Sequence record: MT446416.1
Reading direction: 5' to 3' (one strand)
Length of the DNA stretch: 64,000 nucleotides
Source: Escherichia virus TH47
Under the pieces are notes generated by a model. That model worked only from the letters and a program-made list of their open reading frames with translations, had not been told where the DNA came from and made no database searches. Every line of letters starts with the position of its first letter. Within the stretch, counting starts at the first letter, position 1. Made by a program: the position numbers and the translations under genes. Below are positions 1 to 64,000 of this stretch, piece by piece.

Positions 1-235
1 CTCCATAATCAAGTTTAACCAACTTACCACACAGATACCCAAAGTTTTCAGGCTTCGCATCTGAATAGAAGAAGTCAGTACTTAACTCTGAATTCAATGC
101 TAAAGCACACAACTCCACCCAAAATAAACCCCTATGTTGTACTGGCTTACAACGTTTCTGTACAGTTACTAGTCCAGTACATGATGACCACAAAGTAGGA
201 CAGATACCAGTATCACTACGCTTGGAGTACTGCAT
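1..235 (-). CDS. hypothetical protein, N-terminal part only (ORF runs off left edge)
   Basis: Hand translation: ATG at 235-233, open to position 1 (MQYSKRSDTGICPTLWSS...). No SD seen. A 16-codon SD-preceded ORF (MKLRTRNRLMDAVLQA) overlaps its start in another frame. Confidence 0.3.
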   Translation of the reverse strand, partial: MQYSKRSDTGICPTLWSSCTGLVTVQKRCKPVQHRGLFWVELCALALNSELSTDFFYSDAKPENFGYLCGKLVKLDYG

Positions 236-277
236 CCATCAGTCGATTACGAGTACGTAGTTTCATATAAGTTATCC

Positions 278-832
278 TTATTTCAAAGAATCATAGTAAG
301 CAGTGTCAAAGATTGGAGTCATAATAACATAGTCAATACGGTCAATGTAAGTTGAACTCCACATTTCTGGTTTGTCATAAAATTGACGCTCGCGTTCATT
401 CATACGAGTCAGTACTTCTTCCAATTTACTACGTGAAGCCATCAATGTATTACGCGATCCATAAGTGAAGTACTCAGTCCATTGATATTCATATTCAGTA
501 CTGATAGATTGAATAGTACCATCTTTGAAATGAGCTAAGGCATATCCTTTCTCTACAAAGTTATCAGGTGGAAGAACACCATCTGGATTAGTTTTCAATG
601 CTTTGGTTAACTTTTCTTTAATTTCAGTTAACGTGCATACTGAACGAATGTTCTTCAGGTTTGATACTTGAAAATCACTGTACTTTCCAAAGAAAAATAC
701 ACGCCAATCTTTAGGTTCATTATCAGATACGGTAATATTCGGATGATGGGCGAGTAAACGAAGAAGGCCAGCTTTGTGACCGTTAATGTAGATCTCATGG
801 ATGTGGTTAGCAGTTTTCTTAAAAGTAATCAT
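278..832 (-). CDS. hypothetical protein (184 aa)
   Basis: ORF track; GAGG SD a few nt before the ATG at 832; promoter 880-907 directly upstream. Confidence 0.75.
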   Translation of the reverse strand: MITFKKTANHIHEIYINGHKAGLLRLLAHHPNITVSDNEPKDWRVFFFGKYSDFQVSNLKNIRSVCTLTEIKEKLTKALKTNPDGVLPPDNFVEKGYALAHFKDGTIQSISTEYEYQWTEYFTYGSRNTLMASRSKLEEVLTRMNERERQFYDKPEMWSSTYIDRIDYVIMTPIFDTAYYDSLK

Positions 833-879
833 GACAATTCCTCGATTGTGGGGATGAGAAGTTCATCCCCTTGATAAAC

Positions 880-907
880 ATTATACAGTACTGAATGAGT
901 TTGTCAA
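880..907 (-). promoter_or_regulatory. sigma70-like promoter
   Basis: Minus strand reads TTGACA-aactcattcagtactg-TATAAT (16-nt spacer containing CAGTACTG). Confidence 0.6.
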
Positions 908-908
908 C

Positions 909-1289
909 TCAAAATAAATTCATTTCATGTGCGTATTGTGGTTCAAGATGCGATAAGTTTTTGAAGCTTTCTTTCAACTCAGCATCATCTACATACACCG
1001 TGCCTGGTACATTCCCCATAGTGAAACCTACCCACACAGTCATGTCACCAGTCCCTAAGCGTGGCATTGATAGCGAACCATCAGGTGAAACATCAAACGC
1101 TACACTGAAGTCATCAGTAACAACGTCATAACCATTTTCGAGAATAATACATCCACTATCTTTAAGCTTCTGAATGTGGATAGCAGCCTCTACAGCACGT
1201 TTGAAGTTATAGTAAGACTCTTTATCCTCAAACATTGATTGTTTAATCAGACGCTTGTTTAGCTCGGTTACTTTGTGCATTTGACGCAT
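909..1289 (-). CDS. hypothetical protein (126 aa)
   Basis: ORF track; its start abuts the stop of the upstream gene at 1289. Confidence 0.7.
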   Translation of the reverse strand: MRQMHKVTELNKRLIKQSMFEDKESYYNFKRAVEAAIHIQKLKDSGCIILENGYDVVTDDFSVAFDVSPDGSLSMPRLGTGDMTVWVGFTMGNVPGTVYVDDAELKESFKNLSHLEPQYAHEMNLF

Positions 1290-1546
1290 TACTTATCCAT
1301 CTCCAACAGTTGTAGAATTTCATAAGAGCCTGGTGGTGCTGGATTCCTGATCTCAGGGAATTGAGTACTTTTAGGATTACCACCAGCATTAAATTCATCA
1401 AGTAATGATTCGAGTTCATTCCTATCATGAACAACAAACACGCAATATCCAGTACCTTCTTCAAGAACAGTAGTTGAACCCGCACAATCCCATACTGTAT
1501 CAATACATAATAATTCTTTAGTGTTTTTGTTACGCAATGCAAACAT
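1289..1546 (-). CDS. hypothetical protein (85 aa)
   Basis: ORF track; packed in co-directional minus-strand array. Confidence 0.6.
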   Translation of the reverse strand: MFALRNKNTKELLCIDTVWDCAGSTTVLEEGTGYCVFVVHDRNELESLLDEFNAGGNPKSTQFPEIRNPAPPGSYEILQLLEMDK

Positions 1547-1555
1547 ATATGTCTC

Positions 1556-1900
1556 CTATCGATTCGGCATATTCTTTCGTAGTCGCAAGAGAAATTCAAC
1601 CACTGACCATGTTGAAATGAAGGTAATATAAGTTGCCAAGAATCCGGTAAGAATAAATGCAACCAGCGTACTACCATTTGGTCCATCTGCTTTAATACCA
1701 ATTATACCATCAACTACAGTGAAACATGTAGCCATTAGCGTGTAGCAGACGTACAACACAAAGAAGAACTCATTCTCCATTGAAGGGTAGAAACGGTTAA
1801 ACACTTTATAAAATTTAAAGTACAGTAGGATTATACCAACAAAGACATAAAATGTAAACAGGGTTGTTATAATATATGAGATTAGGTTCAAATTATACAT
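1556..1900 (-). CDS. small multi-pass membrane protein, tandem paralog 1 of 3
   Basis: Start re-picked at MYNLNL (GGAG SD upstream). Several hydrophobic segments. C-terminal ..LRKNMPNR tail shared with the next two genes. Confidence 0.65.
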   Translation of the reverse strand: MYNLNLISYIITTLFTFYVFVGIILLYFKFYKVFNRFYPSMENEFFFVLYVCYTLMATCFTVVDGIIGIKADGPNGSTLVAFILTGFLATYITFISTWSVVEFLLRLRKNMPNR

Positions 1901-1901
1901 A

Positions 1902-2243
1902 TTAACGCTCCGGTAAATTATCACGTAAGGTTTTAATTCGATTATACAATTTCACTGAAACATTACCAAATATACCATATCCAAGTACTAAAATGTATGC
2001 AATAAGCATAGTAATAATTACTATAGTGCCAAAACTATAATGTACACTACTGATACCCAATGTAGTTTCAACGATTATTTGGGAAAGAGAAAGAATCAAA
2101 AGTACAACTACAATAGGATGATTTGGATACATCCTATTAAATAGTGTTTTGTACTTGAAGAAGCAAAGCACTCCACCAAATAAGAAGTAAACAATGTAAA
2201 TGCAAGCAACAGCATAGGCAAACACGTTAGTGTAATAAATCAT
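1902..2243 (-). CDS. small multi-pass membrane protein, tandem paralog 2 of 3
   Basis: Track start is TTG; ATG at 2243 follows an AAGGA SD. Tail ..LRDNLPER. Confidence 0.65.
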   Translation of the reverse strand: MIYYTNVFAYAVACIYIVYFLFGGVLCFFKYKTLFNRMYPNHPIVVVLLILSLSQIIVETTLGISSVHYSFGTIVIITMLIAYILVLGYGIFGNVSVKLYNRIKTLRDNLPER

Positions 2244-2252
2244 TATCAATCC

Positions 2253-2591
2253 TTATTTTTCAGGGATATTAGAACGCCATACATCAAGGCGATGGATCAG
2301 CTCAAAAAACAACCATACTGGAAAGAAAGATATCATAACACCAAGTGATAACCCGGTCAATACCGATACCAGATTTAATTCATCAGTACTATATCCACAT
2401 ATCAGTACTTCTAATATTCCCCACGTACACGCACAGAATACCAAGAATGAAATCGGTGCATCATAATAGATACGTTCATATAAAGTAGTGTATCGGAAGA
2501 ATGCAATAATGTAGCAAAACATGAAATATACCCACATCAATGACACTACATAGAATGACACTTTATTAATTAATTCAAAATTTTGTTCCAT
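2253..2591 (-). CDS. small multi-pass membrane protein, tandem paralog 3 of 3
   Basis: ORF track; hydrophobic; tail ..WRSNIPEK. Confidence 0.65.
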   Translation of the reverse strand: MEQNFELINKVSFYVVSLMWVYFMFCYIIAFFRYTTLYERIYYDAPISFLVFCACTWGILEVLICGYSTDELNLVSVLTGLSLGVMISFFPVWLFFELIHRLDVWRSNIPEK

Positions 2592-2592
2592 T

Positions 2593-2874
2593 TTATACCT
2601 TCAAATATTCAGAAAATAATGCATGAGCTTCTTCTATATTCTTGAGATAATACATATGATATAGATTTGGTTGACCATTTTTATAACTTAAATCGAAGTA
2701 CTTTAAACTATGCACCTTCATGACAAAAACAAATAATGACTTAAAACCAATCTCACCGTACTTAATAAACAGTTCATCTAAATGAATGTAACTCTTAGTT
2801 TCAGATAATTCCTTCACATCAGCTTCAATTTCTTGTAAGCGAAGTTTACCGATTAAGTTTTCAAATGAACGCAT
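2593..2874 (-). CDS. hypothetical protein (93 aa)
   Basis: Start re-picked at MRSFENL (AAGGA SD 8 nt upstream); upstream gene stops at 2886. Confidence 0.6.
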   Translation of the reverse strand: MRSFENLIGKLRLQEIEADVKELSETKSYIHLDELFIKYGEIGFKSLFVFVMKVHSLKYFDLSYKNGQPNLYHMYYLKNIEEAHALFSEYLKV

Positions 2875-2885
2875 GATGTTGTTCC

Positions 2886-3299
2886 TTATGCTGGTACACA
2901 ATTTTTTATAATGAATACACGTTTCATGAATGAACTTTCATATACGTACTTCAGTTTACCATTTTCACGCATACGATGAAACACATCTTTACCACTAGTA
3001 CTCCAGGTTGAACCAGTCTCTGTATCAACATTGTTCATAACACCAGATGTTACGTTCACCCCGTACTTGAAGCTAAAGGTACTACCTTCTTCTACCAGAG
3101 GGATTGGTGTACTACGTTCATGTTCCAGTACAAGTTTACTGCCGATGATGTTGTACGAAGTTAGATTGCATTTTAAAACACCCATCTCTTGTGCAGTTGG
3201 GTAATTCTTCTCAAACAAATCAGATACTTCATTTGCATAACAAACTGAACTAATCATCAGAAGTAATGAACTGATAGAACGGAAAATAACTTTTAACAT
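2886..3299 (-). CDS. secreted hypothetical protein (137 aa)
   Basis: N-terminal signal-peptide-like MLKVIFRSISSLLLMISSVCYA. Confidence 0.65.
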   Translation of the reverse strand: MLKVIFRSISSLLLMISSVCYANEVSDLFEKNYPTAQEMGVLKCNLTSYNIIGSKLVLEHERSTPIPLVEEGSTFSFKYGVNVTSGVMNNVDTETGSTWSTSGKDVFHRMRENGKLKYVYESSFMKRVFIIKNCVPA

Positions 3300-3333
3300 G
3301 TTTGCCTCCAGTAGTTGATGAAATGATTATAGC

Positions 3334-3358
3334 AAAAAGGGCCGACCGAAGTCAACCC
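3334..3358 (-). terminator. intrinsic terminator (conserved cassette copy 1)
   Basis: Minus-strand RNA GGGUUGAC-UUCG-GUCGGCCC followed by UUUUU. Confidence 0.7.
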
Positions 3359-3363
3359 TTTTT

Positions 3364-3747
3364 TTATATTTTACATATTATGTCTGGTTTTGGCTTTTCA
3401 TTCTTTGGCTTTTCAAATGGATTTGGCTTAGGGGACTTTTTATCTTTGTCATCTTTAGCTTTCTTTTTGTTTTCTTTTTTATCCGATTTGTCAGCTTTGT
3501 CTTTCTTATCCTTGGAATCTTTGTCAGCTTTAGATTGTGGTTCCTCACATACAGCAGCTTTTGGCTCCGGCATATCACATGAGTTATCCACAGGTTTAAT
3601 GAACTCTTTACAGTTGTAGAAGTATAAACTTTCATTGGTAGTAAGATTGTGGAATCTAAAGGTATTTTCACCATTAGTATATACTTTCTTAGTACTCTCA
3701 ATATCATTACACATTGCAACCGTGTCACCGGAATTCATGCTCGACAC
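3364..3747 (-). CDS. hypothetical protein with Lys/Asp-rich low-complexity C-terminus (127 aa)
   Basis: ORF track; tail KADKDSKDKKDKADKSDKKENKKKAKDDKDKK; followed by a terminator. Confidence 0.6.
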   Translation of the reverse strand: MSSMNSGDTVAMCNDIESTKKVYTNGENTFRFHNLTTNESLYFYNCKEFIKPVDNSCDMPEPKAAVCEEPQSKADKDSKDKKDKADKSDKKENKKKAKDDKDKKSPKPNPFEKPKNEKPKPDIICKI

Positions 3748-3976
3748 CTAGTACATCAGATTTACGTTCAGATAGTATTCCAGACGTATATCGATCTTTG
3801 TTATCAAATGCATTGAACCCTATAGTTTTATTATTGTCATGTACTAATCCTCTAGTGTAAGACTTAGTATAGAACTCACCGTTTCTAAACTCCTGTCTAG
3901 CAATGGAGCACTGGTATTCAGTACTATAAGCTATATCAGTAAACAATACAAGTGAAAATAAAACATATTTAAACAT
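3725..3976 (-). CDS. secreted hypothetical protein (83 aa)
   Basis: Signal-peptide-like MFKYVLFSLVLFTDIAYS. Confidence 0.55.
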   Translation of the reverse strand: MFKYVLFSLVLFTDIAYSTEYQCSIARQEFRNGEFYTKSYTRGLVHDNNKTIGFNAFDNKDRYTSGILSERKSDVLGVEHEFR

Positions 3977-4012
3977 TGCATTACCTCTTATAAAAACCCT
4001 CTACAATATTTA

Positions 4013-4041
4013 CAAAAAAAAAGGTTGACCGAAGTCAACCT
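4013..4041 (-). terminator. intrinsic terminator (cassette copy 2)
   Basis: AGGUUGAC-UUCG-GUCAACCU perfect 8-bp stem plus a U8-9 run on the minus strand. Confidence 0.8.
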
Positions 4042-4050
4042 TTTAAATGT

Positions 4051-5580
4051 TTATTTTTGATACTTGCTCATGATATCTTTTTCCCAAGAAGTTACGTTAC
4101 CATTGTCGTAATCCTTGAATGAGTTATCAAGTGTAGTTAGTGCATACTCATATGCTTCTGGTGATTCGATGTCAACATCATCTGCACCATTGACTAAATC
4201 AGACCAAGCCTTTTGAAGTTTACGAGCATTATTACCAACATTATTTTTAATCCAACTAATGTTTCTGTTGATACTTTTACTATCAGCCCCGGCTTTTTTA
4301 CCAATCTCTGATATCCACATCATTAGCTTTTGAAGTTCATGAATTGAGTTATCGTTCATTTCACGATCTTTAGAAAGTTCTGCTTCCATACCATCGGAAC
4401 CAGTACTGTCAGATGAACCAACGTCAATTCCATTTTTAGCTAATAGTTTACCAAGTTCAAAGAATGCAGCTTCAGCAGGGAAGTCATAACCTTTCTCTTT
4501 GTAGTTATTCCATGCACTATCAAACTCGTCAACAAAACGGTTAGCATAATCTGGATTTTTAACTAATGCTTTATATACTGCCATTGCATGTTCAAAACCT
4601 TCTTTATCTGACCCAAACTCTTCCATCTCAGGACGATGAATGTATCCATCCATATCAACGGTATCAGGTAGTTCTTCTTGCTCAGGCTCAACATCTTTCT
4701 GTTCAACTGCACCTTCTTCATCTTTACGTAGTAGATATCCATCAGGTGTCACTTTCTCACCATGTTCTGCTTCATACTTTTTCATGGTATTGAATGCAGC
4801 ATCCATAGCTGTTACGAAGCGACTTTTCTCACCTTGTACATAAGATTTAAGTGCACTATTAACAGCGTCAGATACGAGCTTAACCTTATCGTCTTTACCT
4901 TCTAAACGGTTTTCAAGTTTAGCCAGTACATTCTTGACTTGCTGGGCATTAGCACGGTCTGCTTTACCAATACTATCAAAAGTTTTAAGAATACCATCAA
5001 GACTTGCTTCACCCTGTTCAGGTTCTTTGGAATCTTCTTTGTGTGTACCTTCAAGTGCACGCATGATAGTACTGAATACTTCAGTAGGTTCAGTGCTCTT
5101 ATTACCTTTCATTGCATCAAGTACAGCTTGTGCTTTACCTTTGAGTTCTTCTTTAGGAACTGCCTGTAGTGCTTTGACAATACCCTGAATCAACTGTGGT
5201 TTGTTAGCAAATATCTTACCTAAGTTATCAGAAAGTTCTTTGACAGGGTTAGATGCTTTTGATTGTGCAGGTGCTTCTGGTTCTACTTCTGGACGTTCTT
5301 GTGCATTATCCATTGCAGCTAGTTGTTCTTTTTGATGAGCATTAAGTAATCCCAAAGCATTCATGTATTTTAATTTTTCATGTGGATTCATTTTGGAAGT
5401 ATCTGTTACTTCACCTGGCTTTGCATTTTCTACACCTTGTGCACCAGTGCTTTGGTTACGACTCATTTTTCTACCACTATGATAGTTTCCAGCAGGGCGG
5501 TACTCCGACTTGCGTTTTGAATGTTGAACAATTGCACCATTTCTGTGCTTCATATCACCATTATTATAATCACTAGGCAT
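4051..5580 (-). CDS. large acidic hypothetical protein (509 aa)
   Basis: Longest uninterrupted ORF in this region. Plus-strand ORFs inside it are antisense artefacts. Confidence 0.8.
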   Translation of the reverse strand: MPSDYNNGDMKHRNGAIVQHSKRKSEYRPAGNYHSGRKMSRNQSTGAQGVENAKPGEVTDTSKMNPHEKLKYMNALGLLNAHQKEQLAAMDNAQERPEVEPEAPAQSKASNPVKELSDNLGKIFANKPQLIQGIVKALQAVPKEELKGKAQAVLDAMKGNKSTEPTEVFSTIMRALEGTHKEDSKEPEQGEASLDGILKTFDSIGKADRANAQQVKNVLAKLENRLEGKDDKVKLVSDAVNSALKSYVQGEKSRFVTAMDAAFNTMKKYEAEHGEKVTPDGYLLRKDEEGAVEQKDVEPEQEELPDTVDMDGYIHRPEMEEFGSDKEGFEHAMAVYKALVKNPDYANRFVDEFDSAWNNYKEKGYDFPAEAAFFELGKLLAKNGIDVGSSDSTGSDGMEAELSKDREMNDNSIHELQKLMMWISEIGKKAGADSKSINRNISWIKNNVGNNARKLQKAWSDLVNGADDVDIESPEAYEYALTTLDNSFKDYDNGNVTSWEKDIMSKYQK

Positions 5581-5623
5581 CGTGTGCCCTCCTTTAACAT
5601 AAAATATATTATTATTTATTATA

Positions 5624-6808
5624 CTACTTAATACTGTTCACATCAAGTTCTTGTACATTATATGATTCAATTATTTTTATTAATTTTTCATATTCCGATT
5701 CATTGATTGTTTCAGTATACCCGTCCAAATAATTTATTTTATCAATAACTTTTCTTTTTATGCCACTCATATGTTTAATAAAATATTCAAGTTCTTTGAT
5801 TAAAATACCATCAGCACTGTAATATGTTTTATATTTTTCAGTTCTAAATAAGTTTTTATTATATTGTTCAAATCTGTATATATAGTTGTTTGTTATACCA
5901 AATTTATAATATAACCTACCATTACCTAGTACTCGATGTATATAAAAATACCCAGGTTTACTTGGGTCATATCCACCTCGACTACAACTTGGACAACCTC
6001 TTTTCTTTTGAACAATATTTTGATATCGAGTTGTCCATTCAGGATGTTCACATTCTGAACATTTTAATGTAATTAATGTATGTACATTTTTATATATAAA
6101 TGGTTTATAAGTATATCCGTTAGATGTGCAAATTTCATTAAGTCTTTTAATTGATTCATCTTGTGAAAGACAAAGTTTTCTAGCTGTGGATTGATTTCCA
6201 CATTTTGCACATCCATTACCTTGATATACAAATTTATCATAACTTAAACTAAATTCATCATGGTCGGGATTGCAACATTTTAATGTAATTTTAGTTCTAT
6301 TATTTTTATATTCAAAAGGTTTATAAGTATATCCAGTAGTATTACATATGTTATTTACATTTAATTCTGCTTGTTGTTGGGTTAATTTTAACTTTCCACC
6401 ACATTCAATACATCCATTTTTCTTATTAACTAAAGAATTATAATTAGTTTCATGTGGTTTATGGGAGGCAACTCCACAATGAATTATTATTTTTGTTCCT
6501 ATAGCACCTTTAAAATCAAAGGGTTCATAAGTATATCCTTTTAATTCACATATTTCATGAACTTTAGTTCTTGCTGTTTTTTCTTTTAAAGAATTTCTTC
6601 CTTTACATTCTGGACACCCAGTTCTTTTATAAATGAATTTACTAAATTTACATTTCCATTCTTCATGTTTAAAGTTATCACATTTAAGTTCTAATATTGT
6701 TTTAGTGTTAATATAAGTGAAAGGTTTATATGTATAATTTTGTTCTAAACATCTGTTCGCTACTATTTTTTCAGCTTCTTCTTGTGTTAATCGTATCCCA
6801 CTAGCCAT
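5624..6808 (-). CDS. GIY-YIG superfamily (T5orf172/MUG113-like) nuclease-domain protein with four N-terminal zinc-ribbon repeats
   Basis: Four ~65-aa repeats (..GYTYKPF.YKN..T.ITLKC....H.EW......V.....GC..C). C-terminus reads GYFYIHRVLGNGRLYYKFGITNN..R...E..GYTE. Confidence 0.55.
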   Translation of the reverse strand: MASGIRLTQEEAEKIVANRCLEQNYTYKPFTYINTKTILELKCDNFKHEEWKCKFSKFIYKRTGCPECKGRNSLKEKTARTKVHEICELKGYTYEPFDFKGAIGTKIIIHCGVASHKPHETNYNSLVNKKNGCIECGGKLKLTQQQAELNVNNICNTTGYTYKPFEYKNNRTKITLKCCNPDHDEFSLSYDKFVYQGNGCAKCGNQSTARKLCLSQDESIKRLNEICTSNGYTYKPFIYKNVHTLITLKCSECEHPEWTTRYQNIVQKKRGCPSCSRGGYDPSKPGYFYIHRVLGNGRLYYKFGITNNYIYRFEQYNKNLFRTEKYKTYYSADGILIKELEYFIKHMSGIKRKVIDKINYLDGYTETINESEYEKLIKIIESYNVQELDVNSIK

Positions 6809-6853
6809 GAAATATAATCCTTGAATCTTTGTTATTTCATATATTTACTATAT

Positions 6854-6879
6854 AAAAAAAAGGCTGACCGAAGTCAACC
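6854..6879 (-). terminator. intrinsic terminator (cassette copy 3)
   Basis: GGUUGAC-UUCG-GUCAGCC plus a U run on the minus strand. Confidence 0.75.
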
Positions 6880-6887
6880 CCTTTTAA

Positions 6888-7094
6888 TTATTTTTTAAAC
6901 TTATGTTTTTCGCCGTCAATAGAGTTCACGATGACATCATGAATCTTGCGAAGGTTATGAGTTTTCTTTAGTGCTTCATGTAGTGCACGGAATGCTGCGT
7001 GTACTGTTGCCTTGAAGTGCTCTTTAGGAGTCACTTTAAGTTTCTCAATGATATCACGTACATAAATTGGATGATCTTCAAATACACGATTCAA
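6888..7094 (-). CDS. hypothetical protein (68 aa)
   Basis: ORF track; terminator directly downstream. Confidence 0.55.
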   Translation of the reverse strand: MNRVFEDHPIYVRDIIEKLKVTPKEHFKATVHAAFRALHEALKKTHNLRKIHDVIVNSIDGEKHKFKK

Positions 7095-7109
7095 TTCATG
7101 GCCTAGTGA

Positions 7110-7271
7110 TTATAAACTGAAAGCTTTTTCGCGTGAAGGACGATCATGTGCAAGACTTTGGTCAGGCTTTAGTAGACCTAGTGAATCAAGATACTTATGC
7201 TTATGTGCATTATCAATTCCAGAAATATCCACATCATGCGATGGATCTTTCTTATTCCATTTATCAACCAT
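7110..7271 (-). CDS. small hypothetical protein (53 aa), absent from the ORF track
   Basis: Hand translation MVDKWNKKDPSHDVDISGIDNAHKHKYLDSLGLLKPDQSLAHDRPSREKAFSL; AAGGAG SD 7 nt upstream. Confidence 0.55.
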   Translation of the reverse strand: MVDKWNKKDPSHDVDISGIDNAHKHKYLDSLGLLKPDQSLAHDRPSREKAFSL

Positions 7272-7345
7272 TTCACACTCCTTAAAGAGATAAATTACTT
7301 TAATATTTATACTTCATGTGCTGTTTATTTCCACAGACACTTAAG

Positions 7346-7356
7346 ATTATATCACA
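7346..7356 (-). promoter_or_regulatory. extended -10 promoter element TGTGATATAAT
   Basis: Minus strand reads ..catatgTGtGaTATAATc..; the same 11-mer recurs at 37107 and 38786. Confidence 0.45.
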
Positions 7357-7382
7357 TATGAAATGGTTGTTCCAAAGTCAAA

Positions 7383-7826
7383 TCAGTACTGTTTAAGTTC
7401 TGAACTGAAGATAAAGGAATCCATATCTTCTAGTGTTAACTTCAAGTCCGGTGTGTACTTTAATATCACACATTCAGGTTTCTTAATGGCAGCTTGATAG
7501 GCAGCAATTGCCAACTGTTGAAGCTGCTCTGGTGTGTAGTTCATGCGTTCTGCATTGAATACGATGTTGTTAATATCACCACCTGGCAGCTTCTCAAACT
7601 CACGCATAACAGCAGCCATCACATCATCAGATGTATTCTTATAAGCCCAATGAGGTAGTTGCATAACATCATAAATCTCGCCATTGTCGTTCATAAGAGA
7701 GATCCATTTTTTACCGTCCGATGAACTAAACAGACGACCTTTAATAGCAATGTTCTCTACCAAATTAACAAAGGCAAATATGTCTTGCTCATTTAGTTCA
7801 ATGCTATTAACGTTAATCCAACCCAT
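7383..7826 (-). CDS. hypothetical protein (147 aa)
   Basis: Start re-picked at MGWINVN (GGAG SD 8 nt upstream). Confidence 0.7.
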   Translation of the reverse strand: MGWINVNSIELNEQDIFAFVNLVENIAIKGRLFSSSDGKKWISLMNDNGEIYDVMQLPHWAYKNTSDDVMAAVMREFEKLPGGDINNIVFNAERMNYTPEQLQQLAIAAYQAAIKKPECVILKYTPDLKLTLEDMDSFIFSSELKQY

Positions 7827-7839
7827 ACTACATCTCCAG

Positions 7840-8412
7840 TTATAAATCACGAACGACATTCATTAAACACAATTTGGGCTTTATCGCATTCAAAACCCAT
7901 ATGCATTCTTTGTAAGTTGCTATTATAGCATCTAAATGCTCAGTTACAATGCTTTCTTGAAAATATTCTTCTTCATTGAGTTTTGCTAAATTAGTCACAT
8001 CACATGTAGGTACTATAGGTCTGGATTGTACACCCATTCCATTATTGATATTGGTAAAATGTAAAAAATTGTACTTCACCACACCGTTATCTACACTTAT
8101 GATGCATGTCAAATGTTCCAACTCAGTTAGTTCGGTATTACAAGTGACATGAATGAATCCAGCATTATAGGCTCTATAATCATCTACTAATATCTCAAAA
8201 TCATTACGTTCAAATATAAGTGAAATGAGTTTGTCTTGTGGTTTAACCTTCTGAAATTTTACCGAATTTACGTATGATACTTTAATCTTAGATGAAATTA
8301 TCTTTTTACTAAGTGCAGTTAATTCTTCTTTAGCCTTAAAAGTTAAAGTTATAGGTCTAAATCTAGAACTTTTGTTCTTCTTTGATACTTTGAACTTACC
8401 TTTTCTATTCAT
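7840..8412 (-). CDS. hypothetical protein (190 aa)
   Basis: ORF track. Confidence 0.7.
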   Translation of the reverse strand: MNRKGKFKVSKKNKSSRFRPITLTFKAKEELTALSKKIISSKIKVSYVNSVKFQKVKPQDKLISLIFERNDFEILVDDYRAYNAGFIHVTCNTELTELEHLTCIISVDNGVVKYNFLHFTNINNGMGVQSRPIVPTCDVTNLAKLNEEEYFQESIVTEHLDAIIATYKECIWVLNAIKPKLCLMNVVRDL

Positions 8413-8466
8413 TAATTAAACCCCACATAAAGTAAAAGGGATGGCATATTACCAACCCTATATCTT

Positions 8467-8703
8467 TTATTTTTTAATAGATTCATAAAGCAGAAACAAC
8501 CAAATAAACATTGATGAACAAACTACTACTGGGATTAATGTAAATTCAGTAAAGAATAAAAGTATTCCATAAGTTAGTATGCAACATAAGTTTACGTACA
8601 TAATTGCTTCTGCATTTTTATTTTTCATTTTATATGCAATGAATGTTGGTGACCACATTACCAAAAATGCAAACAACGCACATATGATGATTACAGTTTC
8701 CAT
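8467..8703 (-). CDS. small membrane protein (78 aa)
   Basis: Start re-picked at METVII (GGAGG SD); three hydrophobic segments. Confidence 0.6.
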   Translation of the reverse strand: METVIIICALFAFLVMWSPTFIAYKMKNKNAEAIMYVNLCCILTYGILLFFTEFTLIPVVVCSSMFIWLFLLYESIKK

Positions 8704-8774
8704 ATTACACCTCCGCAAAATAATGTTCTGTACTGCTATTATTTACAGAGAATATCTAAAAAAATTGATCTAGA

Positions 8775-8999
8775 TCAATTTTTAGTCACTTTACAATTTG
8801 AATCTTTTTTGTACTGAACAATCACATTGTTCTTAAGGAAGATGATGGTCCCATAGGAACCTTGGGCTGCAACTTCAACAATATGGTTCTTATATGTTTC
8901 AGTATACCCTTCCATCTCGTTGATACACACTACATGATACTTTGGTTTAGCACATACAACAGTACTCAAGAATAGCAGTACTAGTACTAGATATTTCAT
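8775..8999 (-). CDS. secreted small protein (74 aa)
   Basis: Signal-peptide-like MKYLVLVLLFLSTVVCA. Confidence 0.55.
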   Translation of the reverse strand: MKYLVLVLLFLSTVVCAKPKYHVVCINEMEGYTETYKNHIVEVAAQGSYGTIIFLKNNVIVQYKKDSNCKVTKN

Positions 9000-9049
9000 T
9001 TTATTACCTTATAAACAAGAACAGGAATCCTTTTACGGATTCCTATAAT

Positions 9050-9343
9050 TTAGTCCTTTAATGTACCATTGTGTAAACGATTATACACATCATTGCGACG
9101 CAACGCAACAATATCTTCAGCGTACTTCATTGTAAACGCCCATGCTTTTGGATGCACATTAAGCTTCATACGAATGCGATTCTTCATCAATTCACCGCTT
9201 AGGCGAACAAACTCATGAACACCACGACTTCCGTACTCTGAAATCAAATCATTGATGTACATGTTGCGAAGGGTTTCGTCTGTACATTCTTTAACCATTT
9301 CTACGTCTGCCACGATGCTTGCATTTACTGAAGTACTGATCAT
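9050..9343 (-). CDS. hypothetical protein (97 aa)
   Basis: ORF track. Confidence 0.6.
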   Translation of the reverse strand: MISTSVNASIVADVEMVKECTDETLRNMYINDLISEYGSRGVHEFVRLSGELMKNRIRMKLNVHPKAWAFTMKYAEDIVALRRNDVYNRLHNGTLKD

Positions 9344-9355
9344 TTTTAAGTTACC

Positions 9356-9622
9356 TTATTTGAATTGGACTGTAATTTTATCACCTTCAACTACGAACTT
9401 ACAGTCGTAGCGACGGGCCATATCCATATACATATGCTCAGAATACCACGGAACATCAATATCAGGATGCTCTGCGTATTGTAGCACTTCACGGTCACCA
9501 ACAGTAGTGATGACGAAAGGAATGTTCATCTCTCGCAAAAACAACTCAGCACCTGGTGAACGATTGACAAACTCAGTGTCGTTACGCAAAGTAAAACCAT
9601 TGTATTGTAATTTAAGCTTCAT
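9356..9622 (-). CDS. hypothetical protein (88 aa)
   Basis: ORF track. Confidence 0.6.
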   Translation of the reverse strand: MKLKLQYNGFTLRNDTEFVNRSPGAELFLREMNIPFVITTVGDREVLQYAEHPDIDVPWYSEHMYMDMARRYDCKFVVEGDKITVQFK

Positions 9623-9636
9623 GATTATCCTCTAAG

Positions 9637-9981
9637 TTAATACCATTCTTTTAAACCATCAAGTTCGGCTATGTGAGTAATTATAACACAGATCACACTG
9701 AGGTCAAGCATTATTTGCTCATAATTTAATTTTATTCTATCATCATTGTATGCTCTAAAAACAACATCAAAGTCGAAGTAGTTATCGTTTTCATCATTCA
9801 TTGGAATGATTCTATATCTACGCCTACCATCATCATTGAATACAGTTAAACACTGTTTAAATTTCTTCATTATCTGTGTATTCAATGCATTGTAATATGC
9901 AACATCATATTGTGTACAACGTGGGTCATTGGGTAGATAAAACGATACAAATTTTTTTAATTCTATTTGAGTCTTATCCAT
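9637..9981 (-). CDS. hypothetical protein (114 aa)
   Basis: Start re-picked at MDKTQ, overlapping the upstream stop (TATGGATAA). Confidence 0.6.
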   Translation of the reverse strand: MDKTQIELKKFVSFYLPNDPRCTQYDVAYYNALNTQIMKKFKQCLTVFNDDGRRRYRIIPMNDENDNYFDFDVVFRAYNDDRIKLNYEQIMLDLSVICVIITHIAELDGLKEWY

Positions 9982-10414
9982 ATACAGCCTCATGTATTAC
10001 TCTTTTACTTTGGCGGTACTCATCCTTTGCTTCTTTCACTGACATGATACGAACCAGTTTAGCACTACCACAATAGTACTGAACCTGACTACGACCAATG
10101 TCAACATGATTATCAGGAACTTCATATACTGATACAGCAAACCCTGCACGATGTAATTTACCCAAGTCCATAGTAAAGAACTTAAACAAATCATTCAAAC
10201 TCTGACAGCCAAATGCCCAGCCACGTTTGATTGAATAGATTCCATCTTCAGTTGGTTCTGGTTGGAATTGCGAAGGCGTGGTCATGCACAAACGGTCAAA
10301 TCCATTTTTAGTACTGTATCGTGAAGAGTACCGTGCGAACGGACCTACTGTTTTTGCTGGATCTAAGTTAGGTTCAATATAACTGAATTTAAGTTCAAAA
10401 CGATATACGTACAT
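9974..10414 (-). CDS. hypothetical protein (146 aa)
   Basis: ORF track. Confidence 0.7.
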   Translation of the reverse strand: MYVYRFELKFSYIEPNLDPAKTVGPFARYSSRYSTKNGFDRLCMTTPSQFQPEPTEDGIYSIKRGWAFGCQSLNDLFKFFTMDLGKLHRAGFAVSVYEVPDNHVDIGRSQVQYYCGSAKLVRIMSVKEAKDEYRQSKRVIHEAVYG

Positions 10415-10451
10415 AATTAAAATCCCCAGTATTTGATGAAATAATTATAAC

Positions 10452-10476
10452 AAAAAAGGCTGACCGAAGTCAACCT
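10452..10476 (-). terminator. intrinsic terminator (cassette copy 4)
   Basis: AGGUUGAC-UUCG-GUCAGCCU plus a U run; the stop codon of gene 10470-10661 lies inside the stem. Confidence 0.75.
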
Positions 10477-10661
10477 TTATTTTGAAGTTCTTGAACTAAT
10501 TGTCGTACTTCTTTGATGTTATGACACTGCTTTACAGTGAAGTAATCATACTTACGACCATAGGTTCTTGGGTCATCACCTTCCATATACTGCTGCACAT
10601 CAAAGATTTGTAAGTAGGGATGCTGCATAACACGAATGTTATCACATTGATAAATCAACAT
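10470..10661 (-). CDS. hypothetical protein (63 aa)
   Basis: Start re-picked at MLIYQ (GAGGA SD 8 nt upstream); alternative ATG at 10676. Confidence 0.5.
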   Translation of the reverse strand: MLIYQCDNIRVMQHPYLQIFDVQQYMEGDDPRTYGRKYDYFTVKQCHNIKEVRQLVQELQNKG

Positions 10662-10665
10662 ATGT

Positions 10666-11016
10666 TTAGTCCTCATATTTACACAAGCCACCGAATGTTG
10701 CCTGTTTTGCTGCCTTACGCATCATCACAAGTTTAACATACTGTTCGCCATTACTTTCTTCATATACATCAACTTGAAGAAATGCAAGCATATTGGGATC
10801 AGTATCATTCGAGTACTGCGTAAAACTAATGTCACCTACAGTATGTTCTTTAACAAAATTATACACTTCACCGTCGATATAAACGATAGTATGGTCATCG
10901 CTATCACCTTGGTAAATGTGTTTAATATCACCTTCAGTACAGACTAGTCCAGGTAATGGTTCTGCATAAGACATACCACACACAATCATACAAACAAAAA
11001 ACAAAATTACTTTCAT
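10666..11016 (-). CDS. secreted protein (116 aa), paralog of 11407-11772
   Basis: Signal peptide MKVILFFVCMIVCGMSYA; shares ..IVYIDGEVYNF.. versus ..IVVDNEVYRF.. Confidence 0.65.
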   Translation of the reverse strand: MKVILFFVCMIVCGMSYAEPLPGLVCTEGDIKHIYQGDSDDHTIVYIDGEVYNFVKEHTVGDISFTQYSNDTDPNMLAFLQVDVYEESNGEQYVKLVMMRKAAKQATFGGLCKYED

Positions 11017-11396
11017 GATTTGTTTCCTTTGGATAAAATTGATTTCTTCACTTTGTACTGCTTGTAGTTATTATACCAAACATCGGTTACATAAATCAAG
11101 TACCAAAGTGATGGATATAATGCTAGACCAATAAAAACTGAAAAAATACTTGTATTAATAAAATCAATACAGTACAGTGTAAATGCAAAGATTAGAATAC
11201 CAATGGTAATCATACTAGCTGTATATGGTACACTATCAGATGCAAACCATGAATCAATCTTACTAATTAAAGTATACTTTCCAGTACTAACAGCATAAAC
11301 AATTGCTACTATACCAAATAATGCCATTGAAATAGTTATTACTGAGTTAATAAGAATCGGAGTAATTAATACATAAAGCATTACATCGTTTATCAT
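11013..11396 (-). CDS. multi-pass membrane protein (127 aa)
   Basis: ORF track; four hydrophobic segments. Confidence 0.65.
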   Translation of the reverse strand: MINDVMLYVLITPILINSVITISMALFGIVAIVYAVSTGKYTLISKIDSWFASDSVPYTASMITIGILIFAFTLYCIDFINTSIFSVFIGLALYPSLWYLIYVTDVWYNNYKQYKVKKSILSKGNKS

Positions 11397-11406
11397 TTGT
11401 TATACC

Positions 11407-11772
11407 TTAAAGTTCACAATGAATATTCAATTTATCAATATCCTGATCGCGTTTGTTCGACGAATCTTGATAAATGTCTATGTAAATATCCCCATCCTTT
11501 GTCTTGGGGTCCACTATCAATATTACATTTGCTATTATACCAGCATCTGATTTATATGTCGATACCTTTTTATTCCCAATCAAACTCTCGGCCCTGAAAC
11601 GGTAAACCTCATTATCTACGACAATATTGTTTCCATTTTGTGGGTCATTAGAAAGTACATGCCATGTTCCATCGTTTCCCATACAATCAAGGGAAGCAGG
11701 TACGGCTGTACTGAACCTTGAATAAAGCATGAATACTACAAACACCATTATCATTCTTATATATTTTTTCAT
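11407..11772 (-). CDS. secreted protein (121 aa), paralog of 10666-11016
   Basis: Signal peptide MKKYIRMIMVFVVFMLYSRFSTA. Confidence 0.65.
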   Translation of the reverse strand: MKKYIRMIMVFVVFMLYSRFSTAVPASLDCMGNDGTWHVLSNDPQNGNNIVVDNEVYRFRAESLIGNKKVSTYKSDAGIIANVILIVDPKTKDGDIYIDIYQDSSNKRDQDIDKLNIHCEL

Positions 11773-11850
11773 TATAACCTCTAACGAGTAATACTTCTAT
11801 ACAAATAATATGTACAGAAGTATTTAATACTATTAGAGAATTTTTGAACG

Positions 11851-12177
11851 TTACTTCTTGCTAGTTAGTTTTTCTTTCAGGATATCAATCCAAATGGAAA
11901 CTTTACCAGCAAACAATGCATTAGCAAACCATACAATTCCAACAATGTTCTCAACTAAATTCATAATTGAAACAAAAGGTCCAATTGGGAATACAAAACT
12001 TACTAACCATGACAGTACTGAAATAAGTACTACAACAAAGAAGATTCGTGCAATAGGTGAGTCTAGCATAAACAACTCACGAAACTCATCACGCTCGGTT
12101 TCGTCTTTAATGAAGAATTCGAAAACCATAACCAATAACAGAATTAGAGCAGGAATTGAAATTAGAACTGATAACAT
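11851..12177 (-). CDS. membrane protein (108 aa)
   Basis: ORF track; hydrophobic. The antisense ORF 11858-12205 is rejected. Confidence 0.6.
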   Translation of the reverse strand: MLSVLISIPALILLLVMVFEFFIKDETERDEFRELFMLDSPIARIFFVVVLISVLSWLVSFVFPIGPFVSIMNLVENIVGIVWFANALFAGKVSIWIDILKEKLTSKK

Positions 12178-12224
12178 GTTTTATATCCTCAAGTTTAAGT
12201 GTTAAGTTTCAGACTACAAGAACC

Positions 12225-12252
12225 ATTATACAGTACTACGAACGTTTGTCAA
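12225..12252 (-). promoter_or_regulatory. sigma70-like promoter
   Basis: TTGACA-aacgttcgtagtactg-TATAAT on the minus strand (16-nt spacer). Confidence 0.55.
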
Positions 12253-12478
12253 CATTTGTTTCTTCAATAAGCATAAGATAACTTAACACGAAGAGTAATA
12301 CAGATACAATGTCAATAACGGTGAAGCTTACTGGAATGATAATAGACACTAGAACGAGTGCCACGTTTAGCAAGAATACAGTAGTGATATCTACCAGCTT
12401 TCGTTTAGTGGCTACTGCTACTAGTGTAGGGTAGAACATAAACAATAATGCAACTACAAAACTCAATACTAGATACAT
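12236..12478 (-). CDS. small membrane protein (80 aa)
   Basis: ORF track; three hydrophobic segments. Confidence 0.6.
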   Translation of the reverse strand: MYLVLSFVVALLFMFYPTLVAVATKRKLVDITTVFLLNVALVLVSIIIPVSFTVIDIVSVLLFVLSYLMLIEETNVDKRS

Positions 12479-13131
12479 TTCTTTTTCACCTTAAGAAAAT
12501 TATAACATAAAACAACCTCAACATCTGGCTCATCATACAAGTACTCAAAGCGTTCTTTACTACGCTTAGTACCGATGTACTCACCATTCTTATGCCAACG
12601 CCACCCACCACTCTCTGGTTGGTCAGACTTCAGTACTGGATGATAGCACATGACAATTTCTTCTGGACCTTCAATAAGGTTCTTGTACTTCGTCAAAATC
12701 TGTTCAAGCGTATCTGCTACACCATAAGATGGGTGCATAAGATAAGACTCAGGACGTGGACGACCACTTGGCAGAATGTCATCAGTACTATTAAAGATAG
12801 CACGGAAGTCTTCTGACGTGTATAAACTTCCATCTTCATGGATCATTGGATATTCATCCACTACATCATAATCAGTGAAGTGCTCGATGGCATGTTCAGG
12901 TCTGTAACCTGCGAGAATACCTGTATGTTTCGTCTGTACAATAGTCATAACAGATGTACTATTGTTTACATTAGGATCATGAATCTCAGCCCAAAAAGGA
13001 TGATGAGGATCAAATGTAGCATTAACTAAAGTACAATCACCAATGTAGTCGAAATTAGTTTCTTTAAAGTTCAAAGAAACACCACGCAATGCCCAATCAG
13101 GAGAAGTGATGAAATTAAGATTTACTAACAT
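12469..13131 (-). CDS. hypothetical protein (220 aa)
   Basis: ORF track; antisense ORFs inside are rejected. Confidence 0.75.
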   Translation of the reverse strand: MLVNLNFITSPDWALRGVSLNFKETNFDYIGDCTLVNATFDPHHPFWAEIHDPNVNNSTSVMTIVQTKHTGILAGYRPEHAIEHFTDYDVVDEYPMIHEDGSLYTSEDFRAIFNSTDDILPSGRPRPESYLMHPSYGVADTLEQILTKYKNLIEGPEEIVMCYHPVLKSDQPESGGWRWHKNGEYIGTKRSKERFEYLYDEPDVEVVLCYNFLKVKKKCI

Positions 13132-13164
13132 AGTATCCTCAGTTGCAGTTGTTTTTTGATGTAG

Positions 13165-13380
13165 TTATTGTATCAGAGACGTGTCAATTTGTACAACATT
13201 TATTGTAACTATTTCGTACATATATTCAATTGCATTGAACTCTGCATACCACTCTACAATCTCACAAGCAGCATCAACTTGGTTTTTCGCATTAACACGT
13301 CTGGCATAGGTGCTGCTCATTTTGAATCTACCATATTCATAGACATTGTAGACACCATGACACCACCACATCTTAGTCAT
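13165..13380 (-). CDS. hypothetical protein (71 aa)
   Basis: Start re-picked at MTKMWW, overlapping the upstream stop (ATTAATGACTAA). Confidence 0.5.
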   Translation of the reverse strand: MTKMWWCHGVYNVYEYGRFKMSSTYARRVNAKNQVDAACEIVEWYAEFNAIEYMYEIVTINVVQIDTSLIQ

Positions 13381-13591
13381 TAATGCTAGGCCATACAGTG
13401 AATTGTAAGTCTTGGTATTCAAATTTACCAATATCATTCTTCTTACGGAATGATTCTTCAACCTGAATTTCTGCGTCGTACTGACCATCGGCCTTTACTA
13501 CGTACTTAAAATTTTCTACATGTGAAAAACGATACCCTTCTCCGTCTTGCTTGGATACTTGTACTGACCCTTCAACTAGATATAAATTCAT
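13373..13591 (-). CDS. hypothetical protein (72 aa)
   Basis: ORF track. Confidence 0.55.
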   Translation of the reverse strand: MNLYLVEGSVQVSKQDGEGYRFSHVENFKYVVKADGQYDAEIQVEESFRKKNDIGKFEYQDLQFTVWPSIND

Positions 13592-13594
13592 TTG

Positions 13595-13816
13595 TCATTC
13601 TCCATCATATTCTGTGAGTATTACACTATGTACTGTTTCAACATAGCGTTGTGTTTTTGGTGTGTTGTACTTAGTTACTTCATCAAACAATTTAAATAGA
13701 GCATGTGTGGGGCTTAATGCACGAACAAATACATCAATCTTCTGAACTTCTTTCTTATAACCACGTACATTATTAAACTCAGATACATGCTCATAAACAA
13801 TGTAGTAACGATTCAT
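13595..13816 (-). CDS. hypothetical protein (73 aa)
   Basis: ORF track. Confidence 0.55.
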   Translation of the reverse strand: MNRYYIVYEHVSEFNNVRGYKKEVQKIDVFVRALSPTHALFKLFDEVTKYNTPKTQRYVETVHSVILTEYDGE

Positions 13817-14328
13817 ATATTAAGTAGTTCCATAAATTCATCGATCAAGGAAGTTCTAATGCACATAACAAATTCAAAATCAACATCGATAGTATCGAGT
13901 AGTTTGAACAACTTTGGTACATTTGGATCATTCAACTGGAAGTTATGAATCAAGCTCTGTTGAAACACACTTTCTTCAGTACTGTAATCAATAACAAAAT
14001 ATTCAGCTACACCTGGTGGTGAATAAACATCATATAATATCTGACGTTTATTGTGTGTTTCTGAACCAGGACAATATATAAGTTCTATTTCATACGAACC
14101 TGCCGAGGATCTATCATAAAACACAATTTCAGTACTGATTATTTCACTACCATCACTACGTTCATAAAAACATACATCGGCATATCGTTTACCATTGGGC
14201 TTCAAAATCTCATGAGTTGTTTTACCATAACATTTATCAGTTTCAATGTGAATTTTGTCTTGATATTCAGAACGTCTTACATCATTTCCACGATTAAACA
14301 ATAAGATTAACAACTCATTAATATCCAT
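13813..14328 (-). CDS. hypothetical protein (171 aa)
   Basis: ORF track; ATGA-type overlaps on both sides. Confidence 0.7.
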   Translation of the reverse strand: MDINELLILLFNRGNDVRRSEYQDKIHIETDKCYGKTTHEILKPNGKRYADVCFYERSDGSEIISTEIVFYDRSSAGSYEIELIYCPGSETHNKRQILYDVYSPPGVAEYFVIDYSTEESVFQQSLIHNFQLNDPNVPKLFKLLDTIDVDFEFVMCIRTSLIDEFMELLNI

Positions 14329-14528
14329 TATTTCGCCTCAATGACTTTAAGGTTAACGAAATCACCTTTTACTTTCATGCATTTGAATTCAGTGCGAGTT
14401 TCATCCCCACTATCGCGAGGCCAATGAGTAGCAGAGTAGCACTGGTCTGGTGTTTTATATACACCTTCACCAATAGTACGAGTGATTTCACCATTGGTGA
14501 GAACTACTGCGAGATATAAAGTAAACAT
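14328..14528 (-). CDS. hypothetical protein (66 aa)
   Basis: Start re-picked at MFTLYLAVV; the track N-terminus overlaps another small ORF. Confidence 0.5.
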   Translation of the reverse strand: MFTLYLAVVLTNGEITRTIGEGVYKTPDQCYSATHWPRDSGDETRTEFKCMKVKGDFVNLKVIEAK

Positions 14529-14538
14529 GATATTCGCC

Positions 14539-14682
14539 TTAGAATAATTTATTAATAATAGCACCCACCGCAAGAACTGCAATAATTACAGATACCCACA
14601 TTACTGCATTCACTGTACCAGTTAGTTCTTTATCAAACTCCCTGCACTTCTTACGGTACTCTTCCCACTCTTTGTTATTCAC
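14539..14682 (-). CDS. possible 47-aa C-terminally membrane-anchored peptide (GTG start)
   Basis: Hand translation (V/M)NNKEWEEYRKKCREFDKELTGTVNAVMWVSVIIAVLAVGAIINKLF; GGAG SD; GTGA overlap with the upstream stop. Confidence 0.35.
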   Translation of the reverse strand: MNNKEWEEYRKKCREFDKELTGTVNAVMWVSVIIAVLAVGAIINKLF

Positions 14683-14894
14683 ACTGCCGCTCCTAATAGG
14701 TCGGTAGCTTTCTTCAGTACTACGTCAATGGTTTCCAGTACTGCACCTTTGTGTTCAATTGATACAATATTATTATAAGTATCAAGGTCCAAGTACTCCA
14801 TATATTCAGTTTTGAATACACGAACATCAGTACTGGTGATTTTAAGATCGCAACCTTTATCCCAGATGACCTGCATCATTTCATTGGTAGTCAT
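14679..14894 (-). CDS. hypothetical protein (71 aa)
   Basis: ORF track. Confidence 0.55.
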   Translation of the reverse strand: MTTNEMMQVIWDKGCDLKITSTDVRVFKTEYMEYLDLDTYNNIVSIEHKGAVLETIDVVLKKATDLLGAAV

Positions 14895-15169
14895 TATTCA
14901 ACCTTATCATAAACAAGTTTGTGTGTACTTATTACTTTGTTGAGGTGTCCTGGACAATCATATACATACAGACGCTCCTGACGTTTTTCCCAACTCCCAC
15001 AAATACGTCCTGCTTGTGTACATATTTCATATTCGTTAATAAAAGACTTACCTGTGAATGTACAATCCTGACGAACTAAGTCTTTTGCACTAAACCTGCC
15101 GTCATCATTACATGCTGTAAGAAACATTGTACAGAATACAAAGACAACAGTCAATAGTTTTTTAATCAT
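14894..15169 (-). CDS. putative lipoprotein (91 aa)
   Basis: MIKKLLTVVFVFCTMFLTAC: signal peptide with lipobox-like LTAC. Confidence 0.6.
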   Translation of the reverse strand: MIKKLLTVVFVFCTMFLTACNDDGRFSAKDLVRQDCTFTGKSFINEYEICTQAGRICGSWEKRQERLYVYDCPGHLNKVISTHKLVYDKVE

Positions 15170-15534
15170 TGAACATCACCCCAACGGAAGCCATTCATAT
15201 AATTTAAATTCACCTCAACGAGTTCATGTGTTTTTGTACACCAAATTGACAGAGTTTTTGTAAAATCACCTGGTGAACTTTCATATTTCACACAATATCC
15301 TTCGATACGGAGAACCGAATGAGTCCATAATTCCCACTCAATCCAAATTTCATTTGGGTGATATACAATATCTTCGTTTAACTTGTGATATTCATCCAGT
15401 GGAAGCTGTGTAGTGATATCAATATATTTTACATTTCGACTGAGTTTTTCAAGCTGATATCGTGTATTAGCTAGATATTCTTCGTCATTCAGACGAGTTA
15501 ATAAACCTGCTGCACGGGTTGTATCAAGACTCAT
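15166..15534 (-). CDS. hypothetical protein (122 aa)
   Basis: ORF track. Confidence 0.65.
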   Translation of the reverse strand: MSLDTTRAAGLLTRLNDEEYLANTRYQLEKLSRNVKYIDITTQLPLDEYHKLNEDIVYHPNEIWIEWELWTHSVLRIEGYCVKYESSPGDFTKTLSIWCTKTHELVEVNLNYMNGFRWGDVQ

Positions 15535-15536
15535 TG

Positions 15537-15782
15537 TTATTCTCCATGAACCACAGATGTATCCACGCGAACTGTACCACTCATATAAGACGTAGTAGTG
15601 TTTGCATTAGGGCAATAAACTGTATACAAGGTTACGCCAGAACCATCCTTTTGCATACGATAAATCTTACATCCTGCTTCTTGTAATTCAATAGGGAGAA
15701 TAAAATCACTTGTGCGTTCTTTGGTTGAAGCGTCACATGCAGTGAGTAAAAATGCAACGAGTACTGCTACGATATATTTCAT
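15537..15782 (-). CDS. putative lipoprotein (81 aa)
   Basis: MKYIVAVLVAFLLTAC: lipobox-like LTAC. Confidence 0.6.
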   Translation of the reverse strand: MKYIVAVLVAFLLTACDASTKERTSDFILPIELQEAGCKIYRMQKDGSGVTLYTVYCPNANTTTSYMSGTVRVDTSVVHGE

Positions 15783-16090
15783 TAACGAACCTCCACTTCT
15801 TGAGAAAGAGCATGAGTCAGTGCATTTGAATTCGAACCATTCATTTCATGCTGACATACAAACATAATGGCATCTTGTACTGAACCTGCGATTTCATACT
15901 CACGACCTTCAGGATCAGTTACCAGGTGTTCAACGATGCAACCACCACTAAGTACAGAAGCACCAGTACTTACACTAATTCTGTAACCTAAAAAATCAAA
16001 CTGCATACATGCGTCAGTAGGTTTCATCCAATAACCGCTGTTTTGATTCAAATCGATGATTACAAAACCTTGAGTGTTAGTTTGAAACAT
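15782..16090 (-). CDS. hypothetical protein (102 aa)
   Basis: ORF track; first gene after promoter 16184-16211. Confidence 0.65.
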   Translation of the reverse strand: MFQTNTQGFVIIDLNQNSGYWMKPTDACMQFDFLGYRISVSTGASVLSGGCIVEHLVTDPEGREYEIAGSVQDAIMFVCQHEMNGSNSNALTHALSQEVEVR

Positions 16091-16119
16091 AGTTAATTCC
16101 TCATTTAATTTAAAAGGGC

Positions 16120-16171
16120 GGGAACGCAGTGACGAGTACGATTATGCTGTCTTTCCTTTCACTGCATTCCC
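16120..16171 (-). promoter_or_regulatory. 13-bp stem-loop in the 5' leader of gene 15782-16090
   Basis: Minus RNA GGGAAUGCAGUGA-(26 nt)-UCACUGCGUUCCC, then GCCCUUUUAAAUU. It lies between the predicted TSS and the SD. Confidence 0.45.
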
Positions 16172-16183
16172 TTTGATATAAAC

Positions 16184-16211
16184 ATTATACAGTACTGATA
16201 TCTTATGTCAA
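16184..16211 (-). promoter_or_regulatory. sigma70-like promoter
   Basis: TTGACA-taagatatcagtactg-TATAAT on the minus strand. Confidence 0.6.
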
Positions 16212-16214
16212 GTA

Positions 16215-16298
16215 TTAATCACCAAAAATCATCAGATACCCAAACCAACCCACACAGACGACTAAGCTAACAATACCAAAGACAATCTCTAAAGTCAT
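16215..16298 (-). CDS. possible 27-aa hydrophobic peptide
   Basis: Hand translation MTLEIVFGIVSLVVCVGWFGYLMIFGD; AAGGA SD 7 nt upstream. Confidence 0.3.
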   Translation of the reverse strand: MTLEIVFGIVSLVVCVGWFGYLMIFGD

Positions 16299-16307
16299 GT
16301 TGCATCC

Positions 16308-16508
16308 TTAATCAAGGATTTTATATTCAATATGACCAAAGTATCCAGCCTCAAGGATGCGATTACCATCAGCATCTTCCAAATCCCACCCACGGGATGT
16401 TTCGGCAATAATAGTCATGATGTGACCTTTAGTGAAGGTTCCACTCATAGTGGATACATCCTCAAGTAATTGAACCTTCTTACCAACATTTGTATTTGAT
16501 TTAAACAT
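16308..16508 (-). CDS. hypothetical protein (66 aa)
   Basis: ORF track. Confidence 0.55.
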   Translation of the reverse strand: MFKSNTNVGKKVQLLEDVSTMSGTFTKGHIMTIIAETSRGWDLEDADGNRILEAGYFGHIEYKILD

Positions 16509-16517
16509 ACTTTACCC

Positions 16518-16700
16518 TTATTCGTTGATTACGTCAAGTACTTTGTCCAGTTTCTTACCAATACTATCCTTTGGTTTCTCACCATTCTGGAATACATTAG
16601 TACTGCAATACTCAGGACGGGTATTAGGGAACTTCTCGTTCATCCAGGAGTGACCATATACACCAAGAATGATACCTACGATAAGAATGATGATTTGCAT
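16518..16700 (-). CDS. small N-terminally anchored membrane protein (60 aa)
   Basis: MQIIILIVGIILGVYGHSW hydrophobic N-terminus. Confidence 0.5.
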   Translation of the reverse strand: MQIIILIVGIILGVYGHSWMNEKFPNTRPEYCSTNVFQNGEKPKDSIGKKLDKVLDVINE

Positions 16701-16714
16701 GATATATCCTCTAA

Positions 16715-17509
16715 TTAAATTACATACGGTTTATAGTAATGAATCTCGTTTGCGATTGCAGTGAAGACTTTATTATTAAATCTTTCACCATAATCACGAA
16801 GTGATTCACCTTCTTCGCTTTCAATGAAGTAATTATATACTGGTAGACGTGCGTTGTCAACACCTATAAATGATTTCATGTAAATTTGTACTAAACGATT
16901 CATTCCTTCATTTAAGCATTGCACCTCAAAGTGCTTGATACCTTTGTCTAAATGTTTGAATGCATTAATGATACCACGTTTAAAATCACGCTGCATAGTA
17001 CTGAATAAATTCTCAGGGAACACGGTAATAGGTGACATTGATTTAAGAATGTATGTATCTTTGGCATTCTTAATGTACTCAATAAAGCAGTAGTTAACGT
17101 CCGGCTCAATTGAACGATCCGCGTTATGATACCAGTGTTTAAACTCACTGTACTCAGCAAACTTATGCTGGCGTAATGCGTTACAATCCTCACACAGTGC
17201 AGTTATGTTCTCTTTATCATTACCGCCCTGGAGACAGTCCAGTACATTATGGTCTAACGTCATGCGTACAAGGCGTTTACCTTTAAGTACATAAGGTCTG
17301 AATTTATAACGGTCTTTAGTACTGTGCTTATGTAAAGTGAATACCACATTGGATTCACCACAACAATCACATTTAAAGCCATCACGTGACATTACATGAA
17401 TGAGTTTTCGAGTATTTGGGCCGAACTCAGATTTAGTAATGTTGCCGACAATTTCTGATGGGTCGTAGTATTTTGAATTCCGGCGAATCAATTCATCTAT
17501 AGTGCTCAT
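16715..17509 (-). CDS. HNH endonuclease (264 aa)
   Basis: CDCCGE...LTLDHNVLDCLQGGNDKENITALCEDCNALRQH: Cys pairs plus a D-H..N..N HNH core. Confidence 0.7.
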   Translation of the reverse strand: MSTIDELIRRNSKYYDPSEIVGNITKSEFGPNTRKLIHVMSRDGFKCDCCGESNVVFTLHKHSTKDRYKFRPYVLKGKRLVRMTLDHNVLDCLQGGNDKENITALCEDCNALRQHKFAEYSEFKHWYHNADRSIEPDVNYCFIEYIKNAKDTYILKSMSPITVFPENLFSTMQRDFKRGIINAFKHLDKGIKHFEVQCLNEGMNRLVQIYMKSFIGVDNARLPVYNYFIESEEGESLRDYGERFNNKVFTAIANEIHYYKPYVI

Positions 17510-17510
17510 T

Positions 17511-17741
17511 TTACATTAATCCTTCTATGCTACAACCAATAAGTACTTTTTTCACTTCAATAACTCGTACCAAATAGAATCCATTTGAAAAGTTAAAACT
17601 ATACATTTGTACTAAGGCATCTGCTTCAGATTTCGCACGGATACATGATAGATATAGTTCTCGTATATCGCCATCCAACGATGCTTGTTTCTCGTCATTG
17701 ATAACAATAGAACGAATCTCAAAACGAACACCATAACTCAT
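17511..17741 (-). CDS. hypothetical protein (76 aa)
   Basis: ORF track. Confidence 0.55.
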   Translation of the reverse strand: MSYGVRFEIRSIVINDEKQASLDGDIRELYLSCIRAKSEADALVQMYSFNFSNGFYLVRVIEVKKVLIGCSIEGLM

Positions 17742-17947
17742 TCTGTTTGTCCAACAATTAGTTTTTCTTTAGTATTACTATTGTAACACCACATTAATTC
17801 TTCACCAACTGTTCTAAGTGAAACGCTGTTTACTTGTTCATACGTACTGTCACGTACTGCAATGCATTGATTCATTGAATTCATTGGGGTGATTTGTACA
17901 CCAGATTGTGGTGAAAGAGCAATAATTAAAAAGATTACTGAATTCAT
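17738..17947 (-). CDS. secreted small protein (69 aa)
   Basis: Signal-peptide-like MNSVIFLIIALSPQSG. Confidence 0.5.
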   Translation of the reverse strand: MNSVIFLIIALSPQSGVQITPMNSMNQCIAVRDSTYEQVNSVSLRTVGEELMWCYNSNTKEKLIVGQTE

Positions 17948-18552
17948 TAGATATTCCTCAATGGTTAATCATCCATCTCTTCGAGATGTCTGTTCGCTTC
18001 TAATACTACGTATTCTACGCGAATGAATCATAACTGTCAAGGACTTTTAATATTGACGGGATTTGTTGAGGACTTTTTCATCCCCCGCAGGGGAATGATG
18101 GTAAGAAAAAAGAGACAATTAAGTCTCTTCTTGACGCTGATGGCATCGGATTTTATTGTATCGTGAATTTAGGACGGATCTATATTGTAATAAATCAATC
18201 GCAAACGGAAGCGGGTTGCTCTGTTTCTCCCTATCACGGTCATATGCAACGGTCACTGGTCTTTTCATCCCAGCACTCACTTAAAACTCCATACAATCGA
18301 AGTTCAAGCTGTCTTATAATAAGACTCCCTTAGCAAATCTGGTAAGGTGCGATCCTTATATGTCTATCGAGGAACTCTCGGTATGCTTATCGGAGTTCTT
18401 TATACAGCCGCATTGCCGTGAGGGGTTCAAACTATGCCCACATCTAACGGGTTTCTTTTGCTGTTCGTTCTGTAGCACAACTCATCTGCCCTCTACATTT
18501 TCGAGTGGTTCAGGATTATTTTATTCTAAATGAGCTACAGGTTTTTTTTATT
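17948..18552 (-). ncRNA. candidate large structured non-coding RNA (strand uncertain)
   Basis: 605 nt with no ORF of 60 aa or more in any frame. Hand-counted 60-nt lines are 42-48% G+C versus 28% for a line in the adjacent gene. Several 6-8-bp hairpins (18079-18100, 18110-18129, 18371-18399). Confidence 0.35.
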
Positions 18553-18558
18553 CTAAAT
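18519..18558. repeat. 13-nt direct repeat TTTTATTCTAAAT x2 (18519-18531, 18546-18558)
   Basis: Read directly; the second copy spans the stop codon of the AP2/HEG-like gene. Confidence 0.7.
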
Positions 18559-19185
18559 TTTACTTAATGACAAAGTAATACGTCCATTAAGTAAATCATC
18601 GTTTAAAACATCAATTCTACGTTGTAAACCTTTTATTACACCATCTGACACACTATTATTATATTTTTTAATAATATCAGAAAGATGTTCTTTTTTGGCT
18701 AATTGCCATTTTGCATGAGCTTCTTCAGGTGTGGGAAATGCACCCAAATGATATTTTTTCTTATTTTTGTAAATTTGTGCATAATATGGATTTTTGTATT
18801 CAAAACTCATATTTTTTTTAGGTATATGATAACAAACACCAAGTGGTTGATTTTTATTATTTTTGTCAATGATACACATGTTTATTTCATTTGGTACAAA
18901 TGAACACGTTTCAGGAGAATACATTTTTTTATTACCGTCGATTAAATCTTTATCTAATTCATAACCATCTTTGTAATTTGATATATACCATTCTTTAAAT
19001 TTAGAGTATGTTTTCCATTCATCACATATAATAACTCCTATATATGTTTTATGAGTTTCTTGATACTTTTCAGAATAACATCGTTTTATCATATCTTTCC
19101 ATGTATAATAAACTTTACTATAAACACTTTTTTTTGTGGAATCACCTTTAACATCATTGATTCCAAAACCATATACCAATTTCAT
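18553..19185 (-). CDS. AP2-domain, homing-endonuclease-like DNA-binding protein (210 aa)
   Basis: YYTWKDMIKRCYSEKYQ..Y.GV.ICDEWKTYSKFKEWY, then KKYHLGAFPTPEEAHAKWQLAKKEH (AP2-like). Free-standing between a terminator and the ORF-free segment. Confidence 0.55.
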   Translation of the reverse strand: MKLVYGFGINDVKGDSTKKSVYSKVYYTWKDMIKRCYSEKYQETHKTYIGVIICDEWKTYSKFKEWYISNYKDGYELDKDLIDGNKKMYSPETCSFVPNEINMCIIDKNNKNQPLGVCYHIPKKNMSFEYKNPYYAQIYKNKKKYHLGAFPTPEEAHAKWQLAKKEHLSDIIKKYNNSVSDGVIKGLQRRIDVLNDDLLNGRITLSLSKI

Positions 19186-19246
19186 ATTAAATTCCAATTA
19201 TGGTTATCATACTAACATTGTATCACACTTTCTAAATTTGTCCCAT

Positions 19247-19273
19247 AAAAAAAGGGCTGACAGAAGTCAACCC
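19247..19273 (-). terminator. intrinsic terminator (cassette copy 5, UUCU loop)
   Basis: GGGUUGAC-UUCU-GUCAGCCC plus U7 on the minus strand. Confidence 0.75.
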
Positions 19274-19280
19274 TTTAATC

Positions 19281-20246
19281 TTAAAAATCTTCGAACTCAT
19301 AACCTTTTGTCTTAACCATCTTACGCAGTCGTTCCATTGCTTCAGAGTACTTACGGTGCAATGAAGAACGAGCAGTCATGACCTTACCCTTCTCATCTTC
19401 AAAACCACTCTCAATGATTTCTCGTAGCGTTTCTGGTTCAGAATAAGAACCAATACCATGTACACGTTCAATCAATTCACGGTCTTTGGCAGATAGGTTA
19501 CTCATCATTTCTGCAATACTTTGTACCAGTGGGGTACTGACAGTTTCTACGCCTAAGTTGTAATCAGGTTCAACTGAAGTAACAATGTCAGATAATGTAC
19601 TTTCTGAATCATTACTCATTTTCATATTCAATGCTACATAAGTGTTATTGTAAGTTAGACAATTCTTAACGTGTTGAATCTCAATACCAGTCTCTTTTGA
19701 CACCATCTCAGGAGTTGGGTATTTACCATGTTTCCTTTGATACTCTTCAACACAACGTTTCACATAAATGTTATTAACACTCATATAACGTGGGAAATGC
19801 ACTAGATAATTAGCATCTGCACTTTCGTTATAGATTGTCATGTACACAGTTGTTGTTGCATATGTAATGAACTTAACATTTTTGGTAGTGTCGAACGTAT
19901 GAATTGCTCGCATTAAACCTTCAACACCATAAGAAATCTTATCTTCAAATGGGATAAAACATGTACATTTACGTGCAACACTTACTACCATTGGATAGTT
20001 GTAGCGAACCAAAAGGTCAATGTTCTTTTCAACGTCAATACCATCACGCACTGCTTGGATGAGCATTTCATTCGTTATACCTTTAGGGCGAGTTAAACTG
20101 ATACCTGTTTTTGGTTTCTCAAACTTGTGACCGTCATGTTCTTCTTCATCAACCGAATCTAGAGCCTCTAAGACGTTGACTTCTTCACTAGCAAAACACT
20201 CATCCAGTACTTCTTCAAAAATTGCATTTAAATCAAGCTTTTTCAC
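19281..20246 (-). CDS. sigma-70 family RNA polymerase sigma factor (321 aa)
   Basis: Region-2-like LVRYNYPMVVSVARKC...YGVEGLMRAIHTFD..KFITYATTTVYMTIYNE. Region-4-like LSAKDRELIERVHGIG...TLREI...RSSLHRKYSEAMERLRKM. Confidence 0.8.
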   Translation of the reverse strand: MKKLDLNAIFEEVLDECFASEEVNVLEALDSVDEEEHDGHKFEKPKTGISLTRPKGITNEMLIQAVRDGIDVEKNIDLLVRYNYPMVVSVARKCTCFIPFEDKISYGVEGLMRAIHTFDTTKNVKFITYATTTVYMTIYNESADANYLVHFPRYMSVNNIYVKRCVEEYQRKHGKYPTPEMVSKETGIEIQHVKNCLTYNNTYVALNMKMSNDSESTLSDIVTSVEPDYNLGVETVSTPLVQSIAEMMSNLSAKDRELIERVHGIGSYSEPETLREIIESGFEDEKGKVMTARSSLHRKYSEAMERLRKMVKTKGYEFEDF

Positions 20247-20268
20247 TTACTTCTCCTAATGAATGAAA

Positions 20269-20766
20269 TCAAAAACGGTATACATTAATATTATCATCGG
20301 TATAGATATCATGGTTATGAACATCCATGAAGGTATCAAATACCTTATCAAGAAGAGTATTATACTCTTCATGTAATGCTGCATCAAGCATGTATTCACC
20401 ACCACTACCCATAAAGAATGTATAATCATTATGGAGATAATCAATCTTCTTGGTAAACTTACCCTTATTAATGATTAAGTGAATGATGTAATCTTTTGAC
20501 ACAAGAACACAGTGACAACTCGCCTTGCGGTCTGGTATCACAGTCTCTTGTGAAATCAAGTATCTCAGTACTTTGTTAATTTCACTAACCTCACCGCAAG
20601 CACTAAACAGTCGGTCGTGTACATACAATGTTTTTTGTGAAACTACACCATAACTAAGTTTTGGCTTCAACGGGAATAGGTTCAAAAATGAACGCTGCTC
20701 AGTTGATGTCACTTTTGAATCAGTAAGTAATACTCCCAAGCGTTTATCAATATAAACAGTTGTCAT
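20269..20766 (-). CDS. HslV/proteasome-beta-like Ntn hydrolase (165 aa)
   Basis: N-terminal MTTV (Thr nucleophile position). GVLLTDSKVT, KTLYVHDRLFSACGEVSE and FMGSGGEYM resemble E. coli HslV [30 protein letters not shown] and AIGSGGPYA (from memory). Confidence 0.55.
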   Translation of the reverse strand: MTTVYIDKRLGVLLTDSKVTSTEQRSFLNLFPLKPKLSYGVVSQKTLYVHDRLFSACGEVSEINKVLRYLISQETVIPDRKASCHCVLVSKDYIIHLIINKGKFTKKIDYLHNDYTFFMGSGGEYMLDAALHEEYNTLLDKVFDTFMDVHNHDIYTDDNINVYRF

Positions 20767-20767
20767 A

Positions 20768-21187
20768 TTAAACCTTATCTAAAAATTTAGCATAGATATA
20801 AAATTCTTTATCGTTGAATACATTAATTCTAATATCGAAGCGTTGAAGTGTATTCATGTATAATGAACTTTTTAAATAAAAATACAATGCAACAAATTCA
20901 GATATATGCATATTCTTTTTATTATTACATAAATTCTTTAGCATTTTAATGCTATCAAAATCATCTTTATCATATCTGTACTGGAAAAAATTGTATCTAT
21001 TTGAACGGCACTCATAGATGAGAAGGGCCATTATATCAATACATGCTTGAGATTTACAGTACTTATTCAATACAGGGTAATCACCAGTACATAATGCTAC
21101 GAAGATTTTATGTGCAAGTGTTGCTTTGCCTTCAATCGTATAATAGCCAAAAAATTTAATGATTAAGTAATGTATAAATCTAAGCAT
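20768..21187 (-). CDS. hypothetical protein (139 aa)
   Basis: ORF track. Confidence 0.65.
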   Translation of the reverse strand: MLRFIHYLIIKFFGYYTIEGKATLAHKIFVALCTGDYPVLNKYCKSQACIDIMALLIYECRSNRYNFFQYRYDKDDFDSIKMLKNLCNNKKNMHISEFVALYFYLKSSLYMNTLQRFDIRINVFNDKEFYIYAKFLDKV

Positions 21188-21192
21188 TGGAT

Positions 21193-21453
21193 TTAGAATT
21201 TCTCCGAAATTACAAGTGTATCATCATAGTCATCAGCAACGGAGTTCAGTACTTCCAAATTACTTTCACCAGAAATACTTTGTACTTCGTTCAAAAGATA
21301 GTTTAGATCAACAGTTGTTACTTTTTCTGAATCAAACACACAGAAAGTCAATTCAGCGTTTGGACAGATCTTCTTCAGATTATCAGCAACAACTTGTTTG
21401 AAGTTAAAAGATGGGGAAGCAACCAGGTTAACTGCAACGAGAATAGATTTCAT
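21193..21453 (-). CDS. hypothetical protein (86 aa)
   Basis: ORF track. Confidence 0.6.
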   Translation of the reverse strand: MKSILVAVNLVASPSFNFKQVVADNLKKICPNAELTFCVFDSEKVTTVDLNYLLNEVQSISGESNLEVLNSVADDYDDTLVISEKF

Positions 21454-21527
21454 AATGTTTTCCTTTTTAGCTGATAATTAAATTAGGAGCACATTGTACT
21501 CCATGTTATTGGTTAAGTCAAATACTT

Positions 21528-21779
21528 TTAGATACCGAGTACTGAATTCAATTCTTTACGCTTGTTATATGAATCAGATTCAAACTTGCTTTTCTTATTG
21601 AAAAGGGATTCGATATCCTTATAGATAGCTTCGATGGATTTAGTTACAACCCATTCGGATTCCTGAAGCATAGCTTGAAGACGTGCGTACTCAACTTTGA
21701 TAGTACTGCGAAGTTCTTCACAAGCTTCTTCGTTCTTAATTAGTGCTTCACTAAGTTCTTTGACCTTATCGATGTTCAT
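21528..21779 (-). CDS. hypothetical coiled-coil-like protein (83 aa)
   Basis: ORF track; heptad-like charged sequence. Confidence 0.55.
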   Translation of the reverse strand: MNIDKVKELSEALIKNEEACEELRSTIKVEYARLQAMLQESEWVVTKSIEAIYKDIESLFNKKSKFESDSYNKRKELNSVLGI

Positions 21780-21838
21780 AAGTTCCTTACCATTTCCTAG
21801 TTTTGATGTAATAATTATATATCTCTCAATAACTCACG

Positions 21839-22270
21839 TCAACTGTTTTCCGTACCTTTCTCTGCCATTTTGGTGATGTGCCATTTGAGTACTGATTTGT
21901 GTACCATAAAAAATGTGAATGCAAAGACTGTAATGGCTGCTGAAGTAACACTATTAGATAAAGACCCAAGTTGGATGTTAGTACCTAAAATAACAATAAA
22001 TGGATACAACACAATAAATCTACTGTAAGGTTCGTCTCCAGTATCACGGATAAATACAAGCCTTTCATGATCAGTATCCATTGTGACAATTACAATTGGA
22101 AAGAACATAAGTGCAGACATAAGAGCAATACCAATTTGTGCTACATTGGAAATTGTAAACCACAAAGGATTTAAACCATATGAAATGTTATTTTCAGTAC
22201 AGTAATATCCGAATGTATTGAATGTACAAACTAAAAATACAAAAATGCAAATCTTATTGTATGCCCTCAT
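21839..22270 (-). CDS. multi-pass membrane protein (143 aa), paralog of the next gene
   Basis: Four hydrophobic segments; shared ..ER/RRLVFIRD/LLFVKVFG.. loop. Confidence 0.65.
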   Translation of the reverse strand: MRAYNKICIFVFLVCTFNTFGYYCTENNISYGLNPLWFTISNVAQIGIALMSALMFFPIVIVTMDTDHERLVFIRDTGDEPYSRFIVLYPFIVILGTNIQLGSLSNSVTSAAITVFAFTFFMVHKSVLKWHITKMAEKGTENS

Positions 22271-22689
22271 TTGTTTAGCTCCGTTAATTTTCGTTTAACT
22301 TCAAGATCATAATACTCATCAGCATATGAGTTTTGAACAGTTCTTGTATATTCCAACATTACAAACATAGAACCACACACCCACAGATAAGTATAGTAAT
22401 CAAATACAAAAGCATAGATAATACATGGTATTAAAATAAATGTAAACACAAAACTATATCTCTTAGTACCGAATACTTTAACAAAAAGCAGACGGCGGTA
22501 ATCACGTGCAAATGTATGAATACATATAGAAAATATAATCAATGAATACCATGAAATGCCCTGGATTACACCTGAAACATTTACAAGTTTATGTCCGTCT
22601 GGAAACCCCAGTGCATTAAGCACTGGAGCCATAACCCAACCAATAATAGCAATAAGAAATAGATACTTTGCATTGCTAAGTGTGAACAT
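22267..22689 (-). CDS. multi-pass membrane protein (140 aa)
   Basis: Start re-picked at MFTLSNAK (TAATG overlap with the upstream stop). Confidence 0.65.
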   Translation of the reverse strand: MFTLSNAKYLFLIAIIGWVMAPVLNALGFPDGHKLVNVSGVIQGISWYSLIIFSICIHTFARDYRRLLFVKVFGTKRYSFVFTFILIPCIIYAFVFDYYTYLWVCGSMFVMLEYTRTVQNSYADEYYDLEVKRKLTELNK

Positions 22690-23147
22690 TATTTCAGTCC
22701 CCATGCCTTTTTAATAGCATCCACTGCGTTCTGGTCTACGACTTCCTGTTTAGTAGCACTGGCTTGTAGTTTATCAACTACATAGTTCTTAGCATCTTTT
22801 TCAATCATAAACTTACCATCAACTAAACACCCAAATACTTTAGAGTTACGTGCTGGGTATGTCCCGATTTCATCAAGAGTACGAACTTTCTTATCAACTA
22901 CAATTGCTTTGATGTAACCAGTTTCCAGTACTGTAGTAATGACAGTCATTTCGATTGCAATTGGTGACTCTTCCCAGAATGCAATCCACTTTGTGAAGCT
23001 GCGATCCGGTGAATCTTTTGTTGGCTTCAGTTTAATTGCACTGTTGAAAATGTACTGCTTGAATCCATCTTCAACCACTTCACTGATACTTAGGTAACCT
23101 TCACGTTCTTCTGCGTTGCGTTTGAATTGAGTAGCTAATACGTCCAT
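22689..23147 (-). CDS. hypothetical protein (152 aa)
   Basis: ORF track. Confidence 0.7.
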   Translation of the reverse strand: MDVLATQFKRNAEEREGYLSISEVVEDGFKQYIFNSAIKLKPTKDSPDRSFTKWIAFWEESPIAIEMTVITTVLETGYIKAIVVDKKVRTLDEIGTYPARNSKVFGCLVDGKFMIEKDAKNYVVDKLQASATKQEVVDQNAVDAIKKAWGLK

Positions 23148-23200
23148 CGTTAAATCCTCTTGTCAGTTATTGCGGTACGAAGCTATTATACTACCATTTA

Positions 23201-23644
23201 CTATTTGGAGTCAACACATTTCAACAAGTATTTTTCTATGTATCTTATATGTGATGGTGGTAACAGTAAGTTTTCGTATCTAACCCTGTACACACTACAA
23301 TCTCCTAGATGAAAATGACTGGTAGGATACAAGTCAGTTCTAATACTAACACGTTTACGATTATCAGTAAAGTTAATTAATGATTTTGGATTGTTATTAG
23401 CATGAGTTCTTACAAAGTATTCAATTTCATTGAGTGCTTTTTCGTCGTATACATACTTGTCAAACACACCTAGTGTAAAGTACCTTGGATGGTACATATA
23501 TGAGAATAACAATGCAGGAATATACTTCTTTATCCCTTCGTGTTTTGCAATAGCTGAAGCATATGCAAAATGTGATGCATCAGAGAAGATGTTAAGAAAA
23601 ATGAAATATGACACTAATAAACCTAGAATCAGCAAAAGTGTCAT
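23201..23644 (-). CDS. N-terminally anchored membrane protein (147 aa)
   Basis: MTLLLILGLLVSYFIFLNIF hydrophobic start. Confidence 0.65.
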   Translation of the reverse strand: MTLLLILGLLVSYFIFLNIFSDASHFAYASAIAKHEGIKKYIPALLFSYMYHPRYFTLGVFDKYVYDEKALNEIEYFVRTHANNNPKSLINFTDNRKRVSIRTDLYPTSHFHLGDCSVYRVRYENLLLPPSHIRYIEKYLLKCVDSK

Positions 23645-24105
23645 TCAAAACCTCTGTATTTTTCATATACTTCAACACATTCCATGATCTTGTCATCATC
23701 AGTCATGTCATAACCCTGAAGAAATTCTTCTTTATCAACATTAGCAGCCATCATGTCATCATCCGAAATCCTTGAATCATAGAATGTGTACATATCTTTA
23801 TAGTACTGCTTGTTGTGCTGTTCATCCTTAACCTTAGCATACCCAGCACAAAACGATGGTGATTTAACTACATTCCATTTATGCTTTTTGATAGGCTTAT
23901 CATTAGCATGTTTTTCACGGTATTGCTGGCGGTAACGTTCACGCATCTCAGGCATGTATTCTTCCGCAGTACGTTTTGGTTGGGCTTTCCCTGTTCCAAT
24001 CGTCTTGATTGTTTGACGCTGGTCTTCCGCATGTACTGGTGCAACAAAGCAGGAAGTACTGAATACAACAGCAGTGATTACTAGAAAGTGTTTAAACATA
24101 ATCAA
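23641..24105 (-). CDS. secreted protein (154 aa)
   Basis: Signal peptide MIMFKHFLVITAVVFSTSCFVAPVHA. Confidence 0.65.
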   Translation of the reverse strand: MIMFKHFLVITAVVFSTSCFVAPVHAEDQRQTIKTIGTGKAQPKRTAEEYMPEMRERYRQQYREKHANDKPIKKHKWNVVKSPSFCAGYAKVKDEQHNKQYYKDMYTFYDSRISDDDMMAANVDKEEFLQGYDMTDDDKIMECVEVYEKYRGFE

Positions 24106-24329
24106 ACCTCTTTTACAATAATGTCGATTTGCACAGGAATAGCAATCTCACTATTGCATGAATAAACATCTGCACAGTACTCAATATCTAGTACTTCATA
24201 GTATTTTTCAAAGCCACAGATTGTAAGATTCAACGTAGCACCAATAGCTGGCAATACGGGAAAGGATAAAAATGCAATTTTAGAATTAAATTCTTCATTA
24301 ATATCTTGATATACAGTGGCAGTAATCAT
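24102..24329 (-). CDS. hypothetical protein (75 aa)
   Basis: ORF track; ATGA overlaps. Confidence 0.55.
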   Translation of the reverse strand: MITATVYQDINEEFNSKIAFLSFPVLPAIGATLNLTICGFEKYYEVLDIEYCADVYSCNSEIAIPVQIDIIVKEV

Positions 24330-24910
24330 AATGGTAACTCCTGAAGTGGTTTAATAATACTCAGTACTGGGTGATTTTCAATCATCGGTCGCCCTGGTAC
24401 ACCTGTTAGCACAACTGGAATCGAACTAATGTCTTTTACATAGTTGAATCCCTCAAATGTGAATTCTTGCTTTTTCTCATTATACAATACCCACAGAATA
24501 ACGTCAGCTTTTTTCTGTATATTTTTTAACTGTCGAGTACTAACACATGGTCCAAAGTCTGTCCACGATTTGTACTTGATACCTTTCACTTCAATTCTTA
24601 AGTTGTTTACTTTGATATCACATTCACCATCACGACCATCACTTTGGAACGCTGGATCAATGTTAAGTGCAATACCTGAATAGTTTTCAATTTCATTAAA
24701 AAGTACAAATGATGCATGTTCACATACCATCCCTACAAAATGACTGTGAGCGTGATTAAATCCATACGGCGATTTACTTGCAGGTGCAAGAATCTTATAT
24801 CGTTCAGATTTCTCAATTGCTTTAGCCATAAAAGAATCAGCTTCATCTTTGTATAGCTTAACAGTCATTTTGCCATTTTTCAGTACTAAACGTTTTTCTA
24901 CAACACTCAT
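24326..24910 (-). CDS. hypothetical protein, possible PD-(D/E)xK nuclease fold (194 aa)
   Basis: ..DGRDGECDIKVNNLRIEVKG.. fits a D-x(n)-E-x-K pattern; weak motif-only call. Confidence 0.6.
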   Translation of the reverse strand: MSVVEKRLVLKNGKMTVKLYKDEADSFMAKAIEKSERYKILAPASKSPYGFNHAHSHFVGMVCEHASFVLFNEIENYSGIALNIDPAFQSDGRDGECDIKVNNLRIEVKGIKYKSWTDFGPCVSTRQLKNIQKKADVILWVLYNEKKQEFTFEGFNYVKDISSIPVVLTGVPGRPMIENHPVLSIIKPLQELPL

Positions 24911-24937
24911 AAAATCCCCTTATTGATATTCCATTTA

Positions 24938-24966
24938 AGTATACGTCAAAAACACAACTCAGTCAA
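24938..24966 (-). promoter_or_regulatory. sigma70-like promoter
   Basis: TTGACT-17 nt-TATACT on the minus strand, upstream of gene 24326-24910. Confidence 0.5.
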
Positions 24967-24974
24967 GGTGCTTT

Positions 24975-25004
24975 TTTACCTATCCAGAATAAATACGTTA
25001 TAAT
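24975..25004 (+). promoter_or_regulatory. possible promoter of the single plus-strand gene
   Basis: TTTACC-18 nt-TATAAT, about 22 nt before the GGAGGG SD of 25027. Confidence 0.4.
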
Positions 25005-25026
25005 AATTATACCAATGGAGGGATGA

Positions 25027-26184
25027 ATGTCAAGATCGATTGCTGCTGCTGGACGATATAAGTTCGGTGAATGTGGATATGTAGTCGATGGTGCAATTCT
25101 CAACGATGGGACTAAACTCAAAAATGTTCGAATCTATCGTCATAGAAGCCATAGATTATATGATTTACTTGATCCTGTAAGTAATGTAATTTATCGTAAA
25201 GTACAAATTACAACAAAGGATATACAAGGATATCAATTAAACTACAACAAAACTAATGATCAAATCCTAAGTGAAATAAGAAAGAACTCTTTTTTCGTAA
25301 GAGGATACTCAGATGCTAAACTTGAATCAGATCCTACTGGGTTTGTTTATAAGTTTCTTTTGCACAAAACAATTCTAGGTAGTTCACAAACACTATATAA
25401 TATGTACACCCCTGAATGCGGGATTATAGATAGAGATATAGACAACATCCTTATGTTCCCAACGTTCGTAGGTGATGATTTGGTAGGTGGTCGCCTATTC
25501 AACGCAGGTTCAGCCATTGATACAACTGGAATGCGTATTACCGTTATACTTCCTGACGGAACCGAGTACTTCACAACTGAAATAATTGATGATGTTTTTA
25601 GTATTCCAGTTGATCCAATTACTCAATCCGGTAAAGGAACCATCATACTCACTTCTGACATATATAATACCAAAACTATTGAATTTGATATACTAGAAAG
25701 CGGCGAAGATATTGACTTCGTTACTTCAGTACTTCTATCTCAGTTTGAGTACACGTCCGATGGTATGTACATGGCAACTGTACCAGCTACTGTGCATGAG
25801 CGTGGTGAGTATCTTGCTCTACAAGCATACAGTGGTGATTTATTCCAAATTGGAGTAGACCTCATTGTAGATCCTAGCGGTAATATTACTGTGTACCAAA
25901 CTGATGATGCTCCAATCTCATTGAGTATTATTGGTAAAACCTTACACACCACTCCATATCACAACACGTATACTGATAGTGATTGGGTAGTTGATGGTGA
26001 TTCTATGTACACACTGTCCATTCCTGCCAGTGAACATGGTAAAATCCTCCCACAAGTTCAAGTCTATGCTGAAGACAATCACGTTGTACTAAGTGAAGTT
26101 GAACTAGATGCCGATGATAATGTTGTATTAAAAGTTGTTGAACCATTTGGCTGTACTGTAGTCATTGTTGGTTATAACGCATAA
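25027..26184 (+). CDS. hypothetical protein (385 aa); only plus-strand gene in the window
   Basis: Strong SD GGAGGGatgaATG; ends at a bidirectional terminator; antisense ORFs rejected. Confidence 0.75.
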   Translation: MSRSIAAAGRYKFGECGYVVDGAILNDGTKLKNVRIYRHRSHRLYDLLDPVSNVIYRKVQITTKDIQGYQLNYNKTNDQILSEIRKNSFFVRGYSDAKLESDPTGFVYKFLLHKTILGSSQTLYNMYTPECGIIDRDIDNILMFPTFVGDDLVGGRLFNAGSAIDTTGMRITVILPDGTEYFTTEIIDDVFSIPVDPITQSGKGTIILTSDIYNTKTIEFDILESGEDIDFVTSVLLSQFEYTSDGMYMATVPATVHERGEYLALQAYSGDLFQIGVDLIVDPSGNITVYQTDDAPISLSIIGKTLHTTPYHNTYTDSDWVVDGDSMYTLSIPASEHGKILPQVQVYAEDNHVVLSEVELDADDNVVLKVVEPFGCTVVIVGYNA

Positions 26185-26216
26185 CAAAAAAGCCACTACA
26201 ATGTAGTGGCTTTTCT
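26185..26216. terminator. bidirectional intrinsic terminator between convergent genes
   Basis: AAAAAA-GCCACTAC-aat-GTAGTGGC-TTTT. Confidence 0.8.
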
Positions 26217-26228
26217 TTTATCTATATC

Positions 26229-27053
26229 TTATTTGAAGTTTTTACGTAGAACTTCTTCCAGTGTTTGTTCTGGATTAGCAATTGCAACAGTGTAAATCAA
26301 ATCTTTGAATGCCTGTACTGCTTGCTCAGTTGCTTCTTTACCGAAGTTAGCTGAAATACTGCTAAACATATTTTCAGCACGTTCAGAACTAATTAGTTCA
26401 TTAACAAAGGTATCAATCTCTTTTTTGAGTTGTCCAGTTGTCATGTCACCAATTAGCATTTCATCAACTTCTGGCTTTTCATCAGTACTAACACGTACAT
26501 TTGTAAAGCCAAATACATCATCCAGTGAACCAAAACTATGTTTAACTTTAGAAACAATAGATGGCTTGGTGCGTTCTACTGGTTCTACTGGTTCTTCTTG
26601 TTTCTCTTCAGAATCAGTACTTGATTCGTATGGCTTGGTGAACATATGAGTGAGAACGTCATCAATGTTTTTAATCATACCTTCAACACGTTCTTCAGTT
26701 TTCTTAGTAACTTCTTTGAATGCTTGCTCAAGTAGACGATCTTGAACTGTAGTACGTACATCACCAACAACACCACGTAATTTTTCATTACACTGGTCTA
26801 GAATTGATAATAGTTCACCACTTTTAATTTTGTCAACCAATAAATCAAGGTCAGATTTAACTTCAGGTTTCTTCTCAATACCATTTAGTAAGCTGTTAAG
26901 CTCTTGAGCACCCTCAATCGCTTCTTGATGACTGGTAAATTGAACAGGCACATCAACACCATCTAGAACGATATTGAGTACTTTACCATCTACATAAGCG
27001 TAAGAGTAATATTCTTTTTTGAAGGAAATGGTTTTGAAGAAAATGTTGCTCAT
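26229..27053 (-). CDS. hypothetical acidic protein (274 aa)
   Basis: ORF track. Confidence 0.75.
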   Translation of the reverse strand: MSNIFFKTISFKKEYYSYAYVDGKVLNIVLDGVDVPVQFTSHQEAIEGAQELNSLLNGIEKKPEVKSDLDLLVDKIKSGELLSILDQCNEKLRGVVGDVRTTVQDRLLEQAFKEVTKKTEERVEGMIKNIDDVLTHMFTKPYESSTDSEEKQEEPVEPVERTKPSIVSKVKHSFGSLDDVFGFTNVRVSTDEKPEVDEMLIGDMTTGQLKKEIDTFVNELISSERAENMFSSISANFGKEATEQAVQAFKDLIYTVAIANPEQTLEEVLRKNFK

Positions 27054-27064
27054 ATTGTTACTCC

Positions 27065-27406
27065 TTATTTCCCAGATGCTGGGTATGTTTTAAACATATA
27101 GTGACATTGTACTAAATCATTGAATTTCAATCCAAAATCTTTAGTACCCATCAGTGTGTGATAAAAATAATGTGAAATCTCATTGGTTTCTGCATCTTTA
27201 ATATAGATACCGAACTCGGTACAGCAGAACTGAACGACTTCATTATAACCTACTAATTTCGAAACAACAAGTACTTGATCATAAGAATTTGCATCAAAAC
27301 GAATGATATACATATCTTCAGTTTCAGGATGCACAATCATACCACCACGTGAAATGATTTTGACAAAATTCTCGCTCAAGTACTGAATTGTTGAACTCAT
27401 GTCCAT
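27065..27406 (-). CDS. hypothetical protein, possible divergent FQxST-family member (113 aa)
   Basis: EISHYFYHTLMGTKDFGLKFNDL occupies the position of the family motif. Confidence 0.6.
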   Translation of the reverse strand: MDMSSTIQYLSENFVKIISRGGMIVHPETEDMYIIRFDANSYDQVLVVSKLVGYNEVVQFCCTEFGIYIKDAETNEISHYFYHTLMGTKDFGLKFNDLVQCHYMFKTYPASGK

Positions 27407-27610
27407 CTACGACTCCTTGCGTATAACACGTCCTGTTAAGTGCTCATCTGCACAGAACTTCATTATAAATGCCTTAAGATAGAAGTTGTCTAAGATGCGG
27501 TATGCTTGCTTCTTCATAACAACTTCCTTCTTTTCTACATCTACAATTATATCATGTTCTTCATGAAGTTCCTGGATCATTTTGTAAGTTTGGAAATTTA
27601 GTACGCTCAT
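27407..27610 (-). CDS. hypothetical protein (67 aa)
   Basis: Track start is GTG; ATG at 27610. Overlaps the upstream gene by about 50 nt, so the boundaries are uncertain. Confidence 0.45.
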   Translation of the reverse strand: MSVLNFQTYKMIQELHEEHDIIVDVEKKEVVMKKQAYRILDNFYLKAFIMKFCADEHLTGRVIRKES

Positions 27611-27926
27611 AACCACCTATATCCTCCATTTCCCATAAAATTCCAATCGCAACTGAAAGATCATGGTGAATTTGAAAATAGCCATGTGCAGCAGTGTAGA
27701 TATAACCATGCTTGGTTATTGCATAACCCCACTTCTTACTCTCCGAATGCATCGCACGCTTCAATGCATATGGTGATCGGGGTAGCTTCTCTGGCTCTGG
27801 CTCACGGTTTTCGTTGTAAATCTCTTGTTCGATTCTCAACGCTTTATGATATGAGTATACATGAATTAGACGACAAAGTACAATAGTAATGCAACAAATA
27901 ATTGTAAAATATATCAGATTAATCAT
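27561..27926 (-). CDS. N-terminally anchored membrane protein (121 aa)
   Basis: MINLIYFTIICCITIVLC hydrophobic start. Confidence 0.6.
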   Translation of the reverse strand: MINLIYFTIICCITIVLCRLIHVYSYHKALRIEQEIYNENREPEPEKLPRSPYALKRAMHSESKKWGYAITKHGYIYTAAHGYFQIHHDLSVAIGILWEMEDIGGYERTKFPNLQNDPGTS

Positions 27927-28342
27927 TTCAACCTCTGCATAGAAACGTACTCGTTGATTGCATCAACTAAATCATATCCAGACATCACCGTATCATTGAT
28001 GGTCACATTGTACTTTTTACGAACTTGTGTACCATCTGTTTTACTGTATAGTGATCCATCTGGTTGAATTGTTAAAGTATTGTTTAGAATAAAATCAAAC
28101 ATTTCTTCTTTTGATAGATTTACAGTACGTGTGTCAATATGATCAGTACTTACCAATTCACGAGTATGTTTGACACCGTACTCGGTGTGTTCACCTACAC
28201 TACGATGCAATACCTTTAACTGCTCGGCTGCTGTCTCTTCATCATAGACATGAATAGTTTCAGTACTGTATACAATATCTTGAATATTACCAGTACTTAC
28301 TTCTGTCCATGTATCTTTGAAATGTGTTTTGATTGTTTTCAT
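27923..28342 (-). CDS. hypothetical protein (139 aa)
   Basis: ORF track. Confidence 0.7.
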   Translation of the reverse strand: MKTIKTHFKDTWTEVSTGNIQDIVYSTETIHVYDEETAAEQLKVLHRSVGEHTEYGVKHTRELVSTDHIDTRTVNLSKEEMFDFILNNTLTIQPDGSLYSKTDGTQVRKKYNVTINDTVMSGYDLVDAINEYVSMQRLK

Positions 28343-28353
28343 AGTAGTTCGTA

Positions 28354-28803
28354 TTAGTTATATGAAGTGAATAAATCAATATTTGCATCATCTACACTGA
28401 TTAATTTACCAGTTGAACTAACAAACACAATATTACCACCAGGGGTGAGTTGAACACGCTGGTTTACTGAATATTGATCACTAAGGTTATAATTAGCCCA
28501 TTCAACTACATAACGCTGTTCAACACCATTAGTATCATAAAGATAAACGTGTGTAACATCACGCATTTTTAAACGTTCTAGTAGTGTTGAGTTATCCATG
28601 AAATCAGATGGTGTGTCACTACGTAATGCGATACCGAACTCACCAATACCAGTACGAATAGTTAGACCGTTGGAAAAACGACTACAAAGAGTTTTCTCGT
28701 CAGCAATATGCATCCATAAAACATTCTTTACTTCAATCTCAATGAACTCACAATTTTCAAAAACTAAACCTACTTTAGAAACCTTACCATTAAATTGCAT
28801 CAT
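28354..28803 (-). CDS. hypothetical protein (149 aa)
   Basis: ORF track. Confidence 0.7.
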   Translation of the reverse strand: MMQFNGKVSKVGLVFENCEFIEIEVKNVLWMHIADEKTLCSRFSNGLTIRTGIGEFGIALRSDTPSDFMDNSTLLERLKMRDVTHVYLYDTNGVEQRYVVEWANYNLSDQYSVNQRVQLTPGGNIVFVSSTGKLISVDDANIDLFTSYN

Positions 28804-29206
28804 AAACTCCTGTTTTTTTGTATTTTAAAATAAAATCTCTTGCTGCTTTCATAAGTTTAAATGGAATAGCTAATTCTTTAACAGTACTATCCATGAAATG
28901 TTCTTCTTCTGTATCATAGAATGTTGACATGTAATGGTCACAATCGTCAATTCTATCCCAGAAATCGGATGTACTTGGCTTGTTAGCGATGACAGTTATT
29001 TGTTTATCAGTTTTAGTATAGGAGGCATGTATCGTTAATCCAACATCACCCTTTTCAACACGAATTATAAACGAATTATTAGATGTATAACTCAGCCAAC
29101 AATCTTCACCGAAGTATACAGTACTGTGTTTCTTCTCAAATGTATTACTGTTTTCAAGTACATCAATGACAATATCAACCGCATTGTCACTTAAAATTTT
29201 GACCAT
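28790..29206 (-). CDS. FQxST-motif paralog family member (138 aa)
   Basis: Start re-picked at MVKILSD (GAGGA SD); motif EEEHFMDSTVKELAIP. Confidence 0.7.
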   Translation of the reverse strand: MVKILSDNAVDIVIDVLENSNTFEKKHSTVYFGEDCWLSYTSNNSFIIRVEKGDVGLTIHASYTKTDKQITVIANKPSTSDFWDRIDDCDHYMSTFYDTEEEHFMDSTVKELAIPFKLMKAARDFILKYKKTGVYDAI

Positions 29207-29207
29207 A

Positions 29208-29612
29208 TCATCTTCCTCGTAGGTTTCTGGCAATTTCAAAGATACCATTAATGTTGTCAACTGTCAATCCACACATATCGTATACAGTAGATAGCTGAAA
29301 GAACATATCTTCATCTATAGTAACATGTTCAATCTGCATTTGCAAGAGCACTTCACCAAGAAAATGATCGTATGTTTGTATCTTAAAAGAATCATAATAT
29401 ATATCAATGAAGAATTTTGGCACACCATAGAACGAAACGACAAGTACAATGTTGTCAGAAGCTTCACATGGAACACTCAATGTATTTTTAAATGAACGGT
29501 ATTCAAATGTGTACGGGTCCACGTCACATGTATAGAATGAACTACACCCTTCAGAAAATATTACACCATTTTCAATTAGCATAGATAGTGCATGTGGTGG
29601 AATTTTCAACAT
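29208..29612 (-). CDS. FQxST-motif paralog family member (134 aa)
   Basis: Motif DEDMFFQLSTVYDMCGLT. Confidence 0.7.
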   Translation of the reverse strand: MLKIPPHALSMLIENGVIFSEGCSSFYTCDVDPYTFEYRSFKNTLSVPCEASDNIVLVVSFYGVPKFFIDIYYDSFKIQTYDHFLGEVLLQMQIEHVTIDEDMFFQLSTVYDMCGLTVDNINGIFEIARNLRGR

Positions 29613-29620
29613 TTCAATGT

Positions 29621-30037
29621 TTATCCTTTATTTTGTTGTACGTTATTATGTAGTACACCACAAATATAAAATAATTTACTTAGATTAGAATAACTTATGT
29701 TAGTTAGATCGTATACGAAATTTAGTTGCATATACATATCTTCAGTTAAATCATACAATGATTCGTCCACATCAATTACAATTTTCTTTGTAGTGTCAAT
29801 CTCTACTTTATTAGGCCATACATCAATAACATAATCATCACCATGTTTTTCAGATATGGAAATGAAAACATTATCGCTTTGTTCTAAAAACTCCATGTAT
29901 CCGTTAAGAAATGATCCAGTTATTATCTCATATTCACCAGAATGATACGTTGTTCTGGACTCAAATTCATTTAAAAATATCAAACGATATGTTTGGTTGA
30001 TATACTCATCAATTAAACTAATAACTTCTTTATTCAT
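29621..30037 (-). CDS. FQxST-motif paralog family member (138 aa)
   Basis: Start re-picked at MNKEVISL; motif TEDMYMQLNFVYDLTNIS. Confidence 0.65.
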   Translation of the reverse strand: MNKEVISLIDEYINQTYRLIFLNEFESRTTYHSGEYEIITGSFLNGYMEFLEQSDNVFISISEKHGDDYVIDVWPNKVEIDTTKKIVIDVDESLYDLTEDMYMQLNFVYDLTNISYSNLSKLFYICGVLHNNVQQNKG

Positions 30038-30054
30038 TACATTAATCCCCACAA

Positions 30055-30085
30055 GAAAAAAGGCCGATTCATAATGAATCAGCCT
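30055..30085 (-). terminator. intrinsic terminator overlapping the next promoter
   Basis: Minus RNA AGGCUGAU-(9 nt)-AUCGGCCU plus UUUUUCUU. Confidence 0.6.
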
Positions 30086-30087
30086 TA

Positions 30088-30117
30088 AGTATAACACAGT
30101 AGAAGTAAAAATGTCAA
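30088..30117 (-). promoter_or_regulatory. sigma70-like promoter
   Basis: TTGACA-18 nt-TATACT on the minus strand. Confidence 0.45.
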
Positions 30118-30216
30118 CTTCTAAAATACAGTATCAAAGAGGAATAAAAAAGATACTGTTAGAGGGTAACGAATATAATGAACCATGAGGGTGATATCAT
30201 TATACTTTAAAAGAGT

Positions 30217-30264
30217 GATAGCTTCTAGACAAAAGGAGGAATTCAGTACCGACTAGAAGCTATC
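30217..30264. repeat. 12-bp perfect inverted repeat GATAGCTTCTAG / CTAGAAGCTATC with a 24-nt loop
   Basis: Read directly; lies just downstream of gene 30278-30562. Confidence 0.7.
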
Positions 30265-30277
30265 CGGTTAAACGATT

Positions 30278-30562
30278 TCAGTACTGAATGTTTAGTTTAG
30301 GATGAGTATGTCCATCTTCGATTTGCTTTAGAATCGAGTCGCGGATCTCCACTGCACCCTGATAACTGTATTTATCGTTCGGAACTACCCATGTATATTC
30401 ACCATCAGTGGTTTTAAAATCAATACATGGATTGTCTCTGTATTCAGATGCAATGATTGATATAACATGCAATGAATTCAATGAATGATTTGTATAAGGA
30501 TAATTGTTATTGTCTCGGAACGTGAATGTTTTTAGTTCATCAGGTGCAACAATAAATTCCAT
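30278..30562 (-). CDS. hypothetical protein (94 aa)
   Basis: ORF track. Confidence 0.6.
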   Translation of the reverse strand: MEFIVAPDELKTFTFRDNNNYPYTNHSLNSLHVISIIASEYRDNPCIDFKTTDGEYTWVVPNDKYSYQGAVEIRDSILKQIEDGHTHPKLNIQY

Positions 30563-30753
30563 TATTCATCCTCGTACTTCTTGAATGGTGGAACATCTAC
30601 CTTGAAGTCTTTGCACATCTTAGTTGCACGAACTTCAGTATTGTTGTGGTAATTTTTATTAAATTCATAAGAAACATAATTACGAATACCAGGTGTATGA
30701 ATAATAGCAAGAACCAATGTACGACCAAATAAGCATAACAAATTCAAAAACAT
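30562..30753 (-). CDS. hypothetical protein (63 aa)
   Basis: ORF track. Confidence 0.5.
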   Translation of the reverse strand: MFLNLLCLFGRTLVLAIIHTPGIRNYVSYEFNKNYHNNTEVRATKMCKDFKVDVPPFKKYEDE

Positions 30754-30766
30754 ATTAAGCTCCGAG

Positions 30767-31126
30767 TTATGGATTAATCAAACGACACATACCAACTATA
30801 ACATTTATCTCTTCTAATGTCAAGTCACCAATGTCATTTATCATTGAGTACTGGAATAATGACTCTTCTGTGTACTCAAAATCACGTACTGCTATAAAAA
30901 TTGGCTCCTTAGAAACATCTAATGTTATCTTAGCCATTGTACTATATAAATCAAATTGATACAAAATATTAGGAGAAGTATATGCTATGTATATATTATT
31001 ACATTCTGATGGATGTACCAGTGTGAATCCATCATAACATAATATTTTTATGTTAGGATCATCAAAATTACCAGTATAAAGATTCTTACGAACATCTTGC
31101 ATTATACAAGTTATTAAACTAGTCAT
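30767..31126 (-). CDS. FQxST-motif paralog family member (119 aa)
   Basis: Motif TEESLFQYSMINDIGDLTLEEIN. Confidence 0.7.
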   Translation of the reverse strand: MTSLITCIMQDVRKNLYTGNFDDPNIKILCYDGFTLVHPSECNNIYIAYTSPNILYQFDLYSTMAKITLDVSKEPIFIAVRDFEYTEESLFQYSMINDIGDLTLEEINVIVGMCRLINP

Positions 31127-31535
31127 TAAACGGATTTAGAACCTCTTCTGGAATTAATCTTTGAACTTTAAGTATAGCATTAATGTCCTCAAATGTCAAT
31201 CCATTTAGATCGTTTACGAGACAGTACTGAAAGAATTTTTCTTCAGTATCTATATCGTCAAAATTCAATTCAATTCTAGTGTCAATATAATCACTATTTA
31301 CATTAGCAATTCTGATTTTAACTCGTTCAAAATACACATCAAATGAATAAAAATGATCATTGATTTCATAACCAAGAAAAATATTAAAACATTTACTCAA
31401 ATCAGTGGTTTCGTTCAAATCGCCATCATAGCAAAAAACTCTAACTTCACCAATATCTTCTAATTGTACATCATGCAGTGACCATGCGTTGTTTTTTAAT
31501 ACGTAGTTCACCATTTTAACAATGTTGTATTTCAT
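31119..31535 (-). CDS. FQxST-motif paralog family member (138 aa)
   Basis: Motif TEEKFFQYCLVNDLNGLTFEDIN. Confidence 0.7.
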   Translation of the reverse strand: MKYNIVKMVNYVLKNNAWSLHDVQLEDIGEVRVFCYDGDLNETTDLSKCFNIFLGYEINDHFYSFDVYFERVKIRIANVNSDYIDTRIELNFDDIDTEEKFFQYCLVNDLNGLTFEDINAILKVQRLIPEEVLNPFND

Positions 31536-31552
31536 AGTGTACCTTAAAAAAT

Positions 31553-31948
31553 TTATTTACGATTCCTTGCGGAGTTCTTGTTCCTCGCTCTGAATGTTGG
31601 TGTCATCGAATGACAATTAGGGCAAAGGATTTTTAAATTCGGTAGGTCATTATTTGTAGCATCACCATCAATGTGCTCAACTTCTGTCAGTACTGCACCA
31701 TCAACTGGGTGACGTTTATCCCATCCACATTCTTCACATGCAGTTCCGCGTGTTTCATGTAGATATCTTCTCACAAATGGGCATAACTGTATGGTAATAC
31801 CTTTATATCCAGGATGTTCACCGTTAAGCCATTTATCAACTTTCTGTTGATATTGTAGCTCTTGTTGACATGCAACACTACAATATTTTGTTTGGCCCTT
31901 TCGAACCAATTCAATTTTACAACATGTACAATAACGTTTTTCTTTCAT
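31553..31948 (-). CDS. HNH endonuclease (131 aa)
   Basis: CTCC..C..C, then CEECGWD...VEHIDGDATNNDLPNLKILCPNCH; start re-picked after a GGAG SD. Confidence 0.75.
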   Translation of the reverse strand: MKEKRYCTCCKIELVRKGQTKYCSVACQQELQYQQKVDKWLNGEHPGYKGITIQLCPFVRRYLHETRGTACEECGWDKRHPVDGAVLTEVEHIDGDATNNDLPNLKILCPNCHSMTPTFRARNKNSARNRK

Positions 31949-32076
31949 ATAGTTCTCCATATATTATGGAGTATTTATATGTAAGAAAAATATCATTTTT
32001 GAGGTCAATATCAGAATTGCACTGATTATTCAGACTTACAAGGTCCGTGTTATACTCTTTTAACTAATCGACCTGA

Positions 32077-32458
<382 letters not shown>

Positions 32459-32477
32459 GCATACTCGAAGTACCTCT

Positions 32478-32583
<106 letters not shown>

Positions 32584-32627
32584 AATTGCTTTATAAGCTA
32601 CTGAATCGGGAATCACAACCTCCCCAT

Positions 32628-33145
<518 letters not shown>

Positions 33146-33154
33146 ATTTGTTTC

Positions 33155-33340
33155 CTATGAAATGAATGTAGCGTTAATTCCCATTATAAATGCAAATATA
33201 CCAAACAATATCAGACCGATTGGTACAAAGATCATAGATCTATTTCCATGTTTCGATAAAAATCGTTCAAGTATAATTAAACGTATTGATATAGGAACCA
33301 TTATAATAATATACAATATTGAAAGAATTAAAAGTTGCAT
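33155..33340 (-). CDS. small two-pass membrane protein (61 aa)
   Basis: ORF track; hydrophobic. Confidence 0.5.
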   Translation of the reverse strand: MQLLILSILYIIIMVPISIRLIILERFLSKHGNRSMIFVPIGLILFGIFAFIMGINATFIS

Positions 33341-33368
33341 TTTAATTTCCTATTATCATTTCGTTTTG

Positions 33369-33441
33369 CGACTCTGGAGGAACTCGAATCCCCAACCAAT
33401 TAATTAACAGTTAATCGCACCACCAATTGTGCTACAGAGTC
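33369..33441 (-). tRNA. tRNA-Asn (anticodon GTT), 73 nt, CCA not encoded
   Basis: Hand-folded cloverleaf GACTCTG-TA-GCAC-AATTGGTG-GTGC-G-ATTAA-CTGTTAA-TTAAT-TGGTT-GGGGA-TTCGAGT-TCCTC-CAGAGTC-G. Confidence 0.85.
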
Positions 33442-33449
33442 ATAATTAT

Positions 33450-34154
33450 TTACAAGCCATGTCTTTTCAAAAATCTAGCAAACACATTTTTGGAAGCACC
33501 ATAGCTTTCATATATACTAACTTTTTTCTCACCATTAGTCAAACGTTTTTTTATATCTTCTATGTTATCTTCTAAACGTTTTACGTTTGCAAATTTCTTA
33601 GATGGTATGTTATTTTTGGTTCTATAATTCAGTACTGAACCTGAACTGATATTCATTATTTTAGCAATTTCAGTATCTAACAAACCTTGGTTAATATATT
33701 CTTTTACCTTTTCATAATCAACTGATGTTTCACCACCCTTTGTATTTGACGGAGGCTTGACCATTTTTTGTGAACACTCAACACTACAATATTTTGTATA
33801 TGATTTCACTTTAGTATGTCTACGGGAAAATTCCGTATTACAACAAGCACATACAAATGAATCATATCGTGCTTGTACTCCATTCTTATGTGTTTTATAA
33901 CGATGTTCATCAACATGAAGTATTTGTAAATTAGACAAATCATCATTTGTGAAATCATTATCAATGTGGTCTGCTTCTTCAGACTCAGTTAAATATCTAC
34001 CTTCTTGTACTGCTAATAGATATCTGGCATATTGAGTACTGCTTCTATCAGTTGGAGAATTATAAAGTATTACAGTTCTTCTACCTTCAGGGTTTATCTG
34101 TATATACCCATTCTTCCAATCATTACTATATGGATATTCTAATTTTATTTTCAT
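33450..34154 (-). CDS. HNH homing endonuclease with C-terminal HTH-like region (234 aa)
   Basis: EADHIDNDFTNDDLSNLQILHVDEHRYKTH; starts 19 nt after the tRNA-Met 3' end and stops 8 nt before tRNA-Asn. Confidence 0.75.
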   Translation of the reverse strand: MKIKLEYPYSNDWKNGYIQINPEGRRTVILYNSPTDRSSTQYARYLLAVQEGRYLTESEEADHIDNDFTNDDLSNLQILHVDEHRYKTHKNGVQARYDSFVCACCNTEFSRRHTKVKSYTKYCSVECSQKMVKPPSNTKGGETSVDYEKVKEYINQGLLDTEIAKIMNISSGSVLNYRTKNNIPSKKFANVKRLEDNIEDIKKRLTNGEKKVSIYESYGASKNVFARFLKRHGL

Positions 34155-34173
34155 TATTTTATTTCAAAGTTTG

Positions 34174-34478
34174 TGAGCCATCTGTGAGTCGAACACAGTA
34201 CCTAACGATTCGTATAATCTATAGTTTTCACTATAGTACGGACTATATCATCATCCCATAGGGATGCCGGACGCTAATGATGTATTACACAGTAAGATCG
34301 TACTGTACCATCTAGTCTCTGCACCTTCCCAATACGCTTATTGGGCTTGGCTCAGGATTGTCATCACCATTACGTGTTAAGATTTCCCTGAATTCATCCA
34401 GTTTTTCAATCACCATTACTGATGAAAGTCACCATTGTCGATGAGTCGTTTGCTCTAACCACCGTGAGCTAATGGCCC
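34174..34478 (-). tRNA. tRNA-Met/Ile2-type (anticodon CAT) interrupted by a 230-nt intron
   Basis: 5' exon (34478-34441) GGGCCAT-TA-GCTC-ACGGTGGTTA-GAGC-A-AACGA-CTCAT. 3' exon (34210-34174) AA-TCGTT-AGGTA-CTGTG-TTCGACT-CACAG-ATGGCTC-A. The joined exons give a canonical cloverleaf. Confidence 0.85.
34211..34440 (-). mobile_element. group I intron (IC3-like) in the anticodon loop of tRNA-Met
   Basis: Follows U36 and ends in G. Contains CAGGGAAA, CAATCCTGAGCCAAGCC, GGGAAGGTGCAGAGACTAGATGG and TAGTCCG, which match the core of bacterial tRNA group I introns as I remember them. No ORF inside. Confidence 0.8.
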
Positions 34479-34507
34479 GATTTGGGTGTTCCTAGTGTTT
34501 CATTATT

Positions 34508-34721
<214 letters not shown>

Positions 34722-34733
34722 AAATTAATTATA

Positions 34734-35126
<393 letters not shown>

Positions 35127-35483
35127 ATCACCAACTTTAATTAAAAAAATGGATGGTTACGCTTTTAAACGCCGCTGTTAATTCAGCTTTATAACCACCC
35201 GTTTTAACTTGCCTTTCGGCTACCTTGACGTGGGGGCGTACAGGCTACTAAAAGCAACTTCTGTAAACATATTTCCACACCTTACCCTTTTAAATAAAAG
35301 TCCATCCGGTTTTCCAGTTTGGTGAAGGACTGTCACCTCTAGTTTAAACCTGCTAGTCAAGTAATAATTGCCTATCGTCCAATTATCAAACCCGTCTAGG
35401 TTAACATTCACCACTTCCTAGAGTGCCAGAGATCTTGTTCTGGATTTCATCGACGTAACTTACACCATATACGTCTGATTGTG
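35127..35483 (-). ncRNA. ORF-free structured leader or candidate ncRNA (~355 nt)
   Basis: Starts just after promoter 35490-35518. About 45% G+C in a counted line. Hairpins include GCC-GAAA-GGC and GGTGA-cagtcct-TCACC. Ends ..CCAUCCAUUUUUUU 20 nt before the next ATG. Track ORF 35220-35414 is implausible. Confidence 0.3.
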
Positions 35484-35489
35484 GAATTC

Positions 35490-35514
35490 ATTATATCAGT
35501 ACTGAACTATTTAG

Positions 35515-35518
<4 letters not shown>
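35490..35518 (-). promoter_or_regulatory. sigma70-like promoter (extended -10)
   Basis: TTGACT-aaatagttcagtactga-TATAAT; the -35 overlaps the stop of 35515-35871. Confidence 0.6.
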
Positions 35519-35893
<375 letters not shown>

Positions 35894-35898
35894 TATAC

Positions 35899-36101
<203 letters not shown>

Positions 36102-36105
<4 letters not shown>

Positions 36106-36266
36106 ATTCGTACCAGTAGTTCAATTAAGTACATTTCATATGCTGGATCGTTGATAAGTTTATCATACAGATGTGACTCTGAAATGAATTCCCAATGATA
36201 TTTTCGCCATTTACCAAAACCTGCATATCTAAAATTAATGTCATTCATCCATTCTTCATGTGTCAT
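36102..36266 (-). CDS. 54-aa MTHEEW-family micro-protein, copy B
   Basis: MTHEEWMNDINFRYAGFGKWRKYHWEFISESHLYDKLINDPAYEMYLIELLVRI; ATGA overlaps on both sides. Confidence 0.6.
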
Positions 36267-36427
36267 AATCGTACCATTATTTCAATAAAGAACCACGGAT
36301 ATACTTCATGGTTTATAAGTTTATCGTATTCTGCTGGGTCTGATATAATTTCCCAATGATATTTTCGCCAACTACCTATACCCGAATATCTAACATTAAT
36401 GTCATCCATCCATTCTTCATGTGTCAT
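36263..36427 (-). CDS. 54-aa MTHEEW-family micro-protein, copy A
   Basis: MTHEEWMDDINVRYSGIGSWRKYHWEIISDPAEYDKLINHEVYPWFFIEIMVRL. Confidence 0.6.
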   Translation of the reverse strand: MTHEEWMDDINVRYSGIGSWRKYHWEIISDPAEYDKLINHEVYPWFFIEIMVRL

Positions 36428-36465
36428 GGTTTTTAACCTTTAATTAAAATTGTCAAAAATGTATT

Positions 36466-37004
<539 letters not shown>

Positions 37005-37024
37005 ATCCTTAATATTATATTTTA

Positions 37025-37096
37025 TAAAGGGCCGGAGAATCGAACTCCGATTGGATTCTTAGAAGGAATCTGTTTTATCCATTAAACTAGCCCCTC
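37025..37096 (-). tRNA. tRNA-Arg (anticodon TCT), 72 nt
   Basis: GAGGGGC-TA-GTTT-AATGGATA-AAAC-A-GATTC-CTTCTAA-GAATC-CAAT-CGGAG-TTCGATT-CTCCG-GCCCTTT-A; the acceptor stem has G1-U72 and G3-U70 wobbles. Confidence 0.75.
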
Positions 37097-37106
37097 AGTA
37101 CTAATA

Positions 37107-37117
37107 ATTATATCACA
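37107..37117 (-). promoter_or_regulatory. extended -10 promoter element TGTGATATAAT upstream of tRNA-Arg
   Basis: The -10 ends 10 nt before the tRNA 5' end. Confidence 0.5.
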
Positions 37118-37156
37118 TCTTTGTGGTCTGTCCCAGAAATTGTGATATAAAAGTTG

Positions 37157-37375
37157 TTATTCTTGTGGTTTAGTTACACCAACACCAATAATGCTTTTAA
37201 TATCAATATGGATATTAGCAAGTTCATTACTGTCAAACGGGTTAGTTTCAGTTACAACAACAGTGGCATCATTAACTAAAACTACTGAACCTTTTACGCG
37301 GTATCCCTGAAGGAGTACTTGAACATTGTCACCAGCGTTTAATGAGTTAATAACTTCTAATAGGGTAGATTCCAT
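37157..37375 (-). CDS. possible Sm/Hfq-like small protein (72 aa)
   Basis: NVQVLLQGYRVKGSVVLVNDATVVVTE fits an Sm1-like pattern (h.h.L..G..h.G.h..hD...hhh); IHIDIKSIIGVGV is Sm2-like; motif-level only. Confidence 0.6.
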   Translation of the reverse strand: MESTLLEVINSLNAGDNVQVLLQGYRVKGSVVLVNDATVVVTETNPFDSNELANIHIDIKSIIGVGVTKPQE

Positions 37376-37391
37376 TTTATATTCCTTACGG

Positions 37392-37583
37392 TTAACTATT
37401 TTTACGTTTTTCTGATTCTGGTACAGTTTTCATTTCACCAATACATAGTTCCATGATGAGTACACCTTTATCATTATAACGTACTACATCTTCAATGTCA
37501 AAATGTCTCGCACTATGAACAACTTCAATACATGCATCATCGGGATATGATTCCAATAATGCTACAAGTTCTGCTTTTGTCAT
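37392..37583 (-). CDS. hypothetical protein (63 aa), related to 32664-32879
   Basis: ORF track; promoter 37614-37641 upstream. Confidence 0.55.
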   Translation of the reverse strand: MTKAELVALLESYPDDACIEVVHSARHFDIEDVVRYNDKGVLIMELCIGEMKTVPESEKRKNS

Positions 37584-37613
37584 TTGCCATCTCTCTGTTA
37601 TTTATCTTTAGTA

Positions 37614-37641
37614 ATTATAGCATAAAAACACATCATGTCAA
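37614..37641 (-). promoter_or_regulatory. sigma70-like promoter
   Basis: TTGACA-tgatgtgtttttatgc-TATAAT on the minus strand. Confidence 0.6.
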
Positions 37642-37712
37642 ATGTTTTATCTTTATTTTAAGTGATACACAGTACTGAAAATATAATAAAGAAAAATTTC
37701 CAGTACTGAGTT

Positions 37713-38687
37713 TTATTTAACGTGTTTCCATGATACACCTCTAATAGCTCTACTTATTTGCATTCTATGAACGCCAAACTTTTTTGCTAATGCGTCATAA
37801 CCAAATTCTTTATGTTTTGGTACAAATACTTTTCTACAGTATCTAACTATATCTTCAGTTAATTTGGAATTTGGTTGTTCATCACCTTTAAGATGATAAT
37901 CAGGGTTATTTATTTCTTTATATTCTGTACTTTCTTTTGCAGTCGCCCACATAAGATTGTCTAAATCATTATGTTCTTTATTACCATCTTTATGTATTAC
38001 GTATGGTTTGTTTTCGGGATTTGGTATAAAAGCCATTGCCATTACACGACTTATTTTAAATCCTATATGTTTGAATTCATCACCAACTTTTATTTTTGTT
38101 GCATGATATGGATTTCCATTACTTAGAGTCTGCTTTAATATTTTTCCAGTGCGTTTGCTGAATAAATTTCCATTATCACTAATAGAAAAATCATCCTCAA
38201 ATCCAATTACATCTTTAAATATTTCAGTTTCATTTTCTGGTGGTTCAAATGGTATTCGGTTTTTATAGTAATATGTATTTTTACAAGAAGTTCCGCAAAA
38301 TCCTTTTGACCTACTATCAGAAATTATTATTCTATTAGTACAGTTGATACATTTTGTTTCATATGGTACAAAGGGTTTATAATTTTCGTATTTTATATTA
38401 CTTCTTTCTAACATATGAATTCTAGCATGTTCAGATGCTGACAATATTTCAAGATTTTCTGGGGAATTATTTAATATATTTTCATCTATATGATGTACAT
38501 GTTCATCGGATGATAACCATCTACCTGCTGCAACTGCTGCAACATGTCTGTGATAATATACTCTCCCAGTTTTATGACACATGGGGTGTTCTTTATCCAT
38601 AAAATAAAGATAACCCTTATTAGTGCCGTGTAATTTTAATTGGTTTATTATACATACCAAAGTTCTCCGTAAGTTGTTGTTTCGCAT
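37713..38687 (-). CDS. chimeric double-HNH homing endonuclease (324 aa)
   Basis: The N-terminus has HRHVAAV..EHVHHIDENILNNSPENLEILSASEHARIH. The C-terminal half is paralogous to 36466-36990 (FKDVIGFEDDFSISDNGNLFS; IHKDGNKEHNDLDNLMWA; SKLTEDIVRY..ISRAIRGVSWKHVK). The start codon abuts the tRNA-like element. Confidence 0.8.
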   Translation of the reverse strand: MRNNNLRRTLVCIINQLKLHGTNKGYLYFMDKEHPMCHKTGRVYYHRHVAAVAAGRWLSSDEHVHHIDENILNNSPENLEILSASEHARIHMLERSNIKYENYKPFVPYETKCINCTNRIIISDSRSKGFCGTSCKNTYYYKNRIPFEPPENETEIFKDVIGFEDDFSISDNGNLFSKRTGKILKQTLSNGNPYHATKIKVGDEFKHIGFKISRVMAMAFIPNPENKPYVIHKDGNKEHNDLDNLMWATAKESTEYKEINNPDYHLKGDEQPNSKLTEDIVRYCRKVFVPKHKEFGYDALAKKFGVHRMQISRAIRGVSWKHVK

Positions 38688-38755
38688 AGAGATATCGGGG
38701 AGTCGAACCCCGCCTTAGAAAATCGGAAGTCTCCAGGAAAACCACTATATACCTC
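38688..38755 (-). tRNA. degenerate tRNA-Gly(TCC)-like element, 68 nt, possibly a pseudo-tRNA
   Basis: Good acceptor (GAGGTAT/ATATCTC), T arm (CGGGG-TTCGACT-CCCCG) and anticodon arm (GGAGA-CTTCCGA-TTTTC, two G-U pairs). The D arm is only 12 nt with at most 2-3 bp. Confidence 0.4.
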
Positions 38756-38785
38756 AATATGTGCATTTCATCTTTCAATAACTGC

Positions 38786-38796
38786 ATTATATCACA
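38786..38796 (-). promoter_or_regulatory. extended -10 promoter element TGTGATATAAT
   Basis: Third copy of the 11-mer; about 30 nt upstream of the tRNA-like element. Confidence 0.45.
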
Positions 38797-38829
38797 GTTT
38801 TTTGATTTGTCTCAGGTTTATTTATCTTG

Positions 38830-39006
38830 TTATTTTTTATCTCTAATAGCAAGCTCGTAGATGAACCAGTGGTTAGAATCTTCGTCCAAAACCAATGATT
38901 CGAACGTTTTTTTATCGTTCAAAACATCATAATGGCCTTGGCGTATACCAAAACCAAAAGGATTATGTTTGAATTTTAGTTCATCTAACCATTCTTTGTG
39001 TGTCAT
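38830..39006 (-). CDS. 58-aa MTHEEW-family micro-protein, copy D (not in the ORF track)
   Basis: MTHKEWLDELKFKHNPFGFGIRQGHYDVLNDKKTFESLVLDEDSNHWFIYELAIRDKK; ATGA overlap with the upstream stop. Confidence 0.55.
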   Translation of the reverse strand: MTHKEWLDELKFKHNPFGFGIRQGHYDVLNDKKTFESLVLDEDSNHWFIYELAIRDKK

Positions 39007-39188
39007 CTTATTTTATCCATAACTGCTATACTAAAATATTTACCAAAATCATCACAATTGATAATGTTGTTATAGTACTCAATTGGGTTACGCAATGATA
39101 TATACAATTCAAGCTTAAAATAGTATATATCTGCTGCATTTATATTATAGTGTAGATTAAACCACTCATCAAATGTCTTAGGCTGCAT
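39003..39188 (-). CDS. hypothetical protein (61 aa)
   Basis: ORF track. Confidence 0.5.
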   Translation of the reverse strand: MQPKTFDEWFNLHYNINAADIYYFKLELYISLRNPIEYYNNIINCDDFGKYFSIAVMDKIR

Positions 39189-39582
39189 TATATTTATCTT
39201 TATAAAAATCCATGATTTTAGTCAACAGTACTGCAATCGTATAATCTAAATCAGGATAAAGTAAATTGTACTGAAATTCTTCCTCTACACTATAGTTTGT
39301 GGTGCAGTACTGATAGTCTTTATAACCAATGGAAAAATGGTTAGGATACAATGTACAACGAAATCGATATGCTTCATCTGTCATATAATCATTGTATTCA
39401 ACACAGAAGTATAGTGATTTGGCATTTAATTCAATAAGCTCGACAAAACCATCAGGTAATGAATGGTTATAAATGACTGAATCTTCATTAAACCATTCAT
39501 AGTATTTTTCCAAAAAATCACTAATAGATACATCCAGACTTTGTATAGGTGGAGTAATGATAATTTGAACTTCGTTATTCAT
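39178..39582 (-). CDS. FQxST-motif paralog family member (134 aa)
   Basis: Motif SVEEEFQYNLLYPDLD. Confidence 0.65.
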   Translation of the reverse strand: MNNEVQIIITPPIQSLDVSISDFLEKYYEWFNEDSVIYNHSLPDGFVELIELNAKSLYFCVEYNDYMTDEAYRFRCTLYPNHFSIGYKDYQYCTTNYSVEEEFQYNLLYPDLDYTIAVLLTKIMDFYKDKYNAA

Positions 39583-40067
39583 TTCGACCCCTTACTATAT
39601 TTCACGTATGGGCTATCATACAGATCATAACTTTTTTGTGCACGTTCTTTTCTACGTTCATACATGATTCTATCATACTCCTTGGCTTTCGCATTTGCTT
39701 CATTATACAATTTTAAAATTAGCAAAAATGTATCAAGGTCAGGATAGTTTGCTGGATTGATAGTACTCAGCATAAATCGTTCTTCTTCAGTTCTAGCTAA
39801 GTCAAACTCGTACTTAATAGTTTTATACCCACTCCATTTATATGTATGTGTTACTTTATTAGTAAGTACATTGTATCCAACGAAGTCAGTACTACCATCA
39901 AGTACACGAGTAATCATAATAGATGTACCAATGACAATCTGCACAGAACTCATTTCTGTAGTTTTAAAGTAATATATATTACCACGTCGCAGATTAACTT
40001 CTCGTGTCCCAACATGAACATGCTTAAGAACTTCACTTAATGGTTCTGGTACACCACGAATAGGCAT
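39579..40067 (-). CDS. FQxST-motif paralog family member (162 aa)
   Basis: Start re-picked at MPIRGVP (AAGGAG SD); motif TEEERFMLSTINPANY. Confidence 0.65.
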   Translation of the reverse strand: MPIRGVPEPLSEVLKHVHVGTREVNLRRGNIYYFKTTEMSSVQIVIGTSIMITRVLDGSTDFVGYNVLTNKVTHTYKWSGYKTIKYEFDLARTEEERFMLSTINPANYPDLDTFLLILKLYNEANAKAKEYDRIMYERRKERAQKSYDLYDSPYVKYSKGSK

Positions 40068-40068
40068 A

Positions 40069-40287
40069 TTAATGCTCCTTTTTAATTCTATACATTTTAA
40101 CAGCACTGGTTTCCCAAAAGTCACCATCTAAGTTGCTGAATTTATATATAGTTTCGAGATTTTCACCATCAAACGAAAACAATACAACATCTTCTTGTAC
40201 AGTACCGTTATGTAACATGATATCATAAACTTCATTTCTTACAAATAATTCTTTGGCCTTAGAAATATCAAAATTAATAAATTTCAT
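40069..40287 (-). CDS. hypothetical protein (72 aa)
   Basis: Start re-picked at MKFINFD (AGGAGG SD). Confidence 0.6.
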   Translation of the reverse strand: MKFINFDISKAKELFVRNEVYDIMLHNGTVQEDVVLFSFDGENLETIYKFSNLDGDFWETSAVKMYRIKKEH

Positions 40288-40335
40288 ATATCCTCCTATT
40301 ATCATTATTTGTATTATATCAGAGTTTCATTGCAC

Positions 40336-40728
40336 TTACCAGCATGTTTTCATAACTTCTGTGATGTAAATCATTTTATCTTTTAGTTCATAAGGGATGC
40401 AAATTTCACCTGGGCTTAACGTTGTGTTCTTTTGAAACTCATCCTCTTCGGAATCAGCCAGGTAAAATGGGTGCGTCACAAAGTTATCATCAACTGGACG
40501 ATTATGTGGTTTCATTAATGCATCATGATTGACAAAATAATAAGCATCAATATCAGGACGGAAATACAAACAATCAACCTTAATGCACGGGTGTAACCAT
40601 AAGGACAAAGAATATGTTATTTGGTTACCAATTTGTCTTGGACCAGATGCAATTGTATTGATGTTATTTTTATCTTGTACCATTTCATAAATGAAATCTA
40701 TCATTTCACGTAGTTCAGATTCAGTCAT
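40336..40728 (-). CDS. FQxST-motif paralog family member (130 aa)
   Basis: Motif DSEEDEFQKNTTLSPG. Confidence 0.65.
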   Translation of the reverse strand: MTESELREMIDFIYEMVQDKNNINTIASGPRQIGNQITYSLSLWLHPCIKVDCLYFRPDIDAYYFVNHDALMKPHNRPVDDNFVTHPFYLADSEEDEFQKNTTLSPGEICIPYELKDKMIYITEVMKTCW

Positions 40729-40740
40729 TTTATTTCCTTA

Positions 40741-40768
40741 AAAAAAATACCCAGTACTAGACTGGGTA
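40741..40768 (-). terminator. intrinsic terminator
   Basis: Minus RNA UACCCAGU-cuagu-ACUGGGUA plus U7. Confidence 0.75.
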
Positions 40769-40779
40769 TAAAGTAATGT

Positions 40780-40929
40780 TCAATCAGATTTCTTTTCGTA
40801 ATCTGCAAAAACAGTCAGGATTGTTGCACCCAGTGAATCAACTGCTGCTGCACGTTTTTCATCAAGGGATTTCGCTAGTTCTTGAATCTCTTGAAGTTTT
40901 ACTACTAAGTCAATTTTTTGATTACTCAT
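40780..40929 (-). CDS. small hypothetical protein (49 aa)
   Basis: Start re-picked at MSNQKIDLV (AGGAG SD); the track N-terminus overlaps the upstream gene. Confidence 0.5.
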   Translation of the reverse strand: MSNQKIDLVVKLQEIQELAKSLDEKRAAAVDSLGATILTVFADYEKKSD

Positions 40930-40951
40930 TACTTCTCCTATTGAATGTATT

Positions 40952-41257
40952 TTAGATGTTAATTTTGATACCAGATAGATCCAGTACTTTACGTATAGTA
41001 GGTTCTGGTTCAGGCTGAACAACCTCTTCAGGCTCTTGTACTGGAATCTTTGTGTTAATATTTAGACCATCTTGAAGAATTTCAGGGATAATTCCATGCT
41101 GCACATCATTGTACATAGACACAACAGTTTCTGCACAAGATAACATTTCACGAACTTTAAACTGATATCCTTGTGGTAAATCTTTGATGATTTCCATAAC
41201 ATCTAATAACTTCGTTTGTACATCAATAAGAATACTGTTTGATTTATCTGCGTCCAT
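40952..41257 (-). CDS. hypothetical protein (101 aa)
   Basis: ORF track. Confidence 0.6.
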   Translation of the reverse strand: MDADKSNSILIDVQTKLLDVMEIIKDLPQGYQFKVREMLSCAETVVSMYNDVQHGIIPEILQDGLNINTKIPVQEPEEVVQPEPEPTIRKVLDLSGIKINI

Positions 41258-41763
41258 TAATCCAACTCCACTACGTTATTTTTTTTCTTTGTATTTACTA
41301 CAGTGGGTGAATCATTTTTTGTCACATCACCTCGTAATTTCTTTTCTAGTGCGATGATACGCTTTAATGTCTTAATTGACGGTCGTTTCTTTGTTAGCTC
41401 GGCTTTTGCTTCAGTATAATACTTTCGGATATATCCATATGCATAATACTTAGAACCAATAAAAATTTCAGCAACGGCTGGCTGGTAACTCATTTCGGCC
41501 CCATCAAGATCCACTGGTGATGCATAAAATACAATATTTGTATTACACGAAGAAATTTTAGCAACCAGTAAGTTAGCTTCAAGTTTATTCAAAATCAACG
41601 TAGTGGTTTCTTCTGCCTCGTCACTGTACTGCATTGCTGACATTAGAAGTTGAAATGACTTGAAGTAATTACTACCACTGATTACCGTATTGAAGATTAA
41701 GCCCAATGTAATCAGTACTAGTGTACCAAGACATATAAACAAAAACCAATATTCAACACTCAT
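41257..41763 (-). CDS. N-terminally anchored membrane protein (168 aa)
   Basis: MSVEYWFLFICLGTLVLITLGLIF hydrophobic start. Confidence 0.7.
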   Translation of the reverse strand: MSVEYWFLFICLGTLVLITLGLIFNTVISGSNYFKSFQLLMSAMQYSDEAEETTTLILNKLEANLLVAKISSCNTNIVFYASPVDLDGAEMSYQPAVAEIFIGSKYYAYGYIRKYYTEAKAELTKKRPSIKTLKRIIALEKKLRGDVTKNDSPTVVNTKKKNNVVELD

Positions 41764-41790
41764 TAATATATCCTCAGTTTGTATTTTATT

Positions 41791-41818
41791 AAAAAAGCCC
41801 CATCAACATTGATGAGGC
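41791..41818 (-). terminator. intrinsic terminator
   Basis: Minus RNA GCCUCAUCAA-ug-UUGAUGGGGC plus U6. Confidence 0.7.
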
Positions 41819-41828
41819 GGGAAATCAA

Positions 41829-42038
41829 TTACTTACGGTTTGCTTTACGCAGTTCAGAAAGTTCTTCTTGTAGACTTTTCTTCCATGCAATTAGATGAGC
41901 AAAACGGATTGGCCTTGCACCAGTACCGTGGAATACTGCGAGAGCTTCTTCAGCTTGATGAATCTGGAACTGAATGTAGTTCACAGTGCGGTCGAAGTCG
42001 GTGATATCTAGTACTTGTGCCTTAGTTTCTTTAGCCAT
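41829..42038 (-). CDS. hypothetical protein (69 aa)
   Basis: ORF track; terminator downstream. Confidence 0.6.
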   Translation of the reverse strand: MAKETKAQVLDITDFDRTVNYIQFQIHQAEEALAVFHGTGARPIRFAHLIAWKKSLQEELSELRKANRK

Positions 42039-42065
42039 TTTAATACCCTTTTATTTCTTTTTTAT

Positions 42066-42086
42066 GAAAAACCCTCATCATTGAGG
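42066..42086 (-). terminator. weak intrinsic terminator
   Basis: CCUCA-AUGA-UGAGG plus GUUUUU; only a 5-bp stem. Confidence 0.35.
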
Positions 42087-42155
42087 AATGGTTTGCATTT
42101 TTACATCTGCCGATAATATACATTATATCATGCTTTTCAGCGTTGTCCCAAAAAA

Positions 42156-42452
42156 TTAATTATTTTTTAGAACAAATTTCACAACTGGTAACTCTGTTTC
42201 GTTTGATTCGGATTCATTATATCCGTTCTTCGTGAGAACGTCAATAACTTTTTTAGAATCGATTGTAAATTTATCAAGTTCAGTATAACGATAATAATCA
42301 ATGGTCTGACTGAACTCATACTCACCTGGACGCTGACGGCAACATGTTTGTGTTTCTGACATAATTGCATTGATTAGATAATAAGATTCAGTACTATCAT
42401 TGTTTGGTACATAAATCTTACCATCAAAATGAATCACTTCATGCTTATTCAT
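42156..42452 (-). CDS. hypothetical protein (98 aa)
   Basis: Start re-picked at MNKHEVIHF, overlapping the upstream stop (TATGAATAA). Confidence 0.6.
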   Translation of the reverse strand: MNKHEVIHFDGKIYVPNNDSTESYYLINAIMSETQTCCRQRPGEYEFSQTIDYYRYTELDKFTIDSKKVIDVLTKNGYNESESNETELPVVKFVLKNN

Positions 42453-42714
42453 ACAGTGAGTTAATCTCCGATTGAAGAATTGAAATAATTTCCTTTTGAA
42501 GACCTGTAATTTCACTGTTCAGTGAGGATAAACGTTTGGTCAATGCCATAAACTGTTTAGCGTCTTCTTTGGAACGGTCGTTACGAACTTTATCGGAACT
42601 CCAGTTAGCATATGATTGCTCATCTTTTTTGTTAAGAATGTCCCAGTCCAAACGGACTAGTTTTCGTTCTTTCTTAAGTTCGCTTAGGCGAGATTTCATT
42701 TCTTCTTTAGTCAT
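42445..42714 (-). CDS. hypothetical coiled-coil-like protein (89 aa)
   Basis: ORF track. Confidence 0.6.
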   Translation of the reverse strand: MTKEEMKSRLSELKKERKLVRLDWDILNKKDEQSYANWSSDKVRNDRSKEDAKQFMALTKRLSSLNSEITGLQKEIISILQSEINSLYE

Positions 42715-43004
42715 TACAAGGTTCCTTTCATAAAGTCAGGGATAACGATTACGATAGAAGGATTATACTCCACATATCCATTCTTTGTCAATAGACTTTT
42801 GATATCAGAAATAACATTATCATGTTGTTCCATATCTTTATCGCAGTGAATTTCCAATTCTTTTAGGAAAGGTTGTTTAACTGAAATTGATTGGGTCAGT
42901 GTTTGAATACGCTGCATCATATCAATTGGATCAGGACTGAACTCATTACCAACATAAAGAGTGCCAGATGCATCCTTTTCAAGTAAGACTTCTAAAATTT
43001 TCAT
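42714..43004 (-). CDS. hypothetical protein (96 aa)
   Basis: ORF track. Confidence 0.6.
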   Translation of the reverse strand: MKILEVLLEKDASGTLYVGNEFSPDPIDMMQRIQTLTQSISVKQPFLKELEIHCDKDMEQHDNVISDIKSLLTKNGYVEYNPSIVIVIPDFMKGTL

Positions 43005-43831
43005 TTTGTACCCTTTAATGTACCAAAATTACGTAGTGTAAATCCAGGAACTGGAAAATATACATCACAGTCAATGTCAGGATTCATTGTCACTACCTCA
43101 TTACACATTATATCACGAATTCCACTTCCGTCTACGATTTTTTGCATTAAATCGTTCCATTCTTTTCGTTCAATAACATATGTGTTAATCAAACACAAGT
43201 CATGACCACGTTTCGAAATATAACCAAGTACTACATCATTGTGGACAACACGCATAGTAACTTTTCCAATTCGAATTCCTCGTACTGCATTAGTACTAGT
43301 ATCGTCGTAAATCAGTTCTATTCTAAGTGAACCATTAGATATAAGAGTTGTGGTATATTTTGAAACCATATTCTCAATTTCTTGAGTTAAATCGTCTCGG
43401 TTAAGGTACTCAAACACCGAATATGTCAACTCATTTGCATCCAAACATTGGACTGTTGGAAGCTGGGCAACCATATCCAAAGATACAGGTTCTATGTATA
43501 TTTTTTCAATATCAGATGTTTTGACGAATAGATACCCTTCTAGCGTCATTGAACTAACAATTTCTGCATAATAAGAGTACAGATAAAAAACATTCGTCTC
43601 ATTCGAATCAGTTTCTACCCAAACCTCTGCCTGTTTCATCTCATATTGTTGTAGAATTCGTTGTGTAAACCCAATGTAAAATCCAAGATTAACATCGGAT
43701 TGAGTTTCAAACGGTTTAAACATCAAATATGGATATTTGTCAAGATACTCATTGAACTTACGCTGGGTATCTCTATCACAATCAATGATGTACTTTCGGA
43801 ATTCAGAAATGATTACTTTTTCCAATGACAT
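43001..43831 (-). CDS. hypothetical protein (276 aa)
   Basis: ORF track. Confidence 0.75.
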   Translation of the reverse strand: MSLEKVIISEFRKYIIDCDRDTQRKFNEYLDKYPYLMFKPFETQSDVNLGFYIGFTQRILQQYEMKQAEVWVETDSNETNVFYLYSYYAEIVSSMTLEGYLFVKTSDIEKIYIEPVSLDMVAQLPTVQCLDANELTYSVFEYLNRDDLTQEIENMVSKYTTTLISNGSLRIELIYDDTSTNAVRGIRIGKVTMRVVHNDVVLGYISKRGHDLCLINTYVIERKEWNDLMQKIVDGSGIRDIMCNEVVTMNPDIDCDVYFPVPGFTLRNFGTLKGTK

Positions 43832-43833
43832 AA

Positions 43834-44031
43834 TTATTCCTCACGATGCATAAAGTACATAAACATCGCCAACCATATACAGAATCCAACGCAACGAAGA
43901 AACATATCAACTGTTGGATCAGTGCCACCAGTAACTTGGTAAACGATTACTGGAATTAAAGCAATAGCAATAGACACTGTACATAAGATGAATGCAACAA
44001 ACACCTCAAACATAAACTTAATCGTTTCCAT
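43834..44031 (-). CDS. small two-pass membrane protein (65 aa)
   Basis: ORF track; hydrophobic. Confidence 0.55.
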   Translation of the reverse strand: METIKFMFEVFVAFILCTVSIAIALIPVIVYQVTGGTDPTVDMFLRCVGFCIWLAMFMYFMHREE

Positions 44032-44605
44032 TATTATCCTTCAATGTGTAGTGTAGTACATCTAAAAAGTTATACATTGATTCATTACGCATAACCTTGA
44101 TTGTTAAATTACCACAACCCAACATACGTTTGAGGCGACGCTTCACCGCAGTTAAATCATGAGAACTATTTGTGTACAGACCATTAACCTGACCCGGAAC
44201 AGTAGGAACATGAAGAATGTAATCATAATTCATTAGTAAGCGTTGATTATATTTCTTTAATGCTTGCTTGTATTCTGAAATATTTTCAAAGAATGTACAA
44301 TAACGGTCGTAACGATTCATTTTATTCAAAATTGAAATACGAAAAGCGTTACCACTATTCCAATCATCTTCAGTTGGGTTTGGGTTGATATGTGCCATGT
44401 TAGCTGTACTGTACCCACCACTTGTGAAAACTTCAGAATATCCATTCTCAAAAACATACAATGTTGCTTTGTGGCCTCGGAATTCTTTACGGTACTTTGA
44501 CAGTACTTGAATGTGATTACGCTTGGACTTGTACATCTCGTAACCTTCATAATCGCCACTGAATTCACAAATTTTATCAACACCAGCCATTTCGTATATC
44601 CTCAT
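44018..44605 (-). CDS. hypothetical protein (195 aa)
   Basis: ORF track; the nested alternate-frame ORF is rejected. Confidence 0.7.
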   Translation of the reverse strand: MRIYEMAGVDKICEFSGDYEGYEMYKSKRNHIQVLSKYRKEFRGHKATLYVFENGYSEVFTSGGYSTANMAHINPNPTEDDWNSGNAFRISILNKMNRYDRYCTFFENISEYKQALKKYNQRLLMNYDYILHVPTVPGQVNGLYTNSSHDLTAVKRRLKRMLGCGNLTIKVMRNESMYNFLDVLHYTLKDNNGND

Positions 44606-44647
44606 TTGATTAATATAGGAGTATTATACATACTCCATTTTCATGTG

Positions 44648-44791
44648 TCAAGCTTTATAATACGGAAGACTTTTCACTAAAGATTCGGACGTATTATTTT
44701 TAACCCATGTACTACCGTTGTCATTGGATACATATCCAGTACCATTAACAAACTTACGCATAATACCAGTAAAAATGTTCGTATACACCAT
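44648..44791 (-). CDS. small hypothetical protein (47 aa), not in the ORF track
   Basis: MVYTNIFTGIMRKFVNGTGYVSNDNGSTWVKNNTSESLVKSLPYYKA; AAGGA SD; TAATG overlap with the upstream ORF. Confidence 0.45.
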   Translation of the reverse strand: MVYTNIFTGIMRKFVNGTGYVSNDNGSTWVKNNTSESLVKSLPYYKA

Positions 44792-44961
44792 TATTCAGTA
44801 TCCTTCGGTTTAGAATGTAAACCATACTTTTCATCATAACGGTCATAAGTAGTACCATTCGTACTAGCTTTGATGCTTTCGGTACGATTGATTTGTTCAA
44901 TCTTCACACCACGATAACCAATCTCTTCTTTAAATTGTTCCCATGATTCACGTAGACTCAT
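44791..44961 (-). CDS. small hypothetical protein (56 aa), not in the ORF track
   Basis: MSLRESWEQFKEEIGYRGVKIEQINRTESIKASTNGTTYDRYDEKYGLHSKPKDTE. Confidence 0.45.
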   Translation of the reverse strand: MSLRESWEQFKEEIGYRGVKIEQINRTESIKASTNGTTYDRYDEKYGLHSKPKDTE

Positions 44962-44973
44962 TTTAGTCCCCTT

Positions 44974-45120
44974 TTGTTATTTCATACACTCACGTAGAAC
45001 AATCTTTTCAACTGAACCACCGAGTACTAGATAGTGAAAATTAGAATCTTTGTTTGCCATATTCAAAAGATCTGCTTTCTGTTGAAGCGTAAAGCGTGAA
45101 GTACTGTTACGTACTGGCAT
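44974..45120 (-). CDS. small hypothetical protein (48 aa), not in the ORF track
   Basis: MPVRNSTSRFTLQQKADLLNMANKDSNFHYLVLGGSVEKIVLRECMK; AAGGAG SD 6 nt upstream. Confidence 0.5.
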
Positions 45121-45122
45121 AG

Positions 45123-45566
45123 TTACTCCTTAAAGTAGATATCACGAATTTGCTTAATCATCTCTAACTCTTGAAGTCCTATCATACCGAAGTTTTCTTG
45201 CACTGTCAACTGTTGGAAGTACATTTCCTCTAAATTATTATAAGGAATATCCACTAATGATAAAGGAACACTTTCACCACGGTATAGCAGATCTTCAACG
45301 AAAAGTTTTAAAATCATGATAGAAAATGAATCTTTTTGGATATGAAATTTGTAAAATGTTTGGTTAGTGCTGAGCATTGTATTTGATGGATTGAACCCCA
45401 TTTCAACAAATACTGTATCTTTATCATTATGTTTGAAATATGTACATCTTGAATTCGCAAGAACTTTAGATTTTGGGAAATAAAAATCACCCATCATCTT
45501 CTGTCGTTTCCAGTCCTCATATACAACTGGATGCTTTACCTTCTTCAATTGGTGCAGTACTGTCAT
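45123..45566 (-). CDS. FQxST-motif paralog family member (147 aa)
   Basis: Motif NLEEMYFQQLTVQENFG. Confidence 0.7.
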   Translation of the reverse strand: MTVLHQLKKVKHPVVYEDWKRQKMMGDFYFPKSKVLANSRCTYFKHNDKDTVFVEMGFNPSNTMLSTNQTFYKFHIQKDSFSIMILKLFVEDLLYRGESVPLSLVDIPYNNLEEMYFQQLTVQENFGMIGLQELEMIKQIRDIYFKE

Positions 45567-45946
45567 AGTTTTTTCCAGTCCAATGAATCGAAATCGATTT
45601 GTTCAGGATTATCAACAGCGACAACTCGTGCATTATGAAGAGTTTCAAAGTAGCCGTTCCACGGTGTTCGTAATGGAACAGTCACATCGCCAACTTTAAC
45701 CAAGAATGAATATTCTGGTGATATTGGGTCAAACCACTCTTTTTGTTTAGCATTTTCTATGATAGTTTCGTGTTCATTTGTATAGCAATTAGATTGCTTC
45801 ATATAAAACACCCAATGCTCTTTTAAGCACTGTAAAGCAGCCACTGCTTCCTCTTTAGAAGACCATTGAATATCAATTGTATTAAGAACGTCATAATAAT
45901 TTTCAGTATCACCTGTAGTGTAATGTACTTCAATGCAGTATTTCAT
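45563..45946 (-). CDS. hypothetical protein (127 aa)
   Basis: ORF track. Confidence 0.7.
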   Translation of the reverse strand: MKYCIEVHYTTGDTENYYDVLNTIDIQWSSKEEAVAALQCLKEHWVFYMKQSNCYTNEHETIIENAKQKEWFDPISPEYSFLVKVGDVTVPLRTPWNGYFETLHNARVVAVDNPEQIDFDSLDWKKL

Positions 45947-46401
45947 TATTCATCACCTTTTAGTAATTTACAAATTTCAATCATATGATAATAACATGTA
46001 TTCCAAAATTGCCCATTAGTACTACCAACATCATGCACAGTACTTTGTTGGAAAACATATTCATCATTGAACAACTTTTTAATATCATCAATGTAAAATT
46101 CTGGTTTTGAATCATTATTGTATTCAATACTCGTTTCACCATCTGGATCAAGTGAAATTGATGATATATCGTGAATGCCTATCGGATTTGTTGGATAAAT
46201 TCTCAACGTAAGAGGATAGAAGTCTGGATCGGTTTCATATGTATATTCGATTATGTAATTACCATCTCCAGTAATTGATTGATATTTAAATGTAGTTTCA
46301 ATTGAATTTGAGATGTTAAATCCCAGTCTCTTTATCTCATGTAGATGTAATAATATTTTATGTAAAGTTCCTAAAACATGAATCAAATTATCAATTTTCA
46401 T
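45946..46401 (-). CDS. FQxST-motif paralog family member (151 aa)
   Basis: Motif FNDEYVFQQSTVHDVGS. Confidence 0.7.
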   Translation of the reverse strand: MKIDNLIHVLGTLHKILLHLHEIKRLGFNISNSIETTFKYQSITGDGNYIIEYTYETDPDFYPLTLRIYPTNPIGIHDISSISLDPDGETSIEYNNDSKPEFYIDDIKKLFNDEYVFQQSTVHDVGSTNGQFWNTCYYHMIEICKLLKGDE

Positions 46402-46940
46402 TTACGGTCCTTTGAAAAGTTCAGTTTAAAAGTTTTACCAAATTCCATTGTAGCTTTACCCAGATTGTTAATATTTTCTTTCAACATTTCTTGCATCTTC
46501 CTAATACTTTCATTCCAGGCTTCTTCTTCTTTGCGGAGGATTGGTCGCAATCGTTCCTGAATATCGTTAAAACGTGTATTGAGTTCAACCAATGATTCAT
46601 ATGTGAAATCTTTCATATCGATGATAGTACTACGTTGAAAGAATTCTTCTTCGGATAAATTACTCAAAATGATTTTATCACTACCAATAGATAATGTCAA
46701 TTCATCATCTTGATTTTTTTTAATTACAATACGTACAGGTGATTTTATAGTAATGTGAACATCATGATTATTAAAAGTTTCAGTTTTGTTTGACGTTCTG
46801 AATTGTAGTCTTCCGGTTAGTGCGTGTACTGGCATTGGTTTCTTTTTACCAGTAATAACATCTTCCCACGAATCAAGGATATTATTAATAATTTTAACAT
46901 AAGGAACTGTCATATATGCACCTATGAAAAATCCACGCAT
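46398..46940 (-). CDS. FQxST-motif paralog family member (up to 180 aa)
   Basis: Motif LSEEEFFQRSTIIDMKDFT; the start may instead be at MTVPYVK (46913). Confidence 0.7.
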   Translation of the reverse strand: MRGFFIGAYMTVPYVKIINNILDSWEDVITGKKKPMPVHALTGRLQFRTSNKTETFNNHDVHITIKSPVRIVIKKNQDDELTLSIGSDKIILSNLSEEEFFQRSTIIDMKDFTYESLVELNTRFNDIQERLRPILRKEEEAWNESIRKMQEMLKENINNLGKATMEFGKTFKLNFSKDRK

Positions 46941-46955
46941 AGCGTGGATCTGTAA

Positions 46956-47435
46956 TTAATCGAGTATAGTAACTTCAATCAAACGAATTTCGATGAATTC
47001 GTTTTCAGTTTCCCATGATGAACCTAATTTCTTATTAAGTTCAGTTTTAACATCACTTTTAAATTTTCCCATAGTATTAGGAATAATTTGTTTGGTTAGT
47101 TTGTCATAACCACAATAAAACATAGGTTTCTCCCTTCGAGATATTAGAACAACAAAATCCTTTGGATATGCAGGTATATTATGCATCACTTCATGAATGC
47201 ACTCAGTACTTGAATCTTGTACTTTGTACATTACATTAAGTTTACCTTTGAAAGTGCTAATCATATCAACAATAATACCTTTACCAGATTTAAGTAAAGT
47301 TCCATTCTTTGTATGAGAACAATAGAATACCTCATCACCAATATTAGGATAGTACAAATTAAATTCTAATTCTTCCTTTGATGACTGACGTTGAAATTTC
47401 ATTACACGTTCAGTATAGGTGGGGTAGTTCTTCAT
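46956..47435 (-). CDS. hypothetical protein (159 aa)
   Basis: Start re-picked at MKNYPTY, 2 nt after the methyltransferase stop. Confidence 0.65.
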   Translation of the reverse strand: MKNYPTYTERVMKFQRQSSKEELEFNLYYPNIGDEVFYCSHTKNGTLLKSGKGIIVDMISTFKGKLNVMYKVQDSSTECIHEVMHNIPAYPKDFVVLISRREKPMFYCGYDKLTKQIIPNTMGKFKSDVKTELNKKLGSSWETENEFIEIRLIEVTILD

Positions 47436-47437
47436 GT

Positions 47438-49327
47438 TCAAAAGAATATCTCTCGTAGTAAGTGTGATATAACTGGCATAGTCCATCCATTCCCAAGCAT
47501 TTTATATGCTTGTGTCTTACTAGACACTTTAAAGAAATCTTCAGGAACGCCCTGTAATTTACAACATTCTACTACACTTAAGTGTCTATAGTCAATATTT
47601 CTTTTACCATTCTCTAATAGATATTGACGATTAATCATTGGGTCACGAAACACCAATTGTCGTCTTGATTTATTAAAGTACTGGTTGCAATCACCACCCT
47701 TAAAATAGTTAGCATCTATACAGTACGAAGCGGTCCTGTCAGTGTACCAACCATCTTCAATGATATCTTGAAGTTTAGGGGCATTTGATAATGCAGGTGG
47801 TATAAAAAGCTTATCAGTACTGCACCAGTAGTATCTCTGCCTGAAGTGAGGCGTATAATGCTGGGAATTTATCAGTACTGGTGTCATCTCAAGAACACTA
47901 TTAATATATTGCTTGAAATCTTCTTTCATTTTAACATTCTCGAACAGTACTTTCAAGTCTGGATTGAGACTTTTTATGTGCTCATAAATGTCAACCATTG
48001 TATGAAACAACATTCCACGCGGATCATTTATTCCACCCTGTTTACCTGCAACAGACCAAGATTGACAATTGTGCACAACTATGTTATTTGCGGTATATGT
48101 ATTGTCAACGGCAACTTCAAAATTATATACGGTTTTCCATTCACCTGTCGAAATACTTGTTTTTATACCTTTAACCCATGAATAATTTTCGTCATAAAAA
48201 GCTTCCTCTTTTTTGGGTTTGTCTTTTTTATATGATAAAACATAATACGGTTTTTGGTTTACAATTCGTCCCTCAATAACTTTAGTTTTTTCTGGTTCGG
48301 TAAGGCTTATGTTGGAATGTCTTCCGTAAACGTTCATTATTAATTGTTGGACACCTAATACACAGTCTATTGATGTTGTAGTGAATTTATAACAATTACT
48401 ATCAATATGACCATCTGCATCAAAATATCCATCAAGGAATGCTTTTTGGTTCTGTACACATTCATTGAATAAATCGGGATGAACTTTCTTATTAGATGCA
48501 CCTTTACCCATTTGTTCACAGAATTCAACGAGTTCTTTTGAACATATATAAAATTTATATGATGTTCTTTCTTTGACATAATTATATTTCATGTTCATAC
48601 CTTCAAAACACGAAATCAATTCATCAAATTCATCATGTGCACAACAGATGAAAACTCTATACTGGTAACTATTCTTTCTATTATTACGCTTTACTTTATA
48701 AGTCCATCCGTCACCCATAAAGCGTCCCATAAAATACCAGAATTTTTCATCTTTTGATGATTTACTAGATTCAATTGATTTAACATTACAAAGAAAATGT
48801 TCAGATGTTAATTCGTGTGCCTCAACCCATTCAGGTTCAGTGAAGGATCGTTCAGATTGTCTAATTCTGTTATTCCAGCTAGACGACATTTTTCTAGCAT
48901 AAAATGGATGATTATCAGTGCATTCAATTGGGATATGACCTTGACCAGTTATAATACGGGTTGGTGCTTTTTTAACACCTGTACTCAATACTGGATGATA
49001 TTGTCCAGTATGTGTTAGTACCATGTCACCAACTTGAATGTCTTTAATGTCTTTATGACCTTTATCGGTCATTATCATTGTTCCTTCCGTGAAGCACGGG
49101 AACCCTCCCATGAGAAGGTCAATTTTATCCCACTCAATATCCCATTCTCTCCATTTAGTTACATCACCCAATTGGGTGATATCAGGAAAGTTAGCTTGAG
49201 ATTCAGCTATTGCGTACTTGTCAATTTCGGATGAATAATATTTTTCAACAGGGATACCAGCATCTTTTAATGCCATGTATCCCACACTCATCCCATTAAA
49301 AAGAGATAGTACTCGGATAGGTTTCAT
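47438..49327 (-). CDS. DNA (cytosine-5) methyltransferase precursor containing an intein (629 aa; 286 aa after splicing)
   Basis: Motif I LSLFNGMSVG; motif IV GGFP|C..intein..HN|CQSWSVAG; ENV (VLFENVKM); QRYYW; ECCKLQGVPEDF; MLGNGWTMPV. Confidence 0.9.
   Translation of the reverse strand: MKPIRVLSLFNGMSVGYMALKDAGIPVEKYYSSEIDKYAIAESQANFPDITQLGDVTKWREWDIEWDKIDLLMGGFPCFTEGTMIMTDKGHKDIKDIQVGDMVLTHTGQYHPVLSTGVKKAPTRIITGQGHIPIECTDNHPFYARKMSSSWNNRIRQSERSFTEPEWVEAHELTSEHFLCNVKSIESSKSSKDEKFWYFMGRFMGDGWTYKVKRNNRKNSYQYRVFICCAHDEFDELISCFEGMNMKYNYVKERTSYKFYICSKELVEFCEQMGKGASNKKVHPDLFNECVQNQKAFLDGYFDADGHIDSNCYKFTTTSIDCVLGVQQLIMNVYGRHSNISLTEPEKTKVIEGRIVNQKPYYVLSYKKDKPKKEEAFYDENYSWVKGIKTSISTGEWKTVYNFEVAVDNTYTANNIVVHNCQSWSVAGKQGGINDPRGMLFHTMVDIYEHIKSLNPDLKVLFENVKMKEDFKQYINSVLEMTPVLINSQHYTPHFRQRYYWCSTDKLFIPPALSNAPKLQDIIEDGWYTDRTASYCIDANYFKGGDCNQYFNKSRRQLVFRDPMINRQYLLENGKRNIDYRHLSVVECCKLQGVPEDFFKVSSKTQAYKMLGNGWTMPVISHLLREIFF
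48068..49096 (-). mobile_element. intein with LAGLIDADG homing-endonuclease domain (343 aa, residues C78-N420)
   Basis: Starts CFTEGTMIMT; block B VLTHTGQYHP; LAGLIDADG motifs FWYFMGRFMGDGW and KAFLDGYFDADGH; ends NNIVVHN followed by the +1 Cys of the PCQ motif. Confidence 0.88.
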
Positions 49328-49379
49328 ATAAAATCCTTTTTATATTGTTAAGGTACTATAATATATTATAGCATCTTAT

Positions 49380-49631
49380 TTAGAAATCTCCCAAACTTTT
49401 TTCATCACACCATCGTGATGTGCAGATGATTGCAGATGCCAAAATTGAAGCACTTGCTCGGCCTCCACCGAGTAAGTACTGGCTAATGACACCAATCATA
49501 TTGAAGACTTTATCATACTCAGCAAGGAGTTCGAAATCCTTCTTCCAACATTGATATTCTTCTTCAGTAACATTAAACTCATCACCAAGTTCATTTAAAA
49601 TCTTTTTTAGTACTGCACGATGTTCACTCAT
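49380..49631 (-). CDS. hypothetical protein (83 aa)
   Basis: Start re-picked at MSEHRAVLKK. A 25-codon upstream ORF (MTEKPKEPLDRDDDFYDERYGESDE) overlaps it. Confidence 0.55.
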   Translation of the reverse strand: MSEHRAVLKKILNELGDEFNVTEEEYQCWKKDFELLAEYDKVFNMIGVISQYLLGGGRASASILASAIICTSRWCDEKSLGDF

Positions 49632-49709
49632 CGGATTCCCCATATCGTTCGTCGTAAAAATCATCATCACGGTCCAACGGTTCTTTTGGTTTTTCTGTCA
49701 TATATTTCC

Positions 49710-49970
49710 TCACATGGTAAATGTATTATCACCATCCATATCTTCATCTGTAGCTTCAGCTAAGGTCTTAATCGTCAATAATTCACGCTTCACGTACAAC
49801 ATGAAGACCTTTTCATAATTACCAAACATCATCTCAGGTGACATGTAATTCTCCGTTACAATGACGATTGGGCGGCCCTGTGACAGCATACGAAACATAG
49901 TACGGTATTTGTCAAAGGTGCGAAATTCATCCATGTTCATCATGTGGCGTTTACGAACTACTTTAGTCAT
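49710..49970 (-). CDS. hypothetical protein (86 aa)
   Basis: ORF track. Confidence 0.6.
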   Translation of the reverse strand: MTKVVRKRHMMNMDEFRTFDKYRTMFRMLSQGRPIVIVTENYMSPEMMFGNYEKVFMLYVKRELLTIKTLAEATDEDMDGDNTFTM

Positions 49971-49984
49971 TTTGATACCTTTAG

Positions 49985-50440
49985 TTAATTGAACTCGATT
50001 TCTGGATAATGATTATAGAACATCTCACGTACTGCGTCAAGCTGTTCTTTAAATTTCTCAATGTCATCAAGAGTTAGTACAGTATCACTAACAGTACTCA
50101 ACTGAAAAAGTGTCTCTTCAGTACTGTTTTCTGATAAATCAAATGTACATGATGAATCATCTGATATAATATTATCACATATTTCAAATGTGTCAATATG
50201 AACATCATTGAGTAGATCACCACTATAATCATTATATATGAACACAAAAATGTATGATGGTTTTTTTATCTCAGTTTCTGACTCATAGGCTACCAAATCA
50301 TATGTAACGTAACATTTAAAGTCAGGTGAATCGTATTCCATAGATACAATTCCTATATCACGATATTGATTCGTTTCACTGATTAAATCCGGTATAGGTG
50401 TAATACCAAGTAAATGAAAAAACTGTCCTGGATTTAGCAT
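49985..50440 (-). CDS. FQxST-motif paralog family member (151 aa)
   Basis: Motif STEETLFQLSTVSDTVLT. Confidence 0.7.
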   Translation of the reverse strand: MLNPGQFFHLLGITPIPDLISETNQYRDIGIVSMEYDSPDFKCYVTYDLVAYESETEIKKPSYIFVFIYNDYSGDLLNDVHIDTFEICDNIISDDSSCTFDLSENSTEETLFQLSTVSDTVLTLDDIEKFKEQLDAVREMFYNHYPEIEFN

Positions 50441-50889
50441 TTGATTACCTTCGGGTTTTGCTCTGTGATATCAAACATAGATAGAACGAAATCATTTAGC
50501 TTTTCAACACAATTGATTATAGTGCTTAAATCAGAATAACTAACTGTTAAATTTTTAACAAGAGATTCCTGAAAGTATCCTTCTTCAGTTGAGCAATAAC
50601 TCACATTTGAGATAGTCTCATAATGTATATCTTTGCTTGTTTTACATGTTATAATTTCTATTATATCCGATGTTGTGTTATATAATAATATAAATGTTGT
50701 TGTTCGTGAATTCTTATTGTAAAATGCGAGTTCTGTGCTGTCATATGTTTTCTCAATAAGAACATTGTACTCTTCCGAAAATGATGTGGAAATTCTAATT
50801 ATCTCTTCTGGATCAGGAACATAAGAGCCATCAAATTTACAAGACAATGCAATTTCAAAATGATTTTTTATTTCATCAATTTTCATCAT
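50434..50889 (-). CDS. FQxST-motif paralog family member (151 aa)
   Basis: Motif STEEGYFQESLVKNLTVS; ATGA overlap with the upstream stop. Confidence 0.7.
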   Translation of the reverse strand: MMKIDEIKNHFEIALSCKFDGSYVPDPEEIIRISTSFSEEYNVLIEKTYDSTELAFYNKNSRTTTFILLYNTTSDIIEIITCKTSKDIHYETISNVSYCSTEEGYFQESLVKNLTVSYSDLSTIINCVEKLNDFVLSMFDITEQNPKVIKC

Positions 50890-51260
50890 AGCTCACCATT
50901 TAATTTGCTATTTACATATTCTAATGCTTTTTTAGCAATGCCAATTTCGGTAACTCCTATTACATTTTTCTCGATTAACGACAATTGAAATAGTTCATCT
51001 TCATCAATATCAATACTATGGGTTCTTGACCAATAATAATTGAAGTCATATGCATATCGTATTGTATTTTCTTTAATATCAAGTACCAATATGACCATAC
51101 CATCGTGTAGGTATGTCAGTGTTTTTCCGTATATATTAAAAATTAACCTATCTGGTGTACCCAATGGAAGATGAATTATATTTTGTGTAGTTCCAACAAT
51201 AACAAAATCATTATCTATATTTTTATTCAAGTCACCTAGAATGTCATATATAGTAGTCAT
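50886..51260 (-). CDS. FQxST-motif paralog family member (124 aa)
   Basis: Start re-picked at MTTIYDIL; motif DEDELFQLSLIEKNVIGVT. Confidence 0.7.
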   Translation of the reverse strand: MTTIYDILGDLNKNIDNDFVIVGTTQNIIHLPLGTPDRLIFNIYGKTLTYLHDGMVILVLDIKENTIRYAYDFNYYWSRTHSIDIDEDELFQLSLIEKNVIGVTEIGIAKKALEYVNSKLNGEL

Positions 51261-51261
51261 G

Positions 51262-51666
51262 TTAATCTTGACCCTCAGCATTTCTGATGATTCGCATTAC
51301 TTCTCTGGATAGGTCGAATACTTTTTTATAGTACTCAAATGTAACTGAACCAAAATCATTAACAGTACTATCCATGAAGAACGATTCTTCGGTGCAATAC
51401 ACACCTGTAATTGAAACATGCTCTTGATGGAATTTAGCATCTTTCCAGTAACGGAATTCGAAAATAAATTGCCCGTCATGACCAACCCTACAACACTCGG
51501 CACGGTCACTGTCTACACAGCTAATCACAATATCCCTCTCGGAGTCATACCAGATATTTCCAATATTTGTTTCAATAACTGCATAATCAATTTTTGTAGA
51601 ATTGGGAATTAAACCTTTTTTTACCAGTACTAGACTGGTATTATCAATATCCAGAAAACTTACCAT
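51262..51666 (-). CDS. FQxST-motif paralog family member (134 aa)
   Basis: Motif CTEESFFMDSTVNDFGSVT. Confidence 0.7.
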   Translation of the reverse strand: MVSFLDIDNTSLVLVKKGLIPNSTKIDYAVIETNIGNIWYDSERDIVISCVDSDRAECCRVGHDGQFIFEFRYWKDAKFHQEHVSITGVYCTEESFFMDSTVNDFGSVTFEYYKKVFDLSREVMRIIRNAEGQD

Positions 51667-51667
51667 A

Positions 51668-52078
51668 TCAACTCCCCACTATTACTGTGTTTTTAATTTC
51701 TAACAATTCACTATACATCTTCTTCAATTGTACAATATCTTCATATAAAATACCACCCATATCATCAATCAAAGAACGTTGAAATAGTGATTCATCTGAC
51801 TGTATTGTGTCCAAATCAGAAATTTTCAAAACTGTATCTGGGTTTAGTGTGTTTACAATAAGTTTGTTTGTGTATGGTACGTATGTGATCTTGATATTCA
51901 TTTCTGAATCAAGGGCATACAACCTCAAAACTGACAAATCACCACAAAGTTGGATTTTTGGTTCATCAAACTCATCAGACCACCACATAGTACTAGTCAT
52001 ATAATTGACGTGTTGGTTCAAATGTGATATATCCAAATCGAAATAATATTTTAGTTCATTGTGTAAATCTAAACTCAT
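51668..52078 (-). CDS. FQxST-motif paralog family member (136 aa)
   Basis: Motif QSDESLFQRSLIDDMGGIL. Confidence 0.7.
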   Translation of the reverse strand: MSLDLHNELKYYFDLDISHLNQHVNYMTSTMWWSDEFDEPKIQLCGDLSVLRLYALDSEMNIKITYVPYTNKLIVNTLNPDTVLKISDLDTIQSDESLFQRSLIDDMGGILYEDIVQLKKMYSELLEIKNTVIVGS

Positions 52079-52133
52079 AAATTTATCCTCTATGCATCAT
52101 TATCTTACATTGTAGGATAAACCCACGATAATG

Positions 52134-52529
52134 TCAAGATGTGAATTGCTTATACCAGTGATACAATTCTTTTAATTCTTCAGTACTGAATAGAACATCT
52201 TCAATCGTTGTTTGTTGGAAGTGGTAATCTTCGTTTAAGTACATTGAAATATTTTTATATACTTTTCGATTACATTTTCCAAGAAACGATGTTCTTTTGG
52301 ATGTGTATTCAATAAATGTTAACTTATCTAATTCTATATCCAATGACAATTTAGTACAGTATTCAGTATCATCTACGTACATAAGTTTATTTGAATAACA
52401 ATCAACTGTGATATATTCTTTATGTGAGAATTGATATATACCATTAAATTTTTTACCATTTGTACTTCTGAATTTTTCAAGGTAATAAGATAGTGGTTTA
52501 GATATTGTACTACCAATAGTATTATTCAT
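52134..52529 (-). CDS. FQxST-motif paralog family member (131 aa)
   Basis: Motif LNEDYHFQQTTIEDVLFST. Confidence 0.7.
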   Translation of the reverse strand: MNNTIGSTISKPLSYYLEKFRSTNGKKFNGIYQFSHKEYITVDCYSNKLMYVDDTEYCTKLSLDIELDKLTFIEYTSKRTSFLGKCNRKVYKNISMYLNEDYHFQQTTIEDVLFSTEELKELYHWYKQFTS

Positions 52530-52551
52530 AGAACCTCAAAATTTAGACAAG

Positions 52552-52576
52552 AAAAATGCCCCGAAGATCGGGGCAG
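52552..52576 (-). terminator. intrinsic terminator
   Basis: Minus RNA UGCCCCG-aucuu-CGGGGCA plus UUUUUC. Confidence 0.75.
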
Positions 52577-52691
52577 TACGAAAAAGATTTTGTACAAAAA
52601 AGGGGAATAATACAATCAAATAAAATGATAACGTATCATTATTATGTAAGGGAGGAAAGTAACATGATAATGTTAACCATTGCTGGTATAA

Positions 52692-53243
52692 TTATTTATC
52701 ATTTAATTCTTTTAATTGAGCTTGTATATCACCAGAAAGTTTGCGGATTTTCTTGAAACAGTACACGCTATCATCAAGTTCAAGTTCTAGACCGTGAGTG
52801 ATTGCATAAAGCATTTCAGCAAGCACTAGATCCTGACGCATCCAGTTACCATTCTTATAGGTTGTCATTACACAATACGGACAGTGGCTGTTTCCGGTTT
52901 GTTTACCCAGGAATACAGATTGGATTGTATCATGCTTGAAACCTACAAAAGATTGGTTGATCTTATTGATTTCAGCTACAACGTCCATTTGTGCACCAGT
53001 GTTAATTGCAAACACTTCATCACCGTTCTCGGTTTTGTTGATGTTTAGTTCAATATCACTACCAAGTTTACGAACAGCCAATGTATAAAGTAGGATTTCA
53101 TACATATCATAATTAGTTGTTTCGCCATTTGGTGCAGTTACATCGAGACTAACACCATGCATTTTTACTTCAGTACTGAATCCATCTTTATCTGCTAGAA
53201 AATCAGTGATTTGTTCAGTTAGGATTTTAATTTGGTCAATCAT
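52692..53243 (-). CDS. hypothetical protein (183 aa)
   Basis: ORF track. Confidence 0.7.
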   Translation of the reverse strand: MIDQIKILTEQITDFLADKDGFSTEVKMHGVSLDVTAPNGETTNYDMYEILLYTLAVRKLGSDIELNINKTENGDEVFAINTGAQMDVVAEINKINQSFVGFKHDTIQSVFLGKQTGNSHCPYCVMTTYKNGNWMRQDLVLAEMLYAITHGLELELDDSVYCFKKIRKLSGDIQAQLKELNDK

Positions 53244-53261
53244 TATTCATATCCTTATGTT

Positions 53262-53289
53262 GGAAAAGCCCCCATTACGGAGGCTTTTT
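53262..53289. terminator. intrinsic terminator (A- and T-tracts on both sides)
   Basis: AAAA-GCCCCC-attac-GGAGGC-TTTTT. Confidence 0.65.
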
Positions 53290-53296
53290 AATCTAA

Positions 53297-53725
53297 TTAT
53301 AGGGAAGCTTCGTATTCAGCTACAATGTCAACCATCTCATTGACAAAGTTGATGTGGTCATGAGTTACTGTGCGGAAATCATAAACCAGTGATTGTTGGA
53401 AGAATACGTCTTCAGCCAGATTACCTTCAAAGTTCAGGTCGATGTTTTCTTCATCGTTGGTCGGAGCAACTTTGATATTTAGTTGATTTTCATCAACAAC
53501 CAATTTCACAACACAACCCAATGCAATCGCCAGTACATAAGCAGGTTTCTTCGCCGCTTCAGAACGGAATGGAGCACGTAGAGCACAAATGGTGCTGCTA
53601 ATCTCATCATTCTGTTCTTTATATTTAACGTTAATCATCAGTTCTTCAATTTTGACGCTCTCGATTACACGACCAGTTTCAGCAGCGAAGAAAGAGTGGT
53701 TACGGATAGTTTGTTCGATATTCAT
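53297..53725 (-). CDS. FQxST-motif paralog family member (142 aa)
   Basis: Motif LAEDVFFQQSLVYDFRTVT. Confidence 0.7.
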   Translation of the reverse strand: MNIEQTIRNHSFFAAETGRVIESVKIEELMINVKYKEQNDEISSTICALRAPFRSEAAKKPAYVLAIALGCVVKLVVDENQLNIKVAPTNDEENIDLNFEGNLAEDVFFQQSLVYDFRTVTHDHINFVNEMVDIVAEYEASL

Positions 53726-53728
53726 GTG

Positions 53729-53923
53729 TTATTCCTTATATAGATTGCTAAAGTTACGAAGATTACGGTTTGCTTTAAACTGTTTTAAATCACCAAATCT
53801 ATCATCAACGATAAAAGTGGCAGCCTGTTTTGATTGGCATATTGTACAAATCAACATACCCTGTATTGTATACTCGGTTGAACAATTTGTACAGTACTTT
53901 TTTTCATAAAGTTCAGTACTCAT
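53729..53923 (-). CDS. small zinc-ribbon protein (64 aa)
   Basis: CTNC...CTIC Cys pairs. Confidence 0.55.
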   Translation of the reverse strand: MSTELYEKKYCTNCSTEYTIQGMLICTICQSKQAATFIVDDRFGDLKQFKANRNLRNFSNLYKE

Positions 53924-54255
53924 AAAACCTTCACATCACTACGTTTATCTCTTTCTTCTTTCTTTACCTCATCGGAGCGGGTATCTTCTAATTGTAACAC
54001 AACTTCTTTCAGAATGTCAACATCAATCATTGCTTCTTTGTATTGAAAGTCGTTTACGCCGAAAATATACTTCAATGCAACCCATACACGTTTGTACCAT
54101 TTTAAGAAAGGATTCAAACGCATACTCACCAGACATTGACCAAGTTTATCATCTCCATGTTCTTGTGTCAAGTCAAATTGTGAAATGTGAACACAATGTT
54201 CCGTATTATCGCCACAACTACAACGTACTATAAATTCTTTGCTGTCTTTGCTCAT
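53920..54255 (-). CDS. hypothetical protein (111 aa)
   Basis: ORF track. Confidence 0.6.
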   Translation of the reverse strand: MSKDSKEFIVRCSCGDNTEHCVHISQFDLTQEHGDDKLGQCLVSMRLNPFLKWYKRVWVALKYIFGVNDFQYKEAMIDVDILKEVVLQLEDTRSDEVKKEERDKRSDVKVL

Positions 54256-54674
54256 ACTGGATAAGCCTTCATAAATTGTTTTAGAACTCCAAACTTAGAA
54301 GCACTGTAATCATACTGATAACTTAGCTCACGTTTATCATTCATTCGATAAACCATATGATTGTTTGGATAACCAATTCTAACAGGTTTGATAGGATTTG
54401 CAAGCAAAATTGCCCATTCTTTTACAGGAAAAACGTTTTCAGATAACATCTTCACATCTTTACTGTAATACTTCATTGCTTGGGTACAGTGCTTGTAATC
54501 TTCTGCACTCAGTTCTTCACACACAACACTGTGCGTTTCAGTACTGGATACCCATGTCTCTTCTTCATAATATAAGTCAATTACATCTTCTACGGTATAG
54601 CTATCAGGTAGATCATAATATACCCAATTACTAAAACCAGAGCTTACACCAACTCGAATTCGATAGTACTTCAT
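54252..54674 (-). CDS. hypothetical protein (140 aa)
   Basis: ORF track. Confidence 0.7.
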   Translation of the reverse strand: MKYYRIRVGVSSGFSNWVYYDLPDSYTVEDVIDLYYEEETWVSSTETHSVVCEELSAEDYKHCTQAMKYYSKDVKMLSENVFPVKEWAILLANPIKPVRIGYPNNHMVYRMNDKRELSYQYDYSASKFGVLKQFMKAYPV

Positions 54675-54838
54675 ATTTTTTTATCATCCGATTTTACGTA
54701 ATAGTAACATACAATGCAGTGAATTACAAGAAGAATAATTTCTAATACATTCAGTGCCACGACATGCCCTTGTGGGACCGTAAGTGCCAATAACAACATT
54801 ATAGTAGGTATTACGAATATTGTCCATGTTTTTTTCAT
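54671..54838 (-). CDS. small two-pass membrane protein (55 aa), not in the ORF track
   Basis: MKKTWTIFVIPTIMLLLALTVPQGHVVALNVLEIILLVIHCIVCYYYVKSDDKKI; ATGA overlaps at both ends. Confidence 0.5.
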   Translation of the reverse strand: MKKTWTIFVIPTIMLLLALTVPQGHVVALNVLEIILLVIHCIVCYYYVKSDDKKI

Positions 54839-55071
54839 TTTATTTCCTTAATGTAGGCAAATGGTAAAAATACAACCTCTACACCAGGGAATGTTGTTGC
54901 AAGTGCATCAACTATAGACTTGTTTTTGTTACATTGCCAAACTTTTGTAACTTTGTGCTGAAATACTTTACCATCTTTTACTAGCCAATACATTTGCATC
55001 TTAACAGTACAGTTATCAGATGGTATTAGTAAATCCTCTATATCATATGAATTAAAGATTCTCTCGTTCAT
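54835..55071 (-). CDS. hypothetical protein (78 aa)
   Basis: ORF track. Confidence 0.55.
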   Translation of the reverse strand: MNERIFNSYDIEDLLIPSDNCTVKMQMYWLVKDGKVFQHKVTKVWQCNKNKSIVDALATTFPGVEVVFLPFAYIKEIK

Positions 55072-55330
55072 ACAATCTCCTAGTGAAAAAAGCCAGATTC
55101 TTTCTTATATACTCGGCGACACAATCAGTAGTCTGTGTATTTGTGAATGCAACAACTTCATTCGATACACCATTCCCATTACACAATGGACAAATCCCCA
55201 TATACTTAGGTGTTGGAACTGTATCTAGTTTATATTTCCCTGAAGATATCATGTATTGTTGTGGTAATACATCCAAAGAAATAATATAATCATCATCGAA
55301 TTGCTTACAACATACCCAACATTTACTCAT
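55052..55330 (-). CDS. zinc-ribbon protein (92 aa)
   Basis: CWVCC...CPLCNGNG. Confidence 0.6.
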   Translation of the reverse strand: MSKCWVCCKQFDDDYIISLDVLPQQYMISSGKYKLDTVPTPKYMGICPLCNGNGVSNEVVAFTNTQTTDCVAEYIRKNLAFFTRRLYERENL

Positions 55331-55814
55331 TGTGGTTCTCCTTCAAAACAATTCTTATATCTTCGAATGTTTGAACAAACCAGTCATGCTCATCAGATAC
55401 ATCAACCACCTTCCCACCATAAACATAGTAATGATAGAAGGGTAACTTACTTTTCCTCAATCGTTCAGCAAGTTCTGGGTTTTGAAATATCTTAGCACAT
55501 ATTGCATCCTGGATACAAGAAATGCATTCGGGTGTCATTTCAATACGGTCGTGCATATACTTGTTCGCCGCTGCTTTTGCAGCAGCACCCGACACTTTTC
55601 TAAGATCATCATGTTTCTGGCCTGTTAAAAACCAAAAATAAAAAGTTTCTACCGATGGGAACCAACCGTATGGTTCTAAGGTAAAACTATGTGACGAAAA
55701 GTTAGATAGATCCCTACCTAACTTAGTTTTAGCTTTACTATAGATATTAATGTGTCTGTATCCGTCATCAGTAGGGTCAATATAGTTAAATGACTCTTCA
55801 GGAAATTCAAACAT
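55323..55814 (-). CDS. hypothetical protein (163 aa)
   Basis: ORF track. Confidence 0.7.
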   Translation of the reverse strand: MFEFPEESFNYIDPTDDGYRHINIYSKAKTKLGRDLSNFSSHSFTLEPYGWFPSVETFYFWFLTGQKHDDLRKVSGAAAKAAANKYMHDRIEMTPECISCIQDAICAKIFQNPELAERLRKSKLPFYHYYVYGGKVVDVSDEHDWFVQTFEDIRIVLKENHNE

Positions 55815-55816
55815 AA

Positions 55817-56170
55817 TTACTCTTCTTCACCAGATGGTGTACCACGCAGTTTATCAAAATCAACCCAAATACCATGCTGGTTTTTGAAGCGACATTTCTC
55901 ATAGTACCAGCTATAGTCGGTTTCAACACCCTGAGAAATTGAACGAACACTACAGTCATACATATTGTATAAATGTGTACGTACAATGAATGTTCCTATA
56001 AGAAGAACAAACACAACAATCCCAGTACAGATCTTTGGATGATCCATAATTAGGTCCAACACAGAACTGGTTTCAGTACTATCAATTTTACTACGACCGA
56101 TAGCAACAACTTTCAGTACTGCTAATGATACCAGTAATGAAATAACAAGAACACTCAAATAAATTAGCAT
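55817..56170 (-). CDS. two-pass membrane protein (117 aa)
   Basis: ORF track; hydrophobic segments at residues 1-23 and ~45-65. Confidence 0.65.
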   Translation of the reverse strand: MLIYLSVLVISLLVSLAVLKVVAIGRSKIDSTETSSVLDLIMDHPKICTGIVVFVLLIGTFIVRTHLYNMYDCSVRSISQGVETDYSWYYEKCRFKNQHGIWVDFDKLRGTPSGEEE

Positions 56171-56172
56171 AT

Positions 56173-56757
56173 TTAGACTCCTACCCCAAAACGTAAAAGG
56201 ATGTTATTAACAAACACAAAATCAAATGGAGACTTTGGTTCAGATACCGAGTACTGAAAAGTTTCAGTGGCAAAATTTTCCCTATTATGCCATGTTGATG
56301 AATCGATTAGTAATTGTTTATCACCAATTGACGTTGAATGTAATGGGACGTGTGCTGATGAATTTATAGAATACGCATTTAGTTTTCCTTGTTCATCAAA
56401 TGTAACACAAAGGTAATATCTCTTCTTAACATCAGGATAACGCTCTTTAATATACGAATATATTGATTCATTCAAATCATCATCATCCCTTGTCTTAGCA
56501 CCGAGAACTTGAGCAAAAGACAAACTACGTTTCGGTTGGATCGTTCCTGGTCTTTTTAGAATGAATTCTTTTGTTAAGTAAAAGTTATTGTGTTTTACCT
56601 CAATATTAACAGTTTTAAAGTTTGTGATTTTATCATATACGTTCCTAAAAACTGTTATATCCCATGAACTAATTTCTTGCATCGTTACCGTAACTAGTTC
56701 TTCTAGTTCTTGGATAAATGGCAAATCGTCTTGATCAAATCTAATCACAGTTTTCAT
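56173..56757 (-). CDS. hypothetical protein, possible divergent FQxST-family member (194 aa)
   Basis: FATETFQYSVSEPKSPFDF near the C-terminus. Confidence 0.65.
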   Translation of the reverse strand: MKTVIRFDQDDLPFIQELEELVTVTMQEISSWDITVFRNVYDKITNFKTVNIEVKHNNFYLTKEFILKRPGTIQPKRSLSFAQVLGAKTRDDDDLNESIYSYIKERYPDVKKRYYLCVTFDEQGKLNAYSINSSAHVPLHSTSIGDKQLLIDSSTWHNRENFATETFQYSVSEPKSPFDFVFVNNILLRFGVGV

Positions 56758-57328
56758 ATACCTTTTTTAAATTCATAATTTCAAGAAGACTATATTCTTT
56801 TTCACTAATCAAATCTTCAGTGAGTGCTTCTGGTTCGGTGTTACAATACAACTTCCCATTAATGATAACATAACCATTGCTAAGATACAACGCACTCATT
56901 ATCTGTTGTCCTTCTTTTGCATTGACTGCTATACCAGCATTTGTTACAACAAGCCCATTGTTTGCAAATGCTGATGTTAGTTCTGACCATTCAACTGATA
57001 TTAAATCACGATAGTCTTTTGATACTTTTATATTAACAATACAAGCAACTCTTGTAATAGATGGAGTACTAATCGTATACATCTGTGGGTGTTGGTAGTT
57101 TGAGTTATATGTTTGTGGTGTATTAACAGCAGTTCCTGAATTCGGAGTTGTTGGCATAATTACTTGATCCATATTTGGAACAGCCGTTCTTAGTGATGCA
57201 ATACGCCCAGTTTCATCCAATTTCAAAACTAAACGATGAGTTTTATCCTCAGAGTGATACGGGAATAGACCACCGGAATTCATATTTTGAAGCATTTTAA
57301 TTAATTCATAAGTATTTTTTAAAAACAT
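56741..57328 (-). CDS. hypothetical protein (195 aa)
   Basis: ORF track. Confidence 0.7.
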   Translation of the reverse strand: MFLKNTYELIKMLQNMNSGGLFPYHSEDKTHRLVLKLDETGRIASLRTAVPNMDQVIMPTTPNSGTAVNTPQTYNSNYQHPQMYTISTPSITRVACIVNIKVSKDYRDLISVEWSELTSAFANNGLVVTNAGIAVNAKEGQQIMSALYLSNGYVIINGKLYCNTEPEALTEDLISEKEYSLLEIMNLKKVYENCD

Positions 57329-57340
57329 AATAAATCCTAT

Positions 57341-57366
57341 AGAAAATGAGAGTACAATGTACTCCC
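57341..57366 (-). terminator. probable intrinsic terminator after the LemA-like gene
   Basis: Minus RNA GGGAGUACA..UGUACUCUC plus AUUUUCU. Confidence 0.45.
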
Positions 57367-57375
57367 AGATTTAGA

Positions 57376-57930
57376 TTATAGTTTAATTACTTCTTGGATA
57401 CCAGTATCCATTGCTTTCTTAGTGCGTGTATCAGAAACTACTGTACATAAATGTTCAATATTTTCACTTGGGAATGTGTTAGTATCAAGAATTTTGGAGT
57501 TCCAGAAACCTTTACGGAACTTAGCATAATCAGTACACTGGTCAATTTTCATTTTCTGAAGATTGTTGAACTGTGTACGTCCTGACTCGATAGTTACCAT
57601 AAGTTCTTGATAAATCTTAGGATCGAGATTAGGAACCTGTTGTTGAATCTGTGACATCACAAACTTCTGGTCAACACCTTCACGACCTTTAAAGTATGTT
57701 TCGATGGTTTCTTTCAATGCATCCTTATACTTATCAGAAACTTGTACTTTTTCTTGAATGACAAGAGTGTATTTACTTAGTTGGCTTTCTGATGCATCAT
57801 AGTACTTTTTAATATTACCTTCAAATTCAACAGCACGGTCATGTGCATCTACATACATACTAACTGAACCAATTGCCATAAGACCGAATACAACAACAAC
57901 ACCAATCAATGCAATAATTTTACCATTCAT
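57376..57930 (-). CDS. lemA: LemA-family membrane protein (184 aa)
   Basis: Single N-terminal TM, then a helical domain ending ..VPNLDPKIYQELMVTIESGRTQFNNLQKMKIDQCTDYAKFRKGFWN, resembling the LemA consensus as remembered. Confidence 0.5.
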   Translation of the reverse strand: MNGKIIALIGVVVVFGLMAIGSVSMYVDAHDRAVEFEGNIKKYYDASESQLSKYTLVIQEKVQVSDKYKDALKETIETYFKGREGVDQKFVMSQIQQQVPNLDPKIYQELMVTIESGRTQFNNLQKMKIDQCTDYAKFRKGFWNSKILDTNTFPSENIEHLCTVVSDTRTKKAMDTGIQEVIKL

Positions 57931-59021
57931 AACTTGTTATCCCTCATATAAAGGCCAATGAAAATAGATACAATCAGTAACAAAATAGAAGCACCGATGA
58001 GAACATCTTTACGTGGTTCCATTTTTACAGACAAGTACTCGAACTCTTTGTTAGAGAGTCTTTCAAACTTTGTGTCAATATTATGCACTTCTTTGGTCAG
58101 TAAGTCAAGAGTTAATTTTTCATTTAATGCATCCATTCGCATCTTAGCATGTAGTTCTTCATTCTTCATACCTTGTGCAAATGATGTGCTATCAAATTTA
58201 ACGATCTTCCCATCAGCATCAATACCAAAGAACATGATAACATCATTCTTCTTACCACCACGCCACGATGCGAGTGTTGCTTCCACAAAATCTACGTTTT
58301 TATAATCATAAACCAAAACTTGGATGTTTACTTGTTTACGTGCACCCATAGTTTTTAGTTCTTCACGCAGATACTCATCATAACCATCTACATTATAATT
58401 AGTAGTGTTGATTACATGGTGTGTTTTATAATAGTCTACCACACTTGGGTATTCTGGTAAAGTACTAAGATATTTCTCATCATACATTTCATGTAATTCA
58501 CCAGGACTAAACAATGAGTTTTTATCAGCGAACAGATAGTTAATATAAGAACTTTCTGCGGCGGCATAATCCCCAATGTTAACCTGTTGCCAGCGGGGAG
58601 GGGTCATTGTACCCTGGCGGTTTACTCGCTCAATCTCAAACTTCCCTACAGTACTTTTTACATACCAGTCAACTTCGTATGAATAATCAAATACCTTATA
58701 GGACTCACATTCACGATGGGATTTCCCCTTACTATCATAACGAGTTCTGCATTTCTCGTGCCACGTGTAATGCTTACATGAGCTTGATTGTGTACAAAAC
58801 TCCTTGTGATTATATTTGGATGTTACCTGCCCATTTAGAATCTCTACATCGTACAATTGGCTGTAGTTGATTGCATATGAGATACCAAGCACAAGAGCAG
58901 CACCAACTATACAACAACCAATATGAATCAACAGTTCTTTAGTACTGATATGCTTATCATACATGTATTTCATAACAAATACAACGATAAGTGAAGGAAT
59001 CAACAGAATAATAAAATTCAT
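57927..59021 (-). CDS. membrane protein with Cys-rich central domain (364 aa)
   Basis: Two N-terminal TMs and one C-terminal TM; CTQSSSCKHYTWHEKCRTRYDSKGKSHRECE; ATGA-coupled to the LemA-like gene. Confidence 0.7.
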   Translation of the reverse strand: MNFIILLIPSLIVVFVMKYMYDKHISTKELLIHIGCCIVGAALVLGISYAINYSQLYDVEILNGQVTSKYNHKEFCTQSSSCKHYTWHEKCRTRYDSKGKSHRECESYKVFDYSYEVDWYVKSTVGKFEIERVNRQGTMTPPRWQQVNIGDYAAAESSYINYLFADKNSLFSPGELHEMYDEKYLSTLPEYPSVVDYYKTHHVINTTNYNVDGYDEYLREELKTMGARKQVNIQVLVYDYKNVDFVEATLASWRGGKKNDVIMFFGIDADGKIVKFDSTSFAQGMKNEELHAKMRMDALNEKLTLDLLTKEVHNIDTKFERLSNKEFEYLSVKMEPRKDVLIGASILLLIVSIFIGLYMRDNKL

Positions 59022-59024
59022 GTA

Positions 59025-59714
59025 TTAGTCCAGTTTAAGTTTATTGAGACAATAGGAGATTTGGATAGCTTCACGTGCTGCATCATACAGAGGGTGATGT
59101 AATTCCAAACCATTAATACCACATTTTTCTACATACTTCACGAATTTAGCTAACTGCACTGACACAATCTCATCCATTTCGGTGCGAGCTTCTTCATTCA
59201 ATAAACGCTTCAGGGTTCGTGCGTTTTCAGGAGCATCATATTTCCACAAATCACCAACATTCAATAGTTTTAAGTGATTAGCTTGTAAAATACTACAGTC
59301 GAAGTTGCAGCCATTTCCCCAAATTGAATGTTCAACCTCTTTACCATAACAATCAAAACGGATATCTTTCCAGAAATCGACAATAGCATTAGAAGTAAAG
59401 ATTTGTTTGGATTTACCATTAGGACCGTACAATTCTGGTGCAACAAGTGCCATAGTACTGGCAACTTCAGCATATGCATTAGGATATTCCTTCTGACATG
59501 TATTCATCCAGAAATCCATTGCACCTGCATCTGATTTCAGCCCAGCGTTGACTTGTGCTTGGTATGGTAACTTAACATATACAAATTGTCTGATATCATG
59601 TTCAGGTTTACTTGGAACAACTACTGCTGCATAATTTGGAATAATAATATCATAACCAGAGTTTTCAGGAGTACCGAGAGCTTCGATATCAACACTAACA
59701 TGACGGCGTTTCAT
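59025..59714 (-). CDS. DEDDh-type 3'-5' exonuclease (229 aa)
   Basis: Exo I VSVDIEALG; Exo II GNGCNFDCSIL; Exo III HHPLYDAAREA (H-x4-D). Confidence 0.7.
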   Translation of the reverse strand: MKRRHVSVDIEALGTPENSGYDIIIPNYAAVVVPSKPEHDIRQFVYVKLPYQAQVNAGLKSDAGAMDFWMNTCQKEYPNAYAEVASTMALVAPELYGPNGKSKQIFTSNAIVDFWKDIRFDCYGKEVEHSIWGNGCNFDCSILQANHLKLLNVGDLWKYDAPENARTLKRLLNEEARTEMDEIVSVQLAKFVKYVEKCGINGLELHHPLYDAAREAIQISYCLNKLKLD

Positions 59715-59736
59715 ATTTCGTTCCTTATCTGTATAT

Positions 59737-59784
59737 TAAAAAAGAGTGCGTTTCAATAAGAACATTATATTGAAAACGCACTCT
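59737..59784 (-). terminator. intrinsic terminator after the TelA gene
   Basis: 11-bp perfect stem AGAGTGCGTTT / AAACGCACTCT with a 20-nt loop, followed by a U run on the minus strand. Confidence 0.6.
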
Positions 59785-59795
59785 TGTGTCAACTA

Positions 59796-60938
59796 TTACT
59801 TGTTAGCTTTTTCAGCAATTTCACGAAGAGTATCTTCGAGTTCATGAGAGAGTTTTGCGATTTCAATCTTAGCACGCTCACGCTCTTCTTTACCTTTCTT
59901 CTCTTCAATCAGTACTGCTTCGATACTATCGATCATTGTTTTATGTACATTACGCAATGTTTTAATATCCACGATACCACGATTATTTGCTTTAGCAGCA
60001 TCCAACATGTTAGTTGCTACCATTTTAGAGTTTACTTCGAGTAAACGGTTAGTTTCATTGTCAATCAGATTACCCAACTCATTGTCTTTACGTTGACGTT
60101 CGGAAATCAACTGTTCAGCCAATTGTGATTTCCATGCTGGAATAACAACTGATTTCAAATCCTCAAACTTAGAAACAGTGTTGAGGTTTACTTTCTTCAT
60201 ACTCATCAGGCGAGGACCACTCAGTTCACACATCATGATAAGACGACGAATCTTATCTTCCTGCTTAGAAAGAGCTTCACAAATCATCTTTTGCTCCTGG
60301 ATTGCAAAAGAATCAACGTCAGGGTTCGCTTGCATTGCTACCAATTCAGCATCTTGTGCTTTGGTAACTTCTTCCAACTCAACTAACGTATCACGCAGTT
60401 CAAAGAGATAGTTTTTGTTTTCGTTGTAAGCAGTGTCTAGCCATGCACATTCCCCATGCTGGCGGTTAATACCAACCTGAAGAGTGTTCATGATTTCATC
60501 AATTTGTTCTTTACTGTTTTTGTACTGATCGCCAACTTTCTGTTTAGCATTAACAAAGAGTTTTTTGACCCAGCCTACGATTGATTTATCATCCTGTAGA
60601 CTATCAATATCAACTGCACGTGTCAATGTCAAGATAGTAGTAATAGACTTACCGAATTCGGTATTATCATCAGTGACGTTAACTTTTGACATGATTTCAT
60701 CAGCCAAACGTCCTACACCTGCCCCAGCAGTGGTTCCGATGGTATTAATATTCTGCACAGTTAAAGCCATACTGTTACCTTTGGTATCTTTCAGTACTGG
60801 AAGTGACTTGGACTGTTGTTCGAAGATATCAGTTGCGTCAATTGTGTGTGCTGCTGTTTTGGTAGTACGTTTGGCAGTTTTGGTTGCTTTGGCTTGTTTA
60901 ACTGTTGCTTTTTTCGGATTGATTTCTTTCTCGGACAT
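59796..60938 (-). CDS. telA: TelA/YceH/KlaA-family toxic-anion-resistance protein (380 aa)
   Basis: Start re-picked at MSEKEINP (GAGGA SD). C-terminus ..NNRGIVDIKTLRNVHKTMIDSIEAVLIEEKKGKEERERAKIEIAKLSHELE closely parallels B. subtilis YceH ..[50 protein letters not shown] (from memory). Confidence 0.8.
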   Translation of the reverse strand: MSEKEINPKKATVKQAKATKTAKRTTKTAAHTIDATDIFEQQSKSLPVLKDTKGNSMALTVQNINTIGTTAGAGVGRLADEIMSKVNVTDDNTEFGKSITTILTLTRAVDIDSLQDDKSIVGWVKKLFVNAKQKVGDQYKNSKEQIDEIMNTLQVGINRQHGECAWLDTAYNENKNYLFELRDTLVELEEVTKAQDAELVAMQANPDVDSFAIQEQKMICEALSKQEDKIRRLIMMCELSGPRLMSMKKVNLNTVSKFEDLKSVVIPAWKSQLAEQLISERQRKDNELGNLIDNETNRLLEVNSKMVATNMLDAAKANNRGIVDIKTLRNVHKTMIDSIEAVLIEEKKGKEERERAKIEIAKLSHELEDTLREIAEKANK

Positions 60939-61020
60939 TGTGTATTCCTCAGTTAATTTAAGATAGTGTTGCTCAGTGATAAACATTCTACAGGCAACAC
61001 TCAGTACTGTCAACTACTTT

Positions 61021-62148
61021 TTACTCTTTATTTCCATACGCCAGGTTACGAATGATATTGGCAGTATCTTCATCAACTGCTTTACCAGTTTGAGCTTGCA
61101 AACGGCCTATGATCAATGGGATAGTGATAGTTTGAATATCAATCATTCGGCTCATATCAATCTGATACTGCTTACTAACACCAACAATACTAGTTTCAGT
61201 CATTGCTGTTGAAATCCCCATTTTCATAATACGTTCAAGCGTCAGTTCATATTCAAATGGATCTTCCAAACGACGAATTGCATATTCACACCCAATCTTA
61301 CCATACTCAAGTTCATTTTTGATTTCACGAACTTCATCACGAATTTCAGTGAATAAAGTCGTAATACCACTAAACTTATTCGTATCGTACTTCACTGCTT
61401 CATTCAATGCTTTCATTACTTTTGGTAAATCAGTTGGCTGTACTTTGATATCAGCTTTCCCAAACAACTTCTGTGTAAATGTAGGCTTCAAAGGGAATAA
61501 CTTTTCCAGTGCTGTTGTAAGGTTACCCATTAATAAACGGATATAATCACTATGCTGCTGTAATGCTGCGTTTAAATCCAACTGACGCTCGGAGATCTTC
61601 TGAATCTTCACACCAACTTCTTGTGCACATACTGGTAGGTTTACATACCAATCCAGAACCTTCACCGGATCTTTTTTAATTGTATCTGGAAAATCCATCC
61701 AACGTTCAATGTCAGCAACCATATCACATTCAGGGTCGATAGGTTTCTTCTTAAGAACAATCGGAGCCGGAACTTCTGGTGAAGTAGCTACTGCTGCCAT
61801 GTTTGGACGAAGTTTACCTTCCTTCCAGTCTCGGTACTCCTTCTCTAACGGAGGAATTGGGAGATCTGGAACGATTCTCACATTTGAGAAATGAATTTTA
61901 TCTTTCATTAAATCCATTACCTTCAAACGGCGATTATCAAAATAGATCTCGTCAAGTGAAAGTGAACGTGTGTCGAAATGTGGATTTCCCAGTGAATCGT
62001 ATGTTCTGTCCACAACAATGGTATACATATATTTTCGATTCGATGAACGGTCATACTGTTTTAACAGTGAGTTAAGAACGTAGTTGAAGTTAAATTCTTT
62101 GATTTCGACTTCTTTACCGTTGTCAATGAAAAAATATTTTCCTTTCAT
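61021..62148 (-). CDS. hypothetical protein, possible distant TelA-like paralog (375 aa)
   Basis: C-terminal ..IDIQTITIPLIIGRLQAQ.. resembles the TelA ..ILNTIPLWKNQM.. region; weak. Confidence 0.7.
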   Translation of the reverse strand: MKGKYFFIDNGKEVEIKEFNFNYVLNSLLKQYDRSSNRKYMYTIVVDRTYDSLGNPHFDTRSLSLDEIYFDNRRLKVMDLMKDKIHFSNVRIVPDLPIPPLEKEYRDWKEGKLRPNMAAVATSPEVPAPIVLKKKPIDPECDMVADIERWMDFPDTIKKDPVKVLDWYVNLPVCAQEVGVKIQKISERQLDLNAALQQHSDYIRLLMGNLTTALEKLFPLKPTFTQKLFGKADIKVQPTDLPKVMKALNEAVKYDTNKFSGITTLFTEIRDEVREIKNELEYGKIGCEYAIRRLEDPFEYELTLERIMKMGISTAMTETSIVGVSKQYQIDMSRMIDIQTITIPLIIGRLQAQTGKAVDEDTANIIRNLAYGNKE

Positions 62149-62188
62149 TACTGACCTCTTAATTAATTAAAATTGATACGATACGTAC

Positions 62189-62217
62189 ATTCTACATACA
62201 CACGATGTATTTGTCAA
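62189..62217 (-). promoter_or_regulatory. sigma70-like promoter
   Basis: TTGACA-17 nt-TAGAAT on the minus strand, upstream of 61021-62148. Confidence 0.55.
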
Positions 62218-62230
62218 ACCATTTTTTAAA

Positions 62231-62259
62231 AGAAAAAAGGACGCACCTTAGTGCATCCT
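62231..62259 (-). terminator. intrinsic terminator overlapping the last codons of 62248-63066
   Basis: Minus RNA AGGAUGCAC-UAAG-GUGCGUCCU plus U6; the TAA stop sits in the loop. Confidence 0.7.
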
Positions 62260-63066
62260 TTTGTTACTCTTGTCCTTGTACCACACAAATGTTTTTACTG
62301 GTGGGTACTTTTCATTCTTCGGTGGCTCCGGCATATCATACACAGTTGCATTTCTGAATTTCAAAATGTATGAATCCATTAAACGAATTATACAATAGTT
62401 CATGCACTTTTGTGCACGTTCTTTCCAAAAATGTTTATATGGTTCTGGACACCCAAGATAATCCAATTTGTACATACCCATAGCAGCTTGCATAAAGCGT
62501 TGGGCAGAGAACTTACGCTTGTCTACCTTACTAGCTCGATGCTGGTCACATGTCCAACTAGAGATACCAGGGAGATGACAGAATAAATCAAAACTCACCA
62601 TACTATCAAAGTACTTGTTATGACCGTTCAACTCTCCATAAAATACCGCTTCGGAAACAGTTTCATATAGTGAGTAATTTGTATGTATATGTTCATTGTC
62701 AAATATAGCTTTTAGATCTTTGTAAGTTTCTGGTACTGGTGGCTCTGGTAAAACTTCACCGAACGTCTCTAAGCACCAAATCTTCCACAAGCCTTTCGTA
62801 AATTTTACTTCAAGTTCTTTATCGCTGTCAATATAAAAAGTTTTCTCATTGATAAAAACTTTTCGTGCCATGTATGCTTTGAATACCGCATCAGGGTCGA
62901 TATCTTCACGTTTGATATCGTCCCATCCTTTACCGATTCGAGAAATTTCGAATCGTCTCATATACATCCTACATGCCAAATCTTTAGTTGTACTACGATG
63001 ATACTTGTCGTCTTGATGAAGTTTGGTAGTCTCATGGAGAGATTTAAGCATGTTTAAAATTCTCAT
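62248..63066 (-). CDS. hypothetical protein (272 aa)
   Basis: ORF track. Confidence 0.75.
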   Translation of the reverse strand: MRILNMLKSLHETTKLHQDDKYHRSTTKDLACRMYMRRFEISRIGKGWDDIKREDIDPDAVFKAYMARKVFINEKTFYIDSDKELEVKFTKGLWKIWCLETFGEVLPEPPVPETYKDLKAIFDNEHIHTNYSLYETVSEAVFYGELNGHNKYFDSMVSFDLFCHLPGISSWTCDQHRASKVDKRKFSAQRFMQAAMGMYKLDYLGCPEPYKHFWKERAQKCMNYCIIRLMDSYILKFRNATVYDMPEPPKNEKYPPVKTFVWYKDKSNKRMH

Positions 63067-63743
63067 CGTAACACCAAATACTTCCCATCTTTACCTACTA
63101 CATACTGATTACCGCTACGTAGGACGCTATAACTTTCACCTAGTACCGAACTTAAGCGAGATGTATCTACCTGCGTATCGTTCGATAGAAGCTGTTTTAC
63201 GTATGCTTCTGACACAAATCCACTACCAGTACTGTAATGTAGTTTACCATATGCAGTGTTTAGTGCAAGCATGTGACCTTCTTTAACAACAGATACACCA
63301 GCAAAGTCTAAAAATTCACTGATGGATTTAGGAATACCCAAATCGATACGTTGTTGAATTTCATCAAAATCAACATCAATCGGATCATTCACACCATAAA
63401 GCTGAATCTTCCAGCCAGGATTTGGGCAAATGTTTTCAATAGTTTTGATAAGACGAAGTAGGTTTTCTGGAAATTCCGCATCACGTTCCATTTCAACGAA
63501 TACCTGATAACGACCATCCAGGTTAGGTGTTTCAGCAGCTTCAGTATCAACTGCATCAATTGGAGACTTCTCAATAAAAGATGACAGGTCATATGCAGCA
63601 TCAAAGTTGTTTAGTACTTGAAACATAACAACGATATTACTATCTTCAATCTTAGGAGTATATTCATCTACACTAATAATAGGATGAATCAAATCCTTTA
63701 GTACTTGTGGACGTAAACCTTGTTCATTTAGTTTCTTTTTCAT
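63063..63743 (-). CDS. hypothetical protein (226 aa)
   Basis: ORF track; ATGA overlaps. Confidence 0.75.
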   Translation of the reverse strand: MKKKLNEQGLRPQVLKDLIHPIISVDEYTPKIEDSNIVVMFQVLNNFDAAYDLSSFIEKSPIDAVDTEAAETPNLDGRYQVFVEMERDAEFPENLLRLIKTIENICPNPGWKIQLYGVNDPIDVDFDEIQQRIDLGIPKSISEFLDFAGVSVVKEGHMLALNTAYGKLHYSTGSGFVSEAYVKQLLSNDTQVDTSRLSSVLGESYSVLRSGNQYVVGKDGKYLVLR

Positions 63744-63994
63744 TGCATACCACCTTGTTGTACATCATCAGATACTTCTACATCTAAATCAACATCTTCA
63801 CCAGTAATTGGATCATCTGATGGTTCTTGTGCATTCATAGGATTACTATTGAATTCTGAAGCCATTAGTTTGTATTCATCAAAACTTTCAGGGTTAATTA
63901 AGTTTCTGGGAATTTGTACACGAACCAATAGAACTGGAATTCGTTCATTTTTTGGAATGCGAACAGAACCAGATTGCGTAGCCACACTCTTCAT
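63740..63994 (-). CDS. hypothetical acidic protein (84 aa)
   Basis: ORF track; the start is 6 nt from the window edge, so the true N-terminus could lie further upstream. Confidence 0.5.
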   Translation of the reverse strand: MKSVATQSGSVRIPKNERIPVLLVRVQIPRNLINPESFDEYKLMASEFNSNPMNAQEPSDDPITGEDVDLDVEVSDDVQQGGMQ

Positions 63995-64000
63995 ATCAGC

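Follow-up and report, generated by a model that had tools for sequence, protein, structure and literature searches.

The stretch of DNA analyzed here (the window, 64,000 nucleotides of Escherichia virus TH47, sequence record MT446416.1) shares 97-98% nucleotide identity with the phages Ecwhy_1, WPEC3 and fEgEco12. Judged by sequence, its source is an E. coli jumbo phage of the RaK2/PBECO4 type (Asteriusvirus). On the minus strand, a sigma factor gene lies directly downstream of a gene for a proteasome/HslV-like peptidase, within a run of features that is listed below in the direction of transcription:

21814-21842, minus strand: near-consensus host sigma-70-type promoter (TTGACG-17-TATAAT, 11/12, by consensus match), the likely start of the unit
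21528-21779, minus strand: 83-aa open reading frame, the first after the promoter, a hypothetical protein (g515) in fEgEco12
21486-21521, minus strand: intergenic segment with a weaker promoter-like match (TTGACT-17-TACAAT, 10/12, by consensus match) that overlaps a 7-bp hairpin
21193-21453, minus strand: 86-aa open reading frame, phrog_26969
20768-21187, minus strand: 139-aa open reading frame, phrog_37211, with a TAA stop (20770-20768) 1 nt before the peptidase ATG
20269-20766, minus strand: proteasome/HslV-like N-terminal-threonine (Ntn) peptidase, 165 aa, starting MTT, phrog_24804
20247-20268, minus strand: 22-nt spacer with an AGGAG ribosome-binding site (20257-20253) 6 nt before the sigma GTG
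19281-20246, minus strand: RpoD/RpoS-like sigma-70-family factor, 321 aa, GTG start (Pfam, phrog_351, NCBIfam RpoS, PDB SigB and orthologue alignment)
19251-19276, minus strand: intrinsic-terminator-like hairpin 5 nt past the sigma stop, its 11-bp stem (5 GC pairs) leading into a T run

Just past the terminator of the sigma gene, an HNH homing-endonuclease gene has been inserted that is extra compared with the sigma loci of RaK2-like phages.

The promoters and the terminator were assigned by consensus matches. Sites that agree with the sigma-70 consensus at 11/12 positions or better number 37 on the minus strand and 0 on the plus strand across the window, against 2.7 +/- 1.6 expected from Markov simulation. 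The preliminary description of this locus was correct in the length, strand, MTT start and coordinates of the peptidase gene, but its 23-nt distance to the sigma gene is in fact 22 nt (20247-20268), and no terminator-like hairpin is present in that spacer. Because the pair sits between a near-consensus sigma-70 promoter and a strong terminator, we read the peptidase and sigma genes as putatively co-transcribed early genes that form the downstream portion of an early operon. In the CBB paper, the orthologous sigma was assigned independently to an early region with many RpoD-like promoters, and an early location among numerous RpoD-type promoters has been described for the sigma of group 2 jumbo phages generally (PMC7824862).

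Profile searches place the 321-aa protein in the sigma-70 family far above chance. Pfam Sigma70_r2 (PF04542) matched residues 79-141 (E 2.4e-9; 37.3 bits, cut-off 24) and Sigma70_r3 (PF04539) matched residues 162-224 (E 1.4e-11; 44.8 bits, cut-off 25.3), and phrog_351 'RNA polymerase sigma factor' matched with E 1.8e-47, which bears out the sigma-70-type open reading frame with a region 2 that had been recognized from the sequence by eye. In total, 67 sigma-factor sequences of the PDB matched, with SigB chain 7pp4_f as the top match (E 2.6e-17, phmmer). The protein is built from a conserved acidic N-terminal segment followed by regions 1.2, 2 and 3, a probable region 4.1, and then a probable region 4.2 that carries an insertion.

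The claim of a region 4 held in part. The NCBIfam RpoS model aligns with residues 79-319, i.e., into region 4, and the SigB (7pp4_f) phmmer alignment reaches residue 308, taking in 'LSAKDRELIERVHGIG..PETLREI', whereas Pfam Sigma70_r4 gave no match to the protein when searched at E values up to 1. By eye, the recognition helix 'ARSSLHRKYSEAMERLR' is similar to 'TRERIRQIEAKALRKLR'. The insertion ahead of this helix, which is of the D-x-KGK type, is kept in 9/9 orthologues, with D284 and G287 invariant. At the level of sequence, region 4.2 appears recognizable but divergent, and its conserved insertion suggests an altered -35 specificity. A search for the promoter class of the sigma gave no lead: the '-35 TGAAACG' motif of CBB and GAP32 showed no enrichment, either in the window (1 match, 2.3 expected) or in a full Asteriusvirus genome (4 and 3 matches per strand, 2.6 expected).

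The N-terminus of the sigma factor is acidic, as described before, with 14 Asp/Glu among the first 40 residues of the translation. An N-terminal extension of ~60 residues precedes region 1.2, and the N-terminal motif LNLxxIxEEVLDECF is also found in the CBB and XaC1 orthologues. Beyond the closest relatives, orthologues are 33-60% identical over their full length. They include the RpoD-like sigmas of RaK2-like (group 2) jumbo phages (CBB_513, RaK2 ORF244, 121Q gp167), from which the TH47 sigma differs in nothing substantive; taken by itself, the sigma factor adds nothing new.

The 165-aa protein is encoded without a propeptide, its N-terminus being Met-Thr-Thr. The HslV-like motifs that had been picked out in it by eye proved to be real, as they are conserved across an alignment of 28 family members (165-188 residues in length), some of which share as little as 19% identity with the protein from the window. 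M1, T2, T3, D16, G58, G120-S121-G122 and D153 are invariant in all 28, while K45 is conserved in at least 90% of them and invariant in a 25-member core set. The best PHROG of the protein is phrog_24804 (E 1.3e-86), which PHROGs labels 'unknown function', and phrog_1040 ('peptidase HslV family') matched residues 1-130 with E 4.2e-6. Across the family, phrog_1040 matched 17 of the 28 members (best E 7.8e-18), and profile-profile comparison with phrog_1040 (hhalign) gave 98.7% (E 1.8e-16). Since its best PHROG is phrog_24804 and not phrog_1040, the 165-aa protein is, by these profile comparisons, no core member of phrog_1040 and belongs instead to a sister family. That family is very small, as a search of 1.84 billion cluster representatives found 17 (E up to 0.001), and 51/51 records that carry the 165-aa peptidase are jumbo-phage genomes or phage contigs.

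Curated models were silent on the 165-aa protein, which matched neither Pfam PF00227 (Proteasome; E up to 1) nor any NCBIfam model, and PF00227 touches just 2 of the 28 relatives, weakly. Searches against PDB sequences by phmmer and with a 12-sequence profile returned nothing relevant, and tblastn of E. coli HslV against phage records found bacterial-contaminant contigs alone. Comparison with the single E. coli HslV sequence by hhalign was not significant (probability 7%), with the GSGG block alone aligned. It is the phrog_1040 match, the profile-profile match and the predicted fold that argue for the HslV family, and not the comparison with E. coli HslV.

Structure prediction for the 165-aa protein, which in an initial run from 12 sequences had reached a pLDDT of only 56, gave a four-layer alpha-beta-beta-alpha Ntn sandwich. 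HslV itself is the best structural match of the predicted model, and the best matches are all T1-family peptidase subunits with Z much above amidases. In the predicted topology, Asp16, Lys45, Gly58, Ser121 and Asp153 fall where the proteasome has Asp17, Lys33, Gly47, Ser129 and Asp166, and the secondary-structure order of the model puts every catalytic residue where a proteasome beta subunit has it. The model also contains an extended beta-hairpin (residues 18-41). Helix H2 is absent from it, with one helix (residues 60-72) and a loop (residues 73-83) where H1 and H2 normally sit. In the 20S proteasome, H2 lies on the side in contact with the alpha ring, and in HslV it is on that face that HslU docks.

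Sequence and predicted structure together identify the 165-aa protein as an Ntn protein of the proteasome/HslV type that carries an N-terminal Thr. Two findings that could have undone the preliminary description were looked for, a non-Ntn fold of the peptidase and a sigma factor without regions 2.4/4.2, and neither was found, the predicted fold being Ntn. Its designation of the protein as an HslV-like peptidase fits the predicted fold and the N-terminal Thr, but several features that define HslV proper are missing: neither PF00227 nor NCBIfam matches, the model has no H2, and there is no HslU partner gene.

The absence of HslU, reported before for the window, was confirmed there and extended to a complete related genome, ECO103 4-12-1 (PBECO4-like), in which no HslU was found and the sole AAA+ match was a ClpA/B-type Hsp100. 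Searched with E. coli HslU, tblastn matched 4 'Escherichia' phage records, compared with 32 that carry the peptidase. The PBECO4-like full genome encodes a ClpP-type protease along with the ClpA/B-like Hsp100; ClpP was considered as part of a proteolysis module and rejected, as the homologue matches a 23-kDa protein that the phAPEC6 virion proteome lists under 'prohead core scaffold and protease'. Genomes like ECO103 4-12-1 contain, elsewhere in the genome, a second, bona fide HslV-family paralogue that belongs to phrog_1040 and is widespread. This second paralogue is no closer to HslV, with 12% for the phrog_1040-type set against E. coli HslV (hhalign). By sequence, the 165-aa peptidase is best seen as a divergent paralogue, specific to its clade, of the phrog_1040 type that is widespread in phages.

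Phage proteasome homologs have been catalogued previously by Fuchs et al. 2021 (PMC8665760), where PPH and RPC are described as being without helix H2. Like PPH (PMC8665760), the TH47 peptidase is a phage-borne, compact group-I protein with no propeptide and no C-terminal S12/H5 elements; it has equivalents of Thr1/Asp17/Lys33/Gly47, and H2 is missing from its model too. The two differ in size, at about 140 residues for PPH and 165 for the TH47 protein (165-188 in its family), which results from the long beta-hairpin at residues 18-41. This comparison was made against the published description of PPH, whose sequence cluster has WP_042125023.1 as its representative, and equivalence of PPH and phrog_1040 is not presumed. 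In BFVD, the peptidase matched a 146-aa 'Proteasome subunit beta' of Caulobacter phage CcrBL9 (E 5e-7), a sequence match that is no more than suggestive of membership in the PPH cluster. Compared with phrog_1040-type peptidases, the TH47 protein falls into its own PHROG (phrog_24804) and is encoded in the early region beside a sigma. With bacterial HslV (ClpQ) it shares the Met-Thr-Thr start and the same catalytic residue set; unlike HslV, it is missed by the curated models (PF00227, NCBIfam) and in direct comparison is not significantly similar, and it has neither H2 nor an hslU gene, whether adjacent or in the related full genome.

The preliminary description did not recognize the pairing as described, yet phage sigma factors and phage HslV-like peptidases are both gene types that were known before, and the peptidase is not undescribed: besides the published catalogue (PMC8665760), PHROGs holds an existing 'HslV family peptidase' family (phrog_1040), and the GenBank records of fEgEco12 and Turkey3 label the 165-aa gene 'ATP-dependent protease subunit HslV' and 'ATP-dependent protease', respectively, in each case beside an annotated sigma. 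Literature searches found no functional study, of substrate or role, for any phage proteasome homolog.

We consider it probable that the locus is an early jumbo-phage operon encoding an RpoD-like sigma and a stand-alone proteasome-type peptidase, which are adjacent through inherited gene order. Host sigma-70 RNA polymerase would read this operon from the consensus-like promoter and stop at the hairpin past the sigma gene, and the RpoD-like sigma would then direct the core polymerase of the host toward phage promoters of a later class. The peptidase would be made without a propeptide, removal of Met1 exposing the presumed Thr nucleophile of an active enzyme. Because no HslU is encoded and H2, which lies on the ATPase-docking face, is missing from the model, a canonical partner of the HslU type is most likely not involved in the action of the peptidase.

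Alternatively, rings of the phage HslV-like protein could dock on HslU of the host, either retargeting ATP-dependent proteolysis to substrates of use to the phage or titrating HslU away from the HslV of the host. Such a hijack or decoy would fit with HslV being the best structural match of the model, with the full catalytic set conserved in the family, with the Met-Thr-Thr N-terminus that the phage peptidase and E. coli HslV have in common, and with HslU being missing from the phage lineage and present in the E. coli host. Nevertheless, we regard it as unlikely. Helix H2, which lies on the face that carries the regulator in proteasome-type rings, is missing from the model, and the marginal similarity to E. 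coli HslV (hhalign 7%) makes conservation of the pocket for the HslU C-tail unlikely. The second HslV-family paralogue in the same genome is also no closer to HslV, and no ATPase is known to serve the stand-alone bacterial homologs BPH and Anbu (PMC8665760).

Acting as a functional couple, the peptidase might trim the acidic N-terminal segment of the sigma or remove competing host sigmas, and so time the early-to-middle switch. The 22-nt gap within one predicted transcription unit and the ~60-residue extension of the sigma before region 1.2 speak in favor of this, as does the gene order itself, which is kept as peptidase then sigma in RaK2-, Munch- and Hallingskeid-type phages and in two metagenomic relatives with peptidases only 27-49% identical. 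There are precedents: in Bacillus, SpoIIGA is encoded just upstream of sigE and processes pro-sigma-E, and in E. coli HslUV has a role in the turnover of sigma-32. The B. subtilis spoIIGA-sigE pair resembles the TH47 pair in having a protease followed by a sigma in one operon and an N-terminal extension on the sigma, an analogy limited by SpoIIGA being a membrane aspartic protease of unrelated fold and by the existence of TH47-type sigma orthologues without a peptidase. The sigmas of CBB and XaC1 are such cases, as they keep LNLxxIxEEVLDECF and no HslV-like gene was found near them at E up to 10 in a scan of 3 kb on either side of the sigma gene (three profiles, six-frame open reading frames of at least 50 aa), which ruled out a hidden HslV-like gene upstream of the sigma in either phage. 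In several relatives the pair is split by one to three unrelated genes or by an annotated terminator; the depositors of the Salmonella phage Munch record place such a terminator between peptidase and sigma, and co-transcription is therefore not universal. Conversely, the phrog_1040 relatives in the two Vibrio phages checked have no sigma annotated within 4 kb. The conserved N-terminal motif, moreover, looks more like an analogue of region 1.1 than a pro-sequence to be discarded.

Conservation of the pair across relatives only 27-30% identical could reflect selection for linkage. Overall, the comparative evidence weighs mildly against a functional link, and the adjacency is best explained as inherited gene order in the early region, which is simpler than an obligate couple. 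Joint action of the two proteins, as proposed in the preliminary description, finds nothing beyond gene order in one clade to build on, with the sigma occurring in CBB and XaC1 without an HslV-like gene within 3 kb and the peptidase family in the two Vibrio phages checked without a sigma annotated within 4 kb, and we judge it very improbable; the proposed reprogramming of host proteolysis is speculative. A module in which the peptidase, made together with the sigma, controls the early-to-middle switch would, if true, amount to the SpoIIGA/pro-sigma-E system recreated in a phage with an ATPase-independent proteasome fold. We likewise give little credence to a non-degradative reuse of the fold, e.g., for connectase-like sequence-specific ligation, hydrolysis of non-protein amides or as a silent scaffold, as the T1-type catalytic set is complete and invariant or nearly so, which argues against a scaffold, and the best structural matches are T1 peptidase subunits throughout, far above the amidases in Z.

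In the favored reading of an early operon held together by inherited gene order, the pairing of peptidase and sigma would be of importance only with a demonstrated functional link. A family labeled 'unknown function' (phrog_24804) gains a confident assignment of its predicted fold and putative catalytic site from sequence profiles and modeling, and the RaK2/PBECO4-type jumbo phages emerge as carrying a pair of diverged proteasome-like paralogues, of which one is encoded in the early region for host takeover. As these coliphages are easily grown, they offer a practical system for studying the role of viral stand-alone proteasome homologs.

Two adjacent minus-strand reading frames were recovered by ORF listing exactly as in the preliminary description, except that the gap between them measures 22 nt rather than 23 nt.

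20269-20766, minus strand: peptidase gene, 165 aa, ATG start, N-terminus MTT
19281-20246, minus strand: sigma gene, 321 aa, GTG start

The spacer carries AGGAG 6 nt 5′ of the sigma GTG and no hairpin, and the preceding gene stops 1 nt before the peptidase ATG. Base composition in the window is AT-rich, every 2-kb bin has a negative GC skew, and the minus strand carries nearly all of the long ORFs. By megablast, the DNA comes from an Asteriusvirus-type E. coli jumbo phage, 97-98% identical to Ecwhy_1, WPEC3, EC.P1 and fEgEco12 and ~80-82% identical to the PBECO4/121Q group.

Sigma-70 consensus matches of at least 11/12 numbered 37 on the coding (minus) strand of the window and 0 on the other, against a simulated chance level of 2.7 ± 1.6.

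25033-25006, minus strand: example promoter, at least 11/12 consensus match
21842-21814, minus strand: promoter 5′ of a five-gene run, among the 37 matches
19276-19251, minus strand: terminator, 11-bp stem, 5 nt 3′ of the sigma stop
16860-16832, minus strand: example promoter, at least 11/12 consensus match
12252-12225, minus strand: example promoter, at least 11/12 consensus match
907-880, minus strand: example promoter, at least 11/12 consensus match

The run downstream of 21842-21814 encodes, in order, proteins of 83 aa, 86 aa and 139 aa, the peptidase and sigma. Judged by promoter consensus, these five genes probably make up a single early operon transcribed by the host holoenzyme, in agreement with how the corresponding region of phage CBB has been described. 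The whole window resembles an early region densely studded with promoters, and in the genome of the PBECO4-type phage ECO103 4-12-1 the same sigma-70 signal (97 versus 11) was clustered at 0-75 kb and 300-325 kb. Shortly after the sigma terminator comes an HNH homing-endonuclease gene (214 aa, 18553-19197, minus strand; phrog_953, E 3.5e-74), which looks like a recent mobile insertion; the closest relatives do not carry it, and their nucleotide match to the window starts at ~19216. A second HNH gene (16715-17509) is common to the window and fEgEco12 (g522).

Profile searches placed the 321-aa protein in the sigma family, with regions 2 and 3 above Pfam gathering thresholds and a match to phrog_351 'RNA polymerase sigma factor' (E 1.8e-47). 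Because the NCBIfam RpoD, RpoS and SigB models cover most of the protein at scores far under their equivalog cut-offs, it is a family member without being orthologous to any of the host sigmas. The top PDB sequence matches were group 1 and 2 sigmas (SigB, SigA, RpoS, RpoD; E 1e-14 to 1e-17). Region 4 has no Pfam match of its own; the SigB alignment reaches residue 308, taking in 4.1 as well as the first 4.2 helix. When nine orthologues were aligned, all nine shared the N-terminal motif LNLxxIxEEVLDECFxNE (residues 4-24), an acidic linker of variable sequence, and a short insertion, D-x-K/N-G-K/N (residues 282-290), directly before the putative region 4.2 recognition helix. The motif may be a family-specific analogue of region 1.1, and the insertion may change how the -35 element is read. 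The sigma has orthologues in 73 phage records, which together cover the entire RaK2-like group (Asteriusvirus, RaK2/K64-1, Munch, GAP32, CBB, Serratia BF, Yersinia fHe-Yen9-03 and XaC1). This sigma is already known in the literature, for example as CBB_513, located in an early region bearing RpoD-like promoters (PMC5259590), and as a general feature of 'group 2' jumbo phages (PMC7824862).

The 165-aa protein was not recognized by the curated Pfam and NCBIfam libraries, and PDB sequence searches returned nothing relevant. Its best PHROG was phrog_24804 'unknown function' (E 1.3e-86), followed by phrog_1040 'peptidase HslV family' (E 4.2e-6). The family is tiny, comprising 11 clusters by word-indexed search and 17 representatives at E <= 0.001 when 1.84 billion cluster representatives were searched exhaustively with a profile. 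Within a 28-sequence alignment, 17 members matched phrog_1040 (best E 7.8e-18) and two weakly matched Pfam Proteasome; three (P0024, P0026 and P0031) scored higher to phrog_1040 than to phrog_24804 and therefore bridge both families. Profile-profile comparison of the core family with a phrog_1040-type set gave 98.7% probability (E 1.8e-16, 151 columns), a link confirmed by reciprocal hmmsearch. Residues M1, T2, T3, D16, G58, G120-S121-G122 and D153 are invariant across the 28 sequences, and at K45 conservation is 90% or more.

AlphaFold2 produced an unusable model from 12 close homologues (pLDDT 56) and a model with pLDDT 94.8 and pTM 0.85 from the 28 diverse sequences. In the latter, the computed order of strands and helices puts every catalytic residue at a proteasome-equivalent site.

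Thr2: start of S1; proteasome Thr1
Asp16: end of S2; proteasome Asp17
Lys45: before the next core strand; proteasome Lys33
Gly58: just before H1; proteasome Gly47
Gly-Ser-Gly 120-122: before H3; proteasome Ser129 region
Asp153: after H4; proteasome Asp166

The earlier reading as an HslV-like Ntn hydrolase was correct at the superfamily level, given this predicted fold and catalytic set, but the protein departs from HslV proper in several features. Unlike the proteasome topology, the model has a long beta-hairpin (residues 18-41) and a single helix (60-72) at the usual place of H1 and H2. Fuchs et al. 2021 report a lack of H2 in the PPH and RPC groups too. Removal of Met would expose the Thr, and the protein is probably active as a peptidase. 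Since the regulator of proteasome-type rings sits on the H1/H2 face and helix H2 is missing here, the modeled peptidase would probably be independent of a canonical HslU-type partner. Among viral models, Foldseek matched proteasome-like proteins of further large phages (CcrBL9, RisingSun, Noxifer, PhiPA3, RP12 and USC-1).

HslU had been noted as absent from the window, and this extended to a related phage: E. coli HslU, HslV, ClpP, ClpX and Lon were used to scan the complete assembled genome of ECO103 4-12-1, which has a peptidase of 75% identity, and revealed no HslU orthologue. The scan found one two-ring ClpA/B-type Hsp100 (762 aa; OR844650.1 155206-157518, minus strand; Pfam AAA_2 2.4e-49, AAA_lid_9, ClpB_D2-small) and a ClpP homologue matching the 23-kDa 'prohead core scaffold and protease' of the phAPEC6 virion proteome. 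With E. coli HslU as tblastn query, 164 phage records matched. These were for the most part jumbo phages of Erwinia and Salmonella that encode an HslU-like ATPase of their own, together with contigs of contaminating bacterial DNA; 'Escherichia' phages accounted for only 4 of the HslU matches, against 32 Escherichia records with the peptidase. ECO103 4-12-1 also encodes an unexpected second proteasome-like protein of 197 aa with an MTC start (phrog_1040, E 4e-24).

OR844650.1 234180-234770, minus strand: second proteasome-like gene, phrog_1040 match
fEgEco12 85128-85718: second paralogue, 88% identical

This second family spans 197 phage records, among them many T5-like phages as well as phages of Vibrio, Aeromonas and Geobacillus. 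These jumbo phages carry two diverged proteasome-type paralogues, and since the common family resides in the same genomes, the sigma-adjacent gene is a divergent, clade-restricted paralogue of it.

Peptidase precedes sigma in RaK2 (ORF243, ORF244), in Munch (genes 486 and 487, with a terminator annotated in between), in Hallingskeid (two small ORFs between), and in metagenomic relatives of 45% identity (one small ORF between) and 27% identity (three genes between). CBB and XaC1 retain sigma with its N-terminal motif and have no HslV-like ORF within 3 kb of it at E up to 10; in Vibrio phages helene and vB_CoeS_P1 the phrog_1040 peptidase has no sigma nearby, nor does the peptidase on the P0024 contig. 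Because the order is conserved in one collinear clade and the genes separate freely outside it, inheritance fits better than obligate coupling. The earlier speculation that the pair jointly reprograms transcription and proteolysis is so far unsupported. A functional link specific to this clade, where the order holds, is conceivable. Metagenomic contigs L006 (6554-9245) and L012 (1072-3073) carry runs of unannotated ~170-230-aa genes 3′ of the peptidase, with no Pfam match on record; three of these stand between peptidase and sigma in L012, and L006 stops before any sigma gene. Upstream of the CBB sigma, 1.2 kb without an annotated gene (1294-2520 of locus L024) lies between gp469 and an HTH regulator gene, and HslV-family profiles matched nothing there.

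GenBank labels the peptidase 'ATP-dependent protease subunit HslV' in fEgEco12 and 'ATP-dependent protease' in Turkey3, with most other records calling it hypothetical; the protease goes unmentioned in the fEgEco12 paper. HslV genes without HslU have been remarked upon in Salmonella jumbo phages (PMC7823757). Our literature search found no paper on the sigma adjacency and no functional study of any phage proteasome homolog. Phage proteasome homologs are established as a class (Fuchs et al. 2021, PMC8665760), and the peptidase described here is a new, well-supported additional member of it.

Follow-up and report, generated by a model that had tools for sequence, protein, structure and literature searches.

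What splits a phage tRNA gene in its anticodon loop, and where could such an insertion have come from? The question is raised by a locus in the 64,000-nucleotide stretch of DNA analysed here (the window; Escherichia virus TH47, record MT446416.1), which derives from an Asteriusvirus-like (PBECO4/121Q/RaK2-related) jumbo coliphage with a tRNA island on the minus strand. A first-pass annotation of the window had proposed a group I intron in a tRNA-Met(CAT) gene, with a core like that of bacterial IC3 tRNA introns and an HNH gene nearby. We examined the intron, its fold and relatives, the identity of the tRNA and the neighbouring gene.

A phage tRNA gene split in its anticodon loop by a group I intron

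The insert matches the Rfam group I covariance model RF00028 with 100.5 bits (E = 7.5e-25), well above the gathering score of 50, and the P1–P9 fold is also present. Homologous copies of the intron score 95–104 bits. In phage WPEC5 an intron-less allele is colinear across CTCAT|AATCGTT, which independently confirms the junction; other colinear alleles without the intron occur in E9.1 and in Salmonella phage SD-15 (93%). These natural alleles of sister phages run colinearly across the splice junction and so fix it. U36, at the 5' splice site, forms a U–G wobble in P1, and the 3'-terminal omega-G (G230) is conserved in all copies. The span of the intron given in Table 1 is based on the RF00028 match, the intron-less alleles (for the boundaries), covariation and the MFE fold. 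We thereby confirm that a genuine group I intron interrupts a tRNA(CAU) gene in the anticodon loop, between U36 and A37, as had been proposed on the basis of the letters of the window.

Most details of that proposal also held. The coordinates of the removed piece, 34211–34440, are correct, the feature being read on the minus strand; the insert is preceded by a U (U36), ends in G and holds no ORF, and all four motifs quoted from it are found in the sequence. The exons do join into a 75-nt cloverleaf, which ARAGORN calls tRNA(cat), with acceptor stem GGGCCAT/ATGGCTC including G2–U71, anticodon stem AACGA/TCGTT and loop CTCATAA. The 3' exon does not encode the CCA end.

Two program outputs were set aside. 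The 5' end given by Rfam, at 34532, is an artefact lying 92 nt past the real 5' splice site, since the model placed its P1/P2 on upstream sequence and took the exon as an insertion. With introns allowed, ARAGORN reported 'tRNA-Arg(acg) i(36,230)', detecting the split gene with its anticodon misplaced, and this call was used as a detector only. Upstream of tRNA-Ser, the best sigma-70-like match may serve as a promoter for Ser, the split tRNA, the HNH gene and Asn, a predicted role because the match is to the consensus only.

Table 1 Features of the split tRNA locus, in window coordinates. Intron position k corresponds to window coordinate 34441-k.
Feature	Coordinates	Strand	Remarks
Sigma-70-like promoter, best match (predicted)	34728..34756	(-)	TGGACA-17-TGnTATAAT; upstream of tRNA-Ser
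5' exon of tRNA(CAU)	34478..34441	(-)	38 nt; tRNA positions 1-36; 3' end ...ACGACUCAU
Group I intron	34440..34211	(-)	230 nt; ORF-less
Internal guide GUGA (intron 9-12)	34429..34432	(-)	P1 with exon UCAU (U33-U36); U36-G9 wobble at 5' splice site
P2 hairpin (intron 16-21/26-31)	34410..34425	(-)	GUAA loop; compensatory changes; MFE
P3 (intron 40-46 with 168-174)	34267..34401	(-)	canonical P3-P7 pseudoknot with P7
P4-P5-P6/P6a domain (intron 50-117)	34324..34391	(-)	receptor-like internal loop in P5
P7 (intron 124-128 GACUA with 196-200 UAGUC)	34241..34317	(-)	invariant, fully paired in 27 sequences
Extra hairpin P7/P3' (intron 129-162)	34279..34312	(-)	P7.1-like; both-side changes in 8/10 pairs
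P8 hairpin (intron 175-189)	34252..34266	(-)	98.8% paired; 3 pairs changed both sides
P9.0 (intron 202-204/227-229), P9 hairpin (205-222) and omega-G (230 = 34211)	34211..34239	(-)	GAAA loop on P9
3' exon of tRNA(CAU)	34210..34174	(-)	37 nt; tRNA positions 37-73; AAUCGUU...AUGGCUCA
Free-standing HNH endonuclease gene (putative)	34154..33450	(-)	234 aa; begins 19 nt past the tRNA; PHROG 14913, E=2.6e-56

Distribution of the intron

The same intron is present in Turkey5 and in five Klebsiella jumbo-phage records, and in none of these (Turkey5, Muenster, KP13-7, RCIP0023, phiKp_21 and OU509535) is the split tRNA annotated; the paper describing Muenster counts 6 tRNAs. The copies are 92–99% identical and occupy one site, in tRNA(CAU) bodies of three kinds, and only 6 of more than 50 related records carry the intron. 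The locus had been called unusual, and the description is apt: we found no published case of a phage tRNA with a group I intron, in literature covered mostly without subscription journals, where absence is not proof, and the records that contain the intron leave it unannotated.

Among viral matches to the core motifs in IMG/VR, about one fifth are intron-split tRNAs, some of them in arrays of 7–35 tRNAs. A separate scan of IMG/VR for the junction pattern (GACTCATN{4,8}GTGACTTTCA) returned 7 matches, all of them chance occurrences that mark neither an intron nor a tRNA.

Fold of the intron

In an alignment of 27 related introns, pairing holds for 94.2% of the cells, and both sides have changed in 30 of 54 pairs, compared with 27–45% of cells and 3–7 pairs in slid controls. 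Over five full pre-tRNAs, 98.2% of the cells are paired; P1 is invariant, and P2, P9 and P9.0 show compensatory changes, as do the acceptor and T stems of the tRNA. The MFE fold yields P2–P6, P8 and P9 as in the covariation model (z = -2.2). The conserved core, consisting of the P3–P7 pseudoknot, the P4–P6 domain and P8, is present and supported by covariation.

Individual helices follow the same pattern. The guide GUGA is invariant in 5/5 tRNA-hosted copies despite differing flanking bases, and in P2 a C–G pair is replaced by A–U and a U–G pair by C–G between the E. coli and Klebsiella phage copies. P3, P4, P6 and P6a are paired in 100% of cells, with both-side changes in 2 pairs of P3 and in 4/6, 1/2 and 5/7 pairs of the other three, respectively. 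P7, the helix with the guanosine-binding site in group I introns, is followed by an extra hairpin of 34 nt with two stems, a ACGAUCUU loop that is conserved, and a bulge of sequence GUAAUA. Toward the 3' end, P9.0 varies from GUA/UAC to UUU/AAA among the copies and 3 pairs of P9 have changed on both sides. That substitutions in the ribozyme and in the tRNA stems alike are compensated, over three exon contexts, points to purifying selection on structure, and the intron is probably catalytically active in vivo.

A P10 pairing (intron CGA with exon UCG) was considered and is not claimed, because it competes with the anticodon stem and its register shifts in OU509535. P1 of the intron has only 4 bp, which we counted against the main explanation given below.

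Relatives of the intron

The motifs in the insert had been read as the conserved core of the Azoarcus and cyanobacterial IC3 introns. The shared motifs are real, and 90 of 120 core-motif matches in bacteria are tRNA introns; it is the architecture and the nearest relatives that differ. Judged from its sequence, the intron does not have the Azoarcus/cyanobacterial-Leu (IC3) architecture, a distinction that Rfam does not draw, having one model for all group I introns.

Several features are held in common with the Azoarcus-type intron of tRNA-Ile(CAU): (i) an Ile2-like body (GAGCA..GACTCATAATC) with the anticodon CAU; (ii) the insertion site U36|A37, which is shared exactly with two such loci (L139 and L198) and with a viral one (L089); (iii) a short P1 with a GUG(A) guide in an ORF-less intron of ~205–230 nt; and (iv) GNRA loops on P2 and P9 and the P4–P6–P7 core motifs. 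However, P7 (AGAGACUA) leads straight into P3' (GACGGCAC) in the Azoarcus-type intron, whereas in the phage intron the 34-nt covarying hairpin lies between them. The P7-to-P7' distance, a crude proxy for this hairpin because P8 length varies too and one applied to named exemplars only, is 68 nt here versus 41–57 nt in most Leu-UAA introns and 41–50 nt in Azoarcus-type introns. Sequence similarity to the Azoarcus type is also below that of the best BLAST matches, the best 45 of which include no Azoarcus-type intron, and the host there is a bacterium rather than a virulent jumbo phage.

Bacterial and plastid tRNA introns are not the closest relatives: viral introns outside tRNA genes make up the best 26 matches in the motif survey, and among bacterial tRNA introns the best match (Gln-CUG) aligns over 95 nt only. 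Over P3–P9 the closest relatives, with 75–80% identity, are phage introns in terL, the RNR large subunit gene (nrdA), the major head protein gene and psbA, such as those of Vibrio phage terL and cyanophage S-CBWM1 psbA. These introns are likewise small and ORF-less and share spacing and helix lengths, including the post-P7 hairpin. The 5' half of the intron is 75% identical to Twortvirinae introns, which are similar in the P2/J2-3/P3/P4 region. They differ in what they interrupt: the protein-gene introns split ORFs, whereas the present intron splits a structural RNA gene at the anticodon loop, with a P1 guide adapted to UCAU.

Phage protein-gene group I introns are traditionally classed IA2, and IA introns are said, after Michel and Westhof, to have one or more extra pairings, P7.1/P7.2, between P7 and P3'. 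The corresponding element here is one bipartite hairpin (two stems and a conserved bulge) and not two separate hairpins. Known bacterial tRNA introns interrupt Leu-UAA at 34/35, fMet at 33/34 and Arg-CCU at 36/37, and IA-type introns, which exist as a minority in bacterial tRNAs, occur at 35/36 in Patescibacteria (PMC13011429). Like the phage intron they lie in the anticodon loop, are mostly ORF-less and escape standard tRNA finders. The survey was of bacterial genomes only and holds no phage cases.

Identity of the tRNA

The assignment to tRNA-Met had been made from the anticodon only, and it is not borne out by the body of the molecule. The copies in the window, Turkey5 and Muenster carry C4–G69 and C5–G68, which are the identity pairs of E. 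coli TilS (EcTilS) (PMC11947777); E. coli tRNA-Met has U4–A69 and A5–U68 at these positions. The OU509535 exons have A4–U69 and thus lack the C4–G69 pair. In E. coli, the best match of the window tRNA is tRNA-Ile(CAU), with identities of 59/76 to Ile2, 54/77 to tRNA-Met (a slight margin) and 39/77 to the initiator. An initiator body is absent, as G1–C72 is paired and the anticodon stem is without the initiators' three G–C pairs. The acceptor stem of the Muenster copy is identical to that of E. coli tRNA-Ile2, and the anticodon arm of the window tRNA is identical to that of phage tRNA-Ile(GAU) genes. Matches to phage 'tRNA-Ile' genes were rejected as CAU isoacceptors, their anticodon being GAU, and were kept only as evidence for an Ile-type body. 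ATA accounts for 22% of Ile codons, and the remaining tRNAs of the island read AGA and ACA. We infer that the gene most likely encodes a lysidine-dependent tRNA-Ile2 that reads AUA, not a tRNA-Met.

The copies in the window and Turkey5 have the G2–U71 wobble and have lost the encoded CCA, which the intron-less alleles retain. These changes could reflect relaxed selection.

The neighbouring HNH gene

The ORF that the first-pass annotation had noted as an HNH gene does begin 19 nt past the 3' end of the tRNA. Its product combines an N-terminal nuclease module with DH..N..H and Cys4 signatures and a C-terminal extension of ~100 aa; the catalytic residues D62–H63, N75 and H84 and the four cysteines are invariant in five homologues. 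A comparison with Pfam gave no family, and one with PDB sequences gave no meaningful relative.

Homologues adjoin an intron-less tRNA(CAU) in RaK2, CBB and fHe-Yen9-04, and altogether the HNH gene stands next to tRNA(CAU) in four jumbo-phage genera, with the intron present or absent. Intron and HNH gene occur together in the window and Turkey5 (at 19 nt after the split tRNA in both); the intron occurs without HNH in the Muenster group and OU509535, HNH without the intron in RaK2, K64-1, CBB and Yen9-04, and neither in E9.1, WPEC5 and 121Q. Since each is found without the other, HNH is not required for maintenance of the intron. The gene appears to encode a separable, independent free-standing homing endonuclease specific to the tRNA locus, its conserved adjacency pointing to a target there.

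Two known systems are comparable. In cyanophage S-PM2 an ORF-less group I intron in psbA and the free-standing endonuclease F-CphI, encoded next to the interrupted gene, provide a precedent for collaborative homing (Zeng, Bonocora & Shub 2009; PMC6083498). In that system, as here, related phages have the intron and the endonuclease sporadically, and the two are separable; the enzyme differs in being of the Endo VII type rather than HNH, the target gene here is a tRNA, and cleavage by the HNH protein is putative. In T4/T6 the tRNA gene cluster includes a free-standing homing endonuclease, the GIY-YIG enzyme SegB (PMC2330249, PMC13096335), which resembles the HNH protein in its place in a phage tRNA island and its association with tRNA genes across many phages. 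The nuclease family differs, the SegB system has no intron, and cleavage within tRNA genes has been demonstrated for SegB, whereas the HNH target is suggested by adjacency. Collaborative homing of the ORF-less intron by HNH is plausible by analogy.

Main explanation and alternatives

Overall, we favour a group I intron of phage lineage in a tRNA-Ile2-like gene, with an independent HNH gene as its neighbour, at a probability of roughly 0.85. It is possible, if doubtful, that the gene is a genuine elongator tRNA-Met that reads AUG and holds a real intron: ARAGORN and most GenBank records name the homologous intron-less genes tRNA-Met, C4–G69 is missing from OU509535 and the window copy favours Ile2 over Met by a small margin. 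However, those names rely on the anticodon alone, and the TilS pairs of the window set against those of E. coli tRNA-Met (PMC11947777), the Ile2 acceptor stem of Muenster, the tRNA-Ile(GAU) anticodon arm and the codon usage of the island, which points to an AUA reader, all speak for Ile2. A bacterial-type IC3 intron of the Azoarcus/cyanobacterial family in an elongator tRNA-Met, perhaps gained together with the tRNA from a bacterium, would fit the CAT anticodon, the insertion site of L139 and L198 and the core motifs GAGCCAAG...AAGGTGNAGAGACT common to bacterial tRNA introns, to which most bacterial matches belong. We think it improbable: the best BLAST relatives are all phage protein-gene introns, the J7/3 hairpin is missing from Azoarcus-type and Leu-UAA introns, the 5' half is Twortvirinae-like and the tRNA body is Ile-like. 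Moreover, the same tRNA has intron-less alleles in sister phages, which places the gain or loss of the intron inside the phage lineage.

A decaying pseudogene, with an inefficiently splicing intron and a non-functional tRNA, would explain G2–U71 and the lost CCA in the window and Turkey5 copies and the many relatives without the intron. We regard it as very improbable, because all core helices are intact, P7, the G–U wobble of P1 and omega-G are conserved, and compensatory substitutions affect ribozyme and tRNA stems in all three exon contexts; nor is an encoded CCA needed, as E. coli adds it to tRNAs post-transcriptionally. The odds are about even that the HNH gene has nothing to do with the intron: it would belong to the tRNA island as a homing endonuclease in its own right, and the intron would spread through ordinary recombination or through reverse splicing. 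That all four combinations of intron and HNH occur, and that SegB is a free-standing endonuclease cutting phage tRNA genes (PMC13096335), would agree with this. Against it, F-CphI and the psbA intron are likewise separate genes (PMC6083498), and the tRNA of phages with HNH only is divergent around the anticodon arm, as expected for target immunity by substitution.

If the locus does hold a phage-lineage intron in a tRNA-Ile2-like gene, splicing would follow the standard group I mechanism. The guide GUGA and exon UCAU would form P1, with the U–G wobble marking the splice site. Exogenous guanosine would bind at P7 and attack the 5' splice site, and G230, placed by P9.0, would next fill the G site. 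The exons, kept together by the anticodon stem, would then be ligated to the 75-nt tRNA, to which host enzymes would add the non-encoded CCA and modifications. Host TilS would convert C34 to lysidine, enabling the tRNA to read AUA, a codon heavily used by the AT-rich phage. The intron belongs to a phage lineage whose other members lie in terL, nrdA and capsid genes, and it has colonised the tRNA(CAU) of RaK2-like phages, at the same site as the bacterial Azoarcus-type intron, which looks unrelated. Collaborative homing through HNH may be what mobilises the ORF-less intron; the intron would split, and so protect, the HNH target.

Wider significance

A broader reading, which we offer tentatively, is that phage tRNA islands are an unrecognised habitat of group I introns. 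The terL/nrdA/capsid lineage may have jumped to tRNA-Ile2(CAU), converging on the Azoarcus-type site, and may travel between jumbo-phage tRNA(CAU) alleles by collaborative homing, linked to HNH and protected from it, with phages as possible vectors of bacterial tRNA introns. If so, phages could seed tRNA introns in bacteria and carry them from one to another. Introns of phage protein genes and of bacterial tRNAs are classically kept apart, and their use of the same tRNA site bears on how tRNA introns spread. Intron-split tRNA genes are silently overlooked by tRNA finders and phage annotation pipelines, so phage tRNA repertoires and analyses of codon supply are undercounted.

The natural alleles with and without intron and HNH in E. 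coli and Klebsiella jumbo phages offer a system for studying collaborative homing on a tRNA target. They also suit the question of how an anticodon-loop intron affects tRNA maturation, for example the order of lysidine formation. Finally, the compact 230-nt ribozyme, with its unusual conserved post-P7 hairpin, could serve as a structural or engineering scaffold.

Split tRNA gene and intron boundaries

The window comes from an Asteriusvirus-like jumbo coliphage, ~95% identical to fEgEco12, PBECO4 and 121Q; no database record covers its full length. As the first-pass annotation had claimed, two exons join into a 75-nt cloverleaf, read by ARAGORN as tRNA(cat), around a 230-nt insert that follows a U, ends in G and has no ORF. 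Its call of a group I intron was borne out by the Rfam model RF00028 (100.5 bits, E=7.5e-25; gathering score 50). The 5' end of that alignment is off, extending past the actual 5' splice site for 92 nt upstream, to 34532 (34441-34532, minus strand), with P1/P2 placed on sequence upstream of the tRNA and the 5' exon absorbed as an insertion; intron coordinates derived automatically from RF00028 would be wrong at this tRNA. ARAGORN run without its intron search did not detect the split gene.

In sister phages an uninterrupted tRNA(CAT) occupies the same place, with tRNA-Ser and tRNA-Asn on either side. The WPEC5 allele runs colinearly with the joined exons through CTCAT/AATCGTT (slash, exon junction), and an intron-less allele also occurs in Salmonella phage SD-15 (93% identity). 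Because these alleles match the joined exons, both splice sites are fixed independently of any model. The intron is real, its limits are correct and its structure is sound; self-splicing is predicted.

Features of the split tRNA gene and its surroundings in the window
Feature	Coordinates	Strand	Details
Exon 1 of tRNA(CAU)	34478..34441	minus	GGGCCATTAGCTCACGGTGGTTAGAGCAAACGACTCAT
Group I intron	34440..34211	minus	230 nt; after U36, last base G, ORF-less
Hairpin between P7 and P3'	34279-34312	minus	34 nt; intron positions 129-162; alignment A1 columns 101-135; stems covary heavily
Exon 2 of tRNA(CAU)	34210..34174	minus	AATCGTTAGGTACTGTGTTCGACTCACAGATGGCTCA
HNH ORF	34154..33450	minus	234 aa; PHROG 14913 (HNH), 2.6e-56
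Tandem 54-aa ORFs	35941-36105, 36102-36266, 36263-36427	minus	each begins MTHEEWM; 4-nt overlaps
Second free-standing HNH gene	36466-36990	minus	NUMOD4 + HNH_3
tRNA-Arg(tct)	37024-37097		adjoins second HNH gene

Fold and covariation

Helices P1-P9 were drawn by hand and then checked in three ways. In a core alignment of 27 introns (the window, Turkey5, Muenster, two Vibrio-phage terL introns and 22 from IMG/VR), standard pairs fill 94.2% of helix cells and 30 of 54 pairs are changed on both sides, against 27-45% and 3-7 pairs in controls slid by 1-3 columns; P7 is invariant. Across the full pre-tRNA of the five tRNA-hosted copies, base pairs occupy 98.2% of cells versus 33-49% when slid, with compensatory changes in P2, P9 and P9.0 and also in the tRNA stems (acceptor, 4/7 pairs; T stem, 3/5). 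P1, formed by exon UCAU and guide GUGA with a U36-G wobble, is constant in these five copies while the surrounding bases vary. An independent thermodynamic fold recovered P2, P3, P4, P5, P6/6a, P8 and P9 (z=-2.2), and the terminal G of the intron is conserved.

In the hairpin that follows P7, the ACGAUCUU loop and a GUAAUA bulge are conserved across the 27 introns while the stems covary, which implies a putative tertiary contact. The P9 hairpin of assembly OU509535 (GCCTTTACGAAAGTAT; locus L253, about 1100-1125) matches those of the Vibrio-phage terL introns (loci L003 and L004), unlike the other jumbo-phage copies, and suggests possible modular exchange between introns.

Identity of the tRNA

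The name tRNA-Met, given from the anticodon alone, is probably wrong. The tRNA lacks initiator features and carries C4-G69 and C5-G68, the pairs by which E. coli TilS tells tRNA-Ile2 from tRNA-Met (U4-A69, A5-U68) (PMC11947777), and its body is Ile-like: across the D-stem, the anticodon stem and the variable loop its sequence (GAGCAAACGAC...ATCGTTAGGT) equals that of tRNA-Ile(GAU) of T4-like and T5-like phages. The spliced Muenster tRNA has tRNA-Ile(CAU) as its best match among 5,426 E. coli genomes (83%, full-length), and its acceptor stem, GGCCCCT/AGGGGCC, is that of E. coli tRNA-Ile(CAU). The phage has 34% G+C, ATA makes up 22% of its Ile codons, and the island's Arg-UCU and Thr-UGU tRNAs likewise serve A-ending codons. 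Against this stand the small margin of identity of the window copy (59/76 to E. coli Ile2 versus 54/77 to tRNA-Met) and A4-U69 in the OU509535 exons. We favor tRNA-Ile2 with a probability of roughly 0.65-0.7.

Lineage of the intron

The core motif GAGCCAAG-N16-46-AAGGTGNAGAGACT was scanned against a bacterial collection and the IMG/VR viral collection, with 120 matches listed for each. At least 90 of the 120 bacterial matches listed fall within tRNA genes split by an intron (Leu-UAA, Arg-CCU, CAU, Gln-CUG, Asn and others). The most window-like introns among the matches listed are all viral and outside tRNA genes, with 75-80% identity over P3 to P7' and equal spacing. These introns sit in terL (Vibrio phages), in genes for the ribonucleotide reductase large subunit and a major head protein, and in psbA (cyanophage S-CBWM1); in the 5' half, Twortvirinae introns are similar as well. 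In Vibrio phage vB_VpaM_R16F (locus L003, 770-2798), terL is annotated in at least five pieces and is split by four separate group I introns (RF00028, 72-94 bits each).

Azoarcus-type tRNA-Ile(CAU) introns share the insertion site of the window intron (gactcat/...G/aatcc in Polynucleobacter, a Comamonadaceae MAG and one viral contig), whereas initiator tRNAs are interrupted at U33/C34. However, in Azoarcus-type Ile(CAU) and Leu(UAA) introns P7 runs straight into P3', with 41-57 nt from P7 to P7'; in the window intron the extra hairpin extends this to 68 nt. IA-type introns characteristically have an element at this position (PMC3984707), and recent work argues that the old subgroups accommodate phage introns poorly (PMC11878797). 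The motifs behind the earlier IC3 label are present and common to bacterial tRNA introns, but the closest listed relatives and the hairpin indicate that the label is probably wrong. Judged by similarity ranking and this hairpin, the intron was concluded to belong to a phage lineage without IC3 architecture.

Distribution, mobility and the adjacent HNH gene

Copies occur in Escherichia phage Turkey5 (99% identity) and, at ~92%, in Klebsiella Alcyoneusvirus Muenster, KP13-7, RCIP0023 and phiKp_21, and also in OU509535. None of these records annotates the site, and the Muenster genome paper counted 6 tRNAs (PMC8407769). Among more than 50 related records, only 6 contain the intron, and its conservation (~92%) exceeds that of its three differing tRNA bodies; together these suggest a mobile element, by whatever means it moves. 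The split tRNAs of the window and Turkey5 have G2-U71 and no encoded CCA (ATGGCTCACAA; 34165-34180, minus strand; loci L006, L005 and L002); CCA is encoded in the alleles that lack the intron and in the split alleles of the Klebsiella phages. HNH insertion or co-conversion may have left this trace.

For the HNH ORF no Pfam family was found; its homologues share an unchanged DH...N...H motif and four cysteines. Full-length homologues occur only in Turkey5 (94%) and in RaK2 and K64-1 (71%), and nuclease-domain homologues in Pectobacterium phage CBB and Yersinia phage fHe-Yen9-04. Two readings of this neighbor are considered. By collaborative homing, the intron would split and protect the HNH target and be carried along by the enzyme, as F-CphI and the psbA intron exemplify (PMC6083498). 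Alternatively, the HNH protein may be a tRNA-island endonuclease in its own right, unrelated to the intron, like SegB in T4/T6 (PMC13096335). In RaK2, CBB and fHe-Yen9-04 the HNH gene starts ~19-26 nt past a tRNA(CAU) gene that has no intron; in Muenster-type phages and OU509535 the intron occurs without the window-type HNH gene. The tRNA(CAT)-like gene of fHe-Yen9-04 (GGCCCTTTACACAC...CTCATAAGAG...GGGCCACCA; locus L255, about 1103-1181), immediately upstream of HNH g417, is unannotated and was missed by ARAGORN.

Generality and other features of the island

At least 27 of the 120 IMG/VR matches listed lie inside intron-split tRNA genes (ARAGORN). Some of these may be tRNAs of the host that lie at the ends of prophages; several among the matches listed stand in dense phage-style arrays, as on the 436-kb contig L090, with a split tRNA-Thr beside 35 tRNAs. 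Uncultured viral contigs L090, L093, L048, L075 and L120 hold arrays of up to 35 tRNAs/15 kb with group I-split tRNAs (Thr-UGU, Leu-UAA and others). A literature search, mostly outside subscription journals and to be read as absence of evidence only, found no group I intron in a phage tRNA gene, and the RaK2/121Q-clade papers it covered mention no intron; phages were outside the scope of a 2026 survey of bacterial tRNA introns (PMC13011429). Group I introns that interrupt tRNA anticodon loops are known; the host class here, phage tRNA, is new, and the intron belongs to a phage lineage.

The same island holds the second HNH gene. The three tandem ORFs are annotated as a triplet of hypothetical 165-nt CDSs in Turkey5, E9.1 and 121Q.

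Follow-up and report, generated by a model that had tools for sequence, protein, structure and literature searches.

The segment studied here lies on the minus strand of a 64,000-nt stretch of DNA from Escherichia virus TH47 (sequence record MT446416.1), called the window throughout, between a sigma-70 promoter and gene 34734-35126. A first-pass annotation, made from the sequence alone, had described about 355 nt without a credible ORF; the absence of a conserved ORF stands, but the actual length is 363 nt (35489-35127). Its G+C content, earlier given as about 45%, amounts to 40.2% when counted, which is higher than that of the window (34.3%) and of the flanking genes (about 30%). These flanking genes had been taken for paralogues and are not detectable as such (BLASTP E = 8.8). 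Homing endonuclease genes and a group I intron occur near the segment, and the region is mosaic.

The strong promoter reported upstream of the segment was recovered, with TTGACT at 35518-35513 and TATAAT at 35495-35490 of the minus strand; its 17-nt spacer falls within the 16-18 nt of sigma-70 promoters. It belongs to a class of phage promoter, TTGAC..TCAGTACTG.ATAAT, that recurs in the window: six matches occur where 0.06 would be expected. In this phage the promoter would drive both of the RNA modules, A and B, listed in Table 1. The same promoter would drive module B alone in phage JNE01 and, in phage G17, the downstream gene via a 37-nt stub of module A. The TATAAT hexamer ends 1 nt before AAUUCCAC, and a transcription start about 7 nt downstream would partly clip the 5' strand of the module A pseudoknot; the clipping would be avoided if read-through from the upstream promoter supplied the missing nucleotides.

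Table 1. Features of the promoter and of the two RNA modules, in window coordinates.
Feature	Coordinates	Strand	Description
Sigma-70 promoter	35490..35518	-	TTGACT, 17-nt spacer with TG, TATAAT; 11/12 consensus matches, extended -10
Module A	35298..35489	-	192-nt structured non-coding RNA; six hairpins (P2-P7), 5' pseudoknot, 3' GAUGG
Pseudoknot 5' strand CCAC	35481..35484	-	Partner GUGG 35414-35411; 97.5% paired (helix 1)
P2 hairpin AUC-A-GACGUA/UACGUC-GAU	35449..35479	-	Helix 2; conserved loop UAUGGUGUAAG
P3 hairpin CCAGA/UCUGG	35426..35443	-	Helix 3; length varies
P4 hairpin UCUAGG/CCUAGA	35395..35422	-	Helix 4; 99.2% paired, 5/6 pairs compensatory; loop holds pseudoknot strand
Pseudoknot 3' strand GUGG	35411..35414	-	In P4 loop; doubles as GTG start of spurious ORF
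P5 hairpin UGAUAAUUG/CAAUUAUUA	35362..35388	-	Helices 5-6; loop GACGAUA
P6 hairpin CUAG/CUAG	35339..35356	-	Helix 7; 100% paired; within invariant core UUGAC..GCAG.....AA...GAGGU
P7 hairpin GGUGA/UCACC	35321..35337	-	Helix 8; 100% paired; loop end is invariant CCU
3' tail AAACUGGAAAACCGGAUGG	35302..35320	-	Terminal UGG invariant; GAUGG in 18/20 sequences
Module B	35143..35284	-	RNA of about 140 nt; long 5' hairpin, GNRA hairpin, three-way junction, U7
Module B 5' hairpin	35227..35281	-	Stacked GGUGUGG/CCACGUC, UACAG/CUGUA, GUUGC/GUAGC; helices 1-2 of alignment A7
GCC-GAAA-GGC hairpin	35211..35220	-	GNRA loop; helix 3; G-C to G-U in 121Q and L020
Three-way-junction unit, terminator-like	35151..35200	-	GGGUGGU/ACCAUCC closes GCUG/CAGC and GGCGU/GCGUA
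U7 tract	35143..35149	-	3' of junction stem; 16 nt separate it from the start codon (ATG) of gene 34734-35126

The case for structured RNAs rests on sequence comparison and not on thermodynamics, since folding energy alone does not stand out: the z value is -1.8 over the segment as a whole, -0.97 over module A and -2.5 over module B. A covariance model of module A (R1) found one copy in the window, at 218 bits. The comparative covariation check supported the module A helices: in 20 sequences, 42 base pairs give 833 pair cells, of which 88.5% are paired, against 31-39% with partners shifted, and 23 of the 42 pairs show compensatory changes, values reached by none of 500 shuffles; the cell counts overstate the number of events, as the effective sequence number of the alignment is 1.85 and the compensatory changes come from about six lineages. 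The orientation of the RNA is fixed, since the G-U pairs are valid on the minus strand only.

The four hairpins named in the first-pass annotation, GACGT/ACGTC (35475-35452), CCAGA/TCTGG (35443-35426), GGTGA/TCACC (35337-35321) and GCC-GAAA-GGC (35220-35211), all exist, and the first three, which correspond to P2, P3 and P7, are maintained through compensatory changes across relatives. For P2, the compensating versions read from the sequences are GGGAU/AUCCC, GCAU/AUGC and ACUAAAAU/AUUUUAGU. P3 occurs as CCG/CGG and UCAGA/UCUGA and, in L007, as a long form capped by UUCG; the Aeromonas rows are off by one column at this helix in alignment A4. CUAG/CUAG of P6 changed independently to CAAG/CUUG in Ceceduovirus and in the metagenome contig L024, and the fourth pair of P7 is G-C, A-U, U-A or C-G across the sequences. 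The P5 loop GACGAUA is unchanged in all 20. The pseudoknot pairs as CCAC/GUGG in enteric phages and as GCAC/GUGC in Aeromonas phages; in L007, whose row is shifted at helix 1 in alignment A4, it was read by eye as CUACA/UGUAG.

A closing stem P1 (UUCCA/UGGAA) is possible; it overlaps the pseudoknot and is poorly maintained in Aeromonas phages. Other candidate elements were dropped: a helix between the 3' strand of P6 and the 3' tail, which is broken in L024; a small CUGG/CCGG hairpin unsupported beyond enteric phages; a GGAC/GUCC loop-loop pairing without covariation; UAUGG as a tetraloop-receptor-like motif, whose resemblance is at chance level; and a 6-nt complementarity between CUUGAC of module A and GUCAAG of module B, judged to be expected by chance. 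The long-range GGAUGG/CCAUCC pairing suggested at first was not upheld, because the local partner of CCAUCC is GGGUGG (35200-35194), as part of a three-way junction that recurs, and because the modules are independent. GGAUGG is also conserved in phages that lack a CCAUCC partner.

Module B was aligned over 35 pairs (alignment A7), which are 99% paired, three of them compensatory. Over 54 nt, its 5' hairpin shares 85% identity with Kuravirus phages, and in phage KP13-7 it has a CAUGG/CCAUG version. The three-way-junction unit at its 3' end was found at 18 places in the fetched loci, three of them in phage RaK2; the nine distinct sequences aligned give 16 pairs that are 96.5% paired, six of them compensatory, and a U-rich tract follows 3' in every case. 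In relatives the unit forms the 3' end of RNA genes, just ahead of the next promoter, and it was also found 3' of tRNA genes, where there is no gene to be regulated. The U-tract reported before the next gene is present, as CCAUCC-A-U7 at 35156-35143, 16 nt from the ATG at 35126. The closing stem has 7 bp (four G-C and one G-U) and is followed by an A and the U7, and the standard consensus scan does not list the unit. Like an intrinsic terminator, the stretch 35200-35143 has a G+C-rich 7-bp stem and then U7; unlike in one, what its stem encloses is no simple hairpin but a conserved three-way junction some 50 nt long, and the U-tract is interrupted in relatives (AAAUUUUAAUUU). The DNA of the unit contains a -35-like TTGACA or TTAACA, and that of RaK2 copy 1 contains a full promoter. 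The shape of the unit is loosely reminiscent of a tRNA without its D-arm.

The two modules are separable among the relatives. In L021, module A stands alone, flanked by two promoters; phage EJP2 has module A only, followed by tRNA-Ser; JNE01 has a promoter and then module B only; and RaK2 and KP13-7 have a promoter between modules A and B. G17-type relatives have lost nearly all of module A, and module B as well, and have retained the downstream gene. Close relatives carry module A only, module B only or neither, and even so retain the downstream gene. The segment is read as two tandem RNA genes and not as one leader. Module B lies directly upstream of a gene in every examined Rak2-like phage that carries it; this gene is a homologue of 34734-35126 in the E. 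coli phages and a different short ORF in RaK2.

Outside the Rak2-like phages, module A occupies the roughly 200 nt that separate two tRNA genes of the same orientation, starting 0-3 nt past the CCA of the upstream tRNA, which is of four kinds (Gly, Leu, Pro or Arg). Copies of this kind are carried by T4-like phages of Proteus, Shigella and Aeromonas and by T5-like phages of Proteus; they were seen in PM2, Pm5461 and SdyM006 (T4-like), Proteus phage 1 (T5-like), the Aeromonas phages avDM6, CC2, P19, AP1 and ZPAH1, and the contig L024. The orientation of module A is always that of the tRNA genes. Across unrelated phage families it is 86-91% identical, against 70-77% for the neighbouring tRNA-Gly genes, and this higher conservation suggests that module A is under selection. 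Module A has been exchanged among phages of the jumbo, T4-like and T5-like types. In the four other phage groups with module A, tblastn found no homologue of gene 34734-35126, and no neighbouring protein genes common to the module A phage families were found.

Module A occurs only in phages of Enterobacterales and Aeromonas. Searches of plasmids and of 5,426 E. coli genomes detected neither module, and a search of 185,579 species genomes did not detect the core motif of module A. IMG/VR, scanned with looser motifs, added 15 loci, every one rejected by the covariance model, and BLAST from the most divergent members added no groups.

Comparison with Rfam 15 gave no family for module A or B over the whole window at the gathering threshold. 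A scan of the region, together with two divergent homologues, at E values as high as 10 gave chance-level matches only. No riboswitch class and no ribozyme family was matched in these scans; the latter presumably include hammerhead, HDV-like, twister, pistol, hatchet and glmS. ARAGORN and the Rfam tRNA model (RF00005) made no call in 35127-35489 or in the equivalent gaps of relatives. In the literature, no description of the RNA was found; it may be listed, unnamed, among the roughly 10,000 candidate structures of viruses catalogued in PMC10690425.

The nearest described systems are other non-tRNA RNAs of phages. T4 species 1 and 2 (rnaC and rnaD) are small stable RNAs encoded in the tRNA cluster, with no assigned function (PMC3014915). 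Module A likewise lies within a phage tRNA cluster, on the tRNA strand and few nucleotides from its neighbours, and the T4 RNAs are presumably co-transcribed and released by tRNA processing. A homology of module A to rnaC and rnaD was rejected, as R1 had no match in the T4 tRNA region at E values up to 1 and no similarity was seen by eye either. The two T4 RNAs are also shorter (119 and 139 nt, against 192 nt), and rnaC, as read from its sequence, ends in a tRNA-like T-arm and acceptor, unlike the six hairpins and 5' pseudoknot of module A. ROOL and GOLLD are phage- or prophage-encoded, highly structured RNAs with pseudoknots, "often near tRNA islands" and with no assigned function, and GOLLD often exceeds 800 nt (PMC12286853). 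Module A shares with them the phage origin, the location near tRNA islands and the presence of a pseudoknot. On the other hand, it is far smaller (ROOL has about 580 nt) and has no match to their Rfam covariance models.

The segment has a conserved structure, a modular organization and a tRNA-island context, and no conserved ORF. We consider it probable that it comprises a pair of independent, unannotated genes of a Rak2/121Q-like jumbo phage for non-coding RNAs, which would act as stand-alone, trans-acting accessory RNAs. The earlier suggestion of an independent sRNA thus holds as to RNA genes, not as to a single RNA of about 355 nt, in place of which there are two in tandem. The processing route, the stability of the RNA and its accessory role in trans we infer from the sequences. 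Modules A and B would be co-transcribed in this genome from one early-type sigma-70 promoter. Module A would represent a compactly folded, phage-only family travelling as cassettes in tRNA islands, where it could be freed by RNase E just past the upstream CCA and by RNase P at the next tRNA; RNase E cutting 1-3 nt after the CCA and RNase P making the tRNA 5' ends are the route accepted for E. coli (PMC2190699). In the Rak2-like phages the 5' boundary is occupied by a promoter instead. The 5' end, held in the pseudoknot with the P4 loop, should be shielded from 5'-end-dependent decay, which would give a stable RNA, and the invariant single-stranded GACGAUA, CAGGnnnAAA, GAGGU and GAUGG are probably binding sites, in trans, for a protein, the ribosome or a further RNA. 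Module B would be a second cassette, whose 3' end is a putative terminator-like three-way junction with a U-tract.

The other option of the first-pass annotation was a leader of riboswitch or attenuator type for gene 34734-35126. In this explanation the whole segment would act in cis, sensing a signal and controlling read-through of the U-tract terminator into the gene, and it shares with such leaders the position between a promoter and a gene and a structured RNA that ends in a stem and U7 16 nt before the ATG. The module B carriers among the Rak2-like phages, in each of which a gene adjoins the module, also speak for it. However, module A is not associated with any one gene or class of genes and can be separated from both module B and the gene: it lies between tRNA genes in four phage groups without a homologue of the gene, it stands alone before another promoter (L021) or a tRNA (EJP2), and G17-type phages retain the gene though the modules are deleted. 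Moreover, a promoter separates A from B in RaK2, the terminal junction unit recurs after tRNA genes, and no known aptamer or riboswitch class was matched in Rfam. No competing conserved antiterminator pairing was seen for the terminator-like stem; the only overlapping alternative pairings seen, P1 and the pseudoknot, are located where module A begins, well away from the U-tract. A leader comprising the whole segment is therefore distinctly unlikely. As to the parts, the evidence largely refutes a leader or riboswitch function of module A; for module B, which adjoins the gene and includes the U-tract but has its own promoter in RaK2 and JNE01 and a unit found again behind tRNAs, such a function has a low probability. 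That module A is a cis-acting processing element or a self-cleaving ribozyme, which would free the upstream tRNA 3' end or direct maturation of the tRNA island, is very unlikely. Its sharp 5' boundary at 0-3 nt past the CCA of four different tRNAs, a 5' end held in a pseudoknot as in several small ribozymes and the invariant junction nucleotides would agree with such an element, but no ribozyme family was matched, host RNase E and RNase P already explain the boundaries, and the Rak2-like copies are 86-94% conserved behind a promoter. Since these copies are conserved without an upstream tRNA, the role of module A cannot depend on a neighbouring tRNA.

A protein-coding explanation would place a small protein in ORF 35220-35414, which has a GTG start and 64 codons for amino acids, or in the 27-aa gene 129 annotated in phage 121Q, and several GenBank records do annotate a hypothetical protein here. 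Such a product has next to no probability: the frame meets stops after 2-17 codons in 16 of the 20 homologues, the start codon is missing in L007, the GTG is itself the pseudoknot strand, the product has no match in Pfam, and the substitutions are compensatory base-pair changes and not the synonymous ones expected of a coding sequence. The implausibility of this ORF, noted from the sequence at first, was thus borne out, and the encoding of a protein by relatives, which had been named as a result that would speak against an RNA, was not observed, no ORF being conserved among the homologues. An element acting as DNA (a homing-endonuclease target, recombination hotspot, origin or promoter array), or debris of a decayed tRNA or intron, is highly improbable as well. 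It would suit the mosaic region with its homing endonuclease genes and group I intron, the shuffling of cassettes between phages, and the -35-like TTGACA/TTAACA of the junction unit with the full promoter of RaK2 copy 1; against it, the compensatory changes include G-U pairs valid on one strand only, the orientation always matches that of the tRNA genes, module A exceeds the adjacent tRNA genes in conservation, and ARAGORN and the Rfam tRNA model give no score.

With the segment read as two RNA genes, host takeover or counter-defence would be the likeliest role, and is put forward as a tentative possibility; the counter-defence idea was drawn from the patchy distribution, the horizontal spread and the tRNA-island setting. 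A more specific form, in which module A is an RNA-only counter-defence or host-takeover factor travelling with phage tRNA islands, as a pseudoknot-capped decoy or a ribosome-docking RNA, is speculative and rather unlikely. As a decoy, the stable RNA might sequester a host protein, for instance a sensor, an RNase or a nuclease that targets tRNAs; another possibility is docking on the ribosome via the invariant GAGGU and GAUGG. If this were true, the overlapping P1 and pseudoknot, which both follow the same nucleotides at the 5' end, would amount to a genuine conformational switch between precursor and mature RNA.

Phage tRNA islands are increasingly seen as tools for the takeover of translation and for escape from tRNA-targeting immunity. 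To our knowledge, the non-tRNA RNAs of these islands (T4 RNA C and D, ROOL, GOLLD) have been without a function for decades. The module A family offers a small and tractable case, with 192 nt and a well-defined fold, and it is present in cultured coliphages including 121Q, PBECO4 and relatives. The natural variants G17 (both modules deleted), EJP2 (A only) and JNE01 (B only) permit direct genetic tests. The annotation is also corrected for about two dozen GenBank records among the matches listed, which place "hypothetical protein" ORFs over module A.

The segment lies within a phage tRNA island whose genes are directed along the minus strand, 363 nt separating position 35489 from the ATG of the downstream gene at 35126. 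A 3-kb query around it matched the Rak2/121Q/PBECO4 jumbo phages of E. coli, Salmonella and Klebsiella (Asteriusvirus and Alcyoneusvirus) at 88–95%. The raised G+C content reported by the first-pass annotation is real but smaller than its 45% (40.2%, compared with 34.3% in the window and some 30% in the flanking genes), and no paralogy is detectable between the two flanking genes, which it took for paralogues. The strong upstream promoter that it described holds as a consensus match and represents one copy of a recurrent phage-specific motif, TTGAC-N8-TCAGTACTG-N-ATAAT, with a conserved CAGTACTG immediately upstream of the −10; six matches occur in the window against 0.06 expected. Just upstream of the segment, three ORFs in tandem, each starting MTHEEWM, look like a small paralogous gene array, with homologous copies in the relative loci L020 and L023.

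Features of the segment, its surroundings and related loci
Feature	Location	Strand	Remarks
Promoter	TTGACT 35518-35513; TATAAT 35495-35490	-	17-nt spacer with TG; 11/12 consensus matches
Phage promoter motif	880-907, 12225-12252, 16184-16211, 35903-35930, 35490-35518	-	Motif scan of the window
tRNA-Thr, tRNA-Asn, tRNA-Ser, tRNA-Arg	between 32001 and 37097	-	ARAGORN
Three 54-aa ORFs	35941-36427	-	Tandem
Module A	35489-35298	-	192-nt RNA; 218 bits, covariance model
Pseudoknot strands	35484-35481, 35414-35411	-	5'-terminal CCAC; GUGG in P4 loop
AGAGGUGA	35339-35325	-	P6/P7 junction
ORF	35220-35414		GTG start, 64 aa
Module B	35284-35143	-	~140-nt RNA
Three-way-junction unit	35151-35200	-	~50 nt; GGGUGGU/ACCAUCC closing two small hairpins
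Junction unit copies	L010 (RaK2) 1445-1494, 1826-1875, 3093-3142; L022		Three copies in L022
Downstream gene	34734-35126	-	
tRNA(CAU), split	34173-34478	-	
Group I intron	34211-34440	-	230 nt; RF00028, 100.5 bits
HNH endonuclease ORF	33450-34154		
Two module A copies	L024 (metagenome contig) 2103-2609		Either side of tRNA-Arg(ACG)
Aeromonas extension	L005 2082-2167; equivalents in L011-L016		~85 nt
Non-coding mosaic	L004 (Kuravirus XT32) 1227-1875		650 nt
Region behind tRNA-Gly-CCA	L010 (RaK2) 1334-1441		~110 nt

The description of a promoter-driven, structured and ORF-poor segment was confirmed, and the segment was shown to consist of two conserved structured RNAs, modules A and B, which behave as independent cassettes in tRNA islands, neither with a conserved ORF. 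The sole sizeable ORF, already judged not credible, has no Pfam match, and its frame is stopped after 2–17 codons in 16 of 20 homologues. The four hairpins named earlier are all present; folding energies are unexceptional (z = −1.8, −0.97 and −2.5).

An alignment of 20 distinct module A sequences was used to build a covariance model, to which all matches were realigned; the window holds one copy. The proposed fold comprises six hairpins (P2–P7) and a pseudoknot, with 88.5% of cells paired, compared with 31–39% when partners are shifted by 1–3 columns. Compensatory changes occur in 23 of 42 pairs, and the observed values were reached by none of 500 shuffles; as the 20 sequences reduce to some six lineages (effective number 1.85), the count of cells greatly exceeds that of independent events. 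Pairing reaches 97.5–100% in P4, P6, P7 and the pseudoknot and 80–93% in P5, and is lower in P2 and P3 because the Aeromonas rows are misaligned by one column. P7 appears as GGUGA/UCACC, GGUAA/UUACC, GGUUA/UAACC and GGUCU/AGACC; P6 changed from CUAG/CUAG to CAAG/CUUG independently in two lineages; and the pseudoknot occurs as CCAC/GUGG, GCAC/GUGC and, by eye in an IMG/VR contig (L007), CUACA/UGUAG. The occurrence of G-U pairs on this strand gives the RNA the orientation of the tRNA genes. UUCCA/UGGAA could form a closing stem, P1; this stem overlaps the pseudoknot, its conservation in Aeromonas phages is poor, and RNA position 6 covaries with each of its two candidate partners. Among the unpaired motifs, GACGAUA in the P5 loop, UUGAC..GCAG, GAGGU and, within the 3' GAUGG, the terminal UGG are invariant. 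The AGAGGUGA stretch matches the extended Shine-Dalgarno sequence over 7 nt, which could reflect ribosome contact or coincidence; its GAGGU is invariant in 20/20 homologues, half buried in P7, and followed by no start codon.

In BLAST against 50,697 phage records, the full-length segment matched about 25 E. coli/Salmonella jumbo phages at 97–98% and Klebsiella relatives at 80%, and its positions 31–217 unexpectedly matched unrelated phages at 85–92%. These are T4-like Proteus, Morganella and Shigella phages (Bragavirus) and T5-like Proteus phages (Novosibvirus); T4-like Aeromonas phages match over a core. None of them has the matching element annotated; it occupies the roughly 200 nt that separate two tRNA genes of like orientation, which are those for Gly and Asp in PM2 and SdyM006, for Leu and Ser in Proteus phage 1, and for Pro and Thr in the Aeromonas phages. 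Its 5' start lies 0–3 nt past the encoded CCA of the upstream tRNA. A scan for the core motif of module A added L007 (120 kb) and five metagenome contigs; one of the contigs (L024) holds the only tandem duplication among the loci found, two diverged copies (78% identical) flanking a single tRNA gene. No further groups emerged from scans with relaxed motifs or from BLAST queries with the most divergent members; the motif had no match in 185,579 bacterial and archaeal species (one genome each), and BLAST found none to the segment among 5,426 complete E. coli genomes or 72,556 plasmids. Module A is 86–91% identical between jumbo, T4-like and T5-like phages, whereas the neighbouring tRNA-Gly(UCC) genes reach only 70–77%, which indicates that the RNA itself is under strong constraint or was exchanged recently. 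The central result is that the 5' half of the segment behaves as a mobile RNA cassette. In Aeromonas phages, the copies are followed by an extra conserved stretch ahead of tRNA-Thr, 84–95% identical among those phages, with a GGUUGAU/AUCAACC hairpin and no similarity to module B.

The first-pass annotation left two readings, a riboswitch-type leader of the downstream gene or an independent RNA. The second is supported, with two RNAs instead of one, and the first is not. In phages G17, phAPEC6 and Sharanji, the promoter and 37 nt from the start of module A are followed directly by the downstream gene, so the modules were deleted and the gene retained; where module A occurs in other phage families, neither flanking gene has a homologue at the locus. 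Both observations argue against a leader. Module B appears to be a gene separate from module A: RaK2 and KP13-7 have a TTGAAC-17-TATAAT promoter between the modules; JNE01 has module B alone, behind the promoter type of the window; EJP2 has module A alone, followed by tRNA-Ser after 19 nt; and in the relative loci L021 and L022 module A alone precedes the next promoter.

The fold of module B consists of a long hairpin in three parts, a second hairpin capped by GAAA, and a three-way junction; pairing extends to 99% of cells, and three pairs show compensatory changes, in an alignment of low diversity. The long-range GGAUGG/CCAUCC pairing proposed earlier gives way to the local junction; across nine copies, the junction unit is 96.5% paired with six compensatory pairs. 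In Rak2-like phages this unit, always with a U-rich tract 3' of it, is a repeated feature of RNA-gene 3' ends; the three RaK2 copies fall within 1.7 kb, one directly after tRNA-Ser. In RaK2, KP13-7 and L022, the DNA of the copy just upstream of module A is also a near-perfect promoter (TTGACA-17-TATTAT), and since stem changes there are compensated, both structure and promoter appear to be kept. The first 54 nt of module B share 85% identity with part of a non-coding mosaic of short modules in Kuravirus podophages. The XT32 mosaic shares modules with other Kuravirus, N4-like (G7C) and Klebsiella phages at 75–98%; existing annotations label some pieces tRNA-Cys or undetermined tRNAs, and one 54-nt piece is the module B 5' hairpin. 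In RaK2, the region directly behind tRNA-Gly-CCA starts with AAUUCAACAGGU and ends with ACCUGUUAAAG, which could form a closing stem, and may be a third non-coding RNA cassette.

Patchy presence, horizontal spread and tRNA-island residence are typical of accessory host-takeover or counter-defence functions. As module A is patchy in close relatives, spread among Enterobacterales and Aeromonas phages and resident in tRNA islands, such a role is conceivable and is put forward tentatively; translation or ribosome binding would rank next.

Of the known RNAs, those of the most similar type are small RNAs C and D of T4; they are transcripts of the tRNA region with roles unassigned (PMC3014915), and the module A model does not detect them. 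ROOL and GOLLD are also phage RNAs "often near tRNA islands" without known function (PMC12286853), but are several times larger, and the segment does not match them in Rfam. No description of module A was found in the literature searched, and it represents a new family of a type already known, structured non-coding RNAs encoded in phage tRNA islands; the structure is well supported. When embedded between tRNAs, it would be released by ordinary processing, with RNase E cutting 1–3 nt after CCA and RNase P making the 5' end of the next tRNA, activities described in PMC2190699. In Rak2-like phages a promoter occupies the same 5' boundary: its spacing in L021 places +1 at the first A of AAUUCCAC. 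In the window, the −10 lies nearer by 5 nt, so transcription may begin too late to include the whole pseudoknot strand, unless the RNA is processed from read-through transcripts. Because its 5' end is paired, the RNA should resist 5'-end-dependent attack by RNase E and so be stable.

In the same island, a tRNA(CAU) gene is interrupted directly after the anticodon by a group I intron; ARAGORN overlooks it in the genome, and the spliced sequence gives a clean 76-nt tRNA-Met(cat). The tRNA-Met of 121Q is different and intron-free. In the window, the HNH endonuclease ORF begins about 20 nt past the 3' end of the split gene.
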